A DNA stretch of 64,000 bases. Source: Acidobacteriota bacterium. Its GTDB lineage: Bacteria > Acidobacteriota > Vicinamibacteria > Vicinamibacterales > JAHECP01. A model generated the notes under the pieces. That model saw only the letters and a list, made by a program, of their open reading frames with translations, was not told the origin of the DNA and searched no databases. The translations under genes were made by a program, and so were the position numbers. Below are positions 1 through 64,000 of the stretch, one piece after another. The stretch spans positions 3,038 through 67,037 of the forward strand of contig JAHECP010000009.1 of the NCBI GenBank assembly GCA_024641665.1. The letters are read 5' to 3'. How positions within the stretch are numbered: the stretch's first letter is position 1; each line of letters begins with the position of its first letter.

Positions 1-1827
1 GTACGGCAGCCCCCGGTCGGAGCCAAAATGGCGGCGGCTTTGGCTGTCGCTCAAGGCGCCCCGGAGGCCATCCACGATCGCGATCGCCTTCCGGATGTAG
101 ACCTCTGCCTCGTCAAGTCGTCCGAGCTTCACGAGAGATCGACCAAGGCCCGTGAAGACGCGCCAGGTGTTGTCCGGATCGGGCTGTGCGATGTGGCCGG
201 CCGTTGTCAATGCCTCTTCGAATCGTGCAAGCGCGGTAGTAGGGTCCTCGAGGAGGTCCAGGTACAACTCAGCGATGTTGGTTTGCGTCTGAAGCACGCG
301 GTCGGCGTCGCTCGACTTACGGTCCAGAGCGAGCGTTTCGTTATAAAGCGGCAGAGCGTCGGCGGCATTGCCAGCGAGGGTGTACGCCGTTGCCAAGCTA
401 TCCAATGTGTCACCAAATGTGACCTGCCGCTTGCCGCGCGCCGCAAGGCGTCGTTGAATATCGGCCGCTTCGCGTAGTAAGGGCAAGCCGTCCGACATGC
501 TGTCCAATTCGTCAACCAGCACGTTACCGAGATCCGTCAGATCGTCCGCAACCCGTCCGTCATCCTGGAGAACGCGATCGATTTCGAGAGCCTTCTCGTA
601 GGCACCCTTCGCGGCGGTGGGAATGCCGCGCTCTCGGTACAGAGTCCCGAGATCTAGCTCCGCTGTACTGTAGGCCCGCATAACCGCGGCGTCCGGCGGT
701 TGCCGCCGCAGAGAGTCCAAGGCGTCAAGGTATGCCCGGAGCGACGCATCGAGTTGACCTGCTAGTTGCAGGGCCTGTGCGTAATTGATGACAAGCCGCG
801 CGTACAGGAGGTCGTGAACGAGGTGCGACTGCGACCAGATCGCGAGCGCGCTTTCGTATCGTGTGAGCGAATCAGCCTTCCTATCCAGTTGAAGCGAAAT
901 GTCGCCAAGAATCTTCCAGAGCCAGGCGCTATCCTCTGGTGCGAGCGTCTTGTCGAGAGCGGTGAGAGCAGCGAGGGCCTGATCCTCAACAGCGCTAAGC
1001 CGCTTTTCATCATCCCCGGCGCCCTCTCTGGCGCGTTCAAGGGCATCGGGGCTGACTGCACTCTTGGGCGGTGCGGTCGTCGACGGTTCGCCCGTGAAGT
1101 CGATGTGGCGCGATGGAGCCTCAATCTCCTCTTTCCTGCCAGCCTCGTCCGTGAATGTACAACGAATTGTCCAGGTGTAGTGCGAGCCGATCGTCAGTTG
1201 AGAGGAGTCGTCACGGGTCAAGACATATGGGGACTGGTTGACGGAGCGGATTAGGGACCGCCCGGATGCTGATGGCGTGAATGCAATGGTGCACGGGCCA
1301 TCAATACCGGTCGCCTGCCAGGAGAATTGTTCCCAGACGGAGACCATGGCGCCGTCGGTCGGAGACGTAAGGATCAGTGCGCGCTGTGATCGAAATGGTG
1401 CTGGTGGTGTGGGTCGTGGTTGAAGGACCCGGGCGCCAATGATCCCGATAATGACGACAAGGGTGCCGCCGACCGCCAACGTCACCCAGCGACCGAGGAC
1501 GTCGGGCTGCTTTGTTTCAGATAGTTGGTCGTACTGCCGACGGCAAGCAGGGCAGACCAGAACATGCCACTGGTCGACGGAGATCGCGCTGGCGGCAGTT
1601 GGGACGAAGCCGGTTGCCTTCAGCGCCTTGAGTCGTCGCGTCGCGAGGTGATCCCATGTCTTGCGCAGTGGACCAACGACGTGGACATCGAATTCCAGTG
1701 CCCGTCCGAGCAGCGTCGCGCATTCCTGGCAATCAGCGACGTGGCTCCGCAGGGTAGCGAGCTGCTCATCAGTTTCAATCAGATGCGGATCTTTCGCAAA
1801 CGCCCGAAGCGCCTGGTGGTCGAGCAT
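1..1827 (-). CDS. Anti-sigma factor with an N-terminal zf-HC2-type anti-sigma domain, one TM helix and C-terminal TPR repeats; the 3' end runs off the window
   Basis: Not in the ORF track because there is no stop inside the window. My minus-strand translation from ATG 1827-1825 stays open for 609 codons down to base 1. It begins MLDHQALRAFAKDPHLIETDEQLATLRSHVADCQECATLL (H-x3-C-x2-C anti-sigma motif). A hydrophobic helix WVTLAVGGTLVVIIGIIGA follows, then TPR-like repeats (e.g. AELDLGTLYRERGIPTAAKGAYEKALEI). It starts 7 nt after the sigma-factor stop. Confidence 0.75.
   Translation of the reverse strand, partial: MLDHQALRAFAKDPHLIETDEQLATLRSHVADCQECATLLGRALEFDVHVVGPLRKTWDHLATRRLKALKATGFVPTAASAISVDQWHVLVCPACRRQYDQLSETKQPDVLGRWVTLAVGGTLVVIIGIIGARVLQPRPTPPAPFRSQRALILTSPTDGAMVSVWEQFSWQATGIDGPCTIAFTPSASGRSLIRSVNQSPYVLTRDDSSQLTIGSHYTWTIRCTFTDEAGRKEEIEAPSRHIDFTGEPSTTAPPKSAVSPDALERAREGAGDDEKRLSAVEDQALAALTALDKTLAPEDSAWLWKILGDISLQLDRKADSLTRYESALAIWSQSHLVHDLLYARLVINYAQALQLAGQLDASLRAYLDALDSLRRQPPDAAVMRAYSTAELDLGTLYRERGIPTAAKGAYEKALEIDRVLQDDGRVADDLTDLGNVLVDELDSMSDGLPLLREAADIQRRLAARGKRQVTFGDTLDSLATAYTLAGNAADALPLYNETLALDRKSSDADRVLQTQTNIAELYLDLLEDPTTALARFEEALTTAGHIAQPDPDNTWRVFTGLGRSLVKLGRLDEAEVYIRKAIAIVDGLRGALSDSQSRRHFGSDRGLPY
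1536..1800. repeat. Copy 1 of a 265-bp direct repeat (inside the full-length anti-sigma gene)
   Basis: Direct comparison with 2678-2942 shows a single mismatch (t at 1600 vs c at 2742). All three reading frames in the ORF track give identical peptides except at that one position. Confidence 0.95.
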
Positions 1828-1834
1828 GATTTTC

Positions 1835-2641
1835 TCAATCCTCGTCAGCGTTGACTTGCCGGAGGGAAACCTCGATGTTCAAGACTTTGCTCCCGGTAGT
1901 GGCCGCAGCCCTGTACGGCCGAAAGCCCTCTGTTTGTACGGTCAGCCAGTATTCTCCTGGCGGTATTAAGGGAAGAGTGAATGCTCCCCCCTTACTCGTT
2001 CGGACCTCTCTTGTTAAGGGCACCTTGTCCCCCCGAATGCGCACGCGAGCGCCCTGGAGCGGTTTACCGTCAGGGGATCTCACTACCCCGGTGACCTTTC
2101 CCCAATCAAGCGCGGCTTGAATCACTGATCTGGCCCTCTGTGCGCGCTTGCAGGCCGTTGATGGTGCACAGCGGAGCTGTTGGCCGATGGCGCCATAAGT
2201 GAGGCGTTCGAGGTCAGCAAGGACAAACGCATCTCGGTATTCCTTGGGCAGTGTGGCAATGATTCGCCACAAGGAGCTCTGGTCGAACTCGGCGGATGAT
2301 TCCCCTCTATCGTCTGGAAGCCCCTTTTCCGGCAGAGGGCTAAGGACAGAATCACGATTCGACTTCTTCCTTCTTTCCAGCGAAACATTCTTGCCGATCG
2401 TATAGAGCCAACCAATTCGGTGTTGATCCGACTGAGGTGCGCGTCCCCCAACCTCGACCGAACGGAGCAGGATGTCCTGAAGTAGATCACGCGCATCTTC
2501 GGAAGCTTCAGATCGTCTGAGAGCAAAGCCACGAAGCCGGCCGCCATTCCGCTCAAGAAAGGCTTCGAGCCAGCTTAGAAACGTCACTGAAATGCCCCTT
2601 CGCGCAGAAAAAGCCCCCGTACGTAAACGGACGAGGGCCAT
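1835..2641 (-). CDS. ECF (group 4) sigma-70 factor with a C-terminal carboxypeptidase-regulatory-like (CarboxypepD_reg) beta-sandwich extension
   Basis: ORF-track entry 1835..2707. Region 2-like segment ARDLLQDILLRSVE...HRIGWLYTIGKNVSLERRKK. Region 4-like segment LPKEYRDAFVLADLERLTYGAIGQQLRCAPSTACKRAQRARSVI. The tail GKVTGVVRSPDGKPLQGARVRIRG...FTLPLIPPGEYWLTVQTEGF is a typical CarboxypepD_reg pattern. I prefer ATG 2641 as the start because the 2707 start lies inside repeat copy 2; the start remains uncertain. Confidence 0.8.
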   Translation of the reverse strand: MALVRLRTGAFSARRGISVTFLSWLEAFLERNGGRLRGFALRRSEASEDARDLLQDILLRSVEVGGRAPQSDQHRIGWLYTIGKNVSLERRKKSNRDSVLSPLPEKGLPDDRGESSAEFDQSSLWRIIATLPKEYRDAFVLADLERLTYGAIGQQLRCAPSTACKRAQRARSVIQAALDWGKVTGVVRSPDGKPLQGARVRIRGDKVPLTREVRTSKGGAFTLPLIPPGEYWLTVQTEGFRPYRAAATTGSKVLNIEVSLRQVNADED

Positions 2642-2657
2642 ATGAAGGGCGGCTTCA

Positions 2658-2984
2658 TCAACCAAGCTGATGATAACGCCGACGGCAAGCAGGGCAGACC
2701 AGAACATGCCACTGGTCGACGGAGATCGCGCTGGCGGCAGTCGGGACGAAGCCGGTTGCCTTCAGCGCCTTGAGTCGTCGCGTCGCGAGGTGATCCCATG
2801 TCTTGCGCAGTGGACCAACGACGTGGACATCGAATTCCAGTGCCCGTCCGAGCAGCGTCGCGCATTCCTGGCAATCAGCGACGTGGCTCCGCAGGGTAGC
2901 GAGCTGCTCATCAGTTTCAATCAGATGCGGATCTTTCGCAAATGCGCGGAGATGGGCCGCGCACGCGATGACGGTCGGCTTCAC
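2658..2984 (-). CDS. Truncated duplicate of the anti-sigma N-terminal (zf-HC2) domain: 108 aa, no TM or TPR part; either a gene fragment or a soluble anti-sigma domain
   Basis: ORF-track 2658..2984: MKPTVIACAAHLRAFAKDPHLIETDEQLATLRSHVADCQECATLL...VLVCPACRRRYHQLG. From AFAKDP to CPACRR it is identical to the 1-1827 protein. It ends just after the repeat boundary. Confidence 0.5.
   Translation of the reverse strand: MKPTVIACAAHLRAFAKDPHLIETDEQLATLRSHVADCQECATLLGRALEFDVHVVGPLRKTWDHLATRRLKALKATGFVPTAASAISVDQWHVLVCPACRRRYHQLG
2678..2942. repeat. Copy 2 of the 265-bp direct repeat (upstream of the ECF sigma gene)
   Basis: 264/265 identical to 1536-1800. The flanks on both sides are unrelated. Confidence 0.95.
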
Positions 2985-4066
2985 GAGGGTCCTCCTTGGG
3001 TTTCAGGAACGGGGGAACAAAGGGGCCGGGGCGATCCGTGTGGGTCGCTCCACGCGTTCAAGTCAAGCGGCCGAAGTCGGACTGGGACAGTGCTGGGCGA
3101 ATGACCTGGCGGGAACCCGCCATATAGGGAAGAGGCCGTCAGGAGATGGCAAGGCACTCGCCCGACCGAATGACACGGCGGATGACGCCATTCATGAGTG
3201 TGGGCCGCTTGACGGCGGGCAGGCGCACCTATGATACACGATGCCGCCCGCATGAGTCAATGTAAGTACTTATAACAAAGGGACTTACCTATGTGCTGGG
3301 AAGAGAGTCTTTCATCGGAGGCGCATCGACGATTTCGAACTCACCGCTGGTCGACCGGACAGATGCGCGCCGCAGGCTGGCAGATCGTTGGAAGGATCGA
3401 GGCGTTCGAACAGACCGGTCGTCTGGAAGCCGCCACGCACGAAGCGGACTACCTTTTCGACTTTCTCCGGGCTGATGCCCAGATTGTCTTCGGTAGCCTC
3501 GCGGCTTCCAGTTCGACAACGAACGACGCCGCGATGATCCACGAGCAGCGCGTCGAGGTGTTGCAGTGAAACAGCGAGCACAAACCCAGCGGGGTGTCGC
3601 CGCCGGAGTCCTCCGGGTAATCGCTGCCGGCGGAAGGTCTGCAAGCGATATCGCTCTACCTGACGTCGGAAACGCGCAAGCTGATCGAGCCCGCGCCTGG
3701 AATGTCCCATTCCTACGCAAGCGCGCGCTCGACAATCTCTCGGCCATCGAGGCGCTTGGCGTCGGGCTCGACAGGCAACTCGTGCTGGTTCGATCCGCGC
3801 ACTGGGCCGAACGCTCATGCCCTCGGGCCTCAAGCCGCAACACGTCAAGTGAACGCGGTCCCCCGCACACCTTGACAGCCGCCCTCTTCATAGGAGGGTC
3901 TGGGGCATCCCAAAGACCGCTGATCATCGCGACGCGATGGCACGGTCTGAACCTGACAAGGCATCTCACGACGTTGTGAGCCTTGTTCGTGCCCCCGACT
4001 GTCGGGTCTGCTTTCGGCGCAGCGTTAACCGGGGCATCGCCGCCCCATCACCACGAGGAGGTCGAG

Positions 4067-4183
4067 ATGAGGAGAGTCTACGACGGCGAGTGCATTCCCC
4101 CTGGGTCGTTCTGTGGTGGTGATTCAGTACCGCCTGGGACGTTCCACGGTGGTGACAGCGTGCCGCCTGGCACGTTCCACTAA
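4067..4183 (+). CDS. 38-aa mini-ORF with three PPG-containing repeats; candidate leader peptide
   Basis: ATG 4067 is preceded by GAGGAGG (4055-4061). The peptide is MRRVYDGECIPPGSFCGGDSVPPGTFHGGDSVPPGTFH. It is the last part of ORF-track entry 3983..4183. It is followed 8 nt later by a strong hairpin. Confidence 0.35.
   Translation: MRRVYDGECIPPGSFCGGDSVPPGTFHGGDSVPPGTFH
4097..4180. repeat. 33-bp tandem repeat, about 2.5 units
   Basis: Units at 4097-4129, 4130-4162 and 4163-4180 (partial). They encode (I/V)PPG(S/T)F(C/H)GGDS. Confidence 0.9.
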
Positions 4184-4190
4184 AGCCACT

Positions 4191-4221
4191 GCCCCGGCGG
4201 GGCCTCGCGCCCCGCCGGGGC
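4191..4221 (+). terminator. GC-rich hairpin (13-bp perfect stem, 5-nt loop) without a U-tract; possible attenuator or terminator
   Basis: gccccggcggggc (4191-4203) / ctcgc / gccccgccggggc (4209-4221) are exact reverse complements. No T-run follows, so this is not a canonical intrinsic terminator. Confidence 0.4.
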
Positions 4222-4315
4222 CTCGGCTCGCAGGAGGACGGGCATGGTGGGGCTTCTCATCTTCTTGGCGCGCCTGCTCGCACCAGACGGCAGCCGCGAG
4301 GAGCGTACGGAATCC

Positions 4316-4594
4316 ATGGCTCAGACGATCTACTACCGCACACGGGACGGACAGGCGGATTACCGCTTTTCGATTGAGCGCCAGTCAGACGGCACGTACC
4401 AGTCCTTCATTCTCTCTCAGCCCAATTACGGATCGCGAGCCACGGGAGCGCACGACACGCATCGTTTGACCGCCAGTGGCCGCCGGTACGTCTGTTGGAA
4501 TCGGCCGCTGCAGAATGCGGAAGAGGCAAAGAGTGTGGCCGCGCTGTGGGCCGATGCCACCCAGGAGTACATCAGGACCGGTCGACGATTCTAA
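4316..4594 (+). CDS. Hypothetical 92-aa protein, first full gene of the JAB-E1 cluster
   Basis: ORF-track 4244..4594 trimmed to ATG 4316 (GAGGAG lies 12 nt upstream). Sequence: MAQTIYYRTRDGQADYRFSIERQSDGTYQSFILSQPNYGSRATGAHDTHRLTASGRRYVCWNRPLQNAEEAKSVAALWADATQEYIRTGRRF. No family that I recognise. Confidence 0.7.
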   Translation: MAQTIYYRTRDGQADYRFSIERQSDGTYQSFILSQPNYGSRATGAHDTHRLTASGRRYVCWNRPLQNAEEAKSVAALWADATQEYIRTGRRF

Positions 4595-4608
4595 AGGTGG
4601 GGACAACC

Positions 4609-6090
4609 ATGAGGCGACCCCGCTGGTGCGAACGGATGACAAGAGATGGCGCACTGTCGGCTATGAAGATCTCCCGCCAGGTATTGGGACGCATCCGGGA
4701 CACCGTCGGTTCGATGCCCCCGGAGACCGGAGGCATGTTAGGTGGAAATCGTGATGTGGGTATGGTCACCCATTTCCATTTCGACCAGGCGGCGACCCAA
4801 ACCGGCGCGACGTACTCGCCGGATTGCGAGCTGCTGAACCGCATTCTCAGCGAGGAATGGAATCCCGCCGGCGTTCGGCTGATGGGCTTCGTACATTCAC
4901 ACCCACGATCGTGTCGGACGCCGTCTGGCGGCGACGAGGTGTACGCGAACAGGATTCTCGCGGCCATTCCGGACATGGATCGGCTGCTGTTGCCGATCGT
5001 GATGACCGATGGCGACAAGGGTCGTTTTGAGCTTCTAGGGTTCACGGCTACTCGGAACGCGGACACGTTGGCGGTCCAGAAGATCCCGATCGCCGTGGAA
5101 GACCAAGACGTCGCCGCCGAAACATGCGTGTCGTTCAAGGAGTTGGCGACCTTTGCGCGGGTGCGTCGGGCCTACGACCTCGACCAGCTTCAGCGTGCGA
5201 GAATCGTCGCGGTCGGGTGCGGCGGGGCCGCCGAGTTTCTCGAGGCGCTCGCGAGAGCGGGTGTGGGAGAATTCGTGCTCATCGACGGGGATGTCGTGTC
5301 AGAGACCAACCTCGCCACCCAACAGACATATCGGTGCGACATTGGCCGCATGAAGGTGGAGGCTATTGCCGAGCGAATCGAGGACATCAATCCTCATGCG
5401 ATCGTGAAGCCGTTGTACCTCTTCTCGCACCAACTCGCGGACGAGGATTTTGGGAGGCTGCTTCGTGTTGTGCGTCGCCGGGAGCAGCCCGGCGTAACGC
5501 TACTCTGCGGCATGACGGATTCGTTCCGGGCGCAGGCGCGCGTCAATCGTTTGGCCCTGCAGTATGTGGTGCCCAGCCTGTGTGCCCAGGTCTACTTCGA
5601 AGGGCGCGGCGCCGAAGTGACGTTCACACATCCCGAGACGACGCCCGCATGCCACCGCTGCATGCTGAGCAGTCGCTATCAGGCGTACCTTCACGAAGGG
5701 TTCCGCAACGAGACGACGTCGGACGGCACACCGATCGGATCCACAGGGCGCCTCAATGCATTGAAATTCCTCGTCGCGATGGCACTCTTGCATCACGGCA
5801 CGGAGCATCCCCGATGGGGCCAGATGCTGCACCGGATCGGCAACCGGAACCTCATTCAGGTACGCCTGGATCCCGATCTCGATCTGCCCGTGTTCGATCG
5901 GGTGTTCGGGACCGCGGATAGGACGCGGATCTTCTGCGACGAGACCGTGTGGTTGCCGCAGTTGCCCGACAATCCGGCCAACGGCTATCCAACGTGCCCC
6001 GACTGCGGTGGGACCGGCGATCTCCGGCACGCCATGGGAACCATTCCTGACACGCGAGAAGTGAGGTGTCAACCATGTGGCAATTTCTGA
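4609..6090 (+). CDS. JAB/JAMM metallopeptidase fused to an E1-like (ThiF/MoeB-type) adenylation domain
   Basis: ORF-track 4495..6090 trimmed to ATG 4609, 15 nt after the previous stop and with AAGGTGGGG upstream. JAMM motifs are PPETGGMLGG and HSHPRSCRTPSGGD (HxHx7Sx2D). The E1 Rossmann segment is RIVAVGCGGAAEFLEALARAGVGEFVLIDGDVVSETNL. CxxC pairs are CHRC and CPDC. Confidence 0.85.
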   Translation: MRRPRWCERMTRDGALSAMKISRQVLGRIRDTVGSMPPETGGMLGGNRDVGMVTHFHFDQAATQTGATYSPDCELLNRILSEEWNPAGVRLMGFVHSHPRSCRTPSGGDEVYANRILAAIPDMDRLLLPIVMTDGDKGRFELLGFTATRNADTLAVQKIPIAVEDQDVAAETCVSFKELATFARVRRAYDLDQLQRARIVAVGCGGAAEFLEALARAGVGEFVLIDGDVVSETNLATQQTYRCDIGRMKVEAIAERIEDINPHAIVKPLYLFSHQLADEDFGRLLRVVRRREQPGVTLLCGMTDSFRAQARVNRLALQYVVPSLCAQVYFEGRGAEVTFTHPETTPACHRCMLSSRYQAYLHEGFRNETTSDGTPIGSTGRLNALKFLVAMALLHHGTEHPRWGQMLHRIGNRNLIQVRLDPDLDLPVFDRVFGTADRTRIFCDETVWLPQLPDNPANGYPTCPDCGGTGDLRHAMGTIPDTREVRCQPCGNF

Positions 6091-7502
6091 TTGGCGGGGA
6101 CTCTGCATTCGCCGCTCTCAAAGAACGGGTCATCGGCGCGTGCGTGGTCTTCCAGCAACAGCCGATGCCGCCCGGGTCGACGCCGACGACCGCGAGGGTG
6201 GGGGTGGAAGTCCGGGCTGCGGACGGCACCGCGACTCTGTTTGTGGAGCGCGGCGTCCAGTACGCAGGCCCAAGCGACGCAGCCCGCCGCTGGCTCGCCG
6301 ACGGGCACATAGAGTTCGACAACTTCGATCAGATGCGCCAATGGATCCAGGTCGACCTGAAGGCCTGCTATACGTCGCCAGCCGATTCGCAGACTCGGCC
6401 GACCCGACGTGAAGACAGCTCCACCCTGGCCGCCGGTGAACTGACTGACCTCCGAGCCGTCGACCGCCAACTTCCTAGGGGTCCGACTGCCACGAACATC
6501 GACGAGAACGGGCTGTTTCAGCAGTTGGTCAGGAGAATTCGAGGGCAGGACGACGCGATGGGGCTGCTTGCCAAACAGGTTCACCGCCATCTGGCTCGGC
6601 GCACGCCCCGGCGTCCGTCAACACTCATGGCGTTGGGGCCGACAGGTGTTGGGAAGACGGCGTCTGCCGAATGCTTGCCAGCCATGCTCCAGGGCCGACT
6701 GCCTGACGGGGCCCAATACGGCTATCTGCGACTCGACATGTCCGAGTACCAGGAGCGCCATCGCATCAGCCAACTGCTGGGGGCACCGCAGGGGTATCTC
6801 GGCTACGACGAAGGCGCGCAGTTGACCAACACCCTCCGGCTCAACCCGCGAACCATCGTCCTGTTCGACGAGATTGAGAAGGCCCACCCTGACATCCTGC
6901 GCGCGCTGATGAATGCGATGGATGCCGGACGCCTCTCCAGCGCCTCGGCAACCGGCGCAGCAGGCCATGAGATCGACTGCCGGCGTGCGATGTTCATCTT
7001 CACCAGCAACCTGGACGCGGGAGGCATTCTGCAGGACCTGAAGACGCGAAACGCGTTCGGCCATCGGAGCGCCGTGGACGCCGTGTGCCGGAACCGCCTG
7101 CGAGCCGCTGGCGTGGCGCCAGAACTCATCGGCCGGATCGGGTGCTTTCTGGTTTTTCGGCCGCTCGACCGAGAGGCCCGCGCGGAGATTGTCACGTTGG
7201 CCATCACGAGGGTCGCCGAGGAGTACGGCGTGCGGGTGACCGGGATCGATCCCACCGTTGTGGCCGACATCCTTAAAGCCTCTCCAGACGAGGGGTTCGG
7301 CGCCCGTCCGGATGAGTACCTGATCGACGAACTGCTCGGGTCATGTTTGGCGGAGGCGGCGGCCGCAGGTCTTGAACAGCCCGCATTGGTTGAAGCGGGT
7401 CCTCCGTACCGATGTGTGCCGTTCGACAGCCGCGCGGCCTTGTCCCTCGACCAATCTGATGCGACCCTCGGAGACAAGCCACGCAAGGAACATCAGATGT
7501 GA
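6075..7502 (+). CDS. AAA+ ATPase of the ClpA/ClpB second-module type (AAA_2 plus D2-small) with an unrecognised ~190-aa N-terminal region
   Basis: ATG 6075 overlaps the E1 stop (6088-6090) by 16 nt. Walker A is LGPTGVGKT and Walker B is IVLFDEIEKAHPD. DMSEYQERH and GAPQGYLGY are typical of Clp D2 modules. Confidence 0.85.
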   Translation: MWQFLIGGDSAFAALKERVIGACVVFQQQPMPPGSTPTTARVGVEVRAADGTATLFVERGVQYAGPSDAARRWLADGHIEFDNFDQMRQWIQVDLKACYTSPADSQTRPTRREDSSTLAAGELTDLRAVDRQLPRGPTATNIDENGLFQQLVRRIRGQDDAMGLLAKQVHRHLARRTPRRPSTLMALGPTGVGKTASAECLPAMLQGRLPDGAQYGYLRLDMSEYQERHRISQLLGAPQGYLGYDEGAQLTNTLRLNPRTIVLFDEIEKAHPDILRALMNAMDAGRLSSASATGAAGHEIDCRRAMFIFTSNLDAGGILQDLKTRNAFGHRSAVDAVCRNRLRAAGVAPELIGRIGCFLVFRPLDREARAEIVTLAITRVAEEYGVRVTGIDPTVVADILKASPDEGFGARPDEYLIDELLGSCLAEAAAAGLEQPALVEAGPPYRCVPFDSRAALSLDQSDATLGDKPRKEHQM

Positions 7503-7555
7503 GAGCCGCCGACCTTTTCCACTTCGAGAATCAGCGAGACAGCCAGGAGACGTCA

Positions 7556-7747
7556 ATGACCGACCACTGCTCGTTCGATCTCGGCGCCGTTACGGTCACG
7601 CTCATCGTCGTTGTAGCCATGGTCGCGATCGTCATCCGTCTCATTCCGGCCCTGCGTCAGATGGTGTGGCAGGTACTGCCCGGGATTTTAGCGCTGTGGC
7701 TGATCGTGGCCGTGCTCCGCGGCATGGTGAAGAAGTTGCTCGGATAG
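7556..7747 (+). CDS. Small membrane protein (63 aa, two predicted TM helices)
   Basis: ORF-track 7499..7747 trimmed to ATG 7556 (AGGAGA lies 6 nt upstream). Hydrophobic runs are AVTVTLIVVVAMVAIVIRLI and VLPGILALWLIVAVL. It lies 54 nt after the AAA+ stop on the same strand. Confidence 0.5.
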   Translation: MTDHCSFDLGAVTVTLIVVVAMVAIVIRLIPALRQMVWQVLPGILALWLIVAVLRGMVKKLLG

Positions 7748-7762
7748 CAGCAGCCCAGACCA

Positions 7763-8284
7763 TCACCGACGCCTGCGCATGCGGTTCTTCAACCGCCACC
7801 ACGTCCAGAACCGAACTGCTCGCTCCCTGACGTGATCGATTCTCGACTCGATCGCTTGCGGCGCCACTCGCTCGCGTCTAGCGTGTTCGCGCAGCGAGAA
7901 CCCGTCGCGCCACAGGGCCTCAATCGTCCTGAGTTCCTTCGGCGAGACCTGGCTGTTGATTCGATACTTCGCAATCTCAGCGGCCACGCACCGCCGGAGT
8001 TCAGCCAGCATGCTTCGTTCCCCGGAGGCCGGCAAGGCAGTTGCTAGGTCCGCCCGGCCGGGAGCAAACGTCCAGACTCCACCGCGCCAGTATCCCGACA
8101 CCGCGCGAGGCCGCCCGAACAGGTCGGCCACATCCGCACGAACGCCGCGCGCCTTGTAGAACGACCATGGATCCGCGACTCGGATCGCGCACCGTCGACG
8201 CGGAGTCGGTCCTCCCGACGCGGCCTTGACTGCCGCCGCCGTCCGACGGCCATGGCGCACGTGGTTAGACCTGATCGTGCGCAT
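7763..8284 (-). CDS. Hypothetical protein with a C-terminal HTH-like segment
   Basis: ORF-track 173 aa. SPKELRTIEALWRDGFSLREHARRERVAPQAIESRIDHVRERA resembles a sigma region-4 / small HTH unit. The N-terminal half is Arg-rich and of uncertain quality. Confidence 0.5.
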   Translation of the reverse strand: MRTIRSNHVRHGRRTAAAVKAASGGPTPRRRCAIRVADPWSFYKARGVRADVADLFGRPRAVSGYWRGGVWTFAPGRADLATALPASGERSMLAELRRCVAAEIAKYRINSQVSPKELRTIEALWRDGFSLREHARRERVAPQAIESRIDHVRERAVRFWTWWRLKNRMRRRR

Positions 8285-8447
8285 TCGGATTGCCCTCCCA
8301 AATGGAGTTGCTGATCAAAAGCCACTCGTCGGTCACGGCATTGCGCTCTACGCTGACAGGCCGAAGTTCACACGCCTGGATCACCTCCGGACCACGCGCA
8401 TAGGTCTCCATCGGATGCGCATCACCTGGGATAGGTGCTTCTGTCAT
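8265..8447 (-). CDS. Hypothetical 60-aa protein
   Basis: The ATG is preceded by a strong SD (GAGGAGGG, reverse complement of 8451-8458). Codon third positions are mostly G/C. It overlaps the start of the downstream gene by 20 nt, which suggests an operon. Confidence 0.45.
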   Translation of the reverse strand: MTEAPIPGDAHPMETYARGPEVIQACELRPVSVERNAVTDEWLLISNSIWEGNPNAHDQV

Positions 8448-8640
8448 GATCCCTCCTCATCTAAGCCCAGGACACGATAGAGCGTCTGAGAACATCGCAC
8501 AAGAGTCGGCGTGAACGTGCATGGGTGCATATCTCATGGCAGGCAGCCGCCGTTCGCGTCAAAAAAAGACCGCAGGTTCACGTGTGGAACCTGCGGACGG
8601 AGGCGGCGCGAGAGCGCAGCCGCGTCTGGCCTCGAAGAAG

Positions 8641-8907
8641 TTACAGATCTCGGAGCAATGGGCGAAGCAAGAACACGTGGAAGAGCGGTGGCGGAGCATC
8701 TCCGGTGAACTCCGTCGGCGAGTAGATCCCCACGGGTTCATCCGTCTCTGGATCGGTCGCGACGTAGCTCTGCGTCGGGTCGAGCGGGTGGTTGAATTCA
8801 AAGCCGCAATCGGCGCGAAAGAGGCAGGGCCTGCCCTCGGTGGCGAAGTAAAGGCCAGCCAGCCGGTCCTCGGCGTACACCCGTTGATGAGGTCGCGTGT
8901 GTGTCAT
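8641..8907 (-). CDS. Hypothetical 88-aa protein
   Basis: Non-repetitive composition and G/C-rich third positions. It competes with an Arg-rich plus-strand ORF (8521..8982) that looks spurious. Confidence 0.3.
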   Translation of the reverse strand: MTHTRPHQRVYAEDRLAGLYFATEGRPCLFRADCGFEFNHPLDPTQSYVATDPETDEPVGIYSPTEFTGDAPPPLFHVFLLRPLLRDL

Positions 8908-9057
8908 ACAGCCCTCCTTTGGGCGCAGTCGCTCGGCCTTAGCCGCAGCAATCAGGAGAGCTTTGTCGCAAGTGCCGATTAGGAGGAGGTTGGAACGAAG
9001 ACGGGCGGGAAAGACCTGCTTATTGCTAGTGCCAAAACTACGACCTCGAATTATAGA

Positions 9058-9879
9058 TTACTGGGCGATCGGTGTCAAGGATCGCCTGCTTAATGCCACG
9101 ATCAACGCATCCACGTGATCAACGGTAACATATGTGCCACCGACGCGCTCGCTGACTGCGTTGATGTACCCCAAGGCCTCGAGCTTACGCAGCCCCGCGC
9201 GGACAGCGTTCACAACGAAGCCTGTCAAGTGCGCGAGCTCGCCAAAGGTCACTGTCTTTTCGACAGCCGCTCGGTAGCCCAAGTACCGTAGAGTCGGATG
9301 AAGCCGATGAACGGTGCCACACGTCGGGACGACGCAGAAATGACCGACTGCGAGCGCAGGCTCACGGCGCAGAGGCATCCAGGCCAATGCGCTGGACGCC
9401 ATCCGAAGGATAGTCATAGCGGCCAGAGCACGTTCGAAGCTCTGGGTTCTCAAGAGTTCAGCCGTGGCTGCGCACGGAATCTCCAGGAGCAGCGCTACGC
9501 GAGTGCGGCGGGACGCGACCGGGCAGGCACGCAGCCCAAGGTCGAGCCACGGCAGGTCGAGCAGACCGGAGGCGAGTTCGCCGAAAAGATCGGCTTCGCA
9601 GCAAGTGCATAGGGCAACACCATTGCCAGCCGGAAGGTTCTCCCATTGCAGACTCACTCGGCCTCCCAGCACGCAATACAGATGGCCGTGTTCCGGCAAC
9701 CTAGTGTCGAAAGCGGCACCGCTGGCGTCCACTTCCAGAATAGCCGAGTTCTTCCTGTAACGCTCGAGCACCGCGCGTAGGGCAGCCCGGTCACCGTCCG
9801 GACACGCAGAGAAGGCGTTCGGGCCCGCGAACATTCGATCGAGCGCTCCGATTGTGGCCGCCGTTCGTCGAATCATCAC
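9058..9879 (-). CDS. Crp/Fnr-family-like transcriptional regulator (cNMP-binding-like barrel plus C-terminal HTH)
   Basis: HLYCVLGGRVSLQWENLPAGNGVALCTCCEADLFGELA is the barrel with the FGE motif. VTFGELAHLTGFVVNAVRAGLRKLEALGYI is a Crp-type HTH. Confidence 0.65.
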   Translation of the reverse strand: MMIRRTAATIGALDRMFAGPNAFSACPDGDRAALRAVLERYRKNSAILEVDASGAAFDTRLPEHGHLYCVLGGRVSLQWENLPAGNGVALCTCCEADLFGELASGLLDLPWLDLGLRACPVASRRTRVALLLEIPCAATAELLRTQSFERALAAMTILRMASSALAWMPLRREPALAVGHFCVVPTCGTVHRLHPTLRYLGYRAAVEKTVTFGELAHLTGFVVNAVRAGLRKLEALGYINAVSERVGGTYVTVDHVDALIVALSRRSLTPIAQ

Positions 9880-10270
9880 CTACCAACCCTGACTTACTGT
9901 GCAATATCGCAGCGTCGCCGAATCGCACGCAACGGACACTAGAGGTCAGACGGGCCGCAATCCGCCTTGTCCCCAAATGGCCGCTGAAGTCCAGAGGGTC
10001 GTTATCGGGCCGGCCGGATGGCCCTTCGCCGACGGCAACTACGCTGGCGCGCAGGCCGACCCGCGAGGGACTGCCGCTTTCAACTTCGCAGGACACATAG
10101 CGCGCACTCGATAGGACTACCCTGCTTCGGAGGCACACAATCCTCTCCCAGGGCGCCTCACTCAGGACTTCTAGACAGCAGACGCCCAGTTAGGACAACA
10201 TGAACTGCGTCACGTGTGTGAATTCGTGGACCGTTCTACGGTCAAGGCCTGACGTTCGGGGGCATCACTG

Positions 10271-11839
10271 GTGACCTCGAAATCGCCGAGAGACGCGGGC
10301 GAGTCGCAGCCCGACGGAAAACGCCTCAACGGATGGGGTCAGATTGCGACCTACCTGGGGACAAGTGTTAAGACGGCTAGGCGATATGAGCAACGGGAAG
10401 GGATGCCCGTCTATCGCCACCAGCACGCCACAAGGTCGTCCGTCTATGCGTTCGAATCGGAGCTCGCCACTTGGCGAGCCGGGCGTCGGCCAACCAATGT
10501 CGATCCGGCAAGGCTGCAGCACAGGCCGCTCTCCACGGACGAGCCACCTCGAGCGACCTCGAAGTCACGATCATTGGTCAGCGAGGACGCCGCCCTCGGC
10601 CTCTTGCCAGCTATTCGCCTGGCCTATGTGCTGTTGCGGCTGGACCAGTTGCCGGGGGTCGGGACATGGGGATTCACGATTAACAAGTACATCGAACTCA
10701 ATTACTCAACAAATGCGCAGATACTCAGACAGAGGAACGCCTATCTAATCGAGGGGAGCATTACGCACACTGCTCATGCGCTCCGAGGTCTTGGATTCCT
10801 ACGCACGTCGCTTCCGGGCGTTCAGCCCCAGTTGATTCGACAATGGATTGAACGACACAGTGTCAATGTGGGCTTCATAGAACTAGCCCTTCCGGCGAAT
10901 CCGGACGAGGCTCGCGACATCGCCAAACAGGTCAGGCACACTGCTAGTGCAATTTTGGCGTCGCTTCGCTTGCGGGCCCACGTGTCCATTGCCGCCGGTG
11001 TCGCGGAGATTGAGCGGTGGGCAGACGCACGAGCCAAGCTACTGCTGCGCTTTGCGAGCGTATGGGTCCACGACCCCGAAATGACCTACTCGCACGCCTA
11101 CCTGCTTGAGCTGTTTGACCTGCTGAGGGGTGAGACTCGATATGCCAGCCTAAGGCCTGAACTGACGAGCCAAATCGATCATGGCCTCGGCCGACTGTTT
11201 GATCGGATCTCACTTGTGTCTCCCTACTGGTGCTGGGACACACATCGTGAGACGAAGAGATTCTACACGTTGTTGATCCTGACGCGCATCCTCTCCATTG
11301 CGGAGACATATCGCGAGCCGGCATGGGTAGATCGAGTGCACGCTTGTCTGGAAGATATTGGACGAAGCGCCCGGGGAATTGGGGGCGTTTCGCTCGGCGA
11401 GGGATCCCAAGAGAGCCGGTTCGGCAGGCCGGATCTTGGAGCAACGGCGGCGTTCTTTGGTTGCTGCCAACAAGCGAGCCGATTTGGGCTGCCCATCGAG
11501 CGATTGGGAGCAGAAGCGTATGAAATGCTCAGAAACGTCTGGGACACATTCGAGGAGTCAGCAGAGAATTCGATCACTCATACATGGGAGGCGATCGTCT
11601 CGCTGGTTGATAGGACAGACCTCTTGAAGAGCCTTGACAGTCAGGTGTTGTGCGAGCAGCTTGAGCCGCAGTTGCAGGGCGTCGTGAACGAGCTCGCCTC
11701 GGCCTGTGAGCTGCCATCAAAGGCAATACGCGAGATTGGAGAGGCAATTGGCTGTCCGGACCGGCTAGCGTGGTGTTTTGAACGTGACATTTGGCGGAGT
11801 GCCGTTCATCGCATCCAAAAGACCGCTGATAGACGGTGA
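10271..11839 (+). CDS. 522-aa protein with an N-terminal HTH (GWGQIATYLGTSVKTARRYEQREGMPV); the rest is helical and unassigned
   Basis: ORF-track entry with a GTG start. Coding-like composition throughout. I recognise no catalytic motif. Confidence 0.65.
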   Translation: MTSKSPRDAGESQPDGKRLNGWGQIATYLGTSVKTARRYEQREGMPVYRHQHATRSSVYAFESELATWRAGRRPTNVDPARLQHRPLSTDEPPRATSKSRSLVSEDAALGLLPAIRLAYVLLRLDQLPGVGTWGFTINKYIELNYSTNAQILRQRNAYLIEGSITHTAHALRGLGFLRTSLPGVQPQLIRQWIERHSVNVGFIELALPANPDEARDIAKQVRHTASAILASLRLRAHVSIAAGVAEIERWADARAKLLLRFASVWVHDPEMTYSHAYLLELFDLLRGETRYASLRPELTSQIDHGLGRLFDRISLVSPYWCWDTHRETKRFYTLLILTRILSIAETYREPAWVDRVHACLEDIGRSARGIGGVSLGEGSQESRFGRPDLGATAAFFGCCQQASRFGLPIERLGAEAYEMLRNVWDTFEESAENSITHTWEAIVSLVDRTDLLKSLDSQVLCEQLEPQLQGVVNELASACELPSKAIREIGEAIGCPDRLAWCFERDIWRSAVHRIQKTADRR

Positions 11840-12425
11840 CGGTGGTTCGTCGCTCGCGGCGAGTTGACATTGGTGAGTGATCTCGCGCCTGCAAGTCCGA
11901 AAGCAGCGGCAACGACCGGAGGTACTCCGGCGGCGCAACGGCGATGCCCGCGAGCTGTGCGAAGCACCAGTGCGTCCGTCCTGCGCAAAGGGCCTGGACG
12001 CTCGCGTAGCGCGCATTGGGTGGACGGTAGGCCCAGGCGGCGGGCCAGGATGAGAAACGACTTGCGCACGGCGGAGCCAGTACGGTAAAAGCCTCATGTC
12101 TCAACGGGCTCCTGAGACGAGCGGGTTTGCCCGTGATTTGTGCTGTCCTTCAGTGGACTGCTAGAACGTGACCGTTTGCCGGCCTTAACAGTCGGGCCGT
12201 TGCGGACACCGCTATCTAAGGTCGTGCTGGGCCGCCTTGCAGAAGAATTGGGTAGTCCGGTTGCTCGGCCCGCTCCAGAATTCTGGACGGGTGCCCAGCC
12301 GGCGCTTTGGGTTGGGACGAAGTGTAGCCGAATAGCCGGCCACCGCTTCCGACAGGGGTCGGCGCGACCTTATCGGGGCAACCTTGATGAAGGGAGCGCT
12401 CTATCCGACGCGCGAGGCGAGTGTT

Positions 12426-12902
12426 CTAGCAGCCAAGGATGTCCCAAGATGGCCAAGACGCTCGATGGATCGCCTCTAGGCACGGCTTGCACTCGCGGCG
12501 TCTCTGTAGGTGGGCGGTGGCTGCTTCGAGAGTCCAGCCGAGGCAGTGGTGAAGGTAGGCAATGGCGACAGTGGGCGAGCGGCCAAGCCCCCATCGGCAG
12601 TGAAGAAAGACCGCGTCACCGGCGGTAAGCAACGCTCGAAGGGTGGAGACGCAACGTGGGAGTACAGCAGCGAGTGCGGAAAGGTCCGAATCCCTAACCG
12701 GTATTCGATTCACTGCGATTCCTATGAGCCCATAATGTGCTTCAAGTGTTCGCCAATCCAAACCGGCATCGAGCATGTCGTCGTCCGTCTCCAAGTTGAC
12801 AACCGCGGTGACGCGAAGGATCTGCCGGAGCACTTCAATGTCTTCAAACGTCTCAGGATGGGACCCTAGGAACAGACTCCGGTCGACTTGTGCGTACTCC
12901 AT
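12426..12902 (-). CDS. Dual-specificity (Cys-based) protein phosphatase
   Basis: ORF-track 12426..12962 trimmed to ATG 12902 (MEYAQVDRSLFLGSHP). The active-site P-loop is VFLHCRWGLGRSPTV (HCxxGxxRS). Confidence 0.8.
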   Translation of the reverse strand: MEYAQVDRSLFLGSHPETFEDIEVLRQILRVTAVVNLETDDDMLDAGLDWRTLEAHYGLIGIAVNRIPVRDSDLSALAAVLPRCVSTLRALLTAGDAVFLHCRWGLGRSPTVAIAYLHHCLGWTLEAATAHLQRRRECKPCLEAIHRASWPSWDILGC

Positions 12903-12992
12903 TGTGCACCTGTCACAGGTAATGACTCGGAGGTGCCTCGCTTCCGAGTGAGCAAGGCCCAACCGGGGTGGGCGTTTCCAATGGAGGGCTCA

Positions 12993-13682
12993 ATGTCATT
13001 TGAAGAGTATGTAGCTGCTCTAGCGAGACACGAAGCCACCAAATCCATCCAAGTGCTTGAAGACCCAAGGGATCTGATCCTCGTCCACTCCGGCGTTCGC
13101 CTCAACAACATAGGTGATTATCTCACAGACACGTCTATCGAGTGGCACCTTGAGGACGTGCCCGTCGACCACATCGGTTTCTGCAGCACTACGCCGGCAA
13201 GAAACAGGGTGCTCCTTGACCAGTGCGAAAGATCTCCTGTTAGGTTCAAGCAGCTGCTCGCCTCGGATGATCAAGTCCGTGCGACTTTCGCACGGGACGC
13301 TTCGTTTGGCGACGAGCCACTTCTCCTGAAGAAAGTCGATGGAGGCCTACGAGTAGTTGATGGCATGCACCGTCTTGTTGGCGCGATACTCTGCGAAAGG
13401 CTAACGGTCTCCGCGTTTGTTCCTCGCGATGCCCTGCCCATTCTGCCGAAGTGTGAAGCCCACACAGTCTACGATCTCATTCGGGGGTATCAGAAGAATG
13501 CTCGTGACGAACAAGGCCAGCGTGATCTGTTCCACGGACTGCGGTTGCTCTGTAGAACCTACGCCAATGCTGTCGATCTACTGCGCCACCGCTTCAGTTC
13601 CAGATACATCCCCGACGAAGACGTCCAGCAGACGATCTCATCCGTCTTGAACGTTATGGCTACAACAGACCCAGCGTCATAA
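12993..13682 (+). CDS. ParB/sulfiredoxin-fold (ParB-like nuclease N-terminal domain) protein
   Basis: ORF-track 12888..13682 trimmed to ATG 12993. LLLKKVDGGLRVVDGMHRLVGAIL matches the DGxHR core of ParB/Srx domains. Confidence 0.6.
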   Translation: MSFEEYVAALARHEATKSIQVLEDPRDLILVHSGVRLNNIGDYLTDTSIEWHLEDVPVDHIGFCSTTPARNRVLLDQCERSPVRFKQLLASDDQVRATFARDASFGDEPLLLKKVDGGLRVVDGMHRLVGAILCERLTVSAFVPRDALPILPKCEAHTVYDLIRGYQKNARDEQGQRDLFHGLRLLCRTYANAVDLLRHRFSSRYIPDEDVQQTISSVLNVMATTDPAS

Positions 13683-13692
13683 CCGATTCTCC

Positions 13693-14286
13693 ATGAGTCA
13701 GGCTGTCATTATCCTAGTCGGCTTCTCCCGGTCCGGGAAGACCACCCTCGCATACAAGATCCGCGAGCGTTTCGCGTCCCACGCCTTTCACATTCTCTCC
13801 GGTGATCCAATCCACGTCTATCTAAACACACAGTTCCCGTATTTCGCCGACGACAGCACGGTGTTTGGCCACGCCTTTTGGGCGCGCCGCGCAGTAACCC
13901 TCGATATTCAGCTCCTGCTACTGCAAACCTTTCTTGGTCTCGGTCTGTCAGTCATTATAGACCTCGCCAATCTCAGGCGCGCGGAGCGTCAACGAATAGC
14001 CGCGGCTGTACGCAAGGTACGTCCTTCGGCAAGAATTGCGATAATCTCTCTCCAGATCAGCGAACAGGAACTCCTCAGACAGATCGCGAATACCGAACGC
14101 GAGAAGGCCGCCAAGAAAGGCCGCAAGCCAGCCTACCTGGACCTCTACCAGGTCATCGAGAAGCCACTGCTCGAATGGCCCCTTCCCGACGAAGCAGATC
14201 AGGTGTTACACACGACGTGGGAGCGAGAGGCCGAGACATTGAACGACCTCGATCCTTTTCTTTGCGGTTCCAACAGCGAGCGCTGA
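13693..14286 (+). CDS. P-loop kinase (AAA_33 / zeta-toxin / polynucleotide-kinase-like)
   Basis: Walker A is VIILVGFSRSGKTTLA at the N-terminus. It is about 200 aa in size and lies 10 nt after the ParB-like gene. Confidence 0.75.
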   Translation: MSQAVIILVGFSRSGKTTLAYKIRERFASHAFHILSGDPIHVYLNTQFPYFADDSTVFGHAFWARRAVTLDIQLLLLQTFLGLGLSVIIDLANLRRAERQRIAAAVRKVRPSARIAIISLQISEQELLRQIANTEREKAAKKGRKPAYLDLYQVIEKPLLEWPLPDEADQVLHTTWEREAETLNDLDPFLCGSNSER

Positions 14287-14334
14287 AGCCGCAGAGGTGG
14301 TTCCGTGCAGTGCTTTTTCGATTGAGGGAGACGC

Positions 14335-15570
14335 GTGATCAACTTCATCTCGACGTTTCCACCCATCGTGTGCGGCATCGCGTCGTATACGAGTTACTTG
14401 GTGAACGCCATGCCGGCCGGCAGATGGAGTGTTACGTCGTTCCAGCGCGACGAATTCGATAGAACCGGGAGTGCCGATCGGCCTCGAAGGGAGGTGCTCG
14501 AGTCGATATCTCTGCGCTCGCCGCGGCTTCCACGCGTGCTTCTGGGGGACGTGGTGTGGTTCCAGCATTCCTTCGGTATTTGGGGTGACAATCCGACGGC
14601 GGTCTGCGAACTAGCCGAGCAGGCGAAAGAGCGAAGGAAGAAGGTGGTTGTTACCTTTCATACCGTTCATTTTGAGGGTGCCGAAACGGAGATGGGTCTG
14701 CAGCGGAGGGAAGAGGCCCTTCTCAAGAGACTTCTGCCAAGAGTCGACGGTGCTAGTGTGTTTACGGCGGGCGCCTTCCAGGCCGTGCGCAAGACCTTTC
14801 CGGAGTTCGCTGACCGTGTGACACTAATCAGGCACGGCGTGCCATCGCACCCGCGAATCAGCATGGCAGCAGCGAGGCGCCGGTTGCGGGACCACTTGAC
14901 GGTTGTACCGCACGTCAGGCCGAAAGACGCGAAGAGGATTGCTCAGATTCTTGCCCCAGACACAATCGTGCTTGGGCACTTCGGATTCGTTGGCACCGAT
15001 AAGGATCCCAGCCCAATCTATGAGCTGGGAGCAATGCTTCGCAAGCGACTACCAATGCGTCGCATCGCGGTTCTCTGTGGAGGAACTATTCAGAGGAGAA
15101 AAGACCGTTGCGGAGCCGGCGCCGCCGGAGTAGTCGCTCGCCTGCGAGTGCTTGGTGCTCAGGGTTTGGATGTCTTTGTTGAAGGCTATCTGCCGGAATT
15201 CATCCTTCCGTGTGCTTACGGAGCATTGGACTTTGCCGTCTTTTGGCCGAGGAACGGTACGCAATCTGGCACGCTCGCACACGCACAAGGCGCAGGGACG
15301 TGCGTCGTTGGACGGTCTATTGAAGGAGTTGGCGAGACGCTTAAAGCGATCGGCTCGCCGGTAGCCGATGACCTAGAGGACCTCGCGCACCAACTTGAGC
15401 AGCACCTGTCGGACATGAGGGTGCAGGAGGTTAGGAAACGAGCTGGTCAGCGATATCGGCAGCTACATTCATTCTCTGTGCAGGCCCGGCAGCACTTAGT
15501 GCTGGAGGCCCAGATCGTCGGTAGCCAAGGGTGGTGGTCGAGGGAACTCGGCAGAGGCGAAGAGGCATGA
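14335..15570 (+). CDS. Glycosyltransferase (GT-B fold, GT4-like)
   Basis: GTG 14335 with a GAGGGAG SD. MINFISTFPPIVCGIASYTSYL is a typical GT4 N-terminus. It is coupled to the next GT gene by an ATGA overlap. Confidence 0.7.
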   Translation: MINFISTFPPIVCGIASYTSYLVNAMPAGRWSVTSFQRDEFDRTGSADRPRREVLESISLRSPRLPRVLLGDVVWFQHSFGIWGDNPTAVCELAEQAKERRKKVVVTFHTVHFEGAETEMGLQRREEALLKRLLPRVDGASVFTAGAFQAVRKTFPEFADRVTLIRHGVPSHPRISMAAARRRLRDHLTVVPHVRPKDAKRIAQILAPDTIVLGHFGFVGTDKDPSPIYELGAMLRKRLPMRRIAVLCGGTIQRRKDRCGAGAAGVVARLRVLGAQGLDVFVEGYLPEFILPCAYGALDFAVFWPRNGTQSGTLAHAQGAGTCVVGRSIEGVGETLKAIGSPVADDLEDLAHQLEQHLSDMRVQEVRKRAGQRYRQLHSFSVQARQHLVLEAQIVGSQGWWSRELGRGEEA

Positions 15571-16724
15571 GGATCTGTCTAGTTACGCACAGCCTGCCAC
15601 CATACATCGGTGGCTGCGAGACGTATGTGTGGCTTCTTGCTGCTGGACTGCACGAGAATGGGCATGACGTCACTGTGGTGAGTGAGCCGGTCGCCGGCGG
15701 GGCAGCGAAAGGACGCATGTATCCATTCCGCGTCATCGGAGTTCCGGGGTTCCGAGAATTCGACAGGGGCAACGCGTCGCTGACTGCGATTGTGCCTCCG
15801 TTGCGTGCGGCCCTGTTGAACGGGTCGTTTGACGTCATCCACGTTCACAAGTTCTTGCCGGGCCTTGCATGCGCGGTCGTGTTGGCGGAAGAGCCGGCCA
15901 AGGTAGTATTTACATTCCACAGTCACCCGGACTTAGGTTCCGAGCGCAGCCGACGGCCTGGAGGACAGGTACCAGCTGAGACGTCATACGCTAAGTTTGT
16001 ATTAGGTTTGCCCTTTTACAGGTACGTGGTCTGTCCGTGCAGGCATTACGGAACCTGGGCTACGGCTATGGGAGTGGCCGATAGCAAGGTGCGAGTGGTC
16101 TATCCAGGAATAGACGTCGGACGCTTTCGAGTCAGCAGAGATAGTAGGCTGCGAGGGCGGCTCGGTTTCAGAGCGGACGACTTTGTTGTTCTGTGCGCGG
16201 CGAGAATGTCGGAACGAAAGGGAATACTTGACTTGCTACGAGCGATGGAGCATATCACAGATGGCCGCATTCGAGTCTGGCTCGTGGGCAGTTCGTTGAG
16301 CGGGTCGAAGGACTATGCGGACTCTGTGAAGAGATCTATTCGGGAGCATCGCCTTGAGCAACGGGTTAGGCTGAGTCTGGAGAAGTACGACTGCTTCGAC
16401 ATGCCACAGGTGTTGGCAAGTTGTGATGCATTCGTTCTTCCTTCCTATGGAGAGGGGTTGCCTTTGGCGATCCTTGAGGCAATGGCCGCCGGTATTCCCA
16501 CTATTGGGTCGCGAACGGCTGGCGTTGACGAGATCATTAGCGACGGCGCGAATGGCCTTCTGACCGGCTGTGGCGAACCAGAGGCGCTCGCGGAGAGGCT
16601 TGAGGCGCTAGCATCAGATTCTTCCCTAGCTAAGAAGCTGGCTGAGGGCGGATTGGAGACGGTACAGACGCGATTTGAAGCAGGAAAACAGATTGCCGCA
16701 CTGGAGGCTGTTTACGCTGGCTAG
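15567..16724 (+). CDS. Glycosyltransferase family 4
   Basis: ORF-track 15531..16724 trimmed to ATG 15567 (MRICLVTHSLPPYIGGCETY). The C-terminal motif is PSYGEGLPLAILEAMAAGIPTIGSRTAGVDEIISDGANGLL. Confidence 0.85.
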   Translation: MRICLVTHSLPPYIGGCETYVWLLAAGLHENGHDVTVVSEPVAGGAAKGRMYPFRVIGVPGFREFDRGNASLTAIVPPLRAALLNGSFDVIHVHKFLPGLACAVVLAEEPAKVVFTFHSHPDLGSERSRRPGGQVPAETSYAKFVLGLPFYRYVVCPCRHYGTWATAMGVADSKVRVVYPGIDVGRFRVSRDSRLRGRLGFRADDFVVLCAARMSERKGILDLLRAMEHITDGRIRVWLVGSSLSGSKDYADSVKRSIREHRLEQRVRLSLEKYDCFDMPQVLASCDAFVLPSYGEGLPLAILEAMAAGIPTIGSRTAGVDEIISDGANGLLTGCGEPEALAERLEALASDSSLAKKLAEGGLETVQTRFEAGKQIAALEAVYAG

Positions 16725-17329
16725 TGCACCGTAACAGGTGAATCGATAGTAATCCGGTGAGACGGCGTGCGATAGGTCCGCCGGACGGGTTTCGGGGCGC
16801 GGTTGTAGTGACGGATGTAGCGCATGATCTTCCGACGAAGGTCCGCAACCGAGCTGAAGATGCCGCGGGCAATGGGGTCCCGCTCGATCTTCGAGAACCA
16901 GATCTCGATCTCGTTGAGCCACGAGCTATAGGTCGGCGTGAAGTGGAGGTGCACGGTCGGATGGTCGGCCAGGAATTGCGCGACGCGCCTGGTCCTGTGG
17001 ATCGAGAGATTGTCCACGATCAGATGCATCTCCGTGCCGCGCGGGTGCGTGTCGACCACGTCGTGCAAGAACTCGACGAACACCTCGCTCGTATGCCGGA
17101 GGGCCGTCTGGCCCAGCACCTCACCCGTCTGCGTGTTCAGCGCGGCCAGCAGGGACAGGGTCCCATGGCGGTGGTATTCGAACCCGTGGCGCTCGGCTCG
17201 GCCCGGCGAGAGCGGGAGCACCGGCTGCAGACGGTCGAGCGCCTGAATCGCGCTCTTCTCGTCCAGCGCAAAGACCGCCGCGTGGCGTGGGGGATTCACA
17301 TACAGCCCAATGACGTCGGCGGCCTTGGT
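16721..17329 (-). mobile_element. IS630-family transposase remnant (5' third of the gene and both IS ends not identifiable)
   Basis: See the chimeric ORF above. The DDE triad context is DEK...DN...E(IEIWF). The junction coordinate is approximate. Confidence 0.7.
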
Positions 17330-17797
17330 TTCGAACAGCTCGCCGAAGAATCGCTGCCGCCGGTCGGCTTCGGGATAGCGAGCGTCCGGTAAGAGTACCC
17401 ACGCGGTGAGAACCTGCCGCGCGTCGAATCCCGGATTGACGTCTTCGAGCCTGAGCACGCTGCCAACGAGCAGAACGACCGCGACAGCCAGCACGGCGGA
17501 TGCGGCGGTCTCGAAGAGGATCAGGACCTGGGTCAGACGACGGCGCCGGGCGCCGGGCCCAATCGCGTGCGGATTGTCCTCCTTGAGTGCCGTCACCAGA
17601 TCGAAGCCGCGTGTTTGGAGGGCCGCCGCCACCGCGCTGACGCCGCCCGCCACCAGCGTCGCCGGCACCGCGAGCAGGAGGACGGGAACGCCAACGTGGA
17701 TGTCATCGATGCGCGGCAGGCGGACCGGATTGAGCGCGCGAAATACGTCGATGGGTGTCGTGGAGGCGGCCGGACGATCATTGCGACGAGGTCTCAA
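16721..17797 (-). pseudogene. Chimeric ORF: an internal fragment of an ADOP/MacB-like permease fused in frame to the C-terminal ~200 aa of an IS630-family transposase
   Basis: The N-terminal ~155 aa (LILFETAASAVLAVAVVLLVGSVLRLEDVNPGFDARQVLTAWVLLPDARYPEADRRQRFF) parallel the mid-section of the 905-aa permease at 48148-50865. The remainder (KAADVIGLYVNPP...DEKSAIQALDR...HLIVDNLSIHRT...FTPTYSSWLNEIEIWF) is a DDE_3 / IS630 core. Confidence 0.75.
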
Positions 17798-18820
17798 TCA
17801 TGAAGTGGAGACGCATCAGCCCTGTGGCGCGCCGCCGGGTGCAACGCGGCACGATTTCGGGGCACCGGCTTGTTCTTGAGACCAAGACCGCCACGACGCC
17901 GCACGGCGGGATGATCCGGGTGTCAGAACAACAGTGGCAAACGGGGGATCAGACGGTAGCGGACGCCTTCGTTAGTTCGATGGAACGTGGCCTGGCTGTG
18001 CTGCGCGTCGGGTCTGTCGACGGTTGCCGCGCTGTTCCGAAGGCAGTGGTCGAGACGATGGACTTCTTCGACGTAGACACCAACGAGCATGTCTGGGTGT
18101 GGCGGGTGGCGTGCGAGCAGGTTCAGCAGCGCCGATGACGGATCGGCCGTATGACACGCGCCATCACGAGCCGCTGGAGTCCTAGGTTGACGGGCCGAGC
18201 TGGGTCGGACGGACCTCGACCCTACGCCGCAGGCCGAGCTGGACGACCTGTGCCCAGGACGCGCGGGCCCGCCGGGCGCCCGTCGACGCGGCTGGGGATC
18301 AGGAGCCTGGCGGAGGAATGGGTGGCGCACCGGGTCATGGTCCGACAGTATGCCCGGCCGCTCTAGAGGACGGAGTGCTTCCGGCACGCTTGGCTGGTTC
18401 GAACGTCTGGTTCATCCGCTAAAGATCTGTCATGACGACCGGTGCGTAATCTGCGTGGCATTCGTCGGGCCAGCGCATGCTGGGCCGGTGTGCCCTGGAG
18501 CGCCGTTGGGATGGGTCCTGCGTGACGCCGCAGCTTTGGCCGATTCTGGCTGAGCGCATCGTTCGCCCCTTGGCGACTCAGGATTGACGGAGGGCTCTTC
18601 GAGAAAACTCGGCCTCCGCTGTCGTATTCTACCCTAAGAGGCGACGTTCTGGTCTTTTCCTAAACAGTTCCGTCAGCCATGCGCCGAGTCGGGTTCGCGC
18701 TTAGGGTTCAAATTGCTCGCAACCCAAGACCGTATCACCCTGGCCAAGAACCGACCCAGCGTGGGCGGGACATGATGATCTCTGCTCTCGATCGACAAGT
18801 CCAAGGGAGGCTCTGGCTAT

Positions 18821-19489
18821 CTACGGCTTCACAAGGGAAGGAACGTGCTTGCTGGCACTGCGCATCGCGTAGGCCACGAGCTCATGAAACGGGCGCGCCT
18901 CGAAGAGCGTCCCAAAGTCCGCGCGGATCTTTACGGCGACCTTTCTCAGATCAGCGTGTATCGCCCTGAGTTCTGTAAGCGTCGGCTGATGTGGTTCTGT
19001 AACCAGGGCGTTAGCCAAGCAGCGCAACATGCCTTCTGGCGTCCCTCCGTGAATCCTTGGATCGGTCCCGTTCAGGTCGCCCAACGATTTGTTCAGCCGG
19101 TGCTCCTCGGCTTCCAACACGACCCACTCGTGCTTGCCGCCAGCGACGTCTGCATGAACGACGGCAAGGCCAAGTTCGAAGGGCATGTTGAACCTGGGAG
19201 TAGGAGGAGGGCTCGGATCGACCTCGACCCGCGAAAGGTCATGCAGAGAGTAGCGACTGGCCCTTATCAAACTCAGGATACGGTTCAGGCGCCTATCGCT
19301 GCTCGGGATTTCGAGCGTGGATGTGGGAACCAAGCCGAATCCACACGTTCCCGCAACAAGAGCTAGGAAGAGAGGCTCGTACTTCGTATCGAATGGGAAG
19401 TTAAGGAATACCGACTCAGACCACGGTCTCTTTTGCAGCGGTCTCCGTCTTGCTGCCTTCCGTCGGGCAATTGTGCGTGCCTTTGCCAT
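18821..19489 (-). CDS. Hypothetical protein; weak resemblance to nucleoside 2-deoxyribosyltransferase-like / TIR-like Rossmannoid domains
   Basis: SVFLNFPFD...RYSLHDLS...RFNMPFELGLAV recalls the first-strand and acidic-loop pattern of that superfamily (by eye only). It lies 6 nt downstream of the HU-like gene on the same strand. Confidence 0.55.
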   Translation of the reverse strand: MAKARTIARRKAARRRPLQKRPWSESVFLNFPFDTKYEPLFLALVAGTCGFGLVPTSTLEIPSSDRRLNRILSLIRASRYSLHDLSRVEVDPSPPPTPRFNMPFELGLAVVHADVAGGKHEWVVLEAEEHRLNKSLGDLNGTDPRIHGGTPEGMLRCLANALVTEPHQPTLTELRAIHADLRKVAVKIRADFGTLFEARPFHELVAYAMRSASKHVPSLVKP

Positions 19490-19495
19490 GTGCGC

Positions 19496-19903
19496 TCACT
19501 TGCGAGGCAACACCGCGCTTTTGAGCTGCCTGGCGATTCGCGCCTTGACAACGGTCTTGGCCGGGATTTTGATCGGCTCGCCGGTGGCCGGGTTGCGCCC
19601 CATCCGCGCCTTGCGCTTCTGGACGACCAGCTTGCACATCCCCGGCAACACGAACTCACCGGAACGCTTGAGCTCCTTCTCCGAGAGCGCCATCAGCTCG
19701 TTGAAGAACTCGCGCGCCTGCGTGTGCTTCATCTCGAAGCGCTCGGCGAAATGCGAGAAGAGCTCGGACTTGCCCATCCTCGTGGCTGAGCCTGAGCCAA
19801 GGAAGGCATCCAGTTCTCGAAGCCTCTCACGGGACACGCGTAACCTCGCGGCAACCGCGCTCGCGGATGGAAAGGCAGCAGTAATGTGAATTCGCTTCGC
19901 CAT
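19496..19903 (-). CDS. HU/IHF-family DNA-binding protein, possibly with a 42-aa N-terminal extension
   Basis: MGKSELFSHFAERFEMKHTQAREFFNELMALSEKELKRSGEFVLPGMCKLVVQKRKARMGRNPATGEPIKIPAKTVVKARIA is a classic HU fold sequence. Alternative starts are ATG 19903 and ATG 19777. The upstream part of ORF-track entry 19496..20167 looks spurious. Confidence 0.8.
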   Translation of the reverse strand: MAKRIHITAAFPSASAVAARLRVSRERLRELDAFLGSGSATRMGKSELFSHFAERFEMKHTQAREFFNELMALSEKELKRSGEFVLPGMCKLVVQKRKARMGRNPATGEPIKIPAKTVVKARIARQLKSAVLPRK

Positions 19904-20067
19904 TTGACGGTCGATTCTAGCAGAACATTGTCGCCTTCCACCTAGGAACGCCGATCTCTTCTGGGACGCGGTTTCTGATGTTCGTACGCAGGGTAGCAAC
20001 CTCGGATCTGGTTCACCCGCGCCGCAGTGTTTAGAAAAGAGGGGGAACTTCAAACGGAAGTTCTCTG

Positions 20068-20273
20068 ACGAGAAGAGCTCTGAAGACGCTCGCGGCGAGT
20101 GACATTGTGAGTGACATCGCACCCGCAAAATCTGAAAACAGCGGCGAACGGAGGAAAGCGGCCGCAAAGAACGGAAGATGGCAAATGGCTGACCCCATTT
20201 CGGTTAAGCGGAAAATGCCCCTGTTTGCTGGGGTTTCTTGATCTGGCGTGACAGATTCCCACTCTCTCCGCCA
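20068..20273. repeat. Copy A of a 206-bp direct repeat (candidate structured RNA or multicopy intergenic element)
   Basis: Aligned by eye to 37281-37486: 6 mismatches, no gaps. It sits in an intergenic position. Confidence 0.9.
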
Positions 20274-20499
20274 GTCATTTTCTGTCGTTTTCCTCAATAT
20301 GCCTGCGAAAACCATCAAGAGCACGATTCTCTGACTCATCTCCATCAGTTTGCGCAGGAATGCTGAGCAAATCATCGAATTGTACCGGTCGGAATCCGCT
20401 GAGTGACATTCTCGCGTGACATTTCGGTCGTGAAAGGTCGGCTGGGTTCGGACCCCCCAAAGGGATCCAGCGGAAAGGGATTGCAAAACCATACGCATT

Positions 20500-20877
20500 A
20501 TGCGTATGGTTAAAGCAGTGGAATTCTTTGAAGCGCCGGCGTTCACGCGCCATTTCCGCGCGTATCTCGACGACGCGGGGCTGTTGGCGCTTCAACGCTT
20601 TCTGATCGACCATCCCGAGGCCGGAAAGATCATGCCTGGCACCGGTGGATTCCGGAAGTTGCGCTGGGGTGATGAAGCCCGGGGCAAGGGAAAGCGCGGC
20701 GGCCTGCGCATCGTCTATTTCTTTCTTCCCGAGGCGCACCAAGTCTGGCTGTTCACGCTGTACGGGAAGGGCGAAGCTGACGATCTGACGCCGGCGCAAA
20801 AGGCACACTTGCGCGCAGCGATCGAGGCGGAACGAGTGGCTCGTCGTGCACAACGCGGGGAGCGACGACGGAGATGA
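20500..20877 (+). CDS. Type II toxin, RelE/HigB-like
   Basis: GTGGFRKLRWGDEARGKGKRGGLRIVYFFLPEAHQVWLFTLYGKGEADDL is a typical HigB-2/RelE-family pattern. The toxin gene precedes the antitoxin gene. Confidence 0.8.
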   Translation: MRMVKAVEFFEAPAFTRHFRAYLDDAGLLALQRFLIDHPEAGKIMPGTGGFRKLRWGDEARGKGKRGGLRIVYFFLPEAHQVWLFTLYGKGEADDLTPAQKAHLRAAIEAERVARRAQRGERRRR

Positions 20878-20881
20878 CCAT

Positions 20882-21223
20882 ATGGCCACAAGGAAGCTGA
20901 AGAAGCGCGATCTCTTTGGTGAACTGATGGAGGGCGTCTCTGCCATGCGAGCCCACCGTGAGGGACGTATCACGCTGCGCTCGCATCAGGTGGAACGGTT
21001 GTCGCTGCCCCGTATCAATCAGCAAATCATTCGGAGCACGCGCGAGCGCCTGCGCATGTCGCGTCCGGCGTTTGCCTACCGCATCGGCGTCAACCCGCGC
21101 ACACTCGAGCGATGGGAACAGGGACGAAGCCGGCCGAATGACCAGGCCGCGGCGCTCATCCTGCTCGTGCGCAAGTACCCTGACACGCTCAAGCGCCTGC
21201 AGCACTTGGCGGTGGCGGAGTAA
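20882..21223 (+). CDS. XRE-family HTH antitoxin (HigA-like)
   Basis: ATG 20882 lies 4 nt after the toxin stop. IRSTRERLRMSRPAFAYRIGVNPRTLERWEQGRSRPNDQAAALI is an XRE HTH. Confidence 0.8.
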   Translation: MATRKLKKRDLFGELMEGVSAMRAHREGRITLRSHQVERLSLPRINQQIIRSTRERLRMSRPAFAYRIGVNPRTLERWEQGRSRPNDQAAALILLVRKYPDTLKRLQHLAVAE

Positions 21224-22662
21224 CCTCGGCACTGGTCCACCGTGACGCCCCACTGATGTCTGACACTCCGACCAGTTCAGCCGCTCGGGGAGCGCTTGGT
21301 GTGGTGCGGCCACGTTGCATGTATGAAACGCGATGTGCCACTCTGGAACACTCGGCGTCGGCGCTCTCCCGCCATTGCGATCCGCTGACGCTTCACCCCC
21401 ATAATGCGATCACTTCGCCGCGCGAACAGGTTGCACCGACATCACCAAGCGGGACTCCGACAACCGCCGCACCGGCGCCACGAGCCGCGCCCGCTTCGTC
21501 TGGCTGGTGTCAGGCCATCACCAAGAAGCGCACGCAAGGCTCGCTGCGCGCGCAGCCCGGCGGCATTTGCCGCCGGCAGCACGCATGCGAGTGAGGGGGA
21601 AGACCACGTCGTAGAAGCGAAGAAGACCGTGACGACGACTCTCCCAGACGTCGCCAAGGAGAGGAATGCGCGCAGCTTTGACGATCGGAGGAAGAAACAG
21701 GAGGCCTGCATGGATTGAGGCGGGCACGCACCGATCGAGCGTCCAGTCGGCGGGAGCTGCAAGATCCAGTACTGCCAGGACTGGCTCGTCGTCTTGATCG
21801 ACGGTCGTGCGCTGAATTCACTCGTGCCCTGACGGGTCGATACGTGGTGGCGATACAGGGTCTTCCGCGCATCCCGTGGGACAACGGGACGGTCCGCGAG
21901 CGCGGCACGCTCGGGGCGCTCACCGGGCCGCAGGGCGACACGGTGCGCTGCCTCCTGACGACGCACCCGGACGGGAGGGATTTTGCGGCTGGGGCGCCAA
22001 GGGGGCAGCCGCTGCGCATGCGCCAAGAACGACACGGCGCTCTTTCAAGGCGGAGAGATGGAGAACCCGTTCAAGGGTTGTGCGTGACGACTTACCCTAG
22101 AAGTGGGATGCCTTGATGGATCCGCGCGAACCGAGCCGGGTCCGGCGTATGCCGGACGATGTTGTGCTCTTTCCCGAGCGCGACGATACCTGGCGTATTC
22201 TTGTCTGGCGTCTGCTCGCGAACCGGGTTGCTCGGTGGTCCTCTGAGGCGGATCCCCTCCTCGAAGAGGGACGGATCCTCGCCCGCCAACGCCAGGTCAG
22301 TTTCTGTCTCGTGGTCGACGCCGACTCCACGTGCGGCGAGCTCATCGACAGCCATCGCCCAGGTCCGTGGCGCCGGCAGCATGGCGACCATCACTGGACG
22401 GCGTCGGTGTTCCGGATCGGAACCCGTTTTGCGGCCGGCGCGACCTCACCCGATGGACGCATGAAGACCGTCAACGCGTTCGACTCGTTATTGGAGGCGA
22501 TGCAGGCGGCCGACGGTGCGATTCCGGCGCACGTCTGCCCTGGTACCTGCGGGCTGTGGCAGGCTGAGCCGTGAGCGAAGGCTCAGGCACCTTGCGGCAG
22601 TCTGTCCAGCTCGTTAGACTGGGACGTTCCCCAACCGGCGCTGGCGCGCGCGGAGACCCCTC

Positions 22663-24330
22663 ATGTGTTCCATCCTGGGCATGCTCGAATTGAAGTCCGA
22701 TCCGGCGGCCTTGCGCGAGCAGGCACTCGCCCTCTCAAAGCGACAACGCCACCGCGGCCCCGACTGGAGCGGCATCTTCTCGTGCGATCGCGCGATCCTC
22801 GCGCACGAGCGGCTCGCGATCGTCGACATCGAGCACGGCGCCCAGCCCCTCTACGGGCCCGATCGCCGGACGGTCCTCGCGGTCAACGGTGAGATCTACA
22901 ACCACCAGCACCTCGAGCGTGCCCTCGCCCACCGGTACCCGTTCCAGACCCAGTCGGACTGTGAAGTCATCCTCGCCCTCTACGCCGAGAAGGACACGGC
23001 GTTTCTCAACGACCTCAGCGGCATCTTCGCCTTTGTGCTGTACGACGAGGCGCGCGACCGCTATCTCGTCGCACGCGACCCGATCGGCGTCATGCCGCTC
23101 TACACCGGGCGCGACGAGCAGGGCACCTTCTTCGTCGCGTCGGAGATGAAGGCGCTCATCGGGGTCTGCCGGACGATCGAGGATTTCCCGCCAGGCCACT
23201 ATCTCGACAGCGAGGTCGGCGAGGTTCGCCGCTACTACGAGCCCGCGTGGCGGGACTACGAGGCGGTGCGCGGCCGGCCGTGCGACATCGACGCCGTACG
23301 CCACGCGCTCGATCGAGCGGTCGAGCGCCAGTTGATGTGCGACGTGCCCTACGCGGTCCTGCTGTCGGGCGGCCTGGATTCCTCCGTCGTGTCCGCACTG
23401 GCGCAGCGCCACAGCAAGAACCGCGTGGAGGATGGGGGCTTGACGCCAGCCTGGTGGCCGCAGCTCCACTCGTTCGCCATCGGCCTCGATGGCTCGCCTG
23501 ACCTGGCGGCGGCCCGTGACGCGGCCCGCACCATCGGGACGATTCATCACGAGCTGCACTTCACCGTCCAGGAGGGGCTCGATGCGCTGTCGGACGTCAT
23601 CTACCACATCGAGAGCTATGACGTCACGACCGTGCGGGCCTCGACGCCGATGTACCTGCTCGCGCGCCGCATCAAGTCCGTCGGGATCAAGATGGTGTTC
23701 ACCGGCGAAGGATCGGACGAGATCTTCGGCGGGTATCTCTACTTCCACAAGGCGCCCAGCGCCCGGGAATTTCACGCCGAGACGGTGCGCAAGCTCGATC
23801 GGCTCTACAAGTACGACTGCCTGCGTGCCAACAAGTCGATGGCCGCCTGGGGGATCGAAGCGCGGGTGCCCTTTCTCGACCGCGAGTTCCTCGACGTGGC
23901 GATGGGCTTCGATGCCGCCGAGAAGATGGTGACCACGGATCGGTCGATGGAGAAGTGGATCCTCCGCAGGGCGTTCGAGGAACTGCTGCCCGCCAGCATT
24001 GTCTGGCGGCAGAAAGAGCAGTTCTCCGACGGCGTCGGCTACGCCTGGATCGACAGCCTGAAGGCGCTCGCGGAGCGTGACGTGAGCGACGACGAGCTGC
24101 GCCGCGCGCACTATCGGTTTCCGGTGAATACGCCGCAGACCAAGGAAGCGTATGCGTATCGGGCGATCTTTGACCGGCACTTCCCGGGTGACGCCGCCGC
24201 GCAGTGCGTGCCGAGCGGTCCGAGTGTCGCCTGCAGTACACCGGCCGCCGTGGCGTGGGACGCCTCGTTCGCCCAATTGACGGATCCGTCGGGCCGGGCG
24301 GTACGCGGCGTGCACCGCGAGAGCTACTGA
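22663..24330 (+). CDS. asnB: Asparagine synthase (glutamine-hydrolysing)
   Basis: It has the MCSILG N-terminal nucleophile Cys, the SGGLDSS PP-loop, is full length at 555 aa, and shows typical AsnB motifs throughout. Confidence 0.95.
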   Translation: MCSILGMLELKSDPAALREQALALSKRQRHRGPDWSGIFSCDRAILAHERLAIVDIEHGAQPLYGPDRRTVLAVNGEIYNHQHLERALAHRYPFQTQSDCEVILALYAEKDTAFLNDLSGIFAFVLYDEARDRYLVARDPIGVMPLYTGRDEQGTFFVASEMKALIGVCRTIEDFPPGHYLDSEVGEVRRYYEPAWRDYEAVRGRPCDIDAVRHALDRAVERQLMCDVPYAVLLSGGLDSSVVSALAQRHSKNRVEDGGLTPAWWPQLHSFAIGLDGSPDLAAARDAARTIGTIHHELHFTVQEGLDALSDVIYHIESYDVTTVRASTPMYLLARRIKSVGIKMVFTGEGSDEIFGGYLYFHKAPSAREFHAETVRKLDRLYKYDCLRANKSMAAWGIEARVPFLDREFLDVAMGFDAAEKMVTTDRSMEKWILRRAFEELLPASIVWRQKEQFSDGVGYAWIDSLKALAERDVSDDELRRAHYRFPVNTPQTKEAYAYRAIFDRHFPGDAAAQCVPSGPSVACSTPAAVAWDASFAQLTDPSGRAVRGVHRESY

Positions 24331-24522
24331 AGGCCGCCAAGCCAGCCGGGCCTCCACAGGCCCGGCTGCCTGGGGCGGACCCCGCTGAGCATCGGATTCC
24401 GGAAAACTGCCGGGGTAGCACGGAAAGAGGAGGGGTGATCAAGGGCGCCCACGCTCGTCGGCCCAAGGAACACCCGGCCCTGTGCGACAGCGCGGGAGCG
24501 TCTGTCACCTGAGAACTCGGCC

Positions 24523-24855
24523 ATGTTCAACGATCCTGATCTGGAAGGCGCGGCGGAAGCCGAGGACGGCGTGTTCTACGGGGGTGCCCTTCGCCGCATG
24601 ACCATCAGCCAGCGACTCGACGGGGTGCTCTGTGCGGGATGGGGAGCGATCTTCGCGGAGTGTGTCCGCGTCCTGCTCGCCAGCACTGCTTGGGTCACGA
24701 CCGACAACCTCCTCGCGCTGGTCCTCGGCACCTTTGCGGTGCTGGCGGCTATCCGCACGTTCCTTGGCTCCCAAAGCGTGGCGTGGCACCAGGGGTACCG
24801 CGCGAGTCGGGCGGACGCTGGGCTGGAGGGGTCAACACAGGCGGTCTTCGTTTAG
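24523..24855 (+). CDS. Small hypothetical membrane protein (110 aa)
   Basis: Two hydrophobic segments (VLCAGWGAIFAECVRVLLA and LLALVLGTFAVLAAI). No homology that I recognise. Confidence 0.35.
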   Translation: MFNDPDLEGAAEAEDGVFYGGALRRMTISQRLDGVLCAGWGAIFAECVRVLLASTAWVTTDNLLALVLGTFAVLAAIRTFLGSQSVAWHQGYRASRADAGLEGSTQAVFV

Positions 24856-24932
24856 CGGGTGCCCCCATCTGACGGCGTCAGATCCAAGATTGTGTACTTG
24901 TACTTTTTTCGCGAGTCTGCCATAAATCTCGT

Positions 24933-26390
24933 GTGGCAGATGAGCGCGCGCGCCGGCCCGGCGACGACCGCGACGAGCTGATTCAGCGCCAACAAGAAGA
25001 AATCGCACGGTTGCGCGAGGAGGTGGCGCGGGCGGAGCGTCAGCGCCGAGAGATGGAACGCGAACGCGATCGCTTGAAGCGGCGCAACGAGTATCTGAAG
25101 CAGCAACTCGACGCGGCGCGGCGCGCGGGCTTCCGCCAAGCCGCCCCCTTCGCGAAAGATCGTCCACAGGGCCGCGGCCGGCGGCCGGGGCGACGGCCCG
25201 GCGCGGCCTACGGGTGCCACGCGCGACGACCCATTCCGTCGCGGGTCGATGAGACCTACACCGCGGCGCTTCCCGCCGCGTGCCCCGGCTGTGGCGGGGC
25301 GATCCAGCTCACCCGCGTGGCCCCGCAGTATCACGACGATCTGCCCGTGGTGCGGCCGATCGTCCGGCGATTCGACGTGCAGGTGGGGCACTGTGTCGCC
25401 TGTGGCCGGCGCGTCCAAGGGCGGCATCCCCTTCAGACCTCGGACGCGTTGGGGGCCGCGGGCGTGCAACTGGGCCCCAGTGTCGTGACGCTCGTCATGC
25501 TCTTGCACAAGCACGCAGGGATGCCCCTTGAGAAGATCGCGACGCTGCTGCGCGAGCGCTTTGGGTTGACGGTGACGCCCGGGGGACTCGTGCACGCGCT
25601 GCATCGCGCGGCCCGCGTGGCGGCGCCGACCTATGCGGCGTTGTGCGAGCAGATTCGCGGCAGTCCGGTCGTCAGTCCCGATGAAACCGGGTGGCGCGTC
25701 GGGGCCCGGCTGCACCGGCTCTGGGCGTTTGCCACGCCGACCACCACGGTGTACGCCATTCGGCCCGGGCGCGCCTTCGACGATGCGGCGGCCATGCTGG
25801 GCGCCGACTTCGACGGCGTGCTGGTGCGCGACGGCTGGGCGCCGTATCGGCAGTTCACGAACGCGCTGCACCAGAGCTGCCTCCAGCACCTGGCTCGCCG
25901 GTGTCGCACACTGCGGGTCGACCATCCGCGCAGCCCGTGGGCGGCGCACGTGCAGGACGTCTTCACCGACGCGCTCGCGATCCGCGATCGGCGGAACGCC
26001 CGTCAGATCTCGGCCCATGGGGTCGCCGTCGCTCGCGGGCGCTTGCTCGCACGCTTGGGCCGCCTCATCGACACCGTCCCGGCCCTGCCCGCCGCGACGC
26101 GCTTCGCGGCCCATCTCGCCATCGAGTTCCCAGCCGTCCTGGGGTTCTTGTGGGACGCGCGCGTCGACGCGACCAATTGGCGGGCTGAGCACGCGATCCG
26201 TCCCGCGGTCGTCAACCGTAAGATCTGTGGCGGCAATCGCACCCCACGCGGGGCGCACACCCAAGAGGTGCTCGCCAGCGTCGTCCGGACCGCTCGTCAG
26301 CGCCACGTCGATCTCACCAGCTTCTTGACCACGGTCCTACGCGCGCCTCGTCCGACGGTGCCGACCGCCTTCAGAGTCCCGACGCAGTAG
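24933..26390 (+). mobile_element. IS66-family transposase gene (single-ORF type); the IS termini are not resolved
   Basis: The N-terminal coiled coil is ELIQRQQEEIARLREEVARAERQRREMERERDRLKRRNEYLKQQL. The zinc-finger-like motif is CPGCGG...CVACG. The DDE context is VSPDETGWRV...LVRDGWAPY...NWRAEHAIRPAVVNRKICGGNRTPRGA. GTG start. Confidence 0.9.
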
Positions 26391-26921
26391 AATCACCCGG
26401 TAAACGAAGACCCTTTTTTCTGCGACACGCAAGACCGTTTTTGATGTATAAGAGTGCGGATCCGAACGGCCAAAATGGAGGATGTTGGTTTACTGACTAA
26501 GAAAACCGCATAAACAGGATCGCCTCGTTCTCCATCCACCGTCCTAGTCCCGCTGCGACTCAAAGGTGCGGGGCCACTCCACAGAGTTCCGCGGAAGGCC
26601 GTGGTCGACCGCACCCGCCGCAGCACTTCGACCCGAAGTCCTCGCCCGCCGGGACATGTTGAAGGAGCGTGGTGAAACCGCGGCAACATCAGGGTTGTCC
26701 GGCTCAGCCGAAAGCGATATCCTTCGCATTGTGATCGCTCCACGAGCGGTCGCACATAAGCGGGCGGCCATTGGCTCACACCGTCAACCGAATAGACGCA
26801 GACGACATCGACATCCGGGTCTTCGGCGTCTTTCGCCGGCCGCAGGCCGTGATCGCCCGGGGACCGAGGCCCTCCGCCCTCTCGCATCCCTCGACGGCGA
26901 ATTGGAAACGGAGAGTCGCCG

Positions 26922-27455
26922 ATGATTCTGACTGGGGCTGCCATTCGCGAGGGTGTCACGAATGGCGAAATCATCATCGAGCCGTTCGACGAACGAGCTG
27001 TCAACCCAAACAGCTACAACTACCGCCTCGGCGACACGCTGATCCAATTGGGACACGGCCCCGCGTTCACAATTGATCGTCACGGCTACGTATTGCTGCC
27101 AGGCAACCTCTACCTGGGCCACACCGAAGAGATTCTCGGTAGCCGAAAGTACGCCATGACGCTGCTCGGTCGATCATCGACTGGCCGCTTGGGACTCTTC
27201 GTGAACATCAATGCCGACCTCGGCCACGTAGGGTCAATGGGCCAGTGGACACTCGAACTGAGCGTCGTTCAACCGCTGCGTGTTTATCCTGGGTGTCGCA
27301 TCGGACAGATCGCGTTTTGGGAAATCACTGGGCGTTCGGTCGCCTACACCGGGCGATATTCGCTCGACCTCGGGCCTGTGGCCAACCGGGATAGGAGCCT
27401 TGAGGGCGAATTACGAGATTCCCTGCAGGTCAGCATTGCGCGGGAGGAACGATGA
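26922..27455 (+). CDS. dCTP deaminase / dUTPase-fold (Dcd-Dut family) protein, paralog 1, catalytic Glu present
   Basis: MILTGAAIREGVTNGEIIIEPF...NPNSYNYRLG, GRSSTGRLGLFV and QWTLELS align with E. coli Dcd (GRSSLARLGL ... IVLEF). The Glu sits 23 residues after the conserved Arg, as for Glu138. GGAGAG SD. Confidence 0.85.
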   Translation: MILTGAAIREGVTNGEIIIEPFDERAVNPNSYNYRLGDTLIQLGHGPAFTIDRHGYVLLPGNLYLGHTEEILGSRKYAMTLLGRSSTGRLGLFVNINADLGHVGSMGQWTLELSVVQPLRVYPGCRIGQIAFWEITGRSVAYTGRYSLDLGPVANRDRSLEGELRDSLQVSIAREER

Positions 27456-27991
27456 TTCTCACCGGCTCCGCGATTTCTGATGCTGTTTCGTGCGGCGACA
27501 TCGTTATCAGGCCATTCAATCCACAACAACTGGGAGCCAACTCGTACGACTTTAAACTAGGAAATAGGTGCGTGACGTACAAGGAGTCTCTTCTTGATTG
27601 CGCGAAAAGCAATCCTACGGAACGTCACGTGGTCGACTCGTACGGCTTGCTCCTCGAACCCAGCAAGATCTACCTCTTCAATACCGATGAGGTAATGGGT
27701 AGCACGAAATATGTGCCGATCATCCGAGGTCGTTCATCGCTCGCGCGTCTCGGTGTGTTCATCAATGTGACAGCGGATCTCATTGACATCGGCTCCGTGA
27801 ATCAATGGACGTTGCAGCTTCACGCTGTCACACCTACCAGAGTGTACCCAGGCATGCTGGTCGGCCAGGTGACGTTCTGGCGTGCCCACGGATCGATTGA
27901 TCTCTACTCCGGCAAGTACGGGAGGCTGACAAGCCCCGTTCCGTCCCTCCTTTTTATGGACTTTGACGCTGAGCGGAGGGCCGATGGCTAA
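27452..27991 (+). CDS. Dcd-Dut family protein, paralog 2, with Gln at the catalytic-Glu position
   Basis: ATGA start/stop overlap with paralog 1. MILTGSAISDAVSCGDIVIRPF...GANSYDFKLG and GRSSLARLGVFI are present, but the sequence reads QWTLQLH where paralog 1 and Dcd have Glu. Confidence 0.8.
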   Translation: MILTGSAISDAVSCGDIVIRPFNPQQLGANSYDFKLGNRCVTYKESLLDCAKSNPTERHVVDSYGLLLEPSKIYLFNTDEVMGSTKYVPIIRGRSSLARLGVFINVTADLIDIGSVNQWTLQLHAVTPTRVYPGMLVGQVTFWRAHGSIDLYSGKYGRLTSPVPSLLFMDFDAERRADG

Positions 27992-29993
27992 GGTTGATCA
28001 CGTTGATCACTTCGGATCCCTCTACGATCCCATACATGGGACTCTTGACCTAGCAGACGCCGTCCCGGCCGACACGTTTGTCGGCAGCCTCGCGACGGCA
28101 GTGCGTTCACCCCTAGTCGATCGGCTTCGGCGCATCAAGCAGCTAGGGTTCGCGTCGTACCAGTTCGTGGGCGCCGATCACAGTCGGTACGCGCACGCCC
28201 TCGGCACGATGCACATGATGCGTGCCCTCCTTCGCCGCCTTGCACCAAGTCTTCGAGTGGACGCTGTCTCTCGACTGCGGAACAGGCTGCCGGCCGCAGA
28301 GCGAGTGTTTTCACAGGCGGAGGCGGCCGGCGTCAACGGCGCGGATGTGCTAACGCAGTACACCCTAGCAGCCGCGTTGTTTCAAGACGTTGGCGAACTG
28401 CCATACGAAACGGCGACGGGACTCATTTTCAAGCCAGACGAGGAGACACAGAGGAGGGTTGCTCAGCACGTGGGTCACGATGTTTACGCTTGGGAGCCGA
28501 AGAAAGTCTTCGGTATTGCAAGTCTGATTGATTCAGGGTCAGAACGGTCTCTGAAGGGCTTCGACCTCCAGTTGTTGGCCTTCCTTATCGTAGGGCGGCA
28601 GTATCCATGGATAAGCGAAGAGCCACAACTGCGCGCGTGGCTAAACCTGCTCGAAGGGGAGGTCGATGCTGACAGGCTCGACTACGTCTATCGAGACGCG
28701 CATCACACTGTCGGCGTCCGCGGCGATCCGCAGTCCGTCGTGGAGTCCCTCGTCGAGTACGACGAGATCGGCCCGGTCGTCTCCGATGTCGGACCGGTCA
28801 TCGACTTCCTCGCTACGCGAGCGAATCTCTGGCGTAGCGTTTATCTGTCTCCCCAGAACCGCTTCCGACGACTGCTTCTCGTCGTCTTACTTCGCGATAT
28901 CTTCTTCAATGAGAACTGCGCTCCCTGCGCGCAGGACTTTGTTCACTCTCATCAAGTTGCGCCATTACTCGGAATGGTTGGATTCAAGACGCTCGACGAT
29001 GTGTGGCTATGGGAGCGGCTCAGGCAGATATCTGAGAGTCGATTGAAACGTAATCTATCTGTGCGTGCCAGCGTCGCGCTCGAGTTGTTGCTCAGCGAAA
29101 GAGCTGACTACGAACACGCCTGGGTTCGTCCGTGGGATGGCGCAGCCTCTAGTGGCAATGACACTGTGCTCCCAGACGAACTGTTTTTTGACACGTATCA
29201 GGAACTGTATCGGCACCACTTCTATGAGCCGGGTTCGGTTCGCATCCATTCGCACAGTTTGAGGTTCCTGCGCACACCACTTGCGCTCGAAGACGCGTCT
29301 TTCGGCGGTTTTATGGCACCGGACTGGACACCGCTGCCGGTCCTTAAGGCCGCTCAAGTGTTCATGCCGATCGACCGTCAAGGTGCGCAATGGGACCAAG
29401 TGCAAAGCCTGCTAGATTCTGGTGGGCTGTACGAGGTCCTCTTCAGGAATGACCTGATCTCCCAGCTTGAGGTACCGACTGACACCCGCACACACAGGGA
29501 CTGTAAGGGGCCAGACATCTTCATATCCTTTCGCTGGGATAATGTGGATATCGTCGACGAGGTCCTGAGAGAGCTGTACTCGCGTCGTCGGCGCTACCAC
29601 GCATTGCGCGGCTCATATGAAGGCCTCGGTGGTACCACTGCTGACAACAGCCGTGCCGCCGCAAGAGAGGGCGAGGCCGCTTTGGTGATTGCATCCGTCG
29701 AGTACGGCGCCGCGTATAAGAACGATCCGAATGGCAACATTCATATTGAGATCGATGAGCTCGTTAGGCGTCGTGACAAGTCTTCAGGGAGCCCGATCGT
29801 CCCACTGGTGTTTCTGTCCATCGATCCTTGGCGAGACATTGAACGGACGCTGCCATGGCAGGGTCTCGGATTCGCGACCGTCCCTACCGTCGGTGAAGGG
29901 CTTCGAGGGCAACCACGGTCCAGAATCGTCAAGGCAGTGGATGTCGCGCTGCAGAAAATTGATTCTGAATATGACGGACCAAACCGTTTCTGA
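27984..29993 (+). CDS. HD-domain dNTP triphosphohydrolase-like (SAMHD1/Dgt type) fused to a C-terminal TIR-like domain (669 aa)
   Basis: ATG 27984 (GGAGGG SD) overlaps the previous stop by 8 nt. The HD signature is PLVDRLRRIKQLGFASYQFVGADHSRYAHALGTMHM plus DADRLDYVYRDAHHTVG. The C-terminus PDIFISFRWDNVDIVDEVLRELY...ALVIASVEYGAAY...IEIDEL is TIR-like. Confidence 0.8.
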   Translation: MAKVDHVDHFGSLYDPIHGTLDLADAVPADTFVGSLATAVRSPLVDRLRRIKQLGFASYQFVGADHSRYAHALGTMHMMRALLRRLAPSLRVDAVSRLRNRLPAAERVFSQAEAAGVNGADVLTQYTLAAALFQDVGELPYETATGLIFKPDEETQRRVAQHVGHDVYAWEPKKVFGIASLIDSGSERSLKGFDLQLLAFLIVGRQYPWISEEPQLRAWLNLLEGEVDADRLDYVYRDAHHTVGVRGDPQSVVESLVEYDEIGPVVSDVGPVIDFLATRANLWRSVYLSPQNRFRRLLLVVLLRDIFFNENCAPCAQDFVHSHQVAPLLGMVGFKTLDDVWLWERLRQISESRLKRNLSVRASVALELLLSERADYEHAWVRPWDGAASSGNDTVLPDELFFDTYQELYRHHFYEPGSVRIHSHSLRFLRTPLALEDASFGGFMAPDWTPLPVLKAAQVFMPIDRQGAQWDQVQSLLDSGGLYEVLFRNDLISQLEVPTDTRTHRDCKGPDIFISFRWDNVDIVDEVLRELYSRRRRYHALRGSYEGLGGTTADNSRAAAREGEAALVIASVEYGAAYKNDPNGNIHIEIDELVRRRDKSSGSPIVPLVFLSIDPWRDIERTLPWQGLGFATVPTVGEGLRGQPRSRIVKAVDVALQKIDSEYDGPNRF

Positions 29994-30993
29994 AGTCGGC
30001 GAGAAGGCTCTTATTGCGAAGTTGATAAGGCCACTGTTTGACGGGGGTGAGCCGTCGCCGACTATTGGCAATGACTGCGCGATCCTAGCCAGCCATGCAG
30101 AGCATGACTTGCTTTTGTCGACGGACCGCGTGCCGGCAGATCTGATTGCGTTTCGGCTAGGGATACTTGACCACTTTGGCTTGGGTCGTTATTTGGCGTT
30201 TCTGAACATTAGCGATATCGCGGCATGTGGGGGTGAACCGGCGGCCTTGCTCCTCAATATGGGGATTCCCGCTCAGCTGCCCGTAAGCGATTTCGATGCC
30301 ATTTGCCGCGGTGTCCACGAAGTGGTACTGCATTTCGGTTGTCGCGTGGTTGGCGGTGACATCAGTTCGAGCACGGAGCTGAGTTTGTCGGCTACCTCGG
30401 TAGGATTTGTGCCAAAGGGACGGGCGCTCACACGGAGCGGTGCGCGGCCCGGCGACAAGGTATTCATCACCAGAGAACTTGGCCTCACGCCAGCCGCCTT
30501 CGGCTATTTCCTTTCACAGGAGTGCAGGCTTGAACTGAGCGAAGCCGACGTCGAGCGGCTCAAGCGTCAATTCACAGACATTGTTCCGCTGGTCGATGTC
30601 GGCCGTTGGTTGCGGAATTCCGGCCGCTGCACGGCGTGTATGGATAATACGGACGGTGTCGCTCAGTCCTTTTCGGAGATTGGAGCGGAAAGCGGTGTAG
30701 CGATCGTTCTAGAACGAGAGCTCTTCAGCGTACCAGAACTCGTGACTTCGATCGCTGTCGCATCGGGCGTCGATCCCCTCAATCTGGCCCTCGGTCCAGG
30801 TGCGGATCTTTCTCTTGTGGGCACCCTTGCCAGTGATTGTGAACCTCCGGCCAATGTGGAGCCGTCCGCCAGAATTCGGGTAGTCGGCCGCGTCGAGGAG
30901 GGTCGTGGCGTACACCTCGCCGACGGCTCGGGTCGCCACCCGTTCGCGATCAAAGGGTGGGATTATTTTGTCGGGGAGATCAGCCGTCGATGA
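29971..30993 (+). CDS. ThiL/PurM-superfamily (AIR-synthase-related) ATP-utilising enzyme
   Basis: ORF-track 29689..30993 trimmed to ATG 29971, which overlaps the previous gene by 23 nt. GEKALIAKLIRPLF...IGNDCAIL...STDRV...NISDIAACGGEPAALLLNMGIP...VVGGDISSS...RSGARPGDKVFITRELG parallels thiamine-monophosphate kinase motifs. Confidence 0.8.
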   Translation: MTDQTVSEVGEKALIAKLIRPLFDGGEPSPTIGNDCAILASHAEHDLLLSTDRVPADLIAFRLGILDHFGLGRYLAFLNISDIAACGGEPAALLLNMGIPAQLPVSDFDAICRGVHEVVLHFGCRVVGGDISSSTELSLSATSVGFVPKGRALTRSGARPGDKVFITRELGLTPAAFGYFLSQECRLELSEADVERLKRQFTDIVPLVDVGRWLRNSGRCTACMDNTDGVAQSFSEIGAESGVAIVLERELFSVPELVTSIAVASGVDPLNLALGPGADLSLVGTLASDCEPPANVEPSARIRVVGRVEEGRGVHLADGSGRHPFAIKGWDYFVGEISRR

Positions 30994-31247
30994 AGTTGCC
31001 GACCCGATGCAGACCGAGTGATTAGCCGGGGAATGATTGCCCGGATCTGAGAAGACGAAGAAGACAACGTGGTCAGTCGGCTCGGATCCTTTCCCGGATG
31101 GGCTGCGGAAGGGCCGGGCCGGCCGCGGCTGTGGCCAGCGCCGCCTTGGATGAGCTCGAGCGCGGTCCATGGGGTACCAAGATTCCCACGGTGGTCCCGT
31201 CGTGGCGGTGGGCCTGGACCCGATCGCCGGGTCGACGATCGGCGTAC

Positions 31248-32138
31248 CTAGTTCAGCTTGCTCCGCTCCTCCTCGAGCCATCCGCGCATCCTGTCGATCG
31301 ATTCCTCAATGTCGCGGATGCGGCTCTCCTCCTCGTCCATCCACTCCTGGCATCGCTCCTTGAACTTGTCGCTCCAAGCTGACTCATAGTCACTTTCGAG
31401 CTTCGACAGATGTGCCTTCGCCTTTTCGAGAGCGTTTTCTGCCTTGTCCAGCTTGCCTTCCAGCTTTTCGATATTGGCCTCGATCCGGGCGCGCCTGTTC
31501 TCCTGGCGCTCCTGCCACTGACGCCGGCGTTCCTCGTGAAAGCGGTTCTTGGCTTCCTTCCACCTGGCCCAGGCATCGTTCAGGCGATCCTGCGCCTTGT
31601 TCAGGGCTTCGTAGGCCGCGTGCCTGTCCGCAGGAAGCATCACGTCCTTGGATTCGCCGAAGAACGCCCATGCCTCTTTCATCGCGGCGCTGCAGTTCTT
31701 CAAGTCTTCGTGGACTTCATCGAGTTGCTCCAGACCCATCACGGAGCGCAGAGCATTTTCGAGCAGCGTCAACGGCCCGAGCACCACAGAGGCGATCATG
31801 CGTTCCAGGTCCGTGACGGGCCGCGTGCCGCCCAGCTTCGATTCGAGGCTGCCACGGGCACGTTCGCTGCGTTCGACCTTTTCCTGCCACGCGCGCTGGC
31901 GCTTCTCGCGCTCCTCCTTCTCGCGCGCGCTGCGCTCACGGGCCTGGTCGATCAGCTCGTTCAGGCGCTGCCAAGCGGCCTGCCTGTCTTCAAGCCTGGG
32001 ATAGCGCACGCCTTTGAAGCCTGCCTTGACGTCCCCGACCAGGGACCACAGCCCCTTCCAGTAGCCCTTTTGCGGCGCGTCGTCCTCCACGCACGCCTGA
32101 AGCGCGTCGATCATCCTGTCGAGTTCGCTGTAGTCCAT
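31248..32138 (-). CDS. Hypothetical coiled-coil protein (296 aa)
   Basis: Long heptad-like, charged helical stretches (RERSAREKEEREKRQRAWQEKVERSERA; IEANIEKLEGKLDKAENALEKAKAHLSKLESDYE). Clean coding composition. Confidence 0.6.
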   Translation of the reverse strand: MDYSELDRMIDALQACVEDDAPQKGYWKGLWSLVGDVKAGFKGVRYPRLEDRQAAWQRLNELIDQARERSAREKEEREKRQRAWQEKVERSERARGSLESKLGGTRPVTDLERMIASVVLGPLTLLENALRSVMGLEQLDEVHEDLKNCSAAMKEAWAFFGESKDVMLPADRHAAYEALNKAQDRLNDAWARWKEAKNRFHEERRRQWQERQENRRARIEANIEKLEGKLDKAENALEKAKAHLSKLESDYESAWSDKFKERCQEWMDEEESRIRDIEESIDRMRGWLEEERSKLN

Positions 32139-32395
32139 GCGATCTCACCCGCCTGCGAGGCCGGTCCTAGTCTAGATCAGGCCGGCTGCGCGCCCCGTAT
32201 CAGAACGAACCGGGAACGTCAGCGCCGGGCGGCGCGGCAGGAAGGGACGGGAGCCGATATGGCTCGCATTTGGCAGAGGATGGGTGCTGGTGAGTGAAAA
32301 GGGGTGTCGGAGCCTTCTCTCTCCCGGGTGGGCTACGGAGGGGCCACCTGGGGCGCGCCTTCCGCCTCGGCATGGAATGAGAGAGAATTCCGCCT

Positions 32396-32941
32396 GTGAC
32401 TCTCTCTGACGAGACGCGCCTGGAAGCGATGAGCCTGGGGCTGAGGCGCATCGTTGAGGATCTCGGGGACGGCGCGTTTGACGGCCTGCGCTGCCGGCCC
32501 GACTCCGAGCGCTATCGGGATGTCCCGCAGACGACATGGGTCGAGCTGGAAGGGTTGGGTTACGTACGGGCCGCTCACGCCGTCGGCAGCCCAGGCTACC
32601 GGCTCACCGGCGCGGGGTGGATCGCGGCGCTGCGAGTCTCCGGGGTGTTTGACTCGGAGAAGCTGCGCGCCCGGGCCGTCACGCTGCGGGCGGCGCTGAA
32701 GGACCTCGTCAAGGGACGCCCGTTGAGCGGCGCCATCACGGACTTCTACGAGCTTTCTGCAAGAACGGGACTGCCGTTTGAGTGGATTGCAGGCGCGCTG
32801 GAGTCGCGTCTGTTGCAGCACCTGTGGAGCTGGGATCATCTCGATGTGGCCCTGGAGCATGGCGGGCGCGTCATTCGCGTGCCCGCGCGTTTCGGCTCGA
32901 AACGCCCGCTGTACGAAGCCGGCCCCTTCCCGGACCCGTAG
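32396..32941 (+). CDS. Hypothetical protein (181 aa)
   Basis: ORF-track entry with a GTG start. G/C-rich third positions and non-repetitive sequence. No family recognised. Confidence 0.55.
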   Translation: MTLSDETRLEAMSLGLRRIVEDLGDGAFDGLRCRPDSERYRDVPQTTWVELEGLGYVRAAHAVGSPGYRLTGAGWIAALRVSGVFDSEKLRARAVTLRAALKDLVKGRPLSGAITDFYELSARTGLPFEWIAGALESRLLQHLWSWDHLDVALEHGGRVIRVPARFGSKRPLYEAGPFPDP

Positions 32942-33344
32942 GGCGGGTGCGAGGCGGAGAGTTTGCGGCGCGCGGTGCAGGGATGAGAATCAGCGATCTT
33001 TTGTTCTTCGCGCACTTAAGGGTCGGCTTTCTTCGCAGGCTCTTGCAGGAGCGGCCCTTCAAGGCATCCCGCAAGAGTAAGTCCGAGAGGGTCGTTCCGC
33101 CTTCACCAAGGCTGCGGCGTGACGGGTCCGCCTTGCGCTGAACCCCTGAAAAGGGCTACGGCGCGATAAGTCCGCTTGATGGATTGACCTCACGCACGCG
33201 GCCTTCGCCCGCGCCCCACGATTTCGTGCTATGATTGCTCCACCTTGCGCGAGCGGGCATTCTCCCGCTCCCCATAGCGCAGGCTCTGCGAAGCCGTCCA
33301 ACGGTTTCCCGTGTTCCGGGTCACTAAGACCCAGGGAGGGCCTC

Positions 33345-33863
33345 ATGGCCATTGTCCGCGCCGATCCGTCCGCCGGTCCTGCTCCCCTCTCACCTCCAAG
33401 CGCTCCTGAGCGCATCACGGCCGCGTTCGAAAAGCTCACCGTCTCGGCCAAGACCATCAACGACGCCTCCGGCGAGCTCGCGAAGCCTGTCGCGTCGCTC
33501 GAGAAGGCCCTGCAGCGCCTGAATGTCGGCGTCGCCTGCTGGACGAAGATCAGCGGCGGCAGCGACGAATACGATTACTGGAGCCAGGATGTCGGCTATG
33601 CCAGGGTCAAGGGCGAATGGTGCCTGGCCATCCGCACCGTCAGCGGCAACGAAGGCGACCCGGAACGGGAAAGCCAGGAGATCTGGCCGTTCAACGAAGC
33701 ACCGCGCTATCTGCGGATCAAGGGCGTCGACAAGCTGCCTGACCTGATCGAGGCGCTCATCGAGGCGACCAACGCCACGGCCAAGCGGCTGAGCGAGAAG
33801 GTCGCCCCGGCACAAGATCTCGCGGCGGCCGTCAACGCGCTCGTCAACCCGAAGAAGAAGTAG
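33345..33863 (+). CDS. Hypothetical protein (172 aa)
   Basis: ORF-track 33231..33863 trimmed to ATG 33345 (GGGAGGG SD). No family recognised. Confidence 0.55.
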   Translation: MAIVRADPSAGPAPLSPPSAPERITAAFEKLTVSAKTINDASGELAKPVASLEKALQRLNVGVACWTKISGGSDEYDYWSQDVGYARVKGEWCLAIRTVSGNEGDPERESQEIWPFNEAPRYLRIKGVDKLPDLIEALIEATNATAKRLSEKVAPAQDLAAAVNALVNPKKK

Positions 33864-33869
33864 GGCGTG

Positions 33870-34037
33870 ATGACGAGCTTGCTGATCGCAGGCGTCGTGT
33901 GTCTTGTCGCAAGCGCCGTCGTCCTGTGCGCTCGCGGGCTCATCGCCATGGCGATGCGGCGCTACCCCCGCGTGAAGGCCGGAGTCCATGTCGGGCGGTC
34001 CGGCTTCTATATCGAGGCGGATGACGGGCGCGAGTAG
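33870..34037 (+). CDS. Possible 55-aa single-TM peptide
   Basis: Below the ORF-track size cutoff. Own translation: MTSLLIAGVVCLVASAVVLCARGLIAMAMRRYPRVKAGVHVGRSGFYIEADDGRE. It starts 7 nt after the previous stop. Confidence 0.3.
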   Translation: MTSLLIAGVVCLVASAVVLCARGLIAMAMRRYPRVKAGVHVGRSGFYIEADDGRE

Positions 34038-34307
34038 AGTGGTCGCATCGGCGTTACACCCGGCGCGCCGGAGCCAGGGCGCGTGCTGCCTTGAGCGGGT
34101 TTTCAGGGGATTGTGGACGAGCGGGCGCTGTAGCATCTGCCGCAGGGTGCGCTCGTCTGGCGGTTAGTCGTGGGCCCTGGATGTTAACGGCCCACCTGCG
34201 TGGTTTGGATCGCGGGCGAGGGGCTTCGGGAGGCCGTGGCAGGCTTACCCCAGCGGCTCGCTGGCGGCCCTATGCCCTGGGTATTCCCCACTCTGGTGGA
34301 GGTCCCG

Positions 34308-34532
34308 ATGGCGATTGTGGAAGAGGGGCAGCTGAAGGAGTCATTTCGCGGGTTTCACAACCGCGATACGGTGTTTGAATTCTACGGCGGCGGCAAGTGG
34401 CGGCAGAACGAGTATAAGTACTTCTACTACTACGCCTACATGCCGCAGGCGCGCGTCGTGGATGACCAGGGCGGATACCGCCTGGAGGTGGACGGCATGG
34501 GTGAGAGCGTGGAGGTCGTGCGGGTGCGGTAG
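34308..34532 (+). CDS. Hypothetical 74-aa aromatic-rich protein
   Basis: ORF-track 34200..34532 trimmed to ATG 34308 (GGAGG lies 7 nt upstream). Sequence: MAIVEEGQLKESFRGFHNRDTVFEFYGGGKWRQNEYKYFYYYAYMPQARVVDDQGGYRLEVDGMGESVEVVRVR. It ends 18 nt upstream of the AbiJ-like gene. Confidence 0.5.
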   Translation: MAIVEEGQLKESFRGFHNRDTVFEFYGGGKWRQNEYKYFYYYAYMPQARVVDDQGGYRLEVDGMGESVEVVRVR

Positions 34533-34549
34533 CAGGAGGTGGCAGAGCC

Positions 34550-35476
34550 ATGCGTTACCCGCCAAACCAGATTACCGAGCCGACGCGGCGGAACATCGCG
34601 GATGAGTTGCTGTTGCGCGGCATGCCGCCGAACGGCCGGCTGAACGAAGTCGAGTTCTTCTCCCGCCTGTTTGATCTGAAGGCGCTGCCGACGCGCGACT
34701 ACCGCACACACGAGTTTCCCGACATGGCGGCCGACCTGTGGCAGCACCGCGTGAACAATGCCGACTGGGATGATGGGTGGTGGTGGACGGACGATCGGCT
34801 GGCCCTGCTGCATGCGCCCGACGAGGCGTTCCTGCGCTTCCTTGCGGAGATGGTTCATCCAATCGTGCGCCCTGACCCTGCGGAGCGGGAAGCGTATCTG
34901 GAGGTTTTCAACCGGCATCTGGCGGCTGAAGGGTGGGAGATCGGACCGGTGAGCCGGATTGGCGCGCATCCCGTCTATGGCGGCAGGCGGCTGGAGCAGA
35001 TGCCTCCGGCCGTGGTCGCCGAGGCGAAGGCACTGGCCCAAACGCTCGGGGATTATGTCGCGCGGCAGGTTACGCGGATGGAGGCGGCCCTGCCCGGAGA
35101 TCTCGAGCTGGCGATCGGCACCGCCAAGGAGTTTATGGAGACCGTCTGCCGGACGATTCTTGAAGAGCGCGGGATTGGACTTCCTGGGGACGATGATCTG
35201 CCGGCTCTGGTCAAGCTGACGGTCAGGAGCCTGCCGGTGGTGCCCGACGGGATCGAGGATAAGGCAAAGTGGGAGGGAACGGTCGTTCGGCTGGTGAACA
35301 ATCTCTCGTCGGCGGGACAGAGTCTTGCGGAGCTGCGCAACGCCTTCGGAACCGGGCATGGCAAGGAAGCGGGCCACAAGGGACTGGACACCCATCACGC
35401 GAAGCTCATCGTCCACCTCGCAACCACTGTCGGCGTCTTCTTGTACGAGGCGCATGAGAGGAATCCGGTTGCGTAG
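34550..35476 (+). CDS. Abortive-infection protein, AbiJ-like N-terminal region plus an Abi_C (HEPN-type) C-terminal domain
   Basis: The C-terminal LAIGTAKEFMETVCRTILE...LSSAGQSLAELRNAFGTGHGK contains the R-x4-6-H HEPN/Abi_C motif (RNAFGTGH). Confidence 0.8.
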   Translation: MRYPPNQITEPTRRNIADELLLRGMPPNGRLNEVEFFSRLFDLKALPTRDYRTHEFPDMAADLWQHRVNNADWDDGWWWTDDRLALLHAPDEAFLRFLAEMVHPIVRPDPAEREAYLEVFNRHLAAEGWEIGPVSRIGAHPVYGGRRLEQMPPAVVAEAKALAQTLGDYVARQVTRMEAALPGDLELAIGTAKEFMETVCRTILEERGIGLPGDDDLPALVKLTVRSLPVVPDGIEDKAKWEGTVVRLVNNLSSAGQSLAELRNAFGTGHGKEAGHKGLDTHHAKLIVHLATTVGVFLYEAHERNPVA

Positions 35477-35714
35477 CGTGGAGGCCGGTGCGGCGCGCGG
35501 GTTTTCGGGAGCGACCGCCAAGGCATCCCACAAGCGTGAGACCGGGGGGCTGCTCCTACTCCGCTACTTACGCAGCTACGGCCGCCTCTTTCGCAGTGAT
35601 TCGATCTCACGCGGCGCTGTGTCACTCCAGGCCGGCGTGGCGGGTAGCGTCTTGAAGACAGCGGCCGTGGCGGTGTCGCTCGGCGGTGGCCGAGGCGGCA
35701 GGGTGATGCTGGCT

Positions 35715-36536
35715 CTACCGTGGCCTCGTCTTGAGGGCTGTCAACAGGAGCTCACATACCAATCCTGCGGACTGAGTGCTGAGCCTACCCTCCAGAAGCG
35801 TCGCAACGCTTGGCTCCGGCCGACCATGCCCGTCACCCCGATCGTTCCTGAGGCGGTTTACGGCGCACGCTAACAGAAACAGCGCCTGTTGCAGCGCCCG
35901 GTACGGGTCCTTGTCCAGCTTTGCGTCTGAACCCGAGAGACCCAGGGAATAAAACGCGCTGAAGAGCGCCGTGGGAAAGTTGGAGGCCGGACCCACGGTC
36001 GCGTAGTGGCCGGTGGTTTCCTTGAGAACGTGCCTGACCGTCGCCTCTTCGAGGTTCTTGGCAGTGCCGATCAAGAGCTCCGCGTCACCCGACCCCGTTT
36101 GCGCGCGGCGCACATAGGCCCACAGCGCCTCCGTCAGGTCAGTCCCCTCAAGGTTCTCAAGAACGGTCGGCCGGAGATTGCCTTCCGGATCAAGGTCAAA
36201 CCCGACCCGCCGAAAGGCGGCGCGGAGCTGCGCGACAGTCTCGGCCCCTGGGCAATCCGGGGTGCCGAGCCGGAAGCCGCCGGAGGCCCGCACCTGGTTG
36301 ACGAAGAGCTCGACAAACCGCGCTCCCTCGTCAGGCTGGTGGTCTATCGCATGGGCGAGAATCATGCGGAGGCGTTTGACCTTGCCCCGCTGCACGCCTT
36401 CCTGGACATCAGGCTCGGCGTCCGACAGGCGCGCCCGTGCCACCATGCGCGAGATCTCGTCGTGCGAGGGACCGCGCTGATCGACGAAACGCGGAAGAAG
36501 GGTGATCAGTTCTTCCGTGAGCATGTATTCCCGCAT
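35715..36536 (-). CDS. Abi_C (HEPN-type) domain protein
   Basis: ORF-track 35715..36578 trimmed to ATG 36536. LLIGTAKNLEEATVRHVLKE...LLACAVNRLRNDRGDGHGR carries the same Abi_C pattern as the convergent neighbour. Confidence 0.75.
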   Translation of the reverse strand: MREYMLTEELITLLPRFVDQRGPSHDEISRMVARARLSDAEPDVQEGVQRGKVKRLRMILAHAIDHQPDEGARFVELFVNQVRASGGFRLGTPDCPGAETVAQLRAAFRRVGFDLDPEGNLRPTVLENLEGTDLTEALWAYVRRAQTGSGDAELLIGTAKNLEEATVRHVLKETTGHYATVGPASNFPTALFSAFYSLGLSGSDAKLDKDPYRALQQALFLLACAVNRLRNDRGDGHGRPEPSVATLLEGRLSTQSAGLVCELLLTALKTRPR

Positions 36537-36764
36537 ATTTGTGCCGCGTCGGGCGCGTGATGACAAACCATCATGCATGGCCGACGCAGCGTTGGCTGCG
36601 ACGTCGCAGAGAAACCAGAAACCGCTGCGCTAGCCGAGGACCAACGCGACCACCGTGTGCCTGTTCCGCGGCCAACGGCATGACTGAGGTCGTATCGAGC
36701 ACAGACACCGAGGCGTTCAGCCTGGACGGGAAGCTGACAGCTCGATTCTCTCTAACGCCGGATC

Positions 36765-37073
36765 CTATTTTGCCACAGCCTTCTTGCGCTTAGCCCAATA
36801 CGCTTTCATGCGTTTGCTCACCGCTCGCTTCTGGGCAGCGCTCATCGTCCGGCTGGCGCGCTTCGTCGTCTTCTTCACGGCACGGGCCGCACGGCGGCCG
36901 ACTCCCCTTCCGAGGCTTGAGAGCGCGCCTTCCACGGCCGTAATCTGCCGATCGAGGCGGGTGCGCTCGGCGCGGAGTTCGTTAAGGGCTTTCTCTAGCG
37001 TCGATGCGACGTTTGGCAAGTGGGGCTCCTTTTCAAGGACAGATGACGGGCCGACAAGCAGCCGTTGCGGCAC
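36765..37073 (-). CDS. Hypothetical 102-aa protein with a coiled-coil segment and a very basic Lys/Arg/Ala tail
   Basis: LEKALNELRAERTRLDRQITAVEGAL is followed by RRAARAVKKTTKRASRTMSAAQKRAVSKRMKAYWAKRKKAVAK, a histone-H1-like tail. Confidence 0.5.
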   Translation of the reverse strand: MPQRLLVGPSSVLEKEPHLPNVASTLEKALNELRAERTRLDRQITAVEGALSSLGRGVGRRAARAVKKTTKRASRTMSAAQKRAVSKRMKAYWAKRKKAVAK

Positions 37074-37280
37074 TTATCTTACCCGGGTGCGCGGTGCGGC
37101 CGGTGCGGGATTTTGGCATTGGCACCAGCGAGAGCGGCGGCGACGTCGCGTCCGCGAGGCAAGGCGCCCTGACGCCTGGTCGGCAGCACGGCGCAGAATC
37201 AGCCAGCGGGTCGGTCTTTGCGCGCTGGCCGTCTCATCGCTCCTCCCCGCTGAGCGAGAGATCCGCGACTGCCTCTTCTA

Positions 37281-37486
37281 ACGAGAAGAACTCTGAAGAC
37301 GCTCGCGGCGAGTGACATTGTGAGTGACATCCCGCCCGCAAAATCTGAAAACAGCGGCGAACGGAGGAAAACGGCCGCAAAGAATGGAAGATGGCAAATG
37401 GCTGACCCCATTTCGGTTAAGCGGAAAATGCCCCTGTGTGCTGGGGTTTCTTGATCTGGCGTGACAGATTCCCACTCTCTCCGCCA
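37281..37486. repeat. Copy B of the 206-bp direct repeat
   Basis: 200/206 identical to 20068-20273, same orientation, intergenic. Confidence 0.9.
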
Positions 37487-37499
37487 CACCAATCTGATT

Positions 37500-37610
37500 C
37501 TTGTCCGTTCGGACGATCCTTGTCCGTTCGGACGATCCTTGCCGTTCAAGGCGATCCTCGTCCGTTCGAACGATCCTTCCCGTTCGAGCGATCCTTGCCG
37601 TTCGGACGAT
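37500..37610. repeat. Tandem array of six 18-19-bp units, each built around a short palindrome (gtccg-tt-cggac type)
   Basis: Units at 37500-18, 37519-37 (identical to the first), 37538-56, 37557-75, 37576-93 and 37594-610. The consensus is cttgtccgttcggacgatc. The units are contiguous, with no spacers. Confidence 0.9.
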
Positions 37611-37839
37611 GTTGGCCCAGGCGCGCCTGACCGAGGCCGGACGCAGCAGTCCCAGGCCCGGACAGTGCACGGCAGCGCCTGTGCGCAACCGCGCCCAACG
37701 AGGCCACCCGTCGGCGCGCGCAGCCGAAGGGAACGGGCACTGTCGTTGCACGTGCTGCATATCGGTCACGGCGCGACGCGCGACGTGGCACGAGACCGGC
37801 GCCCGGCCACCCTGAGGCCGTCCAGTGGGAGGCGCGCCC

Positions 37840-40233
37840 ATGGCCGTCATTCCGCCCGACACGCGTCAGGCCCTCCGTGCGGCATTCCGCGACCGGCGGG
37901 CGGCGCTGGTCGTGGTGCTCACGCTCGCCCTCGCCATCGGCGCCGCCGTCGCGATCTTCACCCTTCTCGACGCCGTCGTTCTCCGGCCGCTCCCCTTTCG
38001 GGATCCCGCCGCTCTGATGCTGATCAGGCAGACCAGGCCGGACAACGGCGCGCCGTTCGCGGTGACGGCGCAGGACTACGTGACGTGGCGGGCAGAGAGC
38101 ACCGCCCTGATTTCGCTCGGCGCGATAAGGGTCGTGCGCGTCAACCTGGGTGGCCCGAGCGCGCCGGCATGGGTGACCGGCGCGCGCGTGTCGGCGAGCT
38201 TCTTCCACGCGCTGGCGATGCCGCCGCTGCTGGGTCGCGTCTTCACGAAGGAGGAGGACTCGCCCTCTGGAGCGCGCGTCACCGTCATCAGCGAGGGCCT
38301 GTGGCGCCGGTGGTTCGGCGCCGCGCGCCTCGAAAGGCTGCGCCTGACGATCGACGGGACCGAACACACGGTCGTCGGTGTGATGCCGGACCGATTCCGG
38401 TTCCCGCCACAGTGCGAGCTCTGGACGCCGCTCGCGCTCGACGCGGCCCGGGAGGAGGCTGGCAACCATACGCTGGCCGTGCTCGGACGCCTGGCACCCG
38501 GACGCACGCTCGAGCAGGCCCGCGCCGAGCTGTCGGCCATCGCGGAGCGGATGGCCGAGCGCGACCCGGACATCAGCCGTGGATGGGGCGTCACGATCGC
38601 CCCGCTCGCGGAGCTGCTGGCGCGCGAGCCGCGTCCGGTCCTGCTGCTGCTGCTCGGCGCTTCGCTGTGCACGCTCCTCATCGCCTGCGTGAACGTGGGG
38701 CTGCTGCTGCTCGCGCGCGCGGTCGCACGCCGGCACGAGGTGGCCGTGCTCTTCGCGCTCGGCGCGAGCCGCGCACGGATCTTCTGGCAGTTCGTGCTCG
38801 AAGCCGAGCTCCTCGCGCTGGCCGCCAGCGCCGGGGCCCTGCTCGTCGTCCTGTGGCTCTCCGACGTCCTCCTCGGCTCGATCCCGCCCGCGCTGCTCGT
38901 CAGGGGCGACCTGCGCGTCGGCGGAACCGTTCTCGCGTTCGCGACGACCGTCGCGCTGGCCGCCGGCTTCACGCTGGGCGTTCCCGCGGCATTCGCCGCG
39001 ATTCGCGTGAGCGGCGCCGACGTGATGCGCGGCCAGCCCGGGATCGCGCGGTCGAGGGGGGAACGCCTCGGCCAGTCGCTCCTGAGCGCCGAGCTCACCC
39101 TGGCCGTCGTGCTGCTGGTGGGCGTGGGCCTGATGCTCCGCACCTTCAACCGCCTGGCCGCCACGGATCCAGGATTCGATCCCACGGGGGTCGTCGCCGC
39201 CGAGGTGGCACCGGCTGGCGCGGTGCCGCCCGGCGAATCGGCACGGCGCCAGATCTATGCAGATCTGGTCGCGCGCGTCGAGGCGCTCGGCGACATGTCG
39301 GCCGCGGGCGCCATCAGCTCGTTGCCGCTGGCCGGGGCGTCGAACGCGCACGTCATCGCGATCGAAGGCCTGCCGGAGCGCCAGCGGGCCGCCCTGCACG
39401 TCGTCACGGCGGGCTACTTCCGGGCGATGGGCATTCCGGTGACCCGTGGCCGTCTGTTCGCAGCCGACGAGACGACCACCGTGCCCGGCCCTGGCGTGGC
39501 GCTCGTGAACGAGACCATGGCCCGGCGCTTCTGGCCCGGCGAGGATCCGATCGGCCGCCACCTCGCGCTGTTCGCCGACGAGTCCACGCCGAGGCCGTGG
39601 TTGACCGTGGTGGGCGTGGTGGGCGACGTGCGGCACCGCGGTCTCGGCGTCGAGGCCGAACCGGAGTTCTACCTTCCGCACGCCGAGCTTCCGGTGCCGG
39701 CGATGTTCGTCGTCGCGCGAGGGAGCGGAGACGCGGCCAGCCTCGCGCGGGCACTGCGCGAGCTGGTGCGCGCGGCCCCGGGGCTCGCCGTTCGCGACCT
39801 TCGGCCGATGGATGCGTTCGTCTCCGGATCCGTCACGCCCCAACGCACGCGTGCGGCGCTCGCGCTCGCCCTCGCGCTGCTCGGCTCGACGCTCGCCACC
39901 ATCGGCCTGTGGGGGCTGACCGCGTGGGCCGTGGCGCGGCGGCGCCACGAGTTCGGCGTGCGCCTCGCGCTGGGCGCCGACCCGCGTCGGCTCCTCGGCA
40001 TGGTGTTCGCGTGGACGTTGCGGCTCGTCGTCGTAGGCACCGTGTTGGGCTTCTGCAGCGCCGTCGTCGTGTGGGGCCTGCTGGCCCGATCGCTGACGGC
40101 CATCGGCCCGGTGGATCCGATCGTCTTGGCGGCCGTGGCCGTGCTCATGGGCGCCTTGGTGGTGGCGGCCGGCTACGTGCCCGCGCGCCGGGCCGCACGG
40201 ATCGATCCGGCTGCGACGCTCAGGCACGAGTAA
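37840..40233 (+). CDS. ADOP-type (duplicated FtsX/MacB-like) ABC transporter permease
   Basis: ORF-track 37825..40233; ATG 37840 is preferred (GGGAGG lies 8 nt upstream). The N-terminus [46 protein letters not shown] and two FtsX modules are present. It is homologous to 48148-50865. Confidence 0.9.
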   Translation: MAVIPPDTRQALRAAFRDRRAALVVVLTLALAIGAAVAIFTLLDAVVLRPLPFRDPAALMLIRQTRPDNGAPFAVTAQDYVTWRAESTALISLGAIRVVRVNLGGPSAPAWVTGARVSASFFHALAMPPLLGRVFTKEEDSPSGARVTVISEGLWRRWFGAARLERLRLTIDGTEHTVVGVMPDRFRFPPQCELWTPLALDAAREEAGNHTLAVLGRLAPGRTLEQARAELSAIAERMAERDPDISRGWGVTIAPLAELLAREPRPVLLLLLGASLCTLLIACVNVGLLLLARAVARRHEVAVLFALGASRARIFWQFVLEAELLALAASAGALLVVLWLSDVLLGSIPPALLVRGDLRVGGTVLAFATTVALAAGFTLGVPAAFAAIRVSGADVMRGQPGIARSRGERLGQSLLSAELTLAVVLLVGVGLMLRTFNRLAATDPGFDPTGVVAAEVAPAGAVPPGESARRQIYADLVARVEALGDMSAAGAISSLPLAGASNAHVIAIEGLPERQRAALHVVTAGYFRAMGIPVTRGRLFAADETTTVPGPGVALVNETMARRFWPGEDPIGRHLALFADESTPRPWLTVVGVVGDVRHRGLGVEAEPEFYLPHAELPVPAMFVVARGSGDAASLARALRELVRAAPGLAVRDLRPMDAFVSGSVTPQRTRAALALALALLGSTLATIGLWGLTAWAVARRRHEFGVRLALGADPRRLLGMVFAWTLRLVVVGTVLGFCSAVVVWGLLARSLTAIGPVDPIVLAAVAVLMGALVVAAGYVPARRAARIDPAATLRHE

Positions 40234-40338
40234 CCCGCCCGGGCTCACCCGCCCGAGCTCACCCGCTCGGCCTGCACGCCGTTGGTCGGCATCGTCATCG
40301 GCTTCTGGGCGTCGGACCGCTCGTGAAGAGGAGGTCCC

Positions 40339-41772
40339 GTGCGATTCCGAGCCACGACCTGGGGCGGCGCGCTCGCGATGACGATCGTGCTGGTCGGCCT
40401 GACGGCCACGGCCGCGCGCGCGCAGCCGCGCGAGGCCCCGTTCGAGCAGGTCGTCTTCGACGGCTTCTCGCTGGGCGCGGGCGCCCGGCCCTGGGGCATG
40501 GGCGGCGCGCACCTGGCGATCCACGGCGATCCCGAAGCCGGCTCGTGGAACCCGGCCGCGCTGGCCGACCTCGACCGCCCGTGGGTGACCGTCTCGTTCC
40601 TCGGCGACCGGCTCGACGGCAGCCCCCGCACGATCCAGATCGACCGCACGTCCGGCGCGACCGGCACCGTCGGGATCCTCCGCGAGAGCCTCGTCACGGC
40701 CGCGGGCGGCGGCTTCGACGATCTCGCGGCGGCTGTGCCCTTCCGTCTCGGGCGCCTGCGCGCCGTGGCGCAGGTCGGCTACCAGCGTCGGGTGCGATTC
40801 GGCTACGACTTCGCGTACGCCTCCGCGTTCGACTACCTGGAGCCCGACGTCTACCACCATGACTATCGCTACGACGCGGCCGCCTCGGGTGGTCTCGACA
40901 CGGTGGCGGTCAGGCTGGCGGCGGCGCCCACCCGTTGGCTTCGGGTCGGCGCCGGCCTGCACCGCTGGTTCGGCGGCTACATGCTGCCCGTGCGCGAGAC
41001 CAGCGTCAGGTCCTTCTACATCACCGAAGCGCTCAGGGCCGGCTGGACCGAGTCGCTCGACGACGACCTGCGTTTCGAGGTGTCGGGATGGAGCTGGGAC
41101 CTGGGCGCGCAGGCGGACGTCACCGACTGGCTGGTCGCCGCGGTCGTCGTCAGGCCGGGCTTCGACACCGGCGTCGAGTACTCGAACACCGCCGCGTCGG
41201 TGGACGAGCGGTTGGGCGAGCGGTTCACGGGCGCGACCCACGCCGGCCGCGGCCGTCTCGAGCTGCCGGACGCGGTCGCGGTGGGCGCGGCGGCCGCCCT
41301 TGGCGATCGCCTGGTTCTGGCGCTCGACGTCACGACCACGCTGTGGTCCGAGGCGAGCCTCGACTAGTACGCCCGCATCACGAGCCGCGGGGACCTCCCG
41401 TCGCCGGGCACGTACGCGTACCCCACGATGGCCGCGCCGGTCCCGGTGGTGCCCGCGAGGTTCCGGACCGCCGCGCCGCCCCGGTCCTGTCAGCGCAACA
41501 CCGTGCAGGTGCACGCCGGAGCGGAGCACGCGGCCCGCGTGAAATCCGTCCGCGTGCCGCTCAGGGCCGGTGTCTTCCGGGACGAGTCGATGGCGATCGA
41601 TTCGGACGGCGAGGTCCGACACGCGTGGGGGTTCACGGTCGGCGCCGGCGTCCGGTGGCGACAGCTCGCGCTCGACGGCGCGTGGGTCCGCTCGCTGGCC
41701 ACGAACCGCTACCAGCGCGACACGTTCCGCACGTCGCTCCGGGTCGAGCTGCCCGAGTGGAGGCGGCCATGA
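40339..41772 (+). pseudogene. Outer-membrane beta-barrel-like protein interrupted by one in-frame TAG (41365-41367)
   Basis: GTG 40339 with a GAGGAGG SD. The signal peptide is GGALAMTIVLVGLTATAARAQ. ORF-track entries 40339..41367 and 41428..41772 are in the same frame with no other stop between them. The tail (GFTVGAGVRWRQLALDGAWVRS...RTSLRVEL) looks like terminal barrel strands. Confidence 0.6.
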
Positions 41773-42554
41773 GCCGGCCGCTCATCGCGCCGCCCGCGCT
41801 GGCCGCGGTCGTCCTCGCGATCGCGTGCTCGTCCTCACCGACGGCGCCGACCGCGGGCCCGACGATGTCGGCCTTCGTGCAGCTCACCGAGCGGTTCGAG
41901 ACCGCTCACTTCGTCCTCCACCACGCTCCCGGCGACTCGGTGGACGCCGAGCGCTGCGAAGCGCACCTCCAGTGGCTGAGCGCGTATCTGGGCGTCGCGC
42001 TGCCGGCAAAGGTGGACTACTACAAGTTCCGGGAGTGGGAGGACTACTGGGCAGCCGTCAGCCCGGGCACCTCGCTCGGCATGGCCCAGCCGGGTGGACC
42101 GGCCGTGTTCACGATCCAGCCGTTCCACGCGCACGAGGTCGTCCACCTGTTCACGGGGCAGCTCGGCAGTCCCAACTCGTTCTTTCACGAGGGCATGTCG
42201 AACGCGTTCCAGAACGACCCGCTCGCGGGCGACTACGAGGGGCGCGACCACTGGTCCGGCCTGACCTTCCACGATCTCGCGCGCCAGGCCCGCGCCGCCG
42301 GCACGCTGCCTCGCCTCGAGACGATCATCGACACCGACGGGTTCCGGTCCACCCCGGGCGCCGCCAGACCGGCCGGCTCGTTCGTCCGCTACCTGGTCGA
42401 CACGCAGGGCGTCGGACGGATGAAGCAGACCTGCGCCGCCGTCGGATGGAGCGACTCGCGGGAGACCGTCGCCGACACGCTGCTCGCGATCTACGGCGAG
42501 AGCCTGCCGGAGCTCGAACGGGCGTGGCTCGCGTTTCTCGACGCTGGCCGATGA
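41769..42554 (+). CDS. Putative lipoprotein with an HExxH motif
   Basis: ATG 41769 overlaps the previous stop (ATGA). The lipobox-like sequence is VVLAIACSS. The HExxH motif lies in FHAHEVVHLF. It is part of the longer out-of-context ORF-track entry 40935..42554. Confidence 0.7.
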   Translation: MSRPLIAPPALAAVVLAIACSSSPTAPTAGPTMSAFVQLTERFETAHFVLHHAPGDSVDAERCEAHLQWLSAYLGVALPAKVDYYKFREWEDYWAAVSPGTSLGMAQPGGPAVFTIQPFHAHEVVHLFTGQLGSPNSFFHEGMSNAFQNDPLAGDYEGRDHWSGLTFHDLARQARAAGTLPRLETIIDTDGFRSTPGAARPAGSFVRYLVDTQGVGRMKQTCAAVGWSDSRETVADTLLAIYGESLPELERAWLAFLDAGR

Positions 42555-42581
42555 CGCGTGCCGTCGCCCGGTTCCCCTCGG

Positions 42582-43418
42582 TCAGCGGCCCGCCGCCGGC
42601 CGCGCCGGCGGACGACCCAGCACGTTGACCACCCGCCACGCGCCCTTCTGCTTCGCCAGGTGCAGGTAGAACGGCATCGCCGGCGTCGTCAGCTTCACCG
42701 ACGCGATGTCGTAGTCCACGCCGAGCACCTCGATCCGGGAAGTCTCGACGGCAAACGGCGTCTTCTGTCCGGCCGACAGGACGGCGACGATCGTCTCGGC
42801 GTTCTGATCGACGACGATGCGCGCGCCGCCCGAGGCGGGTACGAAGTAGCGCCAGGCCAGCGCGGGGTGCAGCAGTCCCTGCACGCTCGCGGCGTCGCCG
42901 GACGCCAGCCCCTTGACGAGGCCCTTCACCGCCTGCTCCACCGCCGCGCGGTCGGCGTCGGCGGGGCCGGACGGGTTCGCGACGGGCGGGTGCCACAACA
43001 CGTTCACCAGCCTCCACTCGCCGTTCCGCTTCACCAGATGCAGGTAGTCGTTGAACTCGCTCGTGAACACCTGCGCGGACGCGATGTCCCCCTCGACGTC
43101 CAGCACCGTCACGGCGAGGTTCCGCTTCTCGGGCTCGAGCTTGCCGCGGCCGCTCCGTGTCGCGTCGACGAGCATCTCCGAGTTCATCTGGACCAGGAAC
43201 GGGTCGGCGCCGGGCCGGGCCACGAGCCCGCGCTTGGTCAGCATCGGGGACACCGCGCGCGCCATGCGATCGTCCGCGCCTTCGTAGAACCCCTCGGCGT
43301 AGTCGAGCGCGGCCTGCACGATGGCCGCCTTGTCCTTCCCGAGATCGGCCGAGGCCTGGGGCGGCGCGCCCGAGGGGCCTGCGGCCGCGAACGCCAGCAG
43401 GAAGAGAAGGGATGACAT
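42582..43418 (-). CDS. Secreted protein with two tandem NTF2-like (lumazine-binding / SnoaL-like) domains
   Basis: Signal peptide MSSLLFLLAFAAAG. Two repeats show the pattern ...ALDYAEGFYEGADDRMA...VLDVEGDIASAQV...NGEWRLVNVLW and ...VKLTTPAMPFYLHLAKQKGAWRVVNVL. Confidence 0.7.
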   Translation of the reverse strand: MSSLLFLLAFAAAGPSGAPPQASADLGKDKAAIVQAALDYAEGFYEGADDRMARAVSPMLTKRGLVARPGADPFLVQMNSEMLVDATRSGRGKLEPEKRNLAVTVLDVEGDIASAQVFTSEFNDYLHLVKRNGEWRLVNVLWHPPVANPSGPADADRAAVEQAVKGLVKGLASGDAASVQGLLHPALAWRYFVPASGGARIVVDQNAETIVAVLSAGQKTPFAVETSRIEVLGVDYDIASVKLTTPAMPFYLHLAKQKGAWRVVNVLGRPPARPAAGR

Positions 43419-43792
43419 GAGGCAGCTCCTTGCTCCGGGGCTGGTCCGGACGGGGGATCCGGGCGTCGCCCGGCAAGCCAGTCGATTGGATCCAGCAAGA
43501 GGCGGACCACCGCAGGCGGGGGTTCTCGGCCGATCCTCGGGGGTGGGATCCGCGGACTGTCCGGCTCCGGGATCGGGCGTGCCGCGGGCGGCCAGCCGGC
43601 GTGGTGCCGCACCAAGAATTTCCCGCCTCGACCCGGCGACGGACCGCGGTCGGGCGTCTGCTGCGCCGGGCTCGCCACCGCGGCCGGGTTCAGCGTCGCC
43701 GAGCGGAAGAGGATCGGGCGCTTCTTTTATCTCGAGCTGCGGAAGCCCGGATCCATCAGCTGATCACCGGGGCGTCGCGCGTCCCCGCCATC

Positions 43793-44434
43793 TCACGGCT
43801 CTTCGGAACCCGGGCGCGCCACGAACGTGAACTGCAGGCCGACCCCGTTCTTGACGCGCACGGTGCCCCCGCCCGCCGTGACCGGCTCGATGCCGAAGTC
43901 GGTCTGTTTGACGACGAGCGTTCCGGTCGTGGTCAGGCGGTCCAGGCCGATCTCGACGGTGACGTCCACGGTGACCGACCTGGTCACGCCGTGCAACGTC
44001 AGGGCGCCGGTCAGTCTCAGGCGCAGGCGATCCGTGTCGCGGGCGATCACGTGGACCTCCCGAGACGCGAACACGATCCGGGGAAACCGCGAGACGTCGA
44101 GGACGCGCGCGCCCTCCATCGTGCGCTGGACCTCCGGCACGTCGCCGGCCGGTTCTCCCTTCCCCGTCACCGCGAGTGCCGCCGCGTCGAACTCGACGCG
44201 CACGGTCGAGCGGTCCGGCGCGTCCCGATCCAGCACCACCGTTCCCTCGGCCACCGGCGCGACCACCTCGTGCGCGTGCCCGAGGAACGAGAACACCCCG
44301 GCCTTGTCCACGTGAATGACGACCCGACTGGCCGCCGGATCGACCTGGTAGGTGGTGGGGCCGTCGGCGGACGGCGCGGGCGCGGCCAGGAGCGGCGCGG
44401 CGGCGAGCAGAACGAGCAGTGAGATTCTCTGCAT
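43793..44434 (-). CDS. YceI-family periplasmic protein
   Basis: Signal peptide. YQVDPAASRVVIHVDKAGVFSFLGHAHEV...LTLHGVTRSVTVDVTV is a typical YceI pattern. Confidence 0.85.
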   Translation of the reverse strand: MQRISLLVLLAAAPLLAAPAPSADGPTTYQVDPAASRVVIHVDKAGVFSFLGHAHEVVAPVAEGTVVLDRDAPDRSTVRVEFDAAALAVTGKGEPAGDVPEVQRTMEGARVLDVSRFPRIVFASREVHVIARDTDRLRLRLTGALTLHGVTRSVTVDVTVEIGLDRLTTTGTLVVKQTDFGIEPVTAGGGTVRVKNGVGLQFTFVARPGSEEP

Positions 44435-44456
44435 GGCACGTTCGATTCGGAGTCGA

Positions 44457-45152
44457 TCAGCGGACGCGATACGTCACGAGGCCGCGCAGCGTGAGCAGCC
44501 CGTCAATCGAAGGCGACGGATCGGATGGCCTCCGGATGCGGAGGGGCGCGTACAAGGCGTCGACGGCGAGCCCCAGCCGGTGGGTCAGGGTCCAGTCCAC
44601 GCCAAGTGTCGCGAAATAGGTGATCCCGCGGGCCTCGAGCCGCGTGCGATCGAGGACGCCGAACGTCAGCGCGTTGGTCTGGAACGCGCCGTCGACGAAG
44701 GTGAGGCCGATCGACCCTCGAGGCGTCAGGCGCGGCAGCCGTGCGAGCCGGCGGGCGACGTCGAGCTCGACCGACAGGTAGTCGAGCGACGTGACGTCGG
44801 ACGAGCGGGCTTCACAGCCCCGCGGATTGCCTGGCGATCCCGGCTCGGACGCCAGCACGTCGGACGGGCAGGTGATCGTCGCGGTCACGCTGCCCACCTG
44901 GCCGTGCGCGCGGCCCGTCACGGCCCAGCGCTCGCCGTCCCGGATCGTCCAGCCGAGCCCGGCGGCGAACAGCCTCGCGGTCACGCCGAACGTCCGCACG
45001 GGCGGCACGCCGGCAAGGGTCAGCGCCAGGCGGCCCGACAGGCCGACGGTGATCTGCGGACGGGCGAAGAGCGGCGCCTGATTCAGGTCCTCCTGGATCG
45101 TGCCGTTGAAGCCCACGCGCTGCCGGGCGGTGTCGAGCACGGGCAGCCCCAC
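44457..45152 (-). CDS. Beta-barrel-like hypothetical protein; the start is unclear and no signal peptide is found (possibly 5'-truncated)
   Basis: ORF-track 44457..45425, but its first ~50 codons are antisense to the EVE gene and its SD. No in-frame ATG lies below 45276. GTG 45152 is only the first plausible start. It shows an alternating-residue strand pattern and the C-terminal LTLRGLVTYRVR. Confidence 0.4.
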   Translation of the reverse strand: MGLPVLDTARQRVGFNGTIQEDLNQAPLFARPQITVGLSGRLALTLAGVPPVRTFGVTARLFAAGLGWTIRDGERWAVTGRAHGQVGSVTATITCPSDVLASEPGSPGNPRGCEARSSDVTSLDYLSVELDVARRLARLPRLTPRGSIGLTFVDGAFQTNALTFGVLDRTRLEARGITYFATLGVDWTLTHRLGLAVDALYAPLRIRRPSDPSPSIDGLLTLRGLVTYRVR

Positions 45153-45275
45153 CAGCTCGACCCCGAGCCGGACCTCTCCGCGCCGGACGCCCGCGTTGCC
45201 GCGTGCCGCCGCGTGCGGATTACGTTTCTCGAAAGGACTACCGACGCGCTCCGTAAGAGGAGGTAGGATCGCTCC

Positions 45276-45686
45276 ATGAACTTCCTCTTCAAAGAAGAAC
45301 CCGAACACTACGGCTACGACCGGCTGGTGGAGGACGGCCGGACGTCCTGGTTCGGCGTGCGCAACCCCGTGGCGCAGAAGCACCTGCGGTCGGTGAAGAA
45401 GGGCGACCGCATCTTCTATTACCACACGGGGAAGGAGAAGGCGGTCGTCGCCATCGCGAAGGGCGCCGGCGCCGCCTACCCCGATCCGGCTGACACGACC
45501 GGCAGACTCTCCGCCGTGGATATCGTCCCGGTGAAGAAGCTGAAGCGGCCGGTGACGCTCGCCGAGATCAAGGCCGACAAGGCGTTCGCGGGATTCGAGC
45601 TGGTACGCATCCCGCGGCTGTCGGTGATGCCGGTGCCGGACAAGCTCTGGGCGCGCATTGAGGACATGGCGCGCGAGTCCGTGTAG
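45276..45686 (+). CDS. EVE-domain (PUA-like) protein
   Basis: MNFLFKEEPEHYGYDRLVEDGRTSWFGVRNPVAQKHLRSVKKGDRIFYYHTGKEKAVVAIA is a typical EVE/DUF55 N-terminus. SD is AGAGGAGG. Confidence 0.85.
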   Translation: MNFLFKEEPEHYGYDRLVEDGRTSWFGVRNPVAQKHLRSVKKGDRIFYYHTGKEKAVVAIAKGAGAAYPDPADTTGRLSAVDIVPVKKLKRPVTLAEIKADKAFAGFELVRIPRLSVMPVPDKLWARIEDMARESV

Positions 45687-45764
45687 AGGTCAGGCGTCAG
45701 CCGTCAGGCTTCAGGCCTGTCACGCCGTCACGCCGCCTGACCCCTGCCCCCTGACCGCTGACCG

Positions 45765-47987
45765 CTATTCCCGCTTCAACATCAGGCAGCCGAGCGGGGG
45801 CAGCGTCAGGCGCAGCGCGTGGGGCCGCCCGTGGGTGACGATCGGCTCGGTCGAGGCACCGCCGCCGTTGCCCACGTTGCCGCCGCCGTAGATTCCGGCG
45901 TCGCTGTTCAGGATCTCGCGATACCAGCCCGCCTCGGGCACGCCCACCAGGTACCCCTCGCGCGGCACGGGCGTGAAGTTCAGCACGACTACGACGCAGT
46001 CCGCCGGGTCCGTCGCGCGGCGGAGGAACGACACGACGCTGTTCTCGTTGTCGCTGCAGTCGATCCACTCGAAGCCCGCCGGGTCGCCATCCACCTCGTG
46101 GAGCGCCGGCTCACGCCGGTACACCCGGTTGAGGTCCTCCACCCACCGGCGCAGCCCCTCGTGCACCGGCTCGTCGAGCAGGTGCCAGTCGAGGCTCCGG
46201 TCGTGGGCCCACTCGCGCCACTGGCCGAACTCGCTTCCCATGAACATCAGCTTCTTGCCGGGGTGCGCGTACATGAAGCCGTAGAGCGCGCGCAGGTTGG
46301 CGGCCTTCTGCCACACGTCGCCCGGCATCTTGTCGAGCATCGAGCGCTTGCCGTGCACGACCTCGTCGTGCGAGAAGGGCAGCACGAAGTTCTCGGAGAA
46401 GGCGTAGAGCATCGAGAACGTCAGGTGACGGTGCTCCCAGCGACGGTAGATGGGGTCCTTGGAGGCATAGAGCAGGATGTCGTGCATCCAGCCCATGTTC
46501 CACTTGTAGGTGAAGCCGAGGCCGCCCACGTAGGTCGGCCGACTCACGGCGGGGAACGCCGTGGACTCCTCGGCGATCATCACCGAGCCGGGGTGCCGCT
46601 CGTGGGTCAGCGTGTTGAGGTGCCGCAGGAAGTCGATGGCGTCGAGGTTCTCGCGGCCGCCGTACCGGTTGGGCACCCACTCGCCTTCCTTGCGCGAGTA
46701 GTCGAGGTAGAGCATCGACGCGACCGCGTCCACCCGCAGCCCGTCCACGTGGTACTCGTCGAGCCAGAAGAGCGCGTTGGCGAGGAGGAAGTTCCGCACC
46801 TCGTTGCGGCCGTAATTGAAGATGAGCGTGCCCCAGTCCTGTTGCTCGCCCTGCCGCGGGTCCTCGTGCTCGTAGAGCGCGGTGCCGTCGAACCGCGCGA
46901 GGCCGTGCGCGTCCTTCGGGAAGTGGCCCGGCACCCAGTCCAGGATCACGCCCAGGCCGTGGCGGTGGCACTCGTCCACGAAGTGCTTGAAGTCCTCGGG
47001 CGCGCCGTGCCGGCTGGTCGGCGCGTAATAGCCCACCACCTGGTAGCCCCACGACCCCGAGAAGGGGTGCTCCATCACCGGCAGCAGCTCCAGGTGGGTG
47101 TAGCCCTGCTTCTTCGCGTAGGGCACGAGCCGGTCGGCCAGCTCGCGGTAGGTGAGGAACCGGTCGCCCTCGTCGGGCATGCGCGCCCACGAGCCGAGGT
47201 GCACCTCGTACGCGGCCATCGGCGCGCGCAGCCAGCCGCCGCCCGCCGCGCGGCGGTCGAGCCAGTCCCGGTCGCGCCACGCGTAGTCGTCGAGCCGCCG
47301 CACCACGGACGCCGACCGCGGCGGCTGCTCGAAGCCGAACCCGTACGGATCGGCCTTCTGCAGCAGCGCGCCGTTCAGCCGGGATCGGATCTCGAACTTG
47401 TACCGCTCCCCTTCGCCGAGGCCGGGCACGAAGATCTCCCACACGCCGCTCCCGCCGAGCAACCGCATCGCGTGCACGCGCCCGTCCCACCCGTTGAAGT
47501 CGCCGACGACGCTGACGCGCTCGGCGTTGGGGGCCCAGACGGCGAAGTGCACGCCCCGCGCCTCGCCGATGGTCTTCAGGTGCGCGCCGAGATGATCGTA
47601 CGCGCGCAGCAGCGAGCCCTCGCCGAGCAGGTGCAGGTCGAAGTCGCCGACAACGCGGCCGTAGCGGTAGGGATCGTCGATCTCGACGTGGTGGCCGCCG
47701 GGATAAGTCACGCGCAGCCGGTAGTCGAACACGGCCGTCGCGTCGTCGAACACCGCTTCGTAGACGCCGTAGGGGTGACGCCGCGTCATCGGCGCGACCG
47801 CGCCGGTGTCCCGGCGCAGGACCTCCACCTGCTGCGCCGCCGGGTGGCAGGCGCGAATGACGAGGCCGCGCGCGTCGGCGTCCTCTTCGCTGAGGAGGTG
47901 GGGCCCGAGGAGGGCGAAGGGGTCGGAATAGTCGCCGTTGACGTGCGCGTCGATGGCGCGGTCGATCCGGCCGGCTCTCTTGGTCAT
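45765..47987 (-). CDS. glgB: 1,4-alpha-glucan branching enzyme
   Basis: 740 aa. GH13 motifs are [27 protein letters not shown] and IAEESTAFP. The whole length looks like GlgB. Confidence 0.95.
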
Positions 47988-48147
47988 CTTTCCCTTTGTG
48001 CGCGAGGAATCCTCCTACCAGCCTATCGGCCGGTTGCGGGGAGGGTCAAGTCGTGCCGATTGCCCGCCTTCGCGCGCCGGCACTCGCCGCGCTTCGGCGA
48101 GGCAGGCCGACTGCCGATTGAAAGGCGTGGCGTCACGAGGCTGAACG

Positions 48148-50865
48148 CTACTCGCAGCGGAGCGCGACCACGGGGTCGATCTTCGCCGCGCGGCGCGCCG
48201 GCACCCACGACGCGACGGCGGCGACTACCGCGAACAGCACGGCCGCCAGGAAGTAGGTGGCCGGGTCGAGCGGAGTGAGACCGTAGAGCAGGCTCGCCAG
48301 CGACCGCGCCCCCACGGTCGCCGCCGCGAGGCCGGCGCCGACGCCGATGGCCGTCATGATCAGGCTCTGCGACAGAACGAGGGCAACCACGCGGCCCCGC
48401 CGGGCGCCGAGTGCCAGCCGGATGCCGATCTCGCGCGTGCGCTGCGCGACCGCGTAGGCCAGCAGGGCGAAAATCCCGATCGCTGCCAGCGTCACCGCGA
48501 CCGCCGCGAAGATGGCGACGAGGACGGCGTACATATGCGGCCGCGCGATCGTCGCGGCCACAATCCGGTCCATCGGGGCGACATTGAGCGCCCGGGCCTG
48601 CGCGTCGAGGTCGCGGACGAGACGGCGCACGTCGGCGACGAGGGTCGCGGGATGGCCGGAAGTCCGGACTACGAAGTACGGCCCGAGGGGAAACGGCGGA
48701 AGGCCGAGGGCGGAGGCCTGGCGAAAGTCGATGAAGATCTGCGGCTCCGGCGGCCGATCGAGGCCGAACTCGCGCACGTCGTCGACGATGCCGGCGATCT
48801 GCCAGGGCTCGGCGTCGCTGCCCAGATAGACGCTTTGGCCGACCGGTTCCTCGCCAGCGAAGTCACGGTGCGCGAGCGTCTCGTTGACGAGCAGCACCCG
48901 CGGCCGGCCGGGGCCGTCGCCGTCGCCGAACCCGCGGCCGTCGATCACACGCACGCCCATCGTCTTCAGGTAGTCGCGGCTGACGAGGCGGATGTCCGGA
49001 GGCGATGCCGAGGGCGCGGCCGGCGCCGCCGGTGCGGTCCGGAGCGGAAGGCTGTCGACCAGCTGCACGAGCGGCAGCTGCCGCGCGAAGCCGGCGGCCG
49101 CGACCCCAGGGATCCCGCGGAGCCGCGCCACGAGGCGCTCGGCGAACGCCTGCACGCGGGCATCCGGGTAGAGGTCTCCGGGCGTGGCGACCTGGAACGT
49201 GAGGACATTGGACGGGTCGTACCCGAGATCGACCGCGGCCAGCGCGACGAAGCTGTGCACGAGCAGGCCGGCGTCGACGAGCAGCGTCGTGGCGAGCACG
49301 ATCTGCGCCGCCACCAGCGATCCGCGGGCGCCCCGCGGCCGCACGCGCAGGAGTCCCGGCCCGGTGGCCGCCCGGGACTCGCGCAGCGCGTTCATCCGCG
49401 CCGGACGGGACGCGCGAAGGGCCGACCCGACCCCGACAAGCAGCCCCGCGACGATCGACGTGGCGACGGCGAAGAGCAGCGCGGCGCCGTCGACGCCCAC
49501 CTCGTCCAGCCTGGGCAGCGAGACGCCGCCGCCCAGGTCGATGCGCGACAGCGCGGCCGCGAGCGTCCGCAGGAGCTCGACGCCGCCGATCGCCAGAACG
49601 GTCCCCGCGAGGCCGCCGGCGAGCGACAGCATCACGCTCTCGGCCAGCAGGTGCCGGATGACGCGGCCGCGGCCGGCGCCGAGCGCGAGCCGCACCGCGA
49701 TCTCGCGCTGCCGGCCCGCCGTCCGCGCGAGCAGGAGGCTGGCGACGTTCGCGCAGGCGATGAGCAGCACGCACGCCGCCGCGACCGCGAGGACGATCAG
49801 CGCGGGCCGCACCGGCGCCACCAGGTCGTCCTGCAGCCGGACGAGCGTGACGCGCACCGGCGGCGCGGCGTCCGATTTCTGCGGGTCACGACCGCGGGCC
49901 CTCGACAGGATGGAGCCGGCTTCGGCTTCTGCCGCGTCGATCGACGCGCCCTTGGCGAGGCGCGCAATCGCGAACGCCCGCTGGGCCGCGCCGAAGCGGG
50001 AGGGAATCCAGGCCCGCGTCCGGCCGTCCGGGAAGTGGAAGGCCGGCGGCATGACGCCGACGATCGTGTACGCCTGGTTCGGCCTGGATGCGCCCAGCAG
50101 CGGCTGCAGGCTCACCGGCTGCCCGATGACGCGCGGATCGCCGCCGAAGTGCGCCTGCCAGAGGTCGTAGCCGATGACGACCACCTGGTCCGCGCCCGGT
50201 GCGCCGTCCTGCGGCTCGAACAGGCGGCCGGCGAGCGGCCGCACGCCCAGCGTGCCGAACACGGCCGGCGACACCGCAGCCGCCATGAAGCGCACCGCTT
50301 CGTCTGGCGCGCGCATGATCAGCACCGACAGGCCGTAGCCGGCCGTCTGCGACAACGTGCGGCTGTCCTGGAGGGCGTCGAGGTCGGCGCCGGTGAAGAC
50401 CACCCGCCGCTGCGGCTGGCCATCGCGGGTCTCGCTTCCCGGCACCTGCTCGACCAGGCGGACGAGCCTGTCGGCGTCTGCGTACGGCAGCGGGCGCAGG
50501 AGGACCGCGTTCACGACGCTGAAGATGGCCGTGTCGGCCCCGATGCCGAGCGCCAGCGTCAGCACCACGACCAGCGCGAAGCCGGGACTCCGGGCGAGGC
50601 TGCGCGCGGCGTGCCGCACGTCCTGCCGCAGTGCCTCGAGCCACACGAACGATCGCTCGTCCCGCTGGCACTCCTTCGCCTGCTCGACGCCGCCAAACGC
50701 GCGTCGCGCGGCGGCGCGCGCCTCGTCTGCCGGCAGGCCGCGGCGCCGGAAGTCCTCCTCGATCAGCGACAGGTGCGCCTCGACCTCACGGGCCAGCTCC
50801 CGCTCGGCGCGTCCGGGCCGGAGGAAGCGATCGAGGCGGAGCCAGAACCGCCGCCAGCGCCACAT
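48148..50865 (-). CDS. ADOP-type (duplicated FtsX/MacB-like) ABC transporter permease
   Basis: 905 aa. The N-terminus is [57 protein letters not shown]. Two FtsX modules are present. It lies directly downstream of the PadR gene. Confidence 0.9.
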
Positions 50866-50869
50866 CGGC

Positions 50870-51217
50870 TCACGACTCCCTGGGCAGCAGCTTGTCGATG
50901 AGGCCGACCAGGCGGCGCCACCGCTCCGTCTCGCGCCCGAGGGCCCGTTCGCCGGCTCTGGAAATGGCGTAGTACTTCGCCTCGCGGTGGCTCTCGGTCG
51001 TGCGCCAGGTCCCCTTGATCCACCCTTTCTGCTCGAGGCGCACCAGCGCGGGGTACAGCGTGCCCTGGTTGAGGGTGAAGGGCTGGTCGGCGACCTGCTC
51101 GAGGCGGGCGGCGAGGCCGTAGGCGTGCTGCGGCCCCATGGCGGTCAGGGCGCGCAGGACGATCAGGTCGAGGGTCCCCTGCAGCAGCGCCACGCGCGTC
51201 GCGTCCCCACTTGGCAT
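50870..51217 (-). CDS. PadR-family transcriptional regulator
   Basis: [59 protein letters not shown] is a canonical PadR winged helix. Confidence 0.9.
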
Positions 51218-51218
51218 A

Positions 51219-51248
51219 CCAGTGGAAGGGTGTCACGCGGTCCACTGG
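51219..51248. promoter_or_regulatory. 7-bp inverted repeat CCAGTGG-N16-CCACTGG in the PadR / collagen-like divergent intergenic region; candidate operator
   Basis: ccagtgg (51219-51225) and ccactgg (51242-51248) are exact reverse complements. The repeat abuts the PadR start codon (51217). Confidence 0.35.
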
Positions 51249-51302
51249 GCTGTCAAGGAGCGATCACGGTGTTTTGTTGCGTCAGCCAAGGAGGAGCGAC
51301 TC

Positions 51303-52163
51303 ATGGCGACATCATGCATTCCATCACGGTTGGGAGTGGCCGTGGCCATCGTGGCCGGGCTGGTCGTCGGATGGGCTGCACCGCTCTCTGCGCAGATTCC
51401 CGCAGGCAACGGTGTCATCTACGCTTGCGTACGGATGGATCGCGATCACGACGAGGGCAAGCTCGTGCGTCTGGTCGCTGCGAATGAGACGTGCAGACGG
51501 AACGAGGTTCGCATCCACTGGAACATCGCTGGCCTGCCGGGGCCGGCGGGTCCGGCCGGATCGACGGGTGCGACGGGACCTGCCGGTGCGACTGGTCCCC
51601 AAGGGCTGCAGGGGCTTCAGGGCGAACCGGGACCTTTGGGTCCAACAGGGCCGAAGGGCGATCCCGGGGATGCCGGCTCAGGCGGCGGAATTCGAATCAC
51701 GGACGCGAACGGCACGTACATCGGGAACTTCGCCGGAGGCTACTACTCGCCAATCGGCGGCGACTGGATCACGCTCGCGACCCGAGAGGACAATGGCGTG
51801 ACGTTCGTCATAAGGTTGGCAGTCGATTACGTGCTGGGACCTGACCCCGACCCCGTGCACGATCTGCACTTCTATGACACGGTCTGGTTCCTCGATTCGG
51901 AGTGCTCAGCCACACCTTATGTCGTCAACTCCAACGAGGCCACGAAGTCGGCAGTCCCTCCGGTCAACCTCGAAGGGGAGACGCTGGTCTACTACCCCGT
52001 CGCATCAGTCGACATCGATCCGTTCGTGACTCCCATTTACCACTGGATGGACCAGCGGGTGGGCCCTCCGGCCTGCACGATGGGCTTTTCCGGCGGGCTC
52101 TTTCTCGAGGCACGCGTGCCCAACCTGGGCGTGCTCGTGCCACCGTTCGGCTTCGCCCGCTGA
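51303..52163 (+). CDS. Secreted collagen-like (Gly-X-Y) repeat protein
   Basis: ORF-track 51138..52163 trimmed to ATG 51303 (AAGGAGGAG SD). The signal-like sequence is [20 protein letters not shown]. There is an uninterrupted G-X-Y run, [49 protein letters not shown]. Confidence 0.75.
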
Positions 52164-52346
52164 TTCGGGACCGCGATGTCCTGGTTTTGAGGTGATATAG
52201 CAGAACGCGCGTGTGCCCCAGTGGGGCGTCAGGCTTGCGAGGTCGAGCCGCACGGGCACGTGCTCGACTGGGCTGTCAAGTGGGGAGCTGCAGGACTCGC
52301 GCGGCCCCGTCGGCGGGCCGCCGGGCCGCCCGGGTCCCGCGGGGCG

Positions 52347-53009
52347 CTAGCCGGGCCGCGCGAAGAGCACGGACAGCAGGCGGGGCGGCGCGTCGGGAGG
52401 TGCGCCCGGCTCGGTCCACTCGCCCAGATGGCGAAGGACGAAGCCGGCGCCGATCCCGCCGTTCACGAACTCGGCGACCGTGTGCCGATGGGCCGCCACG
52501 CGGCGCGTGCCGCCGGTGGCCGGATCGACGAACTCCGCCTGACGGCCGGCGCGCTGGCGGTCGGGGTGCAGCTCGCAGAGGAACAGCTGCCCGTCCCGTC
52601 GCAGCACGCGCGCCGCCTCGCCGTAGACCGGCGTCAGGTCCCGCACGTGCTCGAGCACCAGGTTGCCGACGACCACGTCCACGGCGTCGTCGGCGACCGG
52701 CCATGGCTCGCGCACGTCGTGGCGGACGAACGTCACCGGCCCAGCCGGCACCCGCGTCCGGGCCCGCGCGAGCATGGCGGGCGAGAAGTCGAGGGCGATG
52801 ACCGACCGGGCCTGGACGGCCAGCCACGTCGTGTTCTTCCCCGTGCCGCAACCGATCTCGAGCACGTCGAGGCCGGTGACGGCGAGGCCGACCCGCCGGA
52901 CGACCTCGGCGTCGAGATCGCGCGTCAGGTTGCGGTCCAGGTCGTAGGTCCCGGCCCAGGCGTCGTACGCGCCCGCCACCTCGTCGGGCGGCCCGGAATC
53001 GTCGCACAC
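52347..53009 (-). CDS. Class I SAM-dependent methyltransferase
   Basis: ORF-track 52347..53126; I prefer GTG 53009, preceded by GGAGGAGG. Motif I is VLEIGCGTGKNTTWLA. Confidence 0.8.
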   Translation of the reverse strand: MCDDSGPPDEVAGAYDAWAGTYDLDRNLTRDLDAEVVRRVGLAVTGLDVLEIGCGTGKNTTWLAVQARSVIALDFSPAMLARARTRVPAGPVTFVRHDVREPWPVADDAVDVVVGNLVLEHVRDLTPVYGEAARVLRRDGQLFLCELHPDRQRAGRQAEFVDPATGGTRRVAAHRHTVAEFVNGGIGAGFVLRHLGEWTEPGAPPDAPPRLLSVLFARPG

Positions 53010-53236
53010 GGGTCCTCCTCCGCAGGCAGGGAGCCATCGCGCGCCCGCCCGCACGTGGTCCTGCCGGACGTGTAAGATCAAGGCCAACCCGAGCTTACCG
53101 GAAAAGGCCGAAGAACGCCGCCCCACGTGTCGATCCGGCCGCCGCCCGTTCGACTGACGAGCAGAGGGCGGATCGCGGCGCGTCGGGACTGTCCGGACAC
53201 AACGCCGACCCGCGAGATCAGGAGGAGACGGAGACC

Positions 53237-53662
53237 ATGCGATTCATGATGCTCATGGTCCCCAAGGGCTACGAGCAGACCGCGCCCGGCACGGTGCCCG
53301 ACGCCAAGGCCGTGGCGGCGATGATGAAGTACAACGAGGCGCTGCAGAAGGCCGGCGTGCTCGTGACCCTCGACGGCCTGCACCCGCCGTCGATGGGCGC
53401 GCGCGTGTCGTTCGCCGGCGGCAAGCCGACCGTGACCGACGGTCCCTTCGCCGAGGCGAAGGAGGTCATCGACGGCTACTGGATGATCCAGGTGGCGTCG
53501 AGGGACGAGGCGATCGCGTGGGCGACGCGCTGCCCGGCATCGAACAACGAGGTGACCGAGATCCGCCAGGTGCAGGAGATGGCGGACTTCCCCGCCGACG
53601 TGCAGGCCGCCGCGGCCGGCTTCTCCGAGATGCGGGGGCCGGGCGCGCCGCGCAAGGGCTAG
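53237..53662 (+). CDS. YCII-related (DGPF-motif) protein
   Basis: MRFMMLMVPKGYE...VTDGPFAEAKEVIDGYWMIQVASRDEAIAWA is a typical YCII/DGPF-family sequence. Confidence 0.85.
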   Translation: MRFMMLMVPKGYEQTAPGTVPDAKAVAAMMKYNEALQKAGVLVTLDGLHPPSMGARVSFAGGKPTVTDGPFAEAKEVIDGYWMIQVASRDEAIAWATRCPASNNEVTEIRQVQEMADFPADVQAAAAGFSEMRGPGAPRKG

Positions 53663-53693
53663 GCGCGCGCGGCGGCGAGGTGCCGGCGCGGCG

Positions 53694-56264
53694 TCAGAAC
53701 TTGAACCGCGCCGAGAGCTGCAGCTCGCGCGGCGCCTGGGCACTCACCGGCTGCTCGAAGAAGGGCGAGCCGACGGTGCCGACGTAGGTGGCGTAGTTCA
53801 CCCGGTTGAGCAGGTTGAACGCGTCGACGCCCACGCTGACCGTCCTGGCGCCCTCGCCTGCGCCGAACGTGAAGTCGCGCGACACGCGCACGTCGAGGTC
53901 GGCGTAGCCGGCCCGCTGCAGCGTGTTGCGCGCGACGCCGGCCGGCCGGGCGTTTCCTCGCCCGTTGTTGTACGGATCGGTGCCCAGCGTCTCGCTGTAC
54001 GGCAGGCCGCTCTCGAGCGTCAGCGCGACGCCGAGGCTCACCTTCCGTCCCGGTGTCACGCTGCCGAGCAGCAGCAGGCGGTGGCGGCGGTCGAAGTCGG
54101 CGCGGGCCCATTCGCCCGACAGGTCGTAGTCGTTGGCCGGATACCAGTTCAGGCCGCCCGAGTCGTTGAGCGTCCGGCTGAGCGCGTACTGGACCTGCCC
54201 GTTGAACCACTTCGCGATCCGGCCGCGGAAGGTGAGCTGCAGGGAATCGCTACGCTGCCGGGCGTTCGACTCGATCTGCCTGACCACGCCGAGCGCCGGA
54301 TCGGGCCGGGTGATGTAGAGCGGCGACTGCGGCGCGTTGATGTCGTGCGAGCGGAACAGCGTCCCCCTCGACCCGTAGTACATGATCGACAGCGTCGCCG
54401 TCTTCAGCAGCTGGCGCTCCACGCCCGCGCTGTACTGCAGCACCCACGGCACCTGGATGCCGGGCGCGAACCGGGCCGTGCTCGGCGGCGCGACCTCGGC
54501 GGACGCTCCCGACTGGAACGGGTTCGGATACGCCGGGTTGGTGATCACGATCCGCTGGAGCCCGCCCGGCCGGAAGTCCAGGACGTCGACGACCGGGAAC
54601 GGGCCCACCTTGTCGTTGAACAGCCCCGCGCCCCCGCGAACGATCGTGGCGCCGGTGCCGCCCGGCTTGACGGCAAACGAGAAGCGCGGCGCGAACGTGT
54701 CGTGGTCGTGGAAGTAGTTCGACCAGTCGTAGCGCAGGCCGAGCGACAGCGTGGCGCGCGGCCCCAGCTGCCAGTCGTCGTTGACGTAGAAGCCGAGCAC
54801 CTTCTCGAGCCACACCACGTGGCCGTTGCCCGTCTGCTGCACGTAGGCGTAGGGGCGGCCCGCCTCGTACGACGCCAGGTCCGCGAAGTAGTAGGTGCCG
54901 CCGAAGCCGCTGTGATCGTCGAAGCGGCGCCGGCTCCAGTCCGGCACCTGGAACCCCATCTGCAGCAGGTGCCGGCCGAGCGTCGCGGCGACGTTCTCCG
55001 ACAGCTGGAAGTGGAGCTCGGTGCGCCGCACGTCGACCTGCGCGCCGCCGCCGGTGAACGCGCCGTTCACCACCACCCCGGGCGCATCCGACACGCTCGT
55101 CATCGGCTCCAGCTCCTGCCCGACGAGAATCTGGAACTGGTTCAGCAGCGTGGGGCGGATGACGGTCTGCTGGTTGTAGGTGAGGTCCATCTCCCGGTGG
55201 TAGTACGTCGTGCCCGCGGACCCGAGCGTCGTCCCGCCCACGCCGCGATACGCGTCGGTCTCCTGCTCGTAGGACGGACGGATCGAGATCGTCGACGCCC
55301 CGCGCTGGTGCGTAACGCCGAACGACGCCAGCAGGTGCCGGAACGACTGCGGCACGGCGTCCCGAATGTCGCCCTGCGGGCCCAGCGCGTACACGATCGC
55401 CTGCCGGTCCTCGCTGTCGGCCTTGACCGACAGCATGAACGACGTGTTGCCGCCGTGGCCCAGCGGCCCGCCCAGGAACCCGTCGCCGATGCGCCGCTGC
55501 TCGGGCGGCTTGACCGTCGCGAAGGCGTTCCGCGCGTTCAGGCCCGCGTCGCGGAAGATGAAGCTCGCGCTCCCGTGGTACGTCTGGGACCCCGGCTTCG
55601 TGAGGATGTCGATCCGCCCGCGGCCGGGCCGCGAGTAGGCGGCCGAGTACGGATCCTGGTTGATCTTGATCTGCTGGATCGCCGCCGTGCTGACGTTGAG
55701 GCTGTTCACTTCCATCCCGTTGACCAGGATGGTGACGCCGCCCGTCCCGAGCGACCCGCTGTCGAGGAACCGCGACAGCGTCGCCACCGCGTCGTCGTCG
55801 AAGACCGGGAGGCTCTCGAGCGCGCGCTGGTTGACCGTCACCGTGTCCGCGTTCGCGGCCGCGCCCGTCCCGACCTGCGGCGTCTGGCTGGTCACGGTGA
55901 TCTCCTGATGCACCGCGGCCAGCGCCAGCGTGATCCGCAGGGGCTCGACGCCGCGGGCGCCGACGTTCACCGCCACGGTCTGAGGCCGGAAACCGTCGAG
56001 CGTCACCCGGATCTCGTAGCGTCCGGGGCGAACCGGACCCACCGTGAAGGTGCCGGTCGCGCTCGTGGTCACCGACTGGAGCACGCCGCCCGAGGCGCTC
56101 GTCAGCCGCACCCGCGCGGACGGCAGCACCGCGCCGGTCGCGTCGACGACGACGCCGGAGATCGGGGGCGCCGGACGCGGCTGCGCCGACGCGATCCCTC
56201 CCCATGCCGCGATCAGCAGGATCGAGAGCGCCGCCGACTGGCGCACCGGTCGGACTCTGCGCAT
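53694..56264 (-). CDS. TonB-dependent receptor-like outer-membrane protein with an N-terminal CarboxypepD_reg domain
   Basis: Signal peptide ALSILLIAAWGGIASAQ. ISGVVVDATGAVLPSARVRLTS...VRPGRYEIRVTLDGF is the CarboxypepD_reg domain. A long barrel ends in LQLSARFKF. Confidence 0.9.
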   Translation of the reverse strand: MRRVRPVRQSAALSILLIAAWGGIASAQPRPAPPISGVVVDATGAVLPSARVRLTSASGGVLQSVTTSATGTFTVGPVRPGRYEIRVTLDGFRPQTVAVNVGARGVEPLRITLALAAVHQEITVTSQTPQVGTGAAANADTVTVNQRALESLPVFDDDAVATLSRFLDSGSLGTGGVTILVNGMEVNSLNVSTAAIQQIKINQDPYSAAYSRPGRGRIDILTKPGSQTYHGSASFIFRDAGLNARNAFATVKPPEQRRIGDGFLGGPLGHGGNTSFMLSVKADSEDRQAIVYALGPQGDIRDAVPQSFRHLLASFGVTHQRGASTISIRPSYEQETDAYRGVGGTTLGSAGTTYYHREMDLTYNQQTVIRPTLLNQFQILVGQELEPMTSVSDAPGVVVNGAFTGGGAQVDVRRTELHFQLSENVAATLGRHLLQMGFQVPDWSRRRFDDHSGFGGTYYFADLASYEAGRPYAYVQQTGNGHVVWLEKVLGFYVNDDWQLGPRATLSLGLRYDWSNYFHDHDTFAPRFSFAVKPGGTGATIVRGGAGLFNDKVGPFPVVDVLDFRPGGLQRIVITNPAYPNPFQSGASAEVAPPSTARFAPGIQVPWVLQYSAGVERQLLKTATLSIMYYGSRGTLFRSHDINAPQSPLYITRPDPALGVVRQIESNARQRSDSLQLTFRGRIAKWFNGQVQYALSRTLNDSGGLNWYPANDYDLSGEWARADFDRRHRLLLLGSVTPGRKVSLGVALTLESGLPYSETLGTDPYNNGRGNARPAGVARNTLQRAGYADLDVRVSRDFTFGAGEGARTVSVGVDAFNLLNRVNYATYVGTVGSPFFEQPVSAQAPRELQLSARFKF

Positions 56265-56426
56265 GCTCGCCCCGTACGGGCGGTCTCCACTCCCTCCAAC
56301 GGCCGAAACGCGAGTATAGCGGGGCGAAGATGAACGGGAGATGAATGAGGCATTGCCGATTGCCGATTGAAGAGCGTTCGGATCACGCGGGTCCCGCGTG
56401 TCATGATGGGCCTCTGGAGGCCCACA

Positions 56427-56760
56427 GTGAACAGGCTCATGGCCGCGGCGTTGCTCGCTGTGGCAACGGTCGCGTATGGGTCACCGGCCGGCCGCTTGGG
56501 AACCGACGCCGCGCGTGAGGCTGTCGTGAAGATGGAATGGGATTAGCTCGGCGGCCTGCACGATCGCGCGACGCTCGAGCGCATCCTCGCGGACGACTTC
56601 GTGCACCCGGTGCCGACCGGGGACTTTCTCACCAAGGCGCAGCACATCGCCCGGGCCGTGGCGCACCCCGACCCGCCCGGCCTCCGGCGGCATTTCGACC
56701 AGATGCGCGTCCGCCTCTACGGCAACACGGCCGTCGTCAATGGCCCTGCTCGACACAAAA
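56427..56760 (+). pseudogene. DUF4440/SnoaL-like (NTF2-fold) gene with an in-frame TAG (56544-56546) and loss of its C-terminal end
   Basis: GTG 56427 gives a signal-like MAAALLAVATVAYG, then AAREAVVKMEWD-TAG-LGGLHDRATLERILADDFVHPVPTGDFLTKAQHI...VRLYGNTAVVNG in one frame. Homology-like sequence stops where the low-G+C 24-bp array begins. Confidence 0.55.
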
Positions 56761-56852
56761 AGCTAATTGTGATACGACATAAAGAGCTAATATTGATTCG
56801 GCGCGAAAAGCTCACAACGGCACGGCTCCAAGAGCTAACGGAAGCCCCCCAT
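56757..56852 (+). promoter_or_regulatory. Four units of a strict 24-bp periodic motif (A/G)AGCT(A/C)A immediately upstream of the Fic start codon; candidate operator or iteron array
   Basis: AGCT cores start at 56761, 56785, 56809 and 56833 (spacing exactly 24). The units are aaaaagctaattgtgatacgacat / aaagagctaatattgattcggcgc / gaaaagctcacaacggcacggctc / caagagctaacggaagccccccat. The segment is conspicuously A+T-rich for this genome. Confidence 0.5.
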
Positions 56853-58479
56853 GGCCACACCCTCGGAGAAGCTCGCTGAGTCCCTCAAGGTCCTGCGCGC
56901 GCTGCAGAAGGCCGGTGGCGGCGCGGCGATCCGGGCGCGCGACCTGACGCGGACGCATCGCGAACGTCTGGTGTCGAGCGGGTTCCTCCGCGAAGTCATC
57001 AAGGGCTGGTACACACCCGCCAGGCCGGACGAGGCTCCGGGCGAGAGCACGGCCTGGTATGCGGCATTCTGGCCGTTCGCCGCCGCCTACCTCGAACACC
57101 GGTTCGGCCGGAACTGGGCGCTGTCGCCCGAGCAGTCGATTGCGCTGCATGGCGGCAACTGGACGGTGCCCAGGCAGCTCGTCGTGCGCGCTCCCAGGGG
57201 ACGCAACAAGATCACGAGCTTCCCGCATGGCACGTCACTGCTCGACCTGCGCGCGGCACTTCCCGCCGCGTCCGACAGACAGGAACGCGAAGGCCTGCGG
57301 ATCTTCTCGCTCGAGTCCGCCCTGATCCAATGCTCTCCGAACGTCTTCTCGCGCCGCGCGACGGATGTTCGCGCCGCGATGGCGACCCTGCGCTCACCGT
57401 CCCGTCTGCTTTCCAGGCTGCTCGAAGGAGGCCACACGACCGTTGCCGGCCGACTCGCGGGCGCGTTCCGCAACAACGGCCGAGGTGACGTCGCCGACGA
57501 CATCGTCAGGACGATGAGGACCGCGGGGTACGACGTGCGCGAAACCGACCCCTTCGCGGATCGTCCGGCACTTGCGCTTCTCTCACGCGAGACGTCTCCG
57601 TACGTGAATCGCGTCAGGCTCCTCTGGCAGAAGATGCGCGCGCCCGTCATCGAACGATTCCCGAAGGCGCCGGGACTACCGCCGGATGCCGACGCGTACA
57701 TGAAGGGTGTCAGCGACGCCTACGTGACCGATGCGTATCACTCCCTCTCGATCGAGGGCTATCAGGTCTCGCCTGAGCTGATTGAGCGGGTGCGCAGCGG
57801 CGTATGGAATCCGGCGGGTGATCGGCACGACCGCGAGCAGCGCGACGCGATGGCGGCACGCGGGTATTTTCAAGCCTACGGCGCGGTGCAGCTCACTATC
57901 CGCAGAGTCCTGAGCGGTCAAGACCCCGGCGAGGTCGCGCGAGAAGATCATCCCACGTGGCATCGGGAGCTCTTCGCGCCCTCCGTCTCGGCCGGCCTGC
58001 TCCGCCCTGCCGACCTCGCGGGTTATCGCAACGGCCCCGTGTACATCCGGGGCTCCATGCACGTACCGCCGAACCGCGATGCGGTGCTGGATGCCATGCC
58101 GGCCCTGTTCGATCTGCTGCGCGACGAGACGGACCCGGCGGTGCGCGTCGTGCTCGGGCATTTTCTGTTCGTCTACATCCATCCCTATCTGGACGGCAAC
58201 GGCCGCATGGGTCGGTTCCTGATGAACCTCGTGCTGGCGGCGGGCGGGTATCCCTGGACCGTCATTCCGATCGCGAGGCGCACAGCCTACATGGCCGCTC
58301 TCGAGCGGGCGAGCGTCGGCGAGGACATCCGGCCGTTCGCGCAGTTCCTGGCCGACCTCGTCGAAGAGCGCCTGGCCGGAGGACCGCTGCCGGACGTACC
58401 GAAGAGCTCCGGTGCAGATGGTGCACAAGGGTGCGAGGTGGCAGCCGCCGTCGCTGCGCTTTGGCGAGCCAAGCCATGA
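56851..58479 (+). CDS. Fic-family protein (AMPylase-type motif) with an N-terminal winged-helix / AbiEi-like region
   Basis: The Fic motif is HPYLDGNGRMGRFLMNLVL (HxFx[D/E]GNGRxxR variant). The N-terminus IRARDLTRTHRERLVSSGFLREVIKGWY resembles AbiEi-type wHTH antitoxin domains. Confidence 0.85.
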   Translation: MATPSEKLAESLKVLRALQKAGGGAAIRARDLTRTHRERLVSSGFLREVIKGWYTPARPDEAPGESTAWYAAFWPFAAAYLEHRFGRNWALSPEQSIALHGGNWTVPRQLVVRAPRGRNKITSFPHGTSLLDLRAALPAASDRQEREGLRIFSLESALIQCSPNVFSRRATDVRAAMATLRSPSRLLSRLLEGGHTTVAGRLAGAFRNNGRGDVADDIVRTMRTAGYDVRETDPFADRPALALLSRETSPYVNRVRLLWQKMRAPVIERFPKAPGLPPDADAYMKGVSDAYVTDAYHSLSIEGYQVSPELIERVRSGVWNPAGDRHDREQRDAMAARGYFQAYGAVQLTIRRVLSGQDPGEVAREDHPTWHRELFAPSVSAGLLRPADLAGYRNGPVYIRGSMHVPPNRDAVLDAMPALFDLLRDETDPAVRVVLGHFLFVYIHPYLDGNGRMGRFLMNLVLAAGGYPWTVIPIARRTAYMAALERASVGEDIRPFAQFLADLVEERLAGGPLPDVPKSSGADGAQGCEVAAAVAALWRAKP

Positions 58480-58739
58480 CGCCGTGGTGCGGCTTTGTTC
58501 AAGAGAAGCTGCCGCGTGAGCGAAGGGATCGCGCCACCGGGCACCTCGTGCACCTAGCACCTTGCGCACTCCGGTGCACCTCGCCCCGCCCTGACGTCAC
58601 CATCTCGACCGCCGCGTCGGTCCCACGGCCTCGGCGATCGCGTTGACCAAGTAACGACTCGCGCCTCACCGCTCGCCAATTCCCTCTGGGGCCGTACAGC
58701 CCGTCAATTCCCCTTGAGGCCGCACAGGGCCGTACAAGA

Positions 58740-59396
58740 TCACTGAAGTCGACGAATGCCCTGAAGCTGAAAGGACGTGTTCAAGGTCACCACCACTCGG
58801 TCCCTGTTGGGTCCCCGAACGGTCACTTCCCACTCGCCTTCAGTCAGCGAGACCGCAACAACCTCAGGGGATGGGGCGGGCTCGGCGCGGTTCCTGAAAA
58901 AAAAGAAGTCGAGACCGACTTGACTGAGATCGACGAGCGTGTACAGGTCATAGCCTCGTCGCCTGACCTCACCTTTGGCGAACTCTCCCTTCTTCGGCTC
59001 GACAGCAGCCACCGCGGCATTCAGCGCGTCCTGCAGACTCTCGGCGCGTTCGCTCGATGTCCTGATCGCCAACGACCGGTGCAGCATCGTGAAGAGCACG
59101 AGCCTATCGTCCGCGAGATACACCAGCGAACCGCTCCGGAGCCCGTCCAGTATGCCCGGCCGCGTGCCAGCACTCGCCAGGCCGAACACCCAGCAAAACA
59201 AGCCGCTCTCGGGCTCGTAGAACACTGCAATTGCGCCTTCATCTCCTTCACCGAGGACCTCGACGTCGACGTACCGCTCGCCCGCCTCCACGCTTCGAGA
59301 ACCTTCGGGAGTCACGACGGGAAACTGCTCCGTTATCGGTTGCCAGACGTACAGCTTCTGAATACAAGCCAAGCCCGACATCAAGAACACGGACAT
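58740..59396 (-). CDS. Hypothetical protein (218 aa)
   Basis: ORF-track 58740..59849 trimmed to ATG 59396, because the upstream part is Arg/Pro-rich and implausible. The retained part has ordinary composition. Confidence 0.5.
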   Translation of the reverse strand: MSVFLMSGLACIQKLYVWQPITEQFPVVTPEGSRSVEAGERYVDVEVLGEGDEGAIAVFYEPESGLFCWVFGLASAGTRPGILDGLRSGSLVYLADDRLVLFTMLHRSLAIRTSSERAESLQDALNAAVAAVEPKKGEFAKGEVRRRGYDLYTLVDLSQVGLDFFFFRNRAEPAPSPEVVAVSLTEGEWEVTVRGPNRDRVVVTLNTSFQLQGIRRLQ

Positions 59397-59680
59397 CGTG
59401 ATCGTCTTCGCCAGGAGGCGGAGGAAGGCGCGCCGGAGCTGGGCGATCTGGCGGAGCGGGCTCCCGCTCTGGGCGCCGACCGAGGCGGTCGGCGCGAGGC
59501 CCATCGGGGCCACGAGCCACAGGCGAGCGCGACCCACGAGGAGCCCCTTTCTGCCCGCGGCGGCACCACGCGCGCATGGGGGGTGGCGCGCGCGTTTCGG
59601 AGACTCTACGCAGGAGGTTGGACACTCCGCCCCCTGAGGCCGCCCCGGCTCAGCCCAACGGCGTTGCGTTGATGATGCCG

Positions 59681-60259
59681 TCACCGGCCCCGGCGAGCAA
59701 GGGCCCTGTTCCGGAGCACCACTGCGGCCGTGACGCCGTTGACCGCGATCATGGTGATGATGGCGGCCTTGCGGTGGTGCTTGGCCATGCGGCTGACAAA
59801 GTAGAGCGTCCCCGCTGTGGTCACGGCCTTGATGGCCGTCGACGCCCACGGGTTGCTCGCCGTGGACCTGAGCAGCGGACTAACCTCGTGTGCGCCGTTG
59901 TTCAGTGCCGCCATCGTGGAGTGGATGTCCATCGCCTGGAGCACTCCATAGGTGCCGTACAGCGCAGGCAGGACGATCGAGGCATTCTGGACGTTGGCCT
60001 GGGGCGCGGGCACGCGCACGCTTACCTGCGCCGGCTTGACGACCACCGGCGCCGACCCCTGAACGGGCTGGACGTCGGGGGCGGCACACAGGATGCTGTG
60101 ATCCGGCACAATGATGTCGCTGCTGTACACGCTGCCCCAAACGATGGTGTCCGGGGCGCTCACAGGCCGGCACAGATCGAATGAATTCTGGGCGGCGGCT
60201 GGTAGCGCCCCGAGGGTGACCATCGAGCACATCAGGGCGGCGGTGAGCGTGCGTGACAT
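59681..60259 (-). CDS. Secreted/membrane hypothetical protein
   Basis: ORF-track 59681..60325 trimmed to ATG 60259 (GGAGTC SD). The signal peptide is MSRTLTAALMCSMVTLGALPAAAQ. The C-terminal region has hydrophobic helices. Confidence 0.6.
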   Translation of the reverse strand: MSRTLTAALMCSMVTLGALPAAAQNSFDLCRPVSAPDTIVWGSVYSSDIIVPDHSILCAAPDVQPVQGSAPVVVKPAQVSVRVPAPQANVQNASIVLPALYGTYGVLQAMDIHSTMAALNNGAHEVSPLLRSTASNPWASTAIKAVTTAGTLYFVSRMAKHHRKAAIITMIAVNGVTAAVVLRNRALARRGR

Positions 60260-60313
60260 CGTTGACTCCTGCAAGACCAGCTCACGCCTCATTGCGCGGC
60301 TGCCCTTCTTTAC

Positions 60314-60328
60314 TGCGGGATCCATGCC
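60314..60328 (-). promoter_or_regulatory. Candidate sigma-54 (-24/-12) promoter for the 59681-60259 gene
   Basis: The minus strand reads GGCATGGATCCCGCA, with GG and GC separated exactly as in TGGCAC-N5-TTGCA. It lies about 55 nt upstream of ATG 60259. An adjacent inverted repeat is cctgca-N8-tgcagg (60329-60348). Confidence 0.4.
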
Positions 60329-60854
60329 CCTGCAAAGGTCAATGCAGGCAGTTGAAAATAAAAGGCTTCGAAGACTTGGCGCTGGCTGTCCACCGTGCGA
60401 AACGTGCAGCGTTGTCTCACTAGGCGTGCGGGTCTGATACGGTCGAGGGGGGTCAGAACGGAATCGATTTCGGGGAATTCAGAGCGGCCTGGGAGACCGT
60501 ACGTCAGTGACCGTCCACGTTGTCGGCAAACGGTACGGCCCTGGCTCAGTCCAGATCGACCGGCGTAATCACACGCACGGTGTTTCTGGGGAAACAGCCA
60601 TGGTTCGCACATGTGTTGCACTATTCTCGACCACGTTGCCCTGACGACGGATCGGCCGTACCGCAACGCCCTGACCTCCCGAGCGGGCCGCCGAAACGCT
60701 GCGTAACGAGGCCTGCCGCGGACGGCGGCAGCTGGACCTCGTGGAGACGTTCCTGGGTTCCATGGGCTTGTGACGATTGCGTTTACCGCCGGGAGCCGTT
60801 CTGCGGGAAGCGTGGGCGTGCGCCAGCCGCGCTCAGACTGGCGCACTCCGTGGC

Positions 60855-62239
60855 TCACTTGTTGATGTTCAACCGATCGAGCCACCGATAGAGGGACCGC
60901 CGACTCATGCCGAGGAGTTGCGCCGCTGCGGTCTTGTTGCCGCCGACCTCACGCAGCACATGCTCGATCTGATCGCGCTGCGCCGTCGAGAACAGGTGCG
61001 CGCCGGCCGGAGGTGCGTTGGGCGCGCCCAAGCCTGCGGCAGTCCTGGGCGGCGGGGTCGACATCGCGGCGACGAACTCACGTTCGGTGAGGATCTGACT
61101 CTCGCTCAGGATGCACGCTCGCTCGACGATGTTCTTGAGCTCGCGGACGTTGCCGGGCCACGGCGCCTGCTGCAGGAGCCGCTCGGCGGCGGGCGTGACG
61201 CCCGTGATCGGACGCTTCAGCCGCGCGGCGAACTGCCGCACGAAATTGGCGGTGAGATACGGGATGTCCTCGCGGCGCTCGCGGAGCGGCGCGAGGTGGA
61301 TCTCGATGATGCTGAGCCGGTAGAACAGGTCGGAGCGAAAACGGCCCGCGGTGGCTTCGACCCTGAGGTCACGATTGGTCGCCGCCATCACGCACACGTC
61401 GACACGCCGGGTCTCCAGCGACCCGACGCGCTGCACCTCTCCCTGCTCCACCGCCCGCAGCAGCTTCGCCTGGAGCGGGAACGGCAAGTCGCCCGCTTCG
61501 TCGAGAAACAACGTACCGCCGTCGGCGTGCTCGAAGAGGCCGACTTTTGCCTCGGTCGCCCCCGTGAACGCGCCGCGGACGTGGCCGAACAGCTCGCTCT
61601 CGAACAGCGTCTCCACGACGGCCGAGCAGTTCACGGTGACGAGCCGCCGATCGCGGCGCGCGCCCAGCTTCTGGAGCGCCTTGGCGACCAGCTCCTTTCC
61701 AGTGCCGGTCTCCCCGACGATGAGCACGGTACGCACGTGCCGCGCCAACCGGCGAATCAGGTCGAACAGCTCCTGCATCGTCGGGCTGCGACCGATCATC
61801 CCGTGAAACTCGAAGCGCTTCGCGACGTCGGCGTCGATCTGCAAGAGCCGTTCGCGCTGCTCGATCCGCTCGCGAACCGCCACCAGGAGCTTCCGCAGCC
61901 GCTCGAAGTCCAACGGCTTGCTCAGATAGTCGAGGGCGCCCGATTTGACTGCTTCGATTGCGGTATCGACGGTCGCATTGCCGGTCATGAGGATGACCTG
62001 ACATTGGGATCGGCGGTGCGAATGGCCTGGAGCACGTCGATTCCGATGAGCCCCGGCATGCGGAGATCGACCAGCGCAACGTCCGGCTTCACGTCAGGAA
62101 GGCACGCGAGCGCCTCCCGCCCGCTGCGTCGGAAGGCGACCTCAAAGCGCTGTTGCCTGGCGAACCGCTCGACGATCTCCAGCACGACCGGCTCGTCGTC
62201 GACGACCAGCAGTCGCGGAGTGCTCTCAGTCAGCAGCAT
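60855..62239 (-). pseudogene. NtrC-family sigma-54-dependent response regulator (receiver + AAA+ + Fis-type HTH) split by a 1-nt frameshift near 62000
   Basis: ORF-track 61985..62293 is the receiver (LLVVDDEPVVLE...VALVDLRMPGLIGIDVLQAIRTADPNV) and stops as RSSS*. ORF-track 60855..61988 continues as MTGNATVDTAIEAVKSGALDYLSKP...GETGTGKE...GAFTGA...ESELFGH...QLLGMSRRSLYRWL. The frame just upstream of 61988 reads QVIL, the expected continuation. Confidence 0.8.
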
Positions 62240-62660
62240 GGGCCATGTGCTCGCAGCGTTGGCGCGAACTTCAGCGACTGCTCGGCGCCGCATCCGTAAA
62301 TGTCCTGGAATGGCGCGAGGAGAATCATGTCTTCAGCGCGATCGGTGCCTCGTGCCACTTCGACCCCGTATCCGCTTGAGTACAAGACGCCGAGGGCCAG
62401 GCAGCTCATCTCCTTAATTTCTCGGCAGTGCTGACAACTATACGATAAGGAGCAGATCGCAGAAGGATGCAAACATAGGTAACCATGGGCAACTATAGCC
62501 CCGCGCCGATCCTCCAGGCCGTTGCGCCCCCCCCACCTCGACTGACGATTCCCGCCCAGACTTGTTCCAAATCTGAACGGATTCGCGTCTGATGGTCTCG
62601 CCCGGAAAAGGCCTCGTAACTACCCACGCTGGCAGGATGTTACTTGCAGATGGCACAGGA

Positions 62661-62676
62661 TGGCGCAGATTTTGCG
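62661..62676 (+). promoter_or_regulatory. Candidate sigma-54 (-24/-12) promoter upstream of the PAS histidine kinase gene
   Basis: tggcgcagattttgcg = TGGCgC-N5-TTGCg with correct GG/GC spacing. It is preceded by a second TGGCAC (62651-62656). It lies 120-165 nt upstream of the candidate start codons. Confidence 0.5.
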
Positions 62677-62841
62677 TGCGGTAAGAACCGGTTCGGTCTG
62701 CCACGCCGAGCCAGCGGCACAGAGCCGTCGATGCTGCAAGGGGGCGAACACTTGGACGTCGCGGCACCAAATGCTCCGGCCGGGTCACGCCGATAGATGA
62801 TCCAGAGTTTGTGTCGGGCCCGAGGATGCAACCCATGCATC

Positions 62842-64000
62842 ATGAGACCACTGAGGACTGAGCCAACGCCGGCAGATGATCCACCAACGGCGACCGAGGT
62901 GCTGTGGGATGCGGCAGAACGGCTACGCGCCGTCGAGGAGGCCGCGCCGGTCAGCCTCGTCGCGCTCGATCAGGACGAGCGCGTCACGATGTGGAATCGC
63001 GCCGCTGAGCGCCTGTTTGGGTGGCGCGCCTCGGAAGTCATGGGCCGTCCCAACCCGCTGATCCCGGATGACCGACAGACTGAGTATGCGGCCTTGCGCG
63101 CGCGTGTGCTGCAGGGCGAGGCCTTGTCGGGGATCGAGATATGCCGCCAACGCAAGGATGGATCCCTGATTACGATCAGTCTGTGCATCGCTCCCATTCG
63201 GGACGCCGAGGGGCACGTGTGCGGCACCATGAACGTGCTGACCGACCTCAGCGAGGCCAAGCGTCTGGAGCAACAGTTCGCGCAGGCGCAGAAGATGGAG
63301 GCCATCGGACAGCTGGCCGGCGGCATCGCGCACGATTTTAATAATCTCCTGACTGCGATCATCGGGTACAGCAACCTCGTGCTTGATCGGGTCCGTGATC
63401 AGCCCGACATCGCGGCCGATGTTGAAGAGATTGGGAAGGCGGGCGAACGGGCCAGTTGCCTCACTCGTCAACTGCTCGCGTTCAGTCGCAAGCAGCTGTT
63501 GAGGCCGCAGGTTCTGGATCTCAATCAGGTGGTGCGCGATTTCAACAAGATGCTGAGACGCGTCGTCAGTGACGACATCCGCTTCGACATCGTCGCGGCG
63601 CCCTCCCTCGGCCGCACGAAAGCCGATCCAGGCCACATGGAGCAACTGCTGATGAACCTCGTCGTCAACGCGCGCGACGCGATGCCGCAGGGCGGCGCAC
63701 TGACGCTCGAGACCGCCAACGCCGTCCTGGACCCAGAGTTCGTTCGCCGGCACCCGGGATCCGAACCCGGCGACTACGTCTCGCTCGCCGTCAAGGACAC
63801 CGGCTGTGGCATGGCACCCGAGGTGCTCGCCCACGTCTTCGAGCCGTTCTTCACGACCAAGGGGCCCGCTAAAGGCACCGGCCTCGGCCTGTCCACGGCG
63901 TACGGGATCGTGAGGCAGAGTGGCGGCTATATCACGGTCGAGAGCACCCCTGGAGTCGGAACGACTTTTACCATCTACTTGCCAAGAGTGAACGAGGCGA
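62842..64000 (+). CDS. PAS-domain sensor histidine kinase (HisKA + HATPase_c); the 3' end runs off the window
   Basis: Not in the ORF track because there is no stop in the window. Own translation: MRPLRTEPTP...VSLVALDQDERVTMWNRAAERLFGW (PAS), then MEAIGQLAGGIAHDFNNLLTAI (H-box), NLVVNARDAM (N-box), DTGCGM and GTGLGLSTAYGIV (G-boxes). An alternative in-frame ATG lies at 62797. Confidence 0.85.
   Translation, partial: MRPLRTEPTPADDPPTATEVLWDAAERLRAVEEAAPVSLVALDQDERVTMWNRAAERLFGWRASEVMGRPNPLIPDDRQTEYAALRARVLQGEALSGIEICRQRKDGSLITISLCIAPIRDAEGHVCGTMNVLTDLSEAKRLEQQFAQAQKMEAIGQLAGGIAHDFNNLLTAIIGYSNLVLDRVRDQPDIAADVEEIGKAGERASCLTRQLLAFSRKQLLRPQVLDLNQVVRDFNKMLRRVVSDDIRFDIVAAPSLGRTKADPGHMEQLLMNLVVNARDAMPQGGALTLETANAVLDPEFVRRHPGSEPGDYVSLAVKDTGCGMAPEVLAHVFEPFFTTKGPAKGTGLGLSTAYGIVRQSGGYITVESTPGVGTTFTIYLPRVNEA

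What the first reader, a model, noticed from the sequence alone, without database searches (positions are those of the whole stretch)
27984..29993. SAMHD1-type HD domain and TIR-like domain in one 669-aa polypeptide
Seen: the N-terminal HD signature (ADHSRYAHALGTMHM; DADRLDYVYRDAHH) and a C-terminal ~150-aa segment starting DIFISFRWDN with later acidic motifs (SVEYGAAY, IEIDEL) are separated by ~280 aa with no motif I recognise. Established: HD dNTPases hydrolyse dNTPs, and TIR domains cleave or rearrange NAD. Inference: a fusion could link NAD-derived signalling or NAD depletion directly to dNTP hydrolysis. I do not know this architecture from described systems.
Basis: partly seen in the sequence, partly recalled or inferred. 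Interest (0 to 1): 0.6.

Follow-up and report, generated by a model that had tools for sequence, protein, structure and literature searches.

The report
Degenerate SAMHD1-like–TIR protein in four-gene cassette
The 669-aa protein is real and does join a SAMHD1-shaped domain to a TIR domain, but the "HD" site has lost its catalytic histidines, and the gene belongs to a conserved, mobile four-gene cassette (two complementary dCTP-deaminase-like proteins plus a kinase) that looks like an undescribed anti-phage system acting on deoxynucleotides and NAD.

Summary
In detail: ORF 27984-29993 (+) encodes 669 aa with every quoted motif.

- **TIR domain.** The C-terminal 175 aa fold as a TIR domain (pLDDT 94.9; top PDB hits are almost all TIR domains). 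An invariant Glu589 aligns with the catalytic Glu of SARM1.
- **SAMHD1-like core.** Residues 1 to about 500, including the "unrecognised" middle region, form one SAMHD1/EF1143-type core.
- **Lost catalytic histidines.** The eponymous HD is QD in 94 of 99 family members. The GH His is Glu, and the HE-dyad His is an invariant Lys. All 12 stand-alone relatives keep HD..GH. The dNTP-pocket residues are kept. Canonical dNTP hydrolysis is therefore doubtful; a nucleotide-binding, oligomerising regulatory role is more likely.

In 35 of 37 loci across many phyla the gene sits with DcdA (keeps the deaminase Glu, lacks the motif-3 Asp) and DcdB (the reverse). A kinase is always present: ThiL-like in some loci, a dNMP-kinase-like P-loop protein in actinomycetes.

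The TIR is swapped in variants, once for EAD8 next to an EAD8-NACHT-WD40 protein. The cassette lies in a repeat-flanked island here and among conjugation genes elsewhere.

No defence database or paper describes the cassette. One 2026 survey mentions dGTPase-TIR fusions in passing.

The parts
26922..27455 (+). DcdA: dCTP-deaminase-fold protein, 177 aa. It keeps the deaminase Glu ('WTLELS') but has His where E. coli Dcd has Asp128 ('ADLGH').
   Evidence: Pfam DCD 1.6e-30. Best PDB hit is M. tuberculosis Dcd 2qxx. The H/N+E signature is found in 36 loci and this paralogue is always the upstream one.
27452..27991 (+). DcdB: second dCTP-deaminase-fold protein, 179 aa. It keeps the motif-3 Asp ('ADLID') but has Gln at the deaminase Glu position ('WTLQLH'). 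It overlaps DcdA by 4 nt and the HD*-TIR start by 8 nt.
   Evidence: Pfam DCD 3.5e-34. Best PDB hit is 3gf0, a dUMP-forming dCTP deaminase chain that reads 'tlqi' at this spot. The D+Q signature occurs in 37 of 37 copies. It is the most conserved cassette protein, 46-69% identity across phyla.
27984..29993 (+). HD*-TIR protein, 669 aa (the finding).
   Evidence: Full-length AF2 model: pLDDT 87.7, pTM 0.78.
27984..29480 (+). SAMHD1/EF1143-type core, residues 1 to about 499, including the 'unrecognised' middle region.
   Evidence: phmmer against EF1143 4.7e-13. Profile against EF1143 4.8e-34. Foldseek against 4lrl/3irh/2q14/SAMHD1, E about 1e-11 to 1e-13 over 500-550 columns.
28383..28397 (+). 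Degenerate HD motif 'QDVGE' (Gln134-Asp135...Glu138), where canonical relatives have 'HD.GH'.
   Evidence: Translation. QD..E in 94 of 99 family members against HD.GH in 12 of 12 stand-alone relatives. Alignments.
28500..28502 (+). Invariant Lys173, at the position of the His of the 'HE(D)' catalytic dyad of canonical relatives.
   Evidence: Translation. Alignment A4. Invariant in 36 of 36.
29505..29969 (+). TIR domain, residues about 508-662.
   Evidence: AF2 pLDDT 94.9. Foldseek PDB top hits are TIR domains. TIR_2 in 32 of 36 members. The window protein alone reaches only 14.6 bits, below the cut-off of 28.
29748..29750 (+). Invariant Glu589 ('GNIHIE'), candidate catalytic Glu of the TIR domain.
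   Evidence: Translation. Invariant in A1 and A3.
29941..30993 (+). ThiL-like (PurM-superfamily) kinase. The start is ATG 29941 (gene call) or ATG 29971. Either overlaps the 3' end of HD*-TIR.
   Evidence: TIGR01379 thiL 197.6 bits against cut-off 184. Pfam AIRS. PDB ThiL 8yks 6.6e-30. Start options. Present in 21 of 37 loci. It is replaced by a dNMP-kinase-like P-loop protein in 15 actinomycete loci.
20064..20273 (.). Left copy of a 210-nt direct repeat bounding the 17.2-kb island that carries the cassette.
   Evidence: the repeat finder: 2 copies, 97% identical, spacing 17,213 nt.
37277..37486 (.). Right copy of the 210-nt direct repeat.

Best explanation
The gene is the hub of a mobile four-gene conflict cassette, probably anti-phage: DcdA, DcdB, HD*-TIR and a nucleotide-monophosphate-type kinase.

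**Shown**
- HD*-TIR has a SAMHD1/EF1143-fold core that keeps the nucleotide-pocket residues shared with working dNTPases.
- The histidine cluster needed for canonical hydrolysis is replaced by Gln134, Glu138 and Lys173.
- It is fused to a TIR domain with an invariant catalytic-type Glu.
- The four genes are co-conserved and overlap.
- The two Dcd paralogues have reciprocal active-site losses.
- The kinase is supplied by two unrelated folds.
- The C-terminal domain is swappable.

**Inferred**
1. HD* no longer turns over dNTPs by the canonical route. It binds a deoxynucleotide and oligomerises, as SAMHD1-type cores do.
2. Oligomerisation brings TIR domains together and switches on NAD+ cleavage. 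This is the logic of TIR-STING and TIR-SAVED.
3. The kinase lifts deoxypyrimidine monophosphates towards the triphosphate level. DcdA deaminates dCTP to dUTP. DcdB either hydrolyses dUTP/dCTP to the monophosphate or acts as a non-deaminating regulatory subunit of a DcdA/DcdB heteromer.
4. This module drains deoxycytidine nucleotides and at the same time sets the nucleotide that HD* reads.
5. The net output on infection is loss of dCTP and NAD+, which blocks phage DNA replication.
For: **Fold and motifs**
- establish the SAMHD1/EF1143 core.
- Searches show QD..E..K replacing HD..H..H(E). Meanwhile R47, R49, Q53, L54, H66, R68, H71, D135, D228, D230, R231, Y234, R237 and D238 stay invariant even against canonical relatives.
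- The Clover preprint states that the HD motif and HE dyad are required for dNTP hydrolysis.

**TIR domain**
-.

**Cassette**
- 35 of 37 loci have both Dcd paralogues. 21 have the ThiL-like kinase and 15 have the dNMP-kinase-like protein (PHROG 139, 7e-13). Gene orders are fixed.
- The reciprocal signatures are (H/N,E) 36 times and (D,Q) 37 times.
- DcdB-led searches return the same cassette.

**Modularity**
- HD*-EAD8 sits next to an EAD8-NACHT-WD40 protein.
- Other variants carry a different TIR_2 or a non-TIR tail.
- EADs and TIR displace each other in conflict systems.

**Mobility and context**
- The cassette has 56-59% GC against 65-73% in its flanks.
- 210-nt direct repeats bound the island. 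An IS66 transposase, AbiJ and Abi_C genes lie nearby.
- Elsewhere it sits among T4SS genes, or next to SIR2_2, deoxyribosyltransferase and QueC genes.

**Precedents**
- A kinase plus a dCTP deaminase are both required in a known dCTP-depleting defence.
- A 2026 survey suggests the dGTPase domain may take the place of STING/SAVED in TIR fusions.
Against: - No experiment exists. No PADLOC hit was found for any of the four proteins.
- Several loci have only housekeeping neighbours.
- The strict invariance of Gln134, Glu138 and Lys173 could equally mark a re-wired active site.
- In the EAD8 variant the STAND partner has no effector domain of its own. By the published logic that makes HD*-EAD8 look like the recruited effector rather than a sensor.
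- The window protein alone is below the Pfam TIR_2 cut-off.
- Nothing shows that DcdA and DcdB form a heteromer. Nothing shows what the kinase phosphorylates; it passes the NCBIfam ThiL threshold.
Confidence: 0.42

Rival explanations
1. This is a multi-enzyme nucleotide-depletion cassette in which HD* is still an enzyme. A re-wired, carboxylate/Lys-based metal site (His71, Asp135, Glu138, Asp230, Lys173) hydrolyses dNTPs or another deoxynucleotide. The kinase and DcdA/DcdB funnel all deoxypyrimidine phosphates into forms the hydrolases can destroy. TIR adds NAD+ depletion or merely mediates assembly. This is the closest reading to the first reader's idea.
For: - Three of the four canonical metal ligands remain, and the substituted positions are nearly invariant.
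- In L076 the only EAD8 partner of an effector-less EAD8-NACHT-WD40 protein is HD*-EAD8. EAD8 is said to recruit effectors.
- Stand-alone dGTPases and a kinase-deaminase are proven depletion defences.
Against: - The His of HD and the HE dyad, stated to be required for dNTP hydrolysis, are both gone in essentially every member.
- No Pfam HD hit in 36 of 36 members.
- No known SAMHD1-type enzyme works with a QD..E..K site (my knowledge).
Confidence: 0.25
2. The cassette is not immune. It is an accessory deoxypyrimidine salvage or homeostasis module, or a pathway to a modified nucleoside or nucleotide. The TIR-fold domain then acts as a nucleotide N-glycosidase or base-exchange enzyme, like its fold relatives the nucleoside 2-deoxyribosyltransferases. 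HD* acts as a phosphatase or regulator.
For: - All four proteins are nucleotide-metabolism folds.
- Some loci sit among housekeeping genes.
- No hit in PADLOC.
- The cassette occurs mostly in soil actinomycetes, acidobacteria and verrucomicrobia, which are rich in secondary metabolism.
Against: - Distribution is patchy and rare: about 34 full-length loci among 185,579 species genomes.
- Low GC, a repeat-flanked island, an IS element, T4SS and Abi neighbours.
- TIR is swapped for EAD8 with a STAND NTPase.
- The best structural matches are bona fide TIR domains. No deoxyribosyltransferase appears in the top 50.
- No biosynthetic tailoring genes are conserved next to it.
Confidence: 0.12
3. This is a Thoeris-like signalling system. 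The TIR domain makes an NAD-derived signal (a cADPR isomer or a base-exchange product) for an effector encoded elsewhere, and the HD* domain only senses infection.
For: Bacterial TIR domains with the catalytic Glu are known signal producers. The structural hits include ThsB1 and AbTir.
Against: - No ThsA, SLOG, Macro or other receptor-effector gene is conserved next to the cassette in 37 loci.
- The three conserved partners are nucleotide-converting enzymes, not signal receptors.
Confidence: 0.07

Closest known systems
SAMHD1 / EF1143 / bacterial dGTPase-type HD dNTP triphosphohydrolases, including the defensive dGTPases and CloA of the Clover system
   Same: The fold matches over about 500 residues. 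The DPIHG, RLRxIKQLG, HSRxxH and DADRxDYxxRD motifs are conserved. These enzymes oligomerise and are regulated by nucleotides. They have a documented antiviral role.
   Different: The HD doublet is QD. The GH and HE histidines are Glu and Lys. There is no Pfam HD hit. The core is fused to TIR and always accompanied by DcdA, DcdB and a kinase.
TIR-STING and TIR-SAVED effectors (ligand-binding sensor domain fused to a TIR NADase that is activated by oligomerisation)
   Same: A ligand-binding domain is fused to a TIR with a catalytic Glu. The operon encodes nucleotide-converting enzymes. The analogy was proposed for dGTPase-TIR fusions in PMC13519002.
   Different: The sensor is a degenerate dNTPase, not STING or SAVED. 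There is no CD-NTase or cyclase. The partner enzymes are deaminase-fold proteins and a kinase. Activation by oligomerisation is untested.
Defensive dCTP deaminase of Tal et al. (kinase domain fused to a zinc cytidine-deaminase domain)
   Same: A nucleotide kinase combines with a dCTP-deaminating activity. In that system both are required, dCTP, dCDP and dCMP fall, and dUMP rises.
   Different: The deaminase here has the unrelated Dcd/dUTPase trimer fold, is split into two complementary paralogues, and is a separate gene. There is no PADLOC match. An extra HD*-TIR component is present.
Bifunctional dCTP deaminase-dUTPase (M. jannaschii DCD-DUT, M. tuberculosis Dcd)
   Same: These are the best sequence matches for DcdA and DcdB. 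The GRSSxxRLG phosphate motif and the C-terminal YxGKY lid are kept.
   Different: The two catalytic features are separated onto two proteins: Glu only in DcdA, motif-3 Asp only in DcdB. DcdB naturally carries the Glu-to-Gln state seen in PDB chain 3gf0.
EAD-coupled STAND NTPase conflict systems (Kaur et al. 2020, 2021)
   Same: One variant (L076) is HD*-EAD8 next to an EAD8-NACHT/NB-ARC-WD40 protein. Displacement between EADs and TIR is typical of these systems.
   Different: The window's version has no STAND NTPase and no EAD. Those papers' main texts do not mention dCTP deaminase, dUTPase, SAMHD1 or ThiL.

Membership tests
SAMHD1/EF1143-type HD dNTP triphosphohydrolase | Overall two-lobe helical fold of the catalytic core | tested here: met
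   Foldseek E 2e-13 to 1e-10, probability 1.00, 500-550 aligned columns, TM (target) 0.56-0.70. Profile against EF1143 4.8e-34.
SAMHD1/EF1143-type HD dNTP triphosphohydrolase | H...HD...D metal-binding tetrad | tested here: not met
   His71, Asp135 and Asp230 are kept. The His of HD is Gln134 in 94 of 99 members (others E or L, never H), against HD in 12 of 12 stand-alone relatives.
SAMHD1/EF1143-type HD dNTP triphosphohydrolase | Catalytic histidines after the HD motif (GH, SH) and the HE dyad | tested here: not met
   GH becomes GE (Glu138, invariant). The SH position is variable. The His of HE(D) becomes Lys173, invariant. The requirement for these residues is stated.
SAMHD1/EF1143-type HD dNTP triphosphohydrolase | Match to the Pfam HD model (PF01966) | tested here: not met
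   0 of 36 members at E<=0.01. The stand-alone relative P0100 does match HD and HD_assoc_2.
SAMHD1/EF1143-type HD dNTP triphosphohydrolase | dNTP triphosphohydrolase activity | not testable with these tools
   Needs an enzyme assay.
TIR-domain NAD+-cleaving enzymes | TIR (flavodoxin-like) fold | tested here: met
   AF2 pLDDT 94.9. Of the top 50 Foldseek PDB hits, nearly all are TIR domains. Best is RUN1 7rts at 1.1e-5, TM about 0.5-0.6.
TIR-domain NAD+-cleaving enzymes | Match to the Pfam TIR_2 model above its cut-off | tested here: inconclusive
   The window protein scores 14.6 bits against a cut-off of 28. 32 of 36 relatives match at E<=0.01, best 1.1e-9. PDB profile hits to MyD88 TIR and bacterial SEFIR are only 1e-3 to 3e-2.
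TIR-domain NAD+-cleaving enzymes | Conserved catalytic glutamate at the start of helix C | tested here: met
   Glu589 is invariant. hhalign puts it on the Glu of SARM1 'WVHKE'.
TIR-domain NAD+-cleaving enzymes | NADase or cyclase activity | not testable with these tools
   Needs an assay.
Thoeris | A ThsB TIR protein paired with a ThsA-type (SIR2/Macro/SLOG) effector gene | tested here: not met
   No such gene is conserved beside the cassette. No PADLOC hit.
Known nucleotide-depletion defences in PADLOC (dCTP deaminase, dGTPase, AvcD) | Sequence match to the curated models | tested here: not met
   0 PADLOC families at E<=0.1 for DcdA, DcdB, HD*-TIR and the ThiL-like protein.
dCTP deaminase (Dcd/dUTPase-fold) | Catalytic Glu (E. 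coli Glu138) together with the motif-3 Asp (Asp128) in one chain | tested here: not met
   DcdA has Glu with His/Asn at position 128. DcdB has Asp with Gln at position 138. This holds in every locus. Both are below the TIGR02274 cut-off: 64.5 and 80.1 against 92.8 bits.
Thiamine-monophosphate kinase ThiL | Score above the NCBIfam equivalog cut-off | tested here: met
   TIGR01379 197.6 bits against 184.15. PDB ThiL 6.6e-30.
Thiamine-monophosphate kinase ThiL | Thiamine-pathway genomic context or function | tested here: not met
   The gene is always inside the cassette. It is replaced by a dNMP-kinase-like P-loop protein in 15 loci. The substrate is not testable here.

The most novel reading that the evidence does not exclude
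A deoxyuridine nucleotide (dUTP or dUDP), normally kept scarce in cells, serves as an immune second messenger.
- DcdA is the signal synthase, making it from dCTP.
- DcdB, the natural Glu-to-Gln form that keeps the dUTPase-type Asp, is the signal-clearing enzyme that sets the threshold.
- The kinase re-charges dUMP against the host's dUTPase.
- The receptor is a dNTPase turned pseudoenzyme (HD*) that binds but cannot hydrolyse the signal. It then assembles the TIR domains to burn NAD+, or nucleates a STAND NTPase through EAD8.
Probability: 0.12. Interest if true: 0.9.

Novelty: new variant of a known kind. Interest (0 to 1): 0.68.

Why it matters
- **A new candidate defence system.** If the cassette is an immune system, it adds a new architecture to nucleotide-pool-directed defence. 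It would combine deoxycytidine depletion, a dNTPase-derived nucleotide receptor and NAD+ depletion in one operon.
- **An enzyme-to-receptor conversion.** It offers a natural case of a SAMHD1-type enzyme converted into a probable ligand sensor. The catalytic histidines are replaced precisely while the substrate pocket is kept.
- **A split bifunctional enzyme.** A dCTP deaminase-dUTPase is divided into two obligately paired paralogues.
- **Isofunctional kinase displacement.** A ThiL-fold and a P-loop dNMP kinase replace each other, which points to a so far unknown substrate range for ThiL-like enzymes.
- **Testable prediction.** The hypothesis that SAMHD1-like cores can play the role of STING or SAVED in front of TIR becomes directly testable.

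Tried and rejected
**Database searches that found nothing**
- PADLOC on nine proteins: nothing for the cassette, only AbiJ for a neighbour.
- NCBIfam: nothing for HD*-TIR.
- Pfam on the window protein alone: only a sub-threshold TIR_2 hit and no HD hit.
- tblastn against plasmids and phages: only stand-alone HD proteins covering at most 42% of the query.
- IMG/VR viral contigs: no relative. The cassette is therefore not evidently phage- or plasmid-borne.

**Local sequence scans**
- Promoter and terminator scan of 26.3-31.4 kb: counts were within the shuffled expectation.
- tRNA and Rfam scans of the window: none. The 210-nt island repeats are therefore not an obvious tRNA or ncRNA attachment site.

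**Literature**
- Seven full-text searches found no description of the cassette.

**Other checks**
- The large 1,400-1,650-aa proteins in the representative search carry canonical HDVGHGP motifs. I set them aside as a different family.
- The cyanobacterial variant's neighbour is a PAS-GGDEF-EAL protein and was not informative.
- I considered that the C-terminal domain might be a nucleoside deoxyribosyltransferase-like hydrolase. The structural matches are TIR domains, so I rejected it as the first choice.

**Not possible or not run**
- Model coordinates could not be inspected, so the geometry of Gln134, Glu138 and Lys173 is untested.
- I prepared a bulk PADLOC scan of flanking ORFs but did not run it. 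It exceeded the size cap, and without a baseline it would have been weak evidence.


Full report
**1. The observation**

The six-frame ORF list shows one long ORF at 27963..29993 (+). The ATG at 27984 gives 669 aa. That product is identical to a database protein (P0001), and homologues begin at the same Met.

All quoted strings are present. ADHSRYAHALGTMHM is at residues 64-78 and DADRLDYVYRDAHH at 228-241. DIFISFRWDN is at 511-520, and SVEYGAAY and IEIDEL lie at 571-593.

The protein belongs to a real family. One search found about 99 full-length homologues at 30-73% identity. An exhaustive profile search found 166 clusters (50% identity level) with E<=1e-30, of which roughly 70 are full length.

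**2. The N-terminal 500 residues**

Single-sequence Pfam finds no HD domain. phmmer against the PDB finds the EF1143 dNTPase (4.7e-13) and SAMHD1 (about 1e-7). The family profile reaches 4.8e-34.

An AlphaFold2 model built on 36 homologues has pLDDT 87.7 and pTM 0.78. Foldseek aligns 500-550 columns of it to EF1143 (4lrl, 3irh, 2o6i), BT4208 (2q14) and SAMHD1, with E of 2e-13 to 1e-10. The "about 280 aa with no motif" is therefore the second lobe of the same core, not a separate domain.

**3. The HD site is not an HD site**

In the family alignment the doublet is Gln134-Asp135, in the string 'LFQDVGELPY'.

- Across all 99 family members the motif is QD..E in 94. The rest are QD..D (1), LD (1), ED (1) and two that the regular expression missed.
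- All 12 stand-alone relatives recovered in the same search read HD.GH.
- Aligning family and stand-alone relatives together shows four changes. The HD His becomes Gln. The GH His becomes Glu138, which is invariant. The SH His becomes variable. The His of the 'HED' dyad becomes Lys173, invariant.
- Almost everything else is invariant across both groups: DPIHG, R47/R49/Q53/L54 in RLRxIKQLG, H66/R68/H71, D135, D228/D230/R231/D233/Y234/R237/D238, R279 and Y287.
- By my recollection of SAMHD1 numbering, these include the substrate-pocket residues Q149, L150, R164, K312, Y315 and D319, and the allosteric R145.
- The Clover preprint states that the HD motif and the HE dyad are required for dNTP hydrolysis.
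- No family member matches Pfam HD.

The pattern is a precise replacement of the histidine cluster with the rest of the nucleotide pocket retained. This fits an enzyme turned into a ligand-binding module. A re-wired active site is the alternative, and sequence alone cannot decide between them.

**4. The C-terminal domain is a TIR**

The window protein alone gives only 14.6 bits to TIR_2 against a cut-off of 28. However, 32 of 36 relatives match at E<=0.01, the best at 1.1e-9.

A model of residues 495-669 has pLDDT 94.9. Its best PDB matches are almost entirely TIR domains: RUN1, RPS4, L6, PdTIR, TcpB, BtTir, AbTir, SARM1, ThsB1 and TIR-STING.

Tyr538, Ser571 and Glu589 are invariant. A profile-sequence alignment puts 'GNIHIE589' on 'DWVHKE' of SARM1, where the Glu is catalytic.

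**5. The gene is one of four**

Upstream lie two dCTP-deaminase-fold genes, at 26922-27455 and 27452-27991. Downstream lies a ThiL-like kinase, at 29941 or 29971 to 30993. All are on the same strand and each overlaps its neighbour.

I fetched 37 loci that encode a full-length relative and searched them with the window's proteins.

- 35 loci have both Dcd paralogues.
- 21 loci have the order DcdA-DcdB-HD*TIR-ThiL-like.
- 15 loci, all actinomycetes, have the order HD*TIR-kinase-DcdA-DcdB. Here the kinase is a 189-aa P-loop protein that matches PHROG 139, 'deoxynucleoside monophosphate kinase', over its full length (7e-13).

ThiL and dNMP kinases both transfer phosphate from ATP onto a phosphomonoester. 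Two unrelated folds therefore appear to supply one conserved step.

Starting instead from DcdB returns the same cassette.

The carriers span Actinomycetota, Acidobacteriota, Verrucomicrobiota, Planctomycetota, Alphaproteobacteria, Ignavibacteria, Cyanobacteria and others. They are rare: about 34 full-length loci among 185,579 species genomes.

**6. The two Dcd paralogues are complementary**

I aligned them to E. coli Dcd.

- The upstream paralogue always keeps the deaminase Glu (E. coli Glu138). It has His or Asn in place of the motif-3 Asp (Asp128). This was seen 36 times.
- The downstream paralogue always keeps the Asp and has Gln in place of the Glu. This was seen 37 times.
- Both keep the GRSSxxRLG phosphate motif.
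- DcdB's best PDB match is 3gf0, a dUMP-forming dCTP deaminase chain that reads 'tlqi' at this position. I recall this entry as the M. jannaschii E145Q variant.
- DcdA's best match is the M. tuberculosis enzyme.
- DcdB is the most conserved protein of the cassette.

My inference is that DcdA can deaminate. DcdB cannot, and is either a dUTP/dCTP pyrophosphatase or a regulatory subunit. The two likely form a mixed trimer or hexamer.

**7. The C-terminal domain is exchangeable**

- P0087 carries a different, canonical TIR_2 domain (8.8e-23).
- A cyanobacterial group (P0064, L012) has a non-TIR tail.
- P0084 ends in EAD8 (9e-26).
- The P0084 locus reads ThiL-like, DCD, DCD, HD*-EAD8, then an EAD8-NACHT/NB-ARC-WD40 protein and a HIT protein.
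- EAD8 is described as an adaptor that recruits effectors. EADs and TIR displace one another in STAND-based conflict systems.

The conserved core is therefore DcdA, DcdB, a kinase and HD*, with a swappable output or coupling domain. This ties the family to biological-conflict systems.

It also cuts both ways for the role of HD*. In that variant, HD*-EAD8 looks like the recruited effector.

**8. Mobility and context**

- The cassette has 56-59% GC in a window that is otherwise 65-77%.
- It lies in a 17.2-kb segment bounded by 210-nt direct repeats that are 97% identical.
- That segment also holds an HTH/MqsA-like antitoxin gene, an IS66 transposase, an AbiJ-like protein and an Abi_C protein.
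- Elsewhere the cassette sits between type IV secretion genes (TrbI, CagX, TraC/TraG).
- Other neighbours are an SMC_N/AAA_23 ATPase; GIY-YIG, SIR2_2, deoxyribosyltransferase and QueC genes; and an HD-CE/iHD-CE protein.
- Other loci have ordinary neighbours.
- There are no relatives in phage, plasmid or viral-contig collections.

**9. How it most likely works**

I favour a sensor-effector reading, with confidence about 0.4.

- HD* binds a deoxynucleotide without canonical turnover and oligomerises as SAMHD1-type cores do.
- That assembles the TIR domains for NAD+ cleavage. The logic is the one established for TIR-STING and TIR-SAVED. PMC13519002 suggested it for dGTPase-TIR fusions.
- The kinase and DcdA/DcdB convert deoxycytidine nucleotides into deoxyuridine nucleotides.
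- This parallels the defensive kinase-deaminase of Tal et al. There both domains are needed, dCTP, dCDP and dCMP vanish, and dUMP accumulates. That deaminase has a different fold.
- The conversion would starve phage replication of dCTP and also define the nucleotide that HD* reads.

Only the anatomy is shown. Every biochemical step is inferred.

The main rival (about 0.25) keeps HD* as a re-wired hydrolase in a pure depletion cassette. A non-immune metabolic role (about 0.12) and Thoeris-like signalling (about 0.07) are less likely.

**10. Comparison with what is known**

The protein works like, but fails membership of, the catalytic SAMHD1/dGTPase family: the fold is met, but the metal tetrad and catalytic histidines are not. 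It meets the fold and catalytic-Glu tests for TIR enzymes.

It is not Thoeris, not the known dCTP-deaminase or dGTPase defences, and not in PADLOC.

Seven literature searches found no description of the cassette. The only near mention is the 2026 survey, which notes that dGTPase domains are sometimes fused to TIR. It gives no analysis of the motif or the operon.

**11. Verdict**

The more important result is an apparently undescribed, widely scattered, mobile four-gene cassette with several unusual features. It is best classed as a new variant of known kinds of system, namely sensor-TIR effectors and nucleotide-pool defences. Interest: 0.68.

Noticed in passing
window 20064-20273 and 37277-37486: Two copies of a 210-nt direct repeat, 97% identical and 17,213 nt apart. 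They bracket a segment with mixed GC that holds a toxin-antitoxin-like pair, an asparagine synthase, an IS66 transposase, the cassette and Abi-type genes. This looks like an integrated island, but no integrase, tRNA or Rfam family was found at the ends.
   Followed up: partly
window 34550-35476 (+) and 35715-36578 (-): An AbiJ-like protein (AbiJ_NTD3 6e-45 plus Abi_C 2.7e-19; PADLOC AbiJ 1.1e-10) and a second Abi_C-domain protein lie convergently 3.5 kb downstream of the cassette. Between them and the cassette are several ORFs with no family match, including a 296-aa coiled-coil protein at 31248-32138 (-).
   Followed up: partly
window 24933-26390 (+): An IS66-family transposase (DDE_Tnp_IS66, 8e-35) ends 530 nt upstream of DcdA. 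It is in a very GC-rich stretch (72%), unlike the cassette (56-59%).
   Followed up: partly
window 20500-21223 (+): Two overlapping 125-aa ORFs. The second has HTH_31/HTH_3 and a weak MqsA-antitoxin match; the first has no Pfam hit. This is a possible toxin-antitoxin pair just inside the left repeat.
   Followed up: partly
window 22663-24330 (+): A complete glutamine-hydrolysing asparagine synthase (Asn_synthase 5.6e-84 plus GATase_7) lies inside the repeat-flanked segment. I did not examine whether it is cargo or a host gene.
   Followed up: no
L076 3204-9373 (MAG Deltaproteobacteria, JAAEOQ010001756.1): A variant of the family in which TIR is replaced by EAD8. It is followed by a 1,257-aa EAD8-NACHT/NB-ARC-WD40 protein and a HIT-family protein. 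The ThiL-like gene is moved to the front of the operon.
   Followed up: partly
L027 9635-10114 (Nocardia aurantia) and L002 6383-6940 (Bradyrhizobium): Some loci carry a third Dcd-fold gene beside the cassette. The Nocardia one has both the Asp and the Glu, the canonical combination.
   Followed up: no
L077/L078 1-14546: The same four-gene cassette is inserted between type IV secretion and conjugation genes (TrbI, CagX, TraC/TraG-like). It occurs in at least ten long contigs from different samples, suggesting carriage on an integrative conjugative element.
   Followed up: partly
P0193-P0232 (representative search): A separate family of 1,400-1,650-aa proteins with two canonical HD dNTPase-like domains (HDIGHPAFSH and HDVGHGPYSH). 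These were the next-best matches to the profile. They were not examined further.
   Followed up: no
window residue 126 of the HD*-TIR protein (28359-28361): The window protein and its closest relative have Tyr where 33 of 36 family members have a conserved His (LxQHxL), two helical turns before the QD motif.
   Followed up: no
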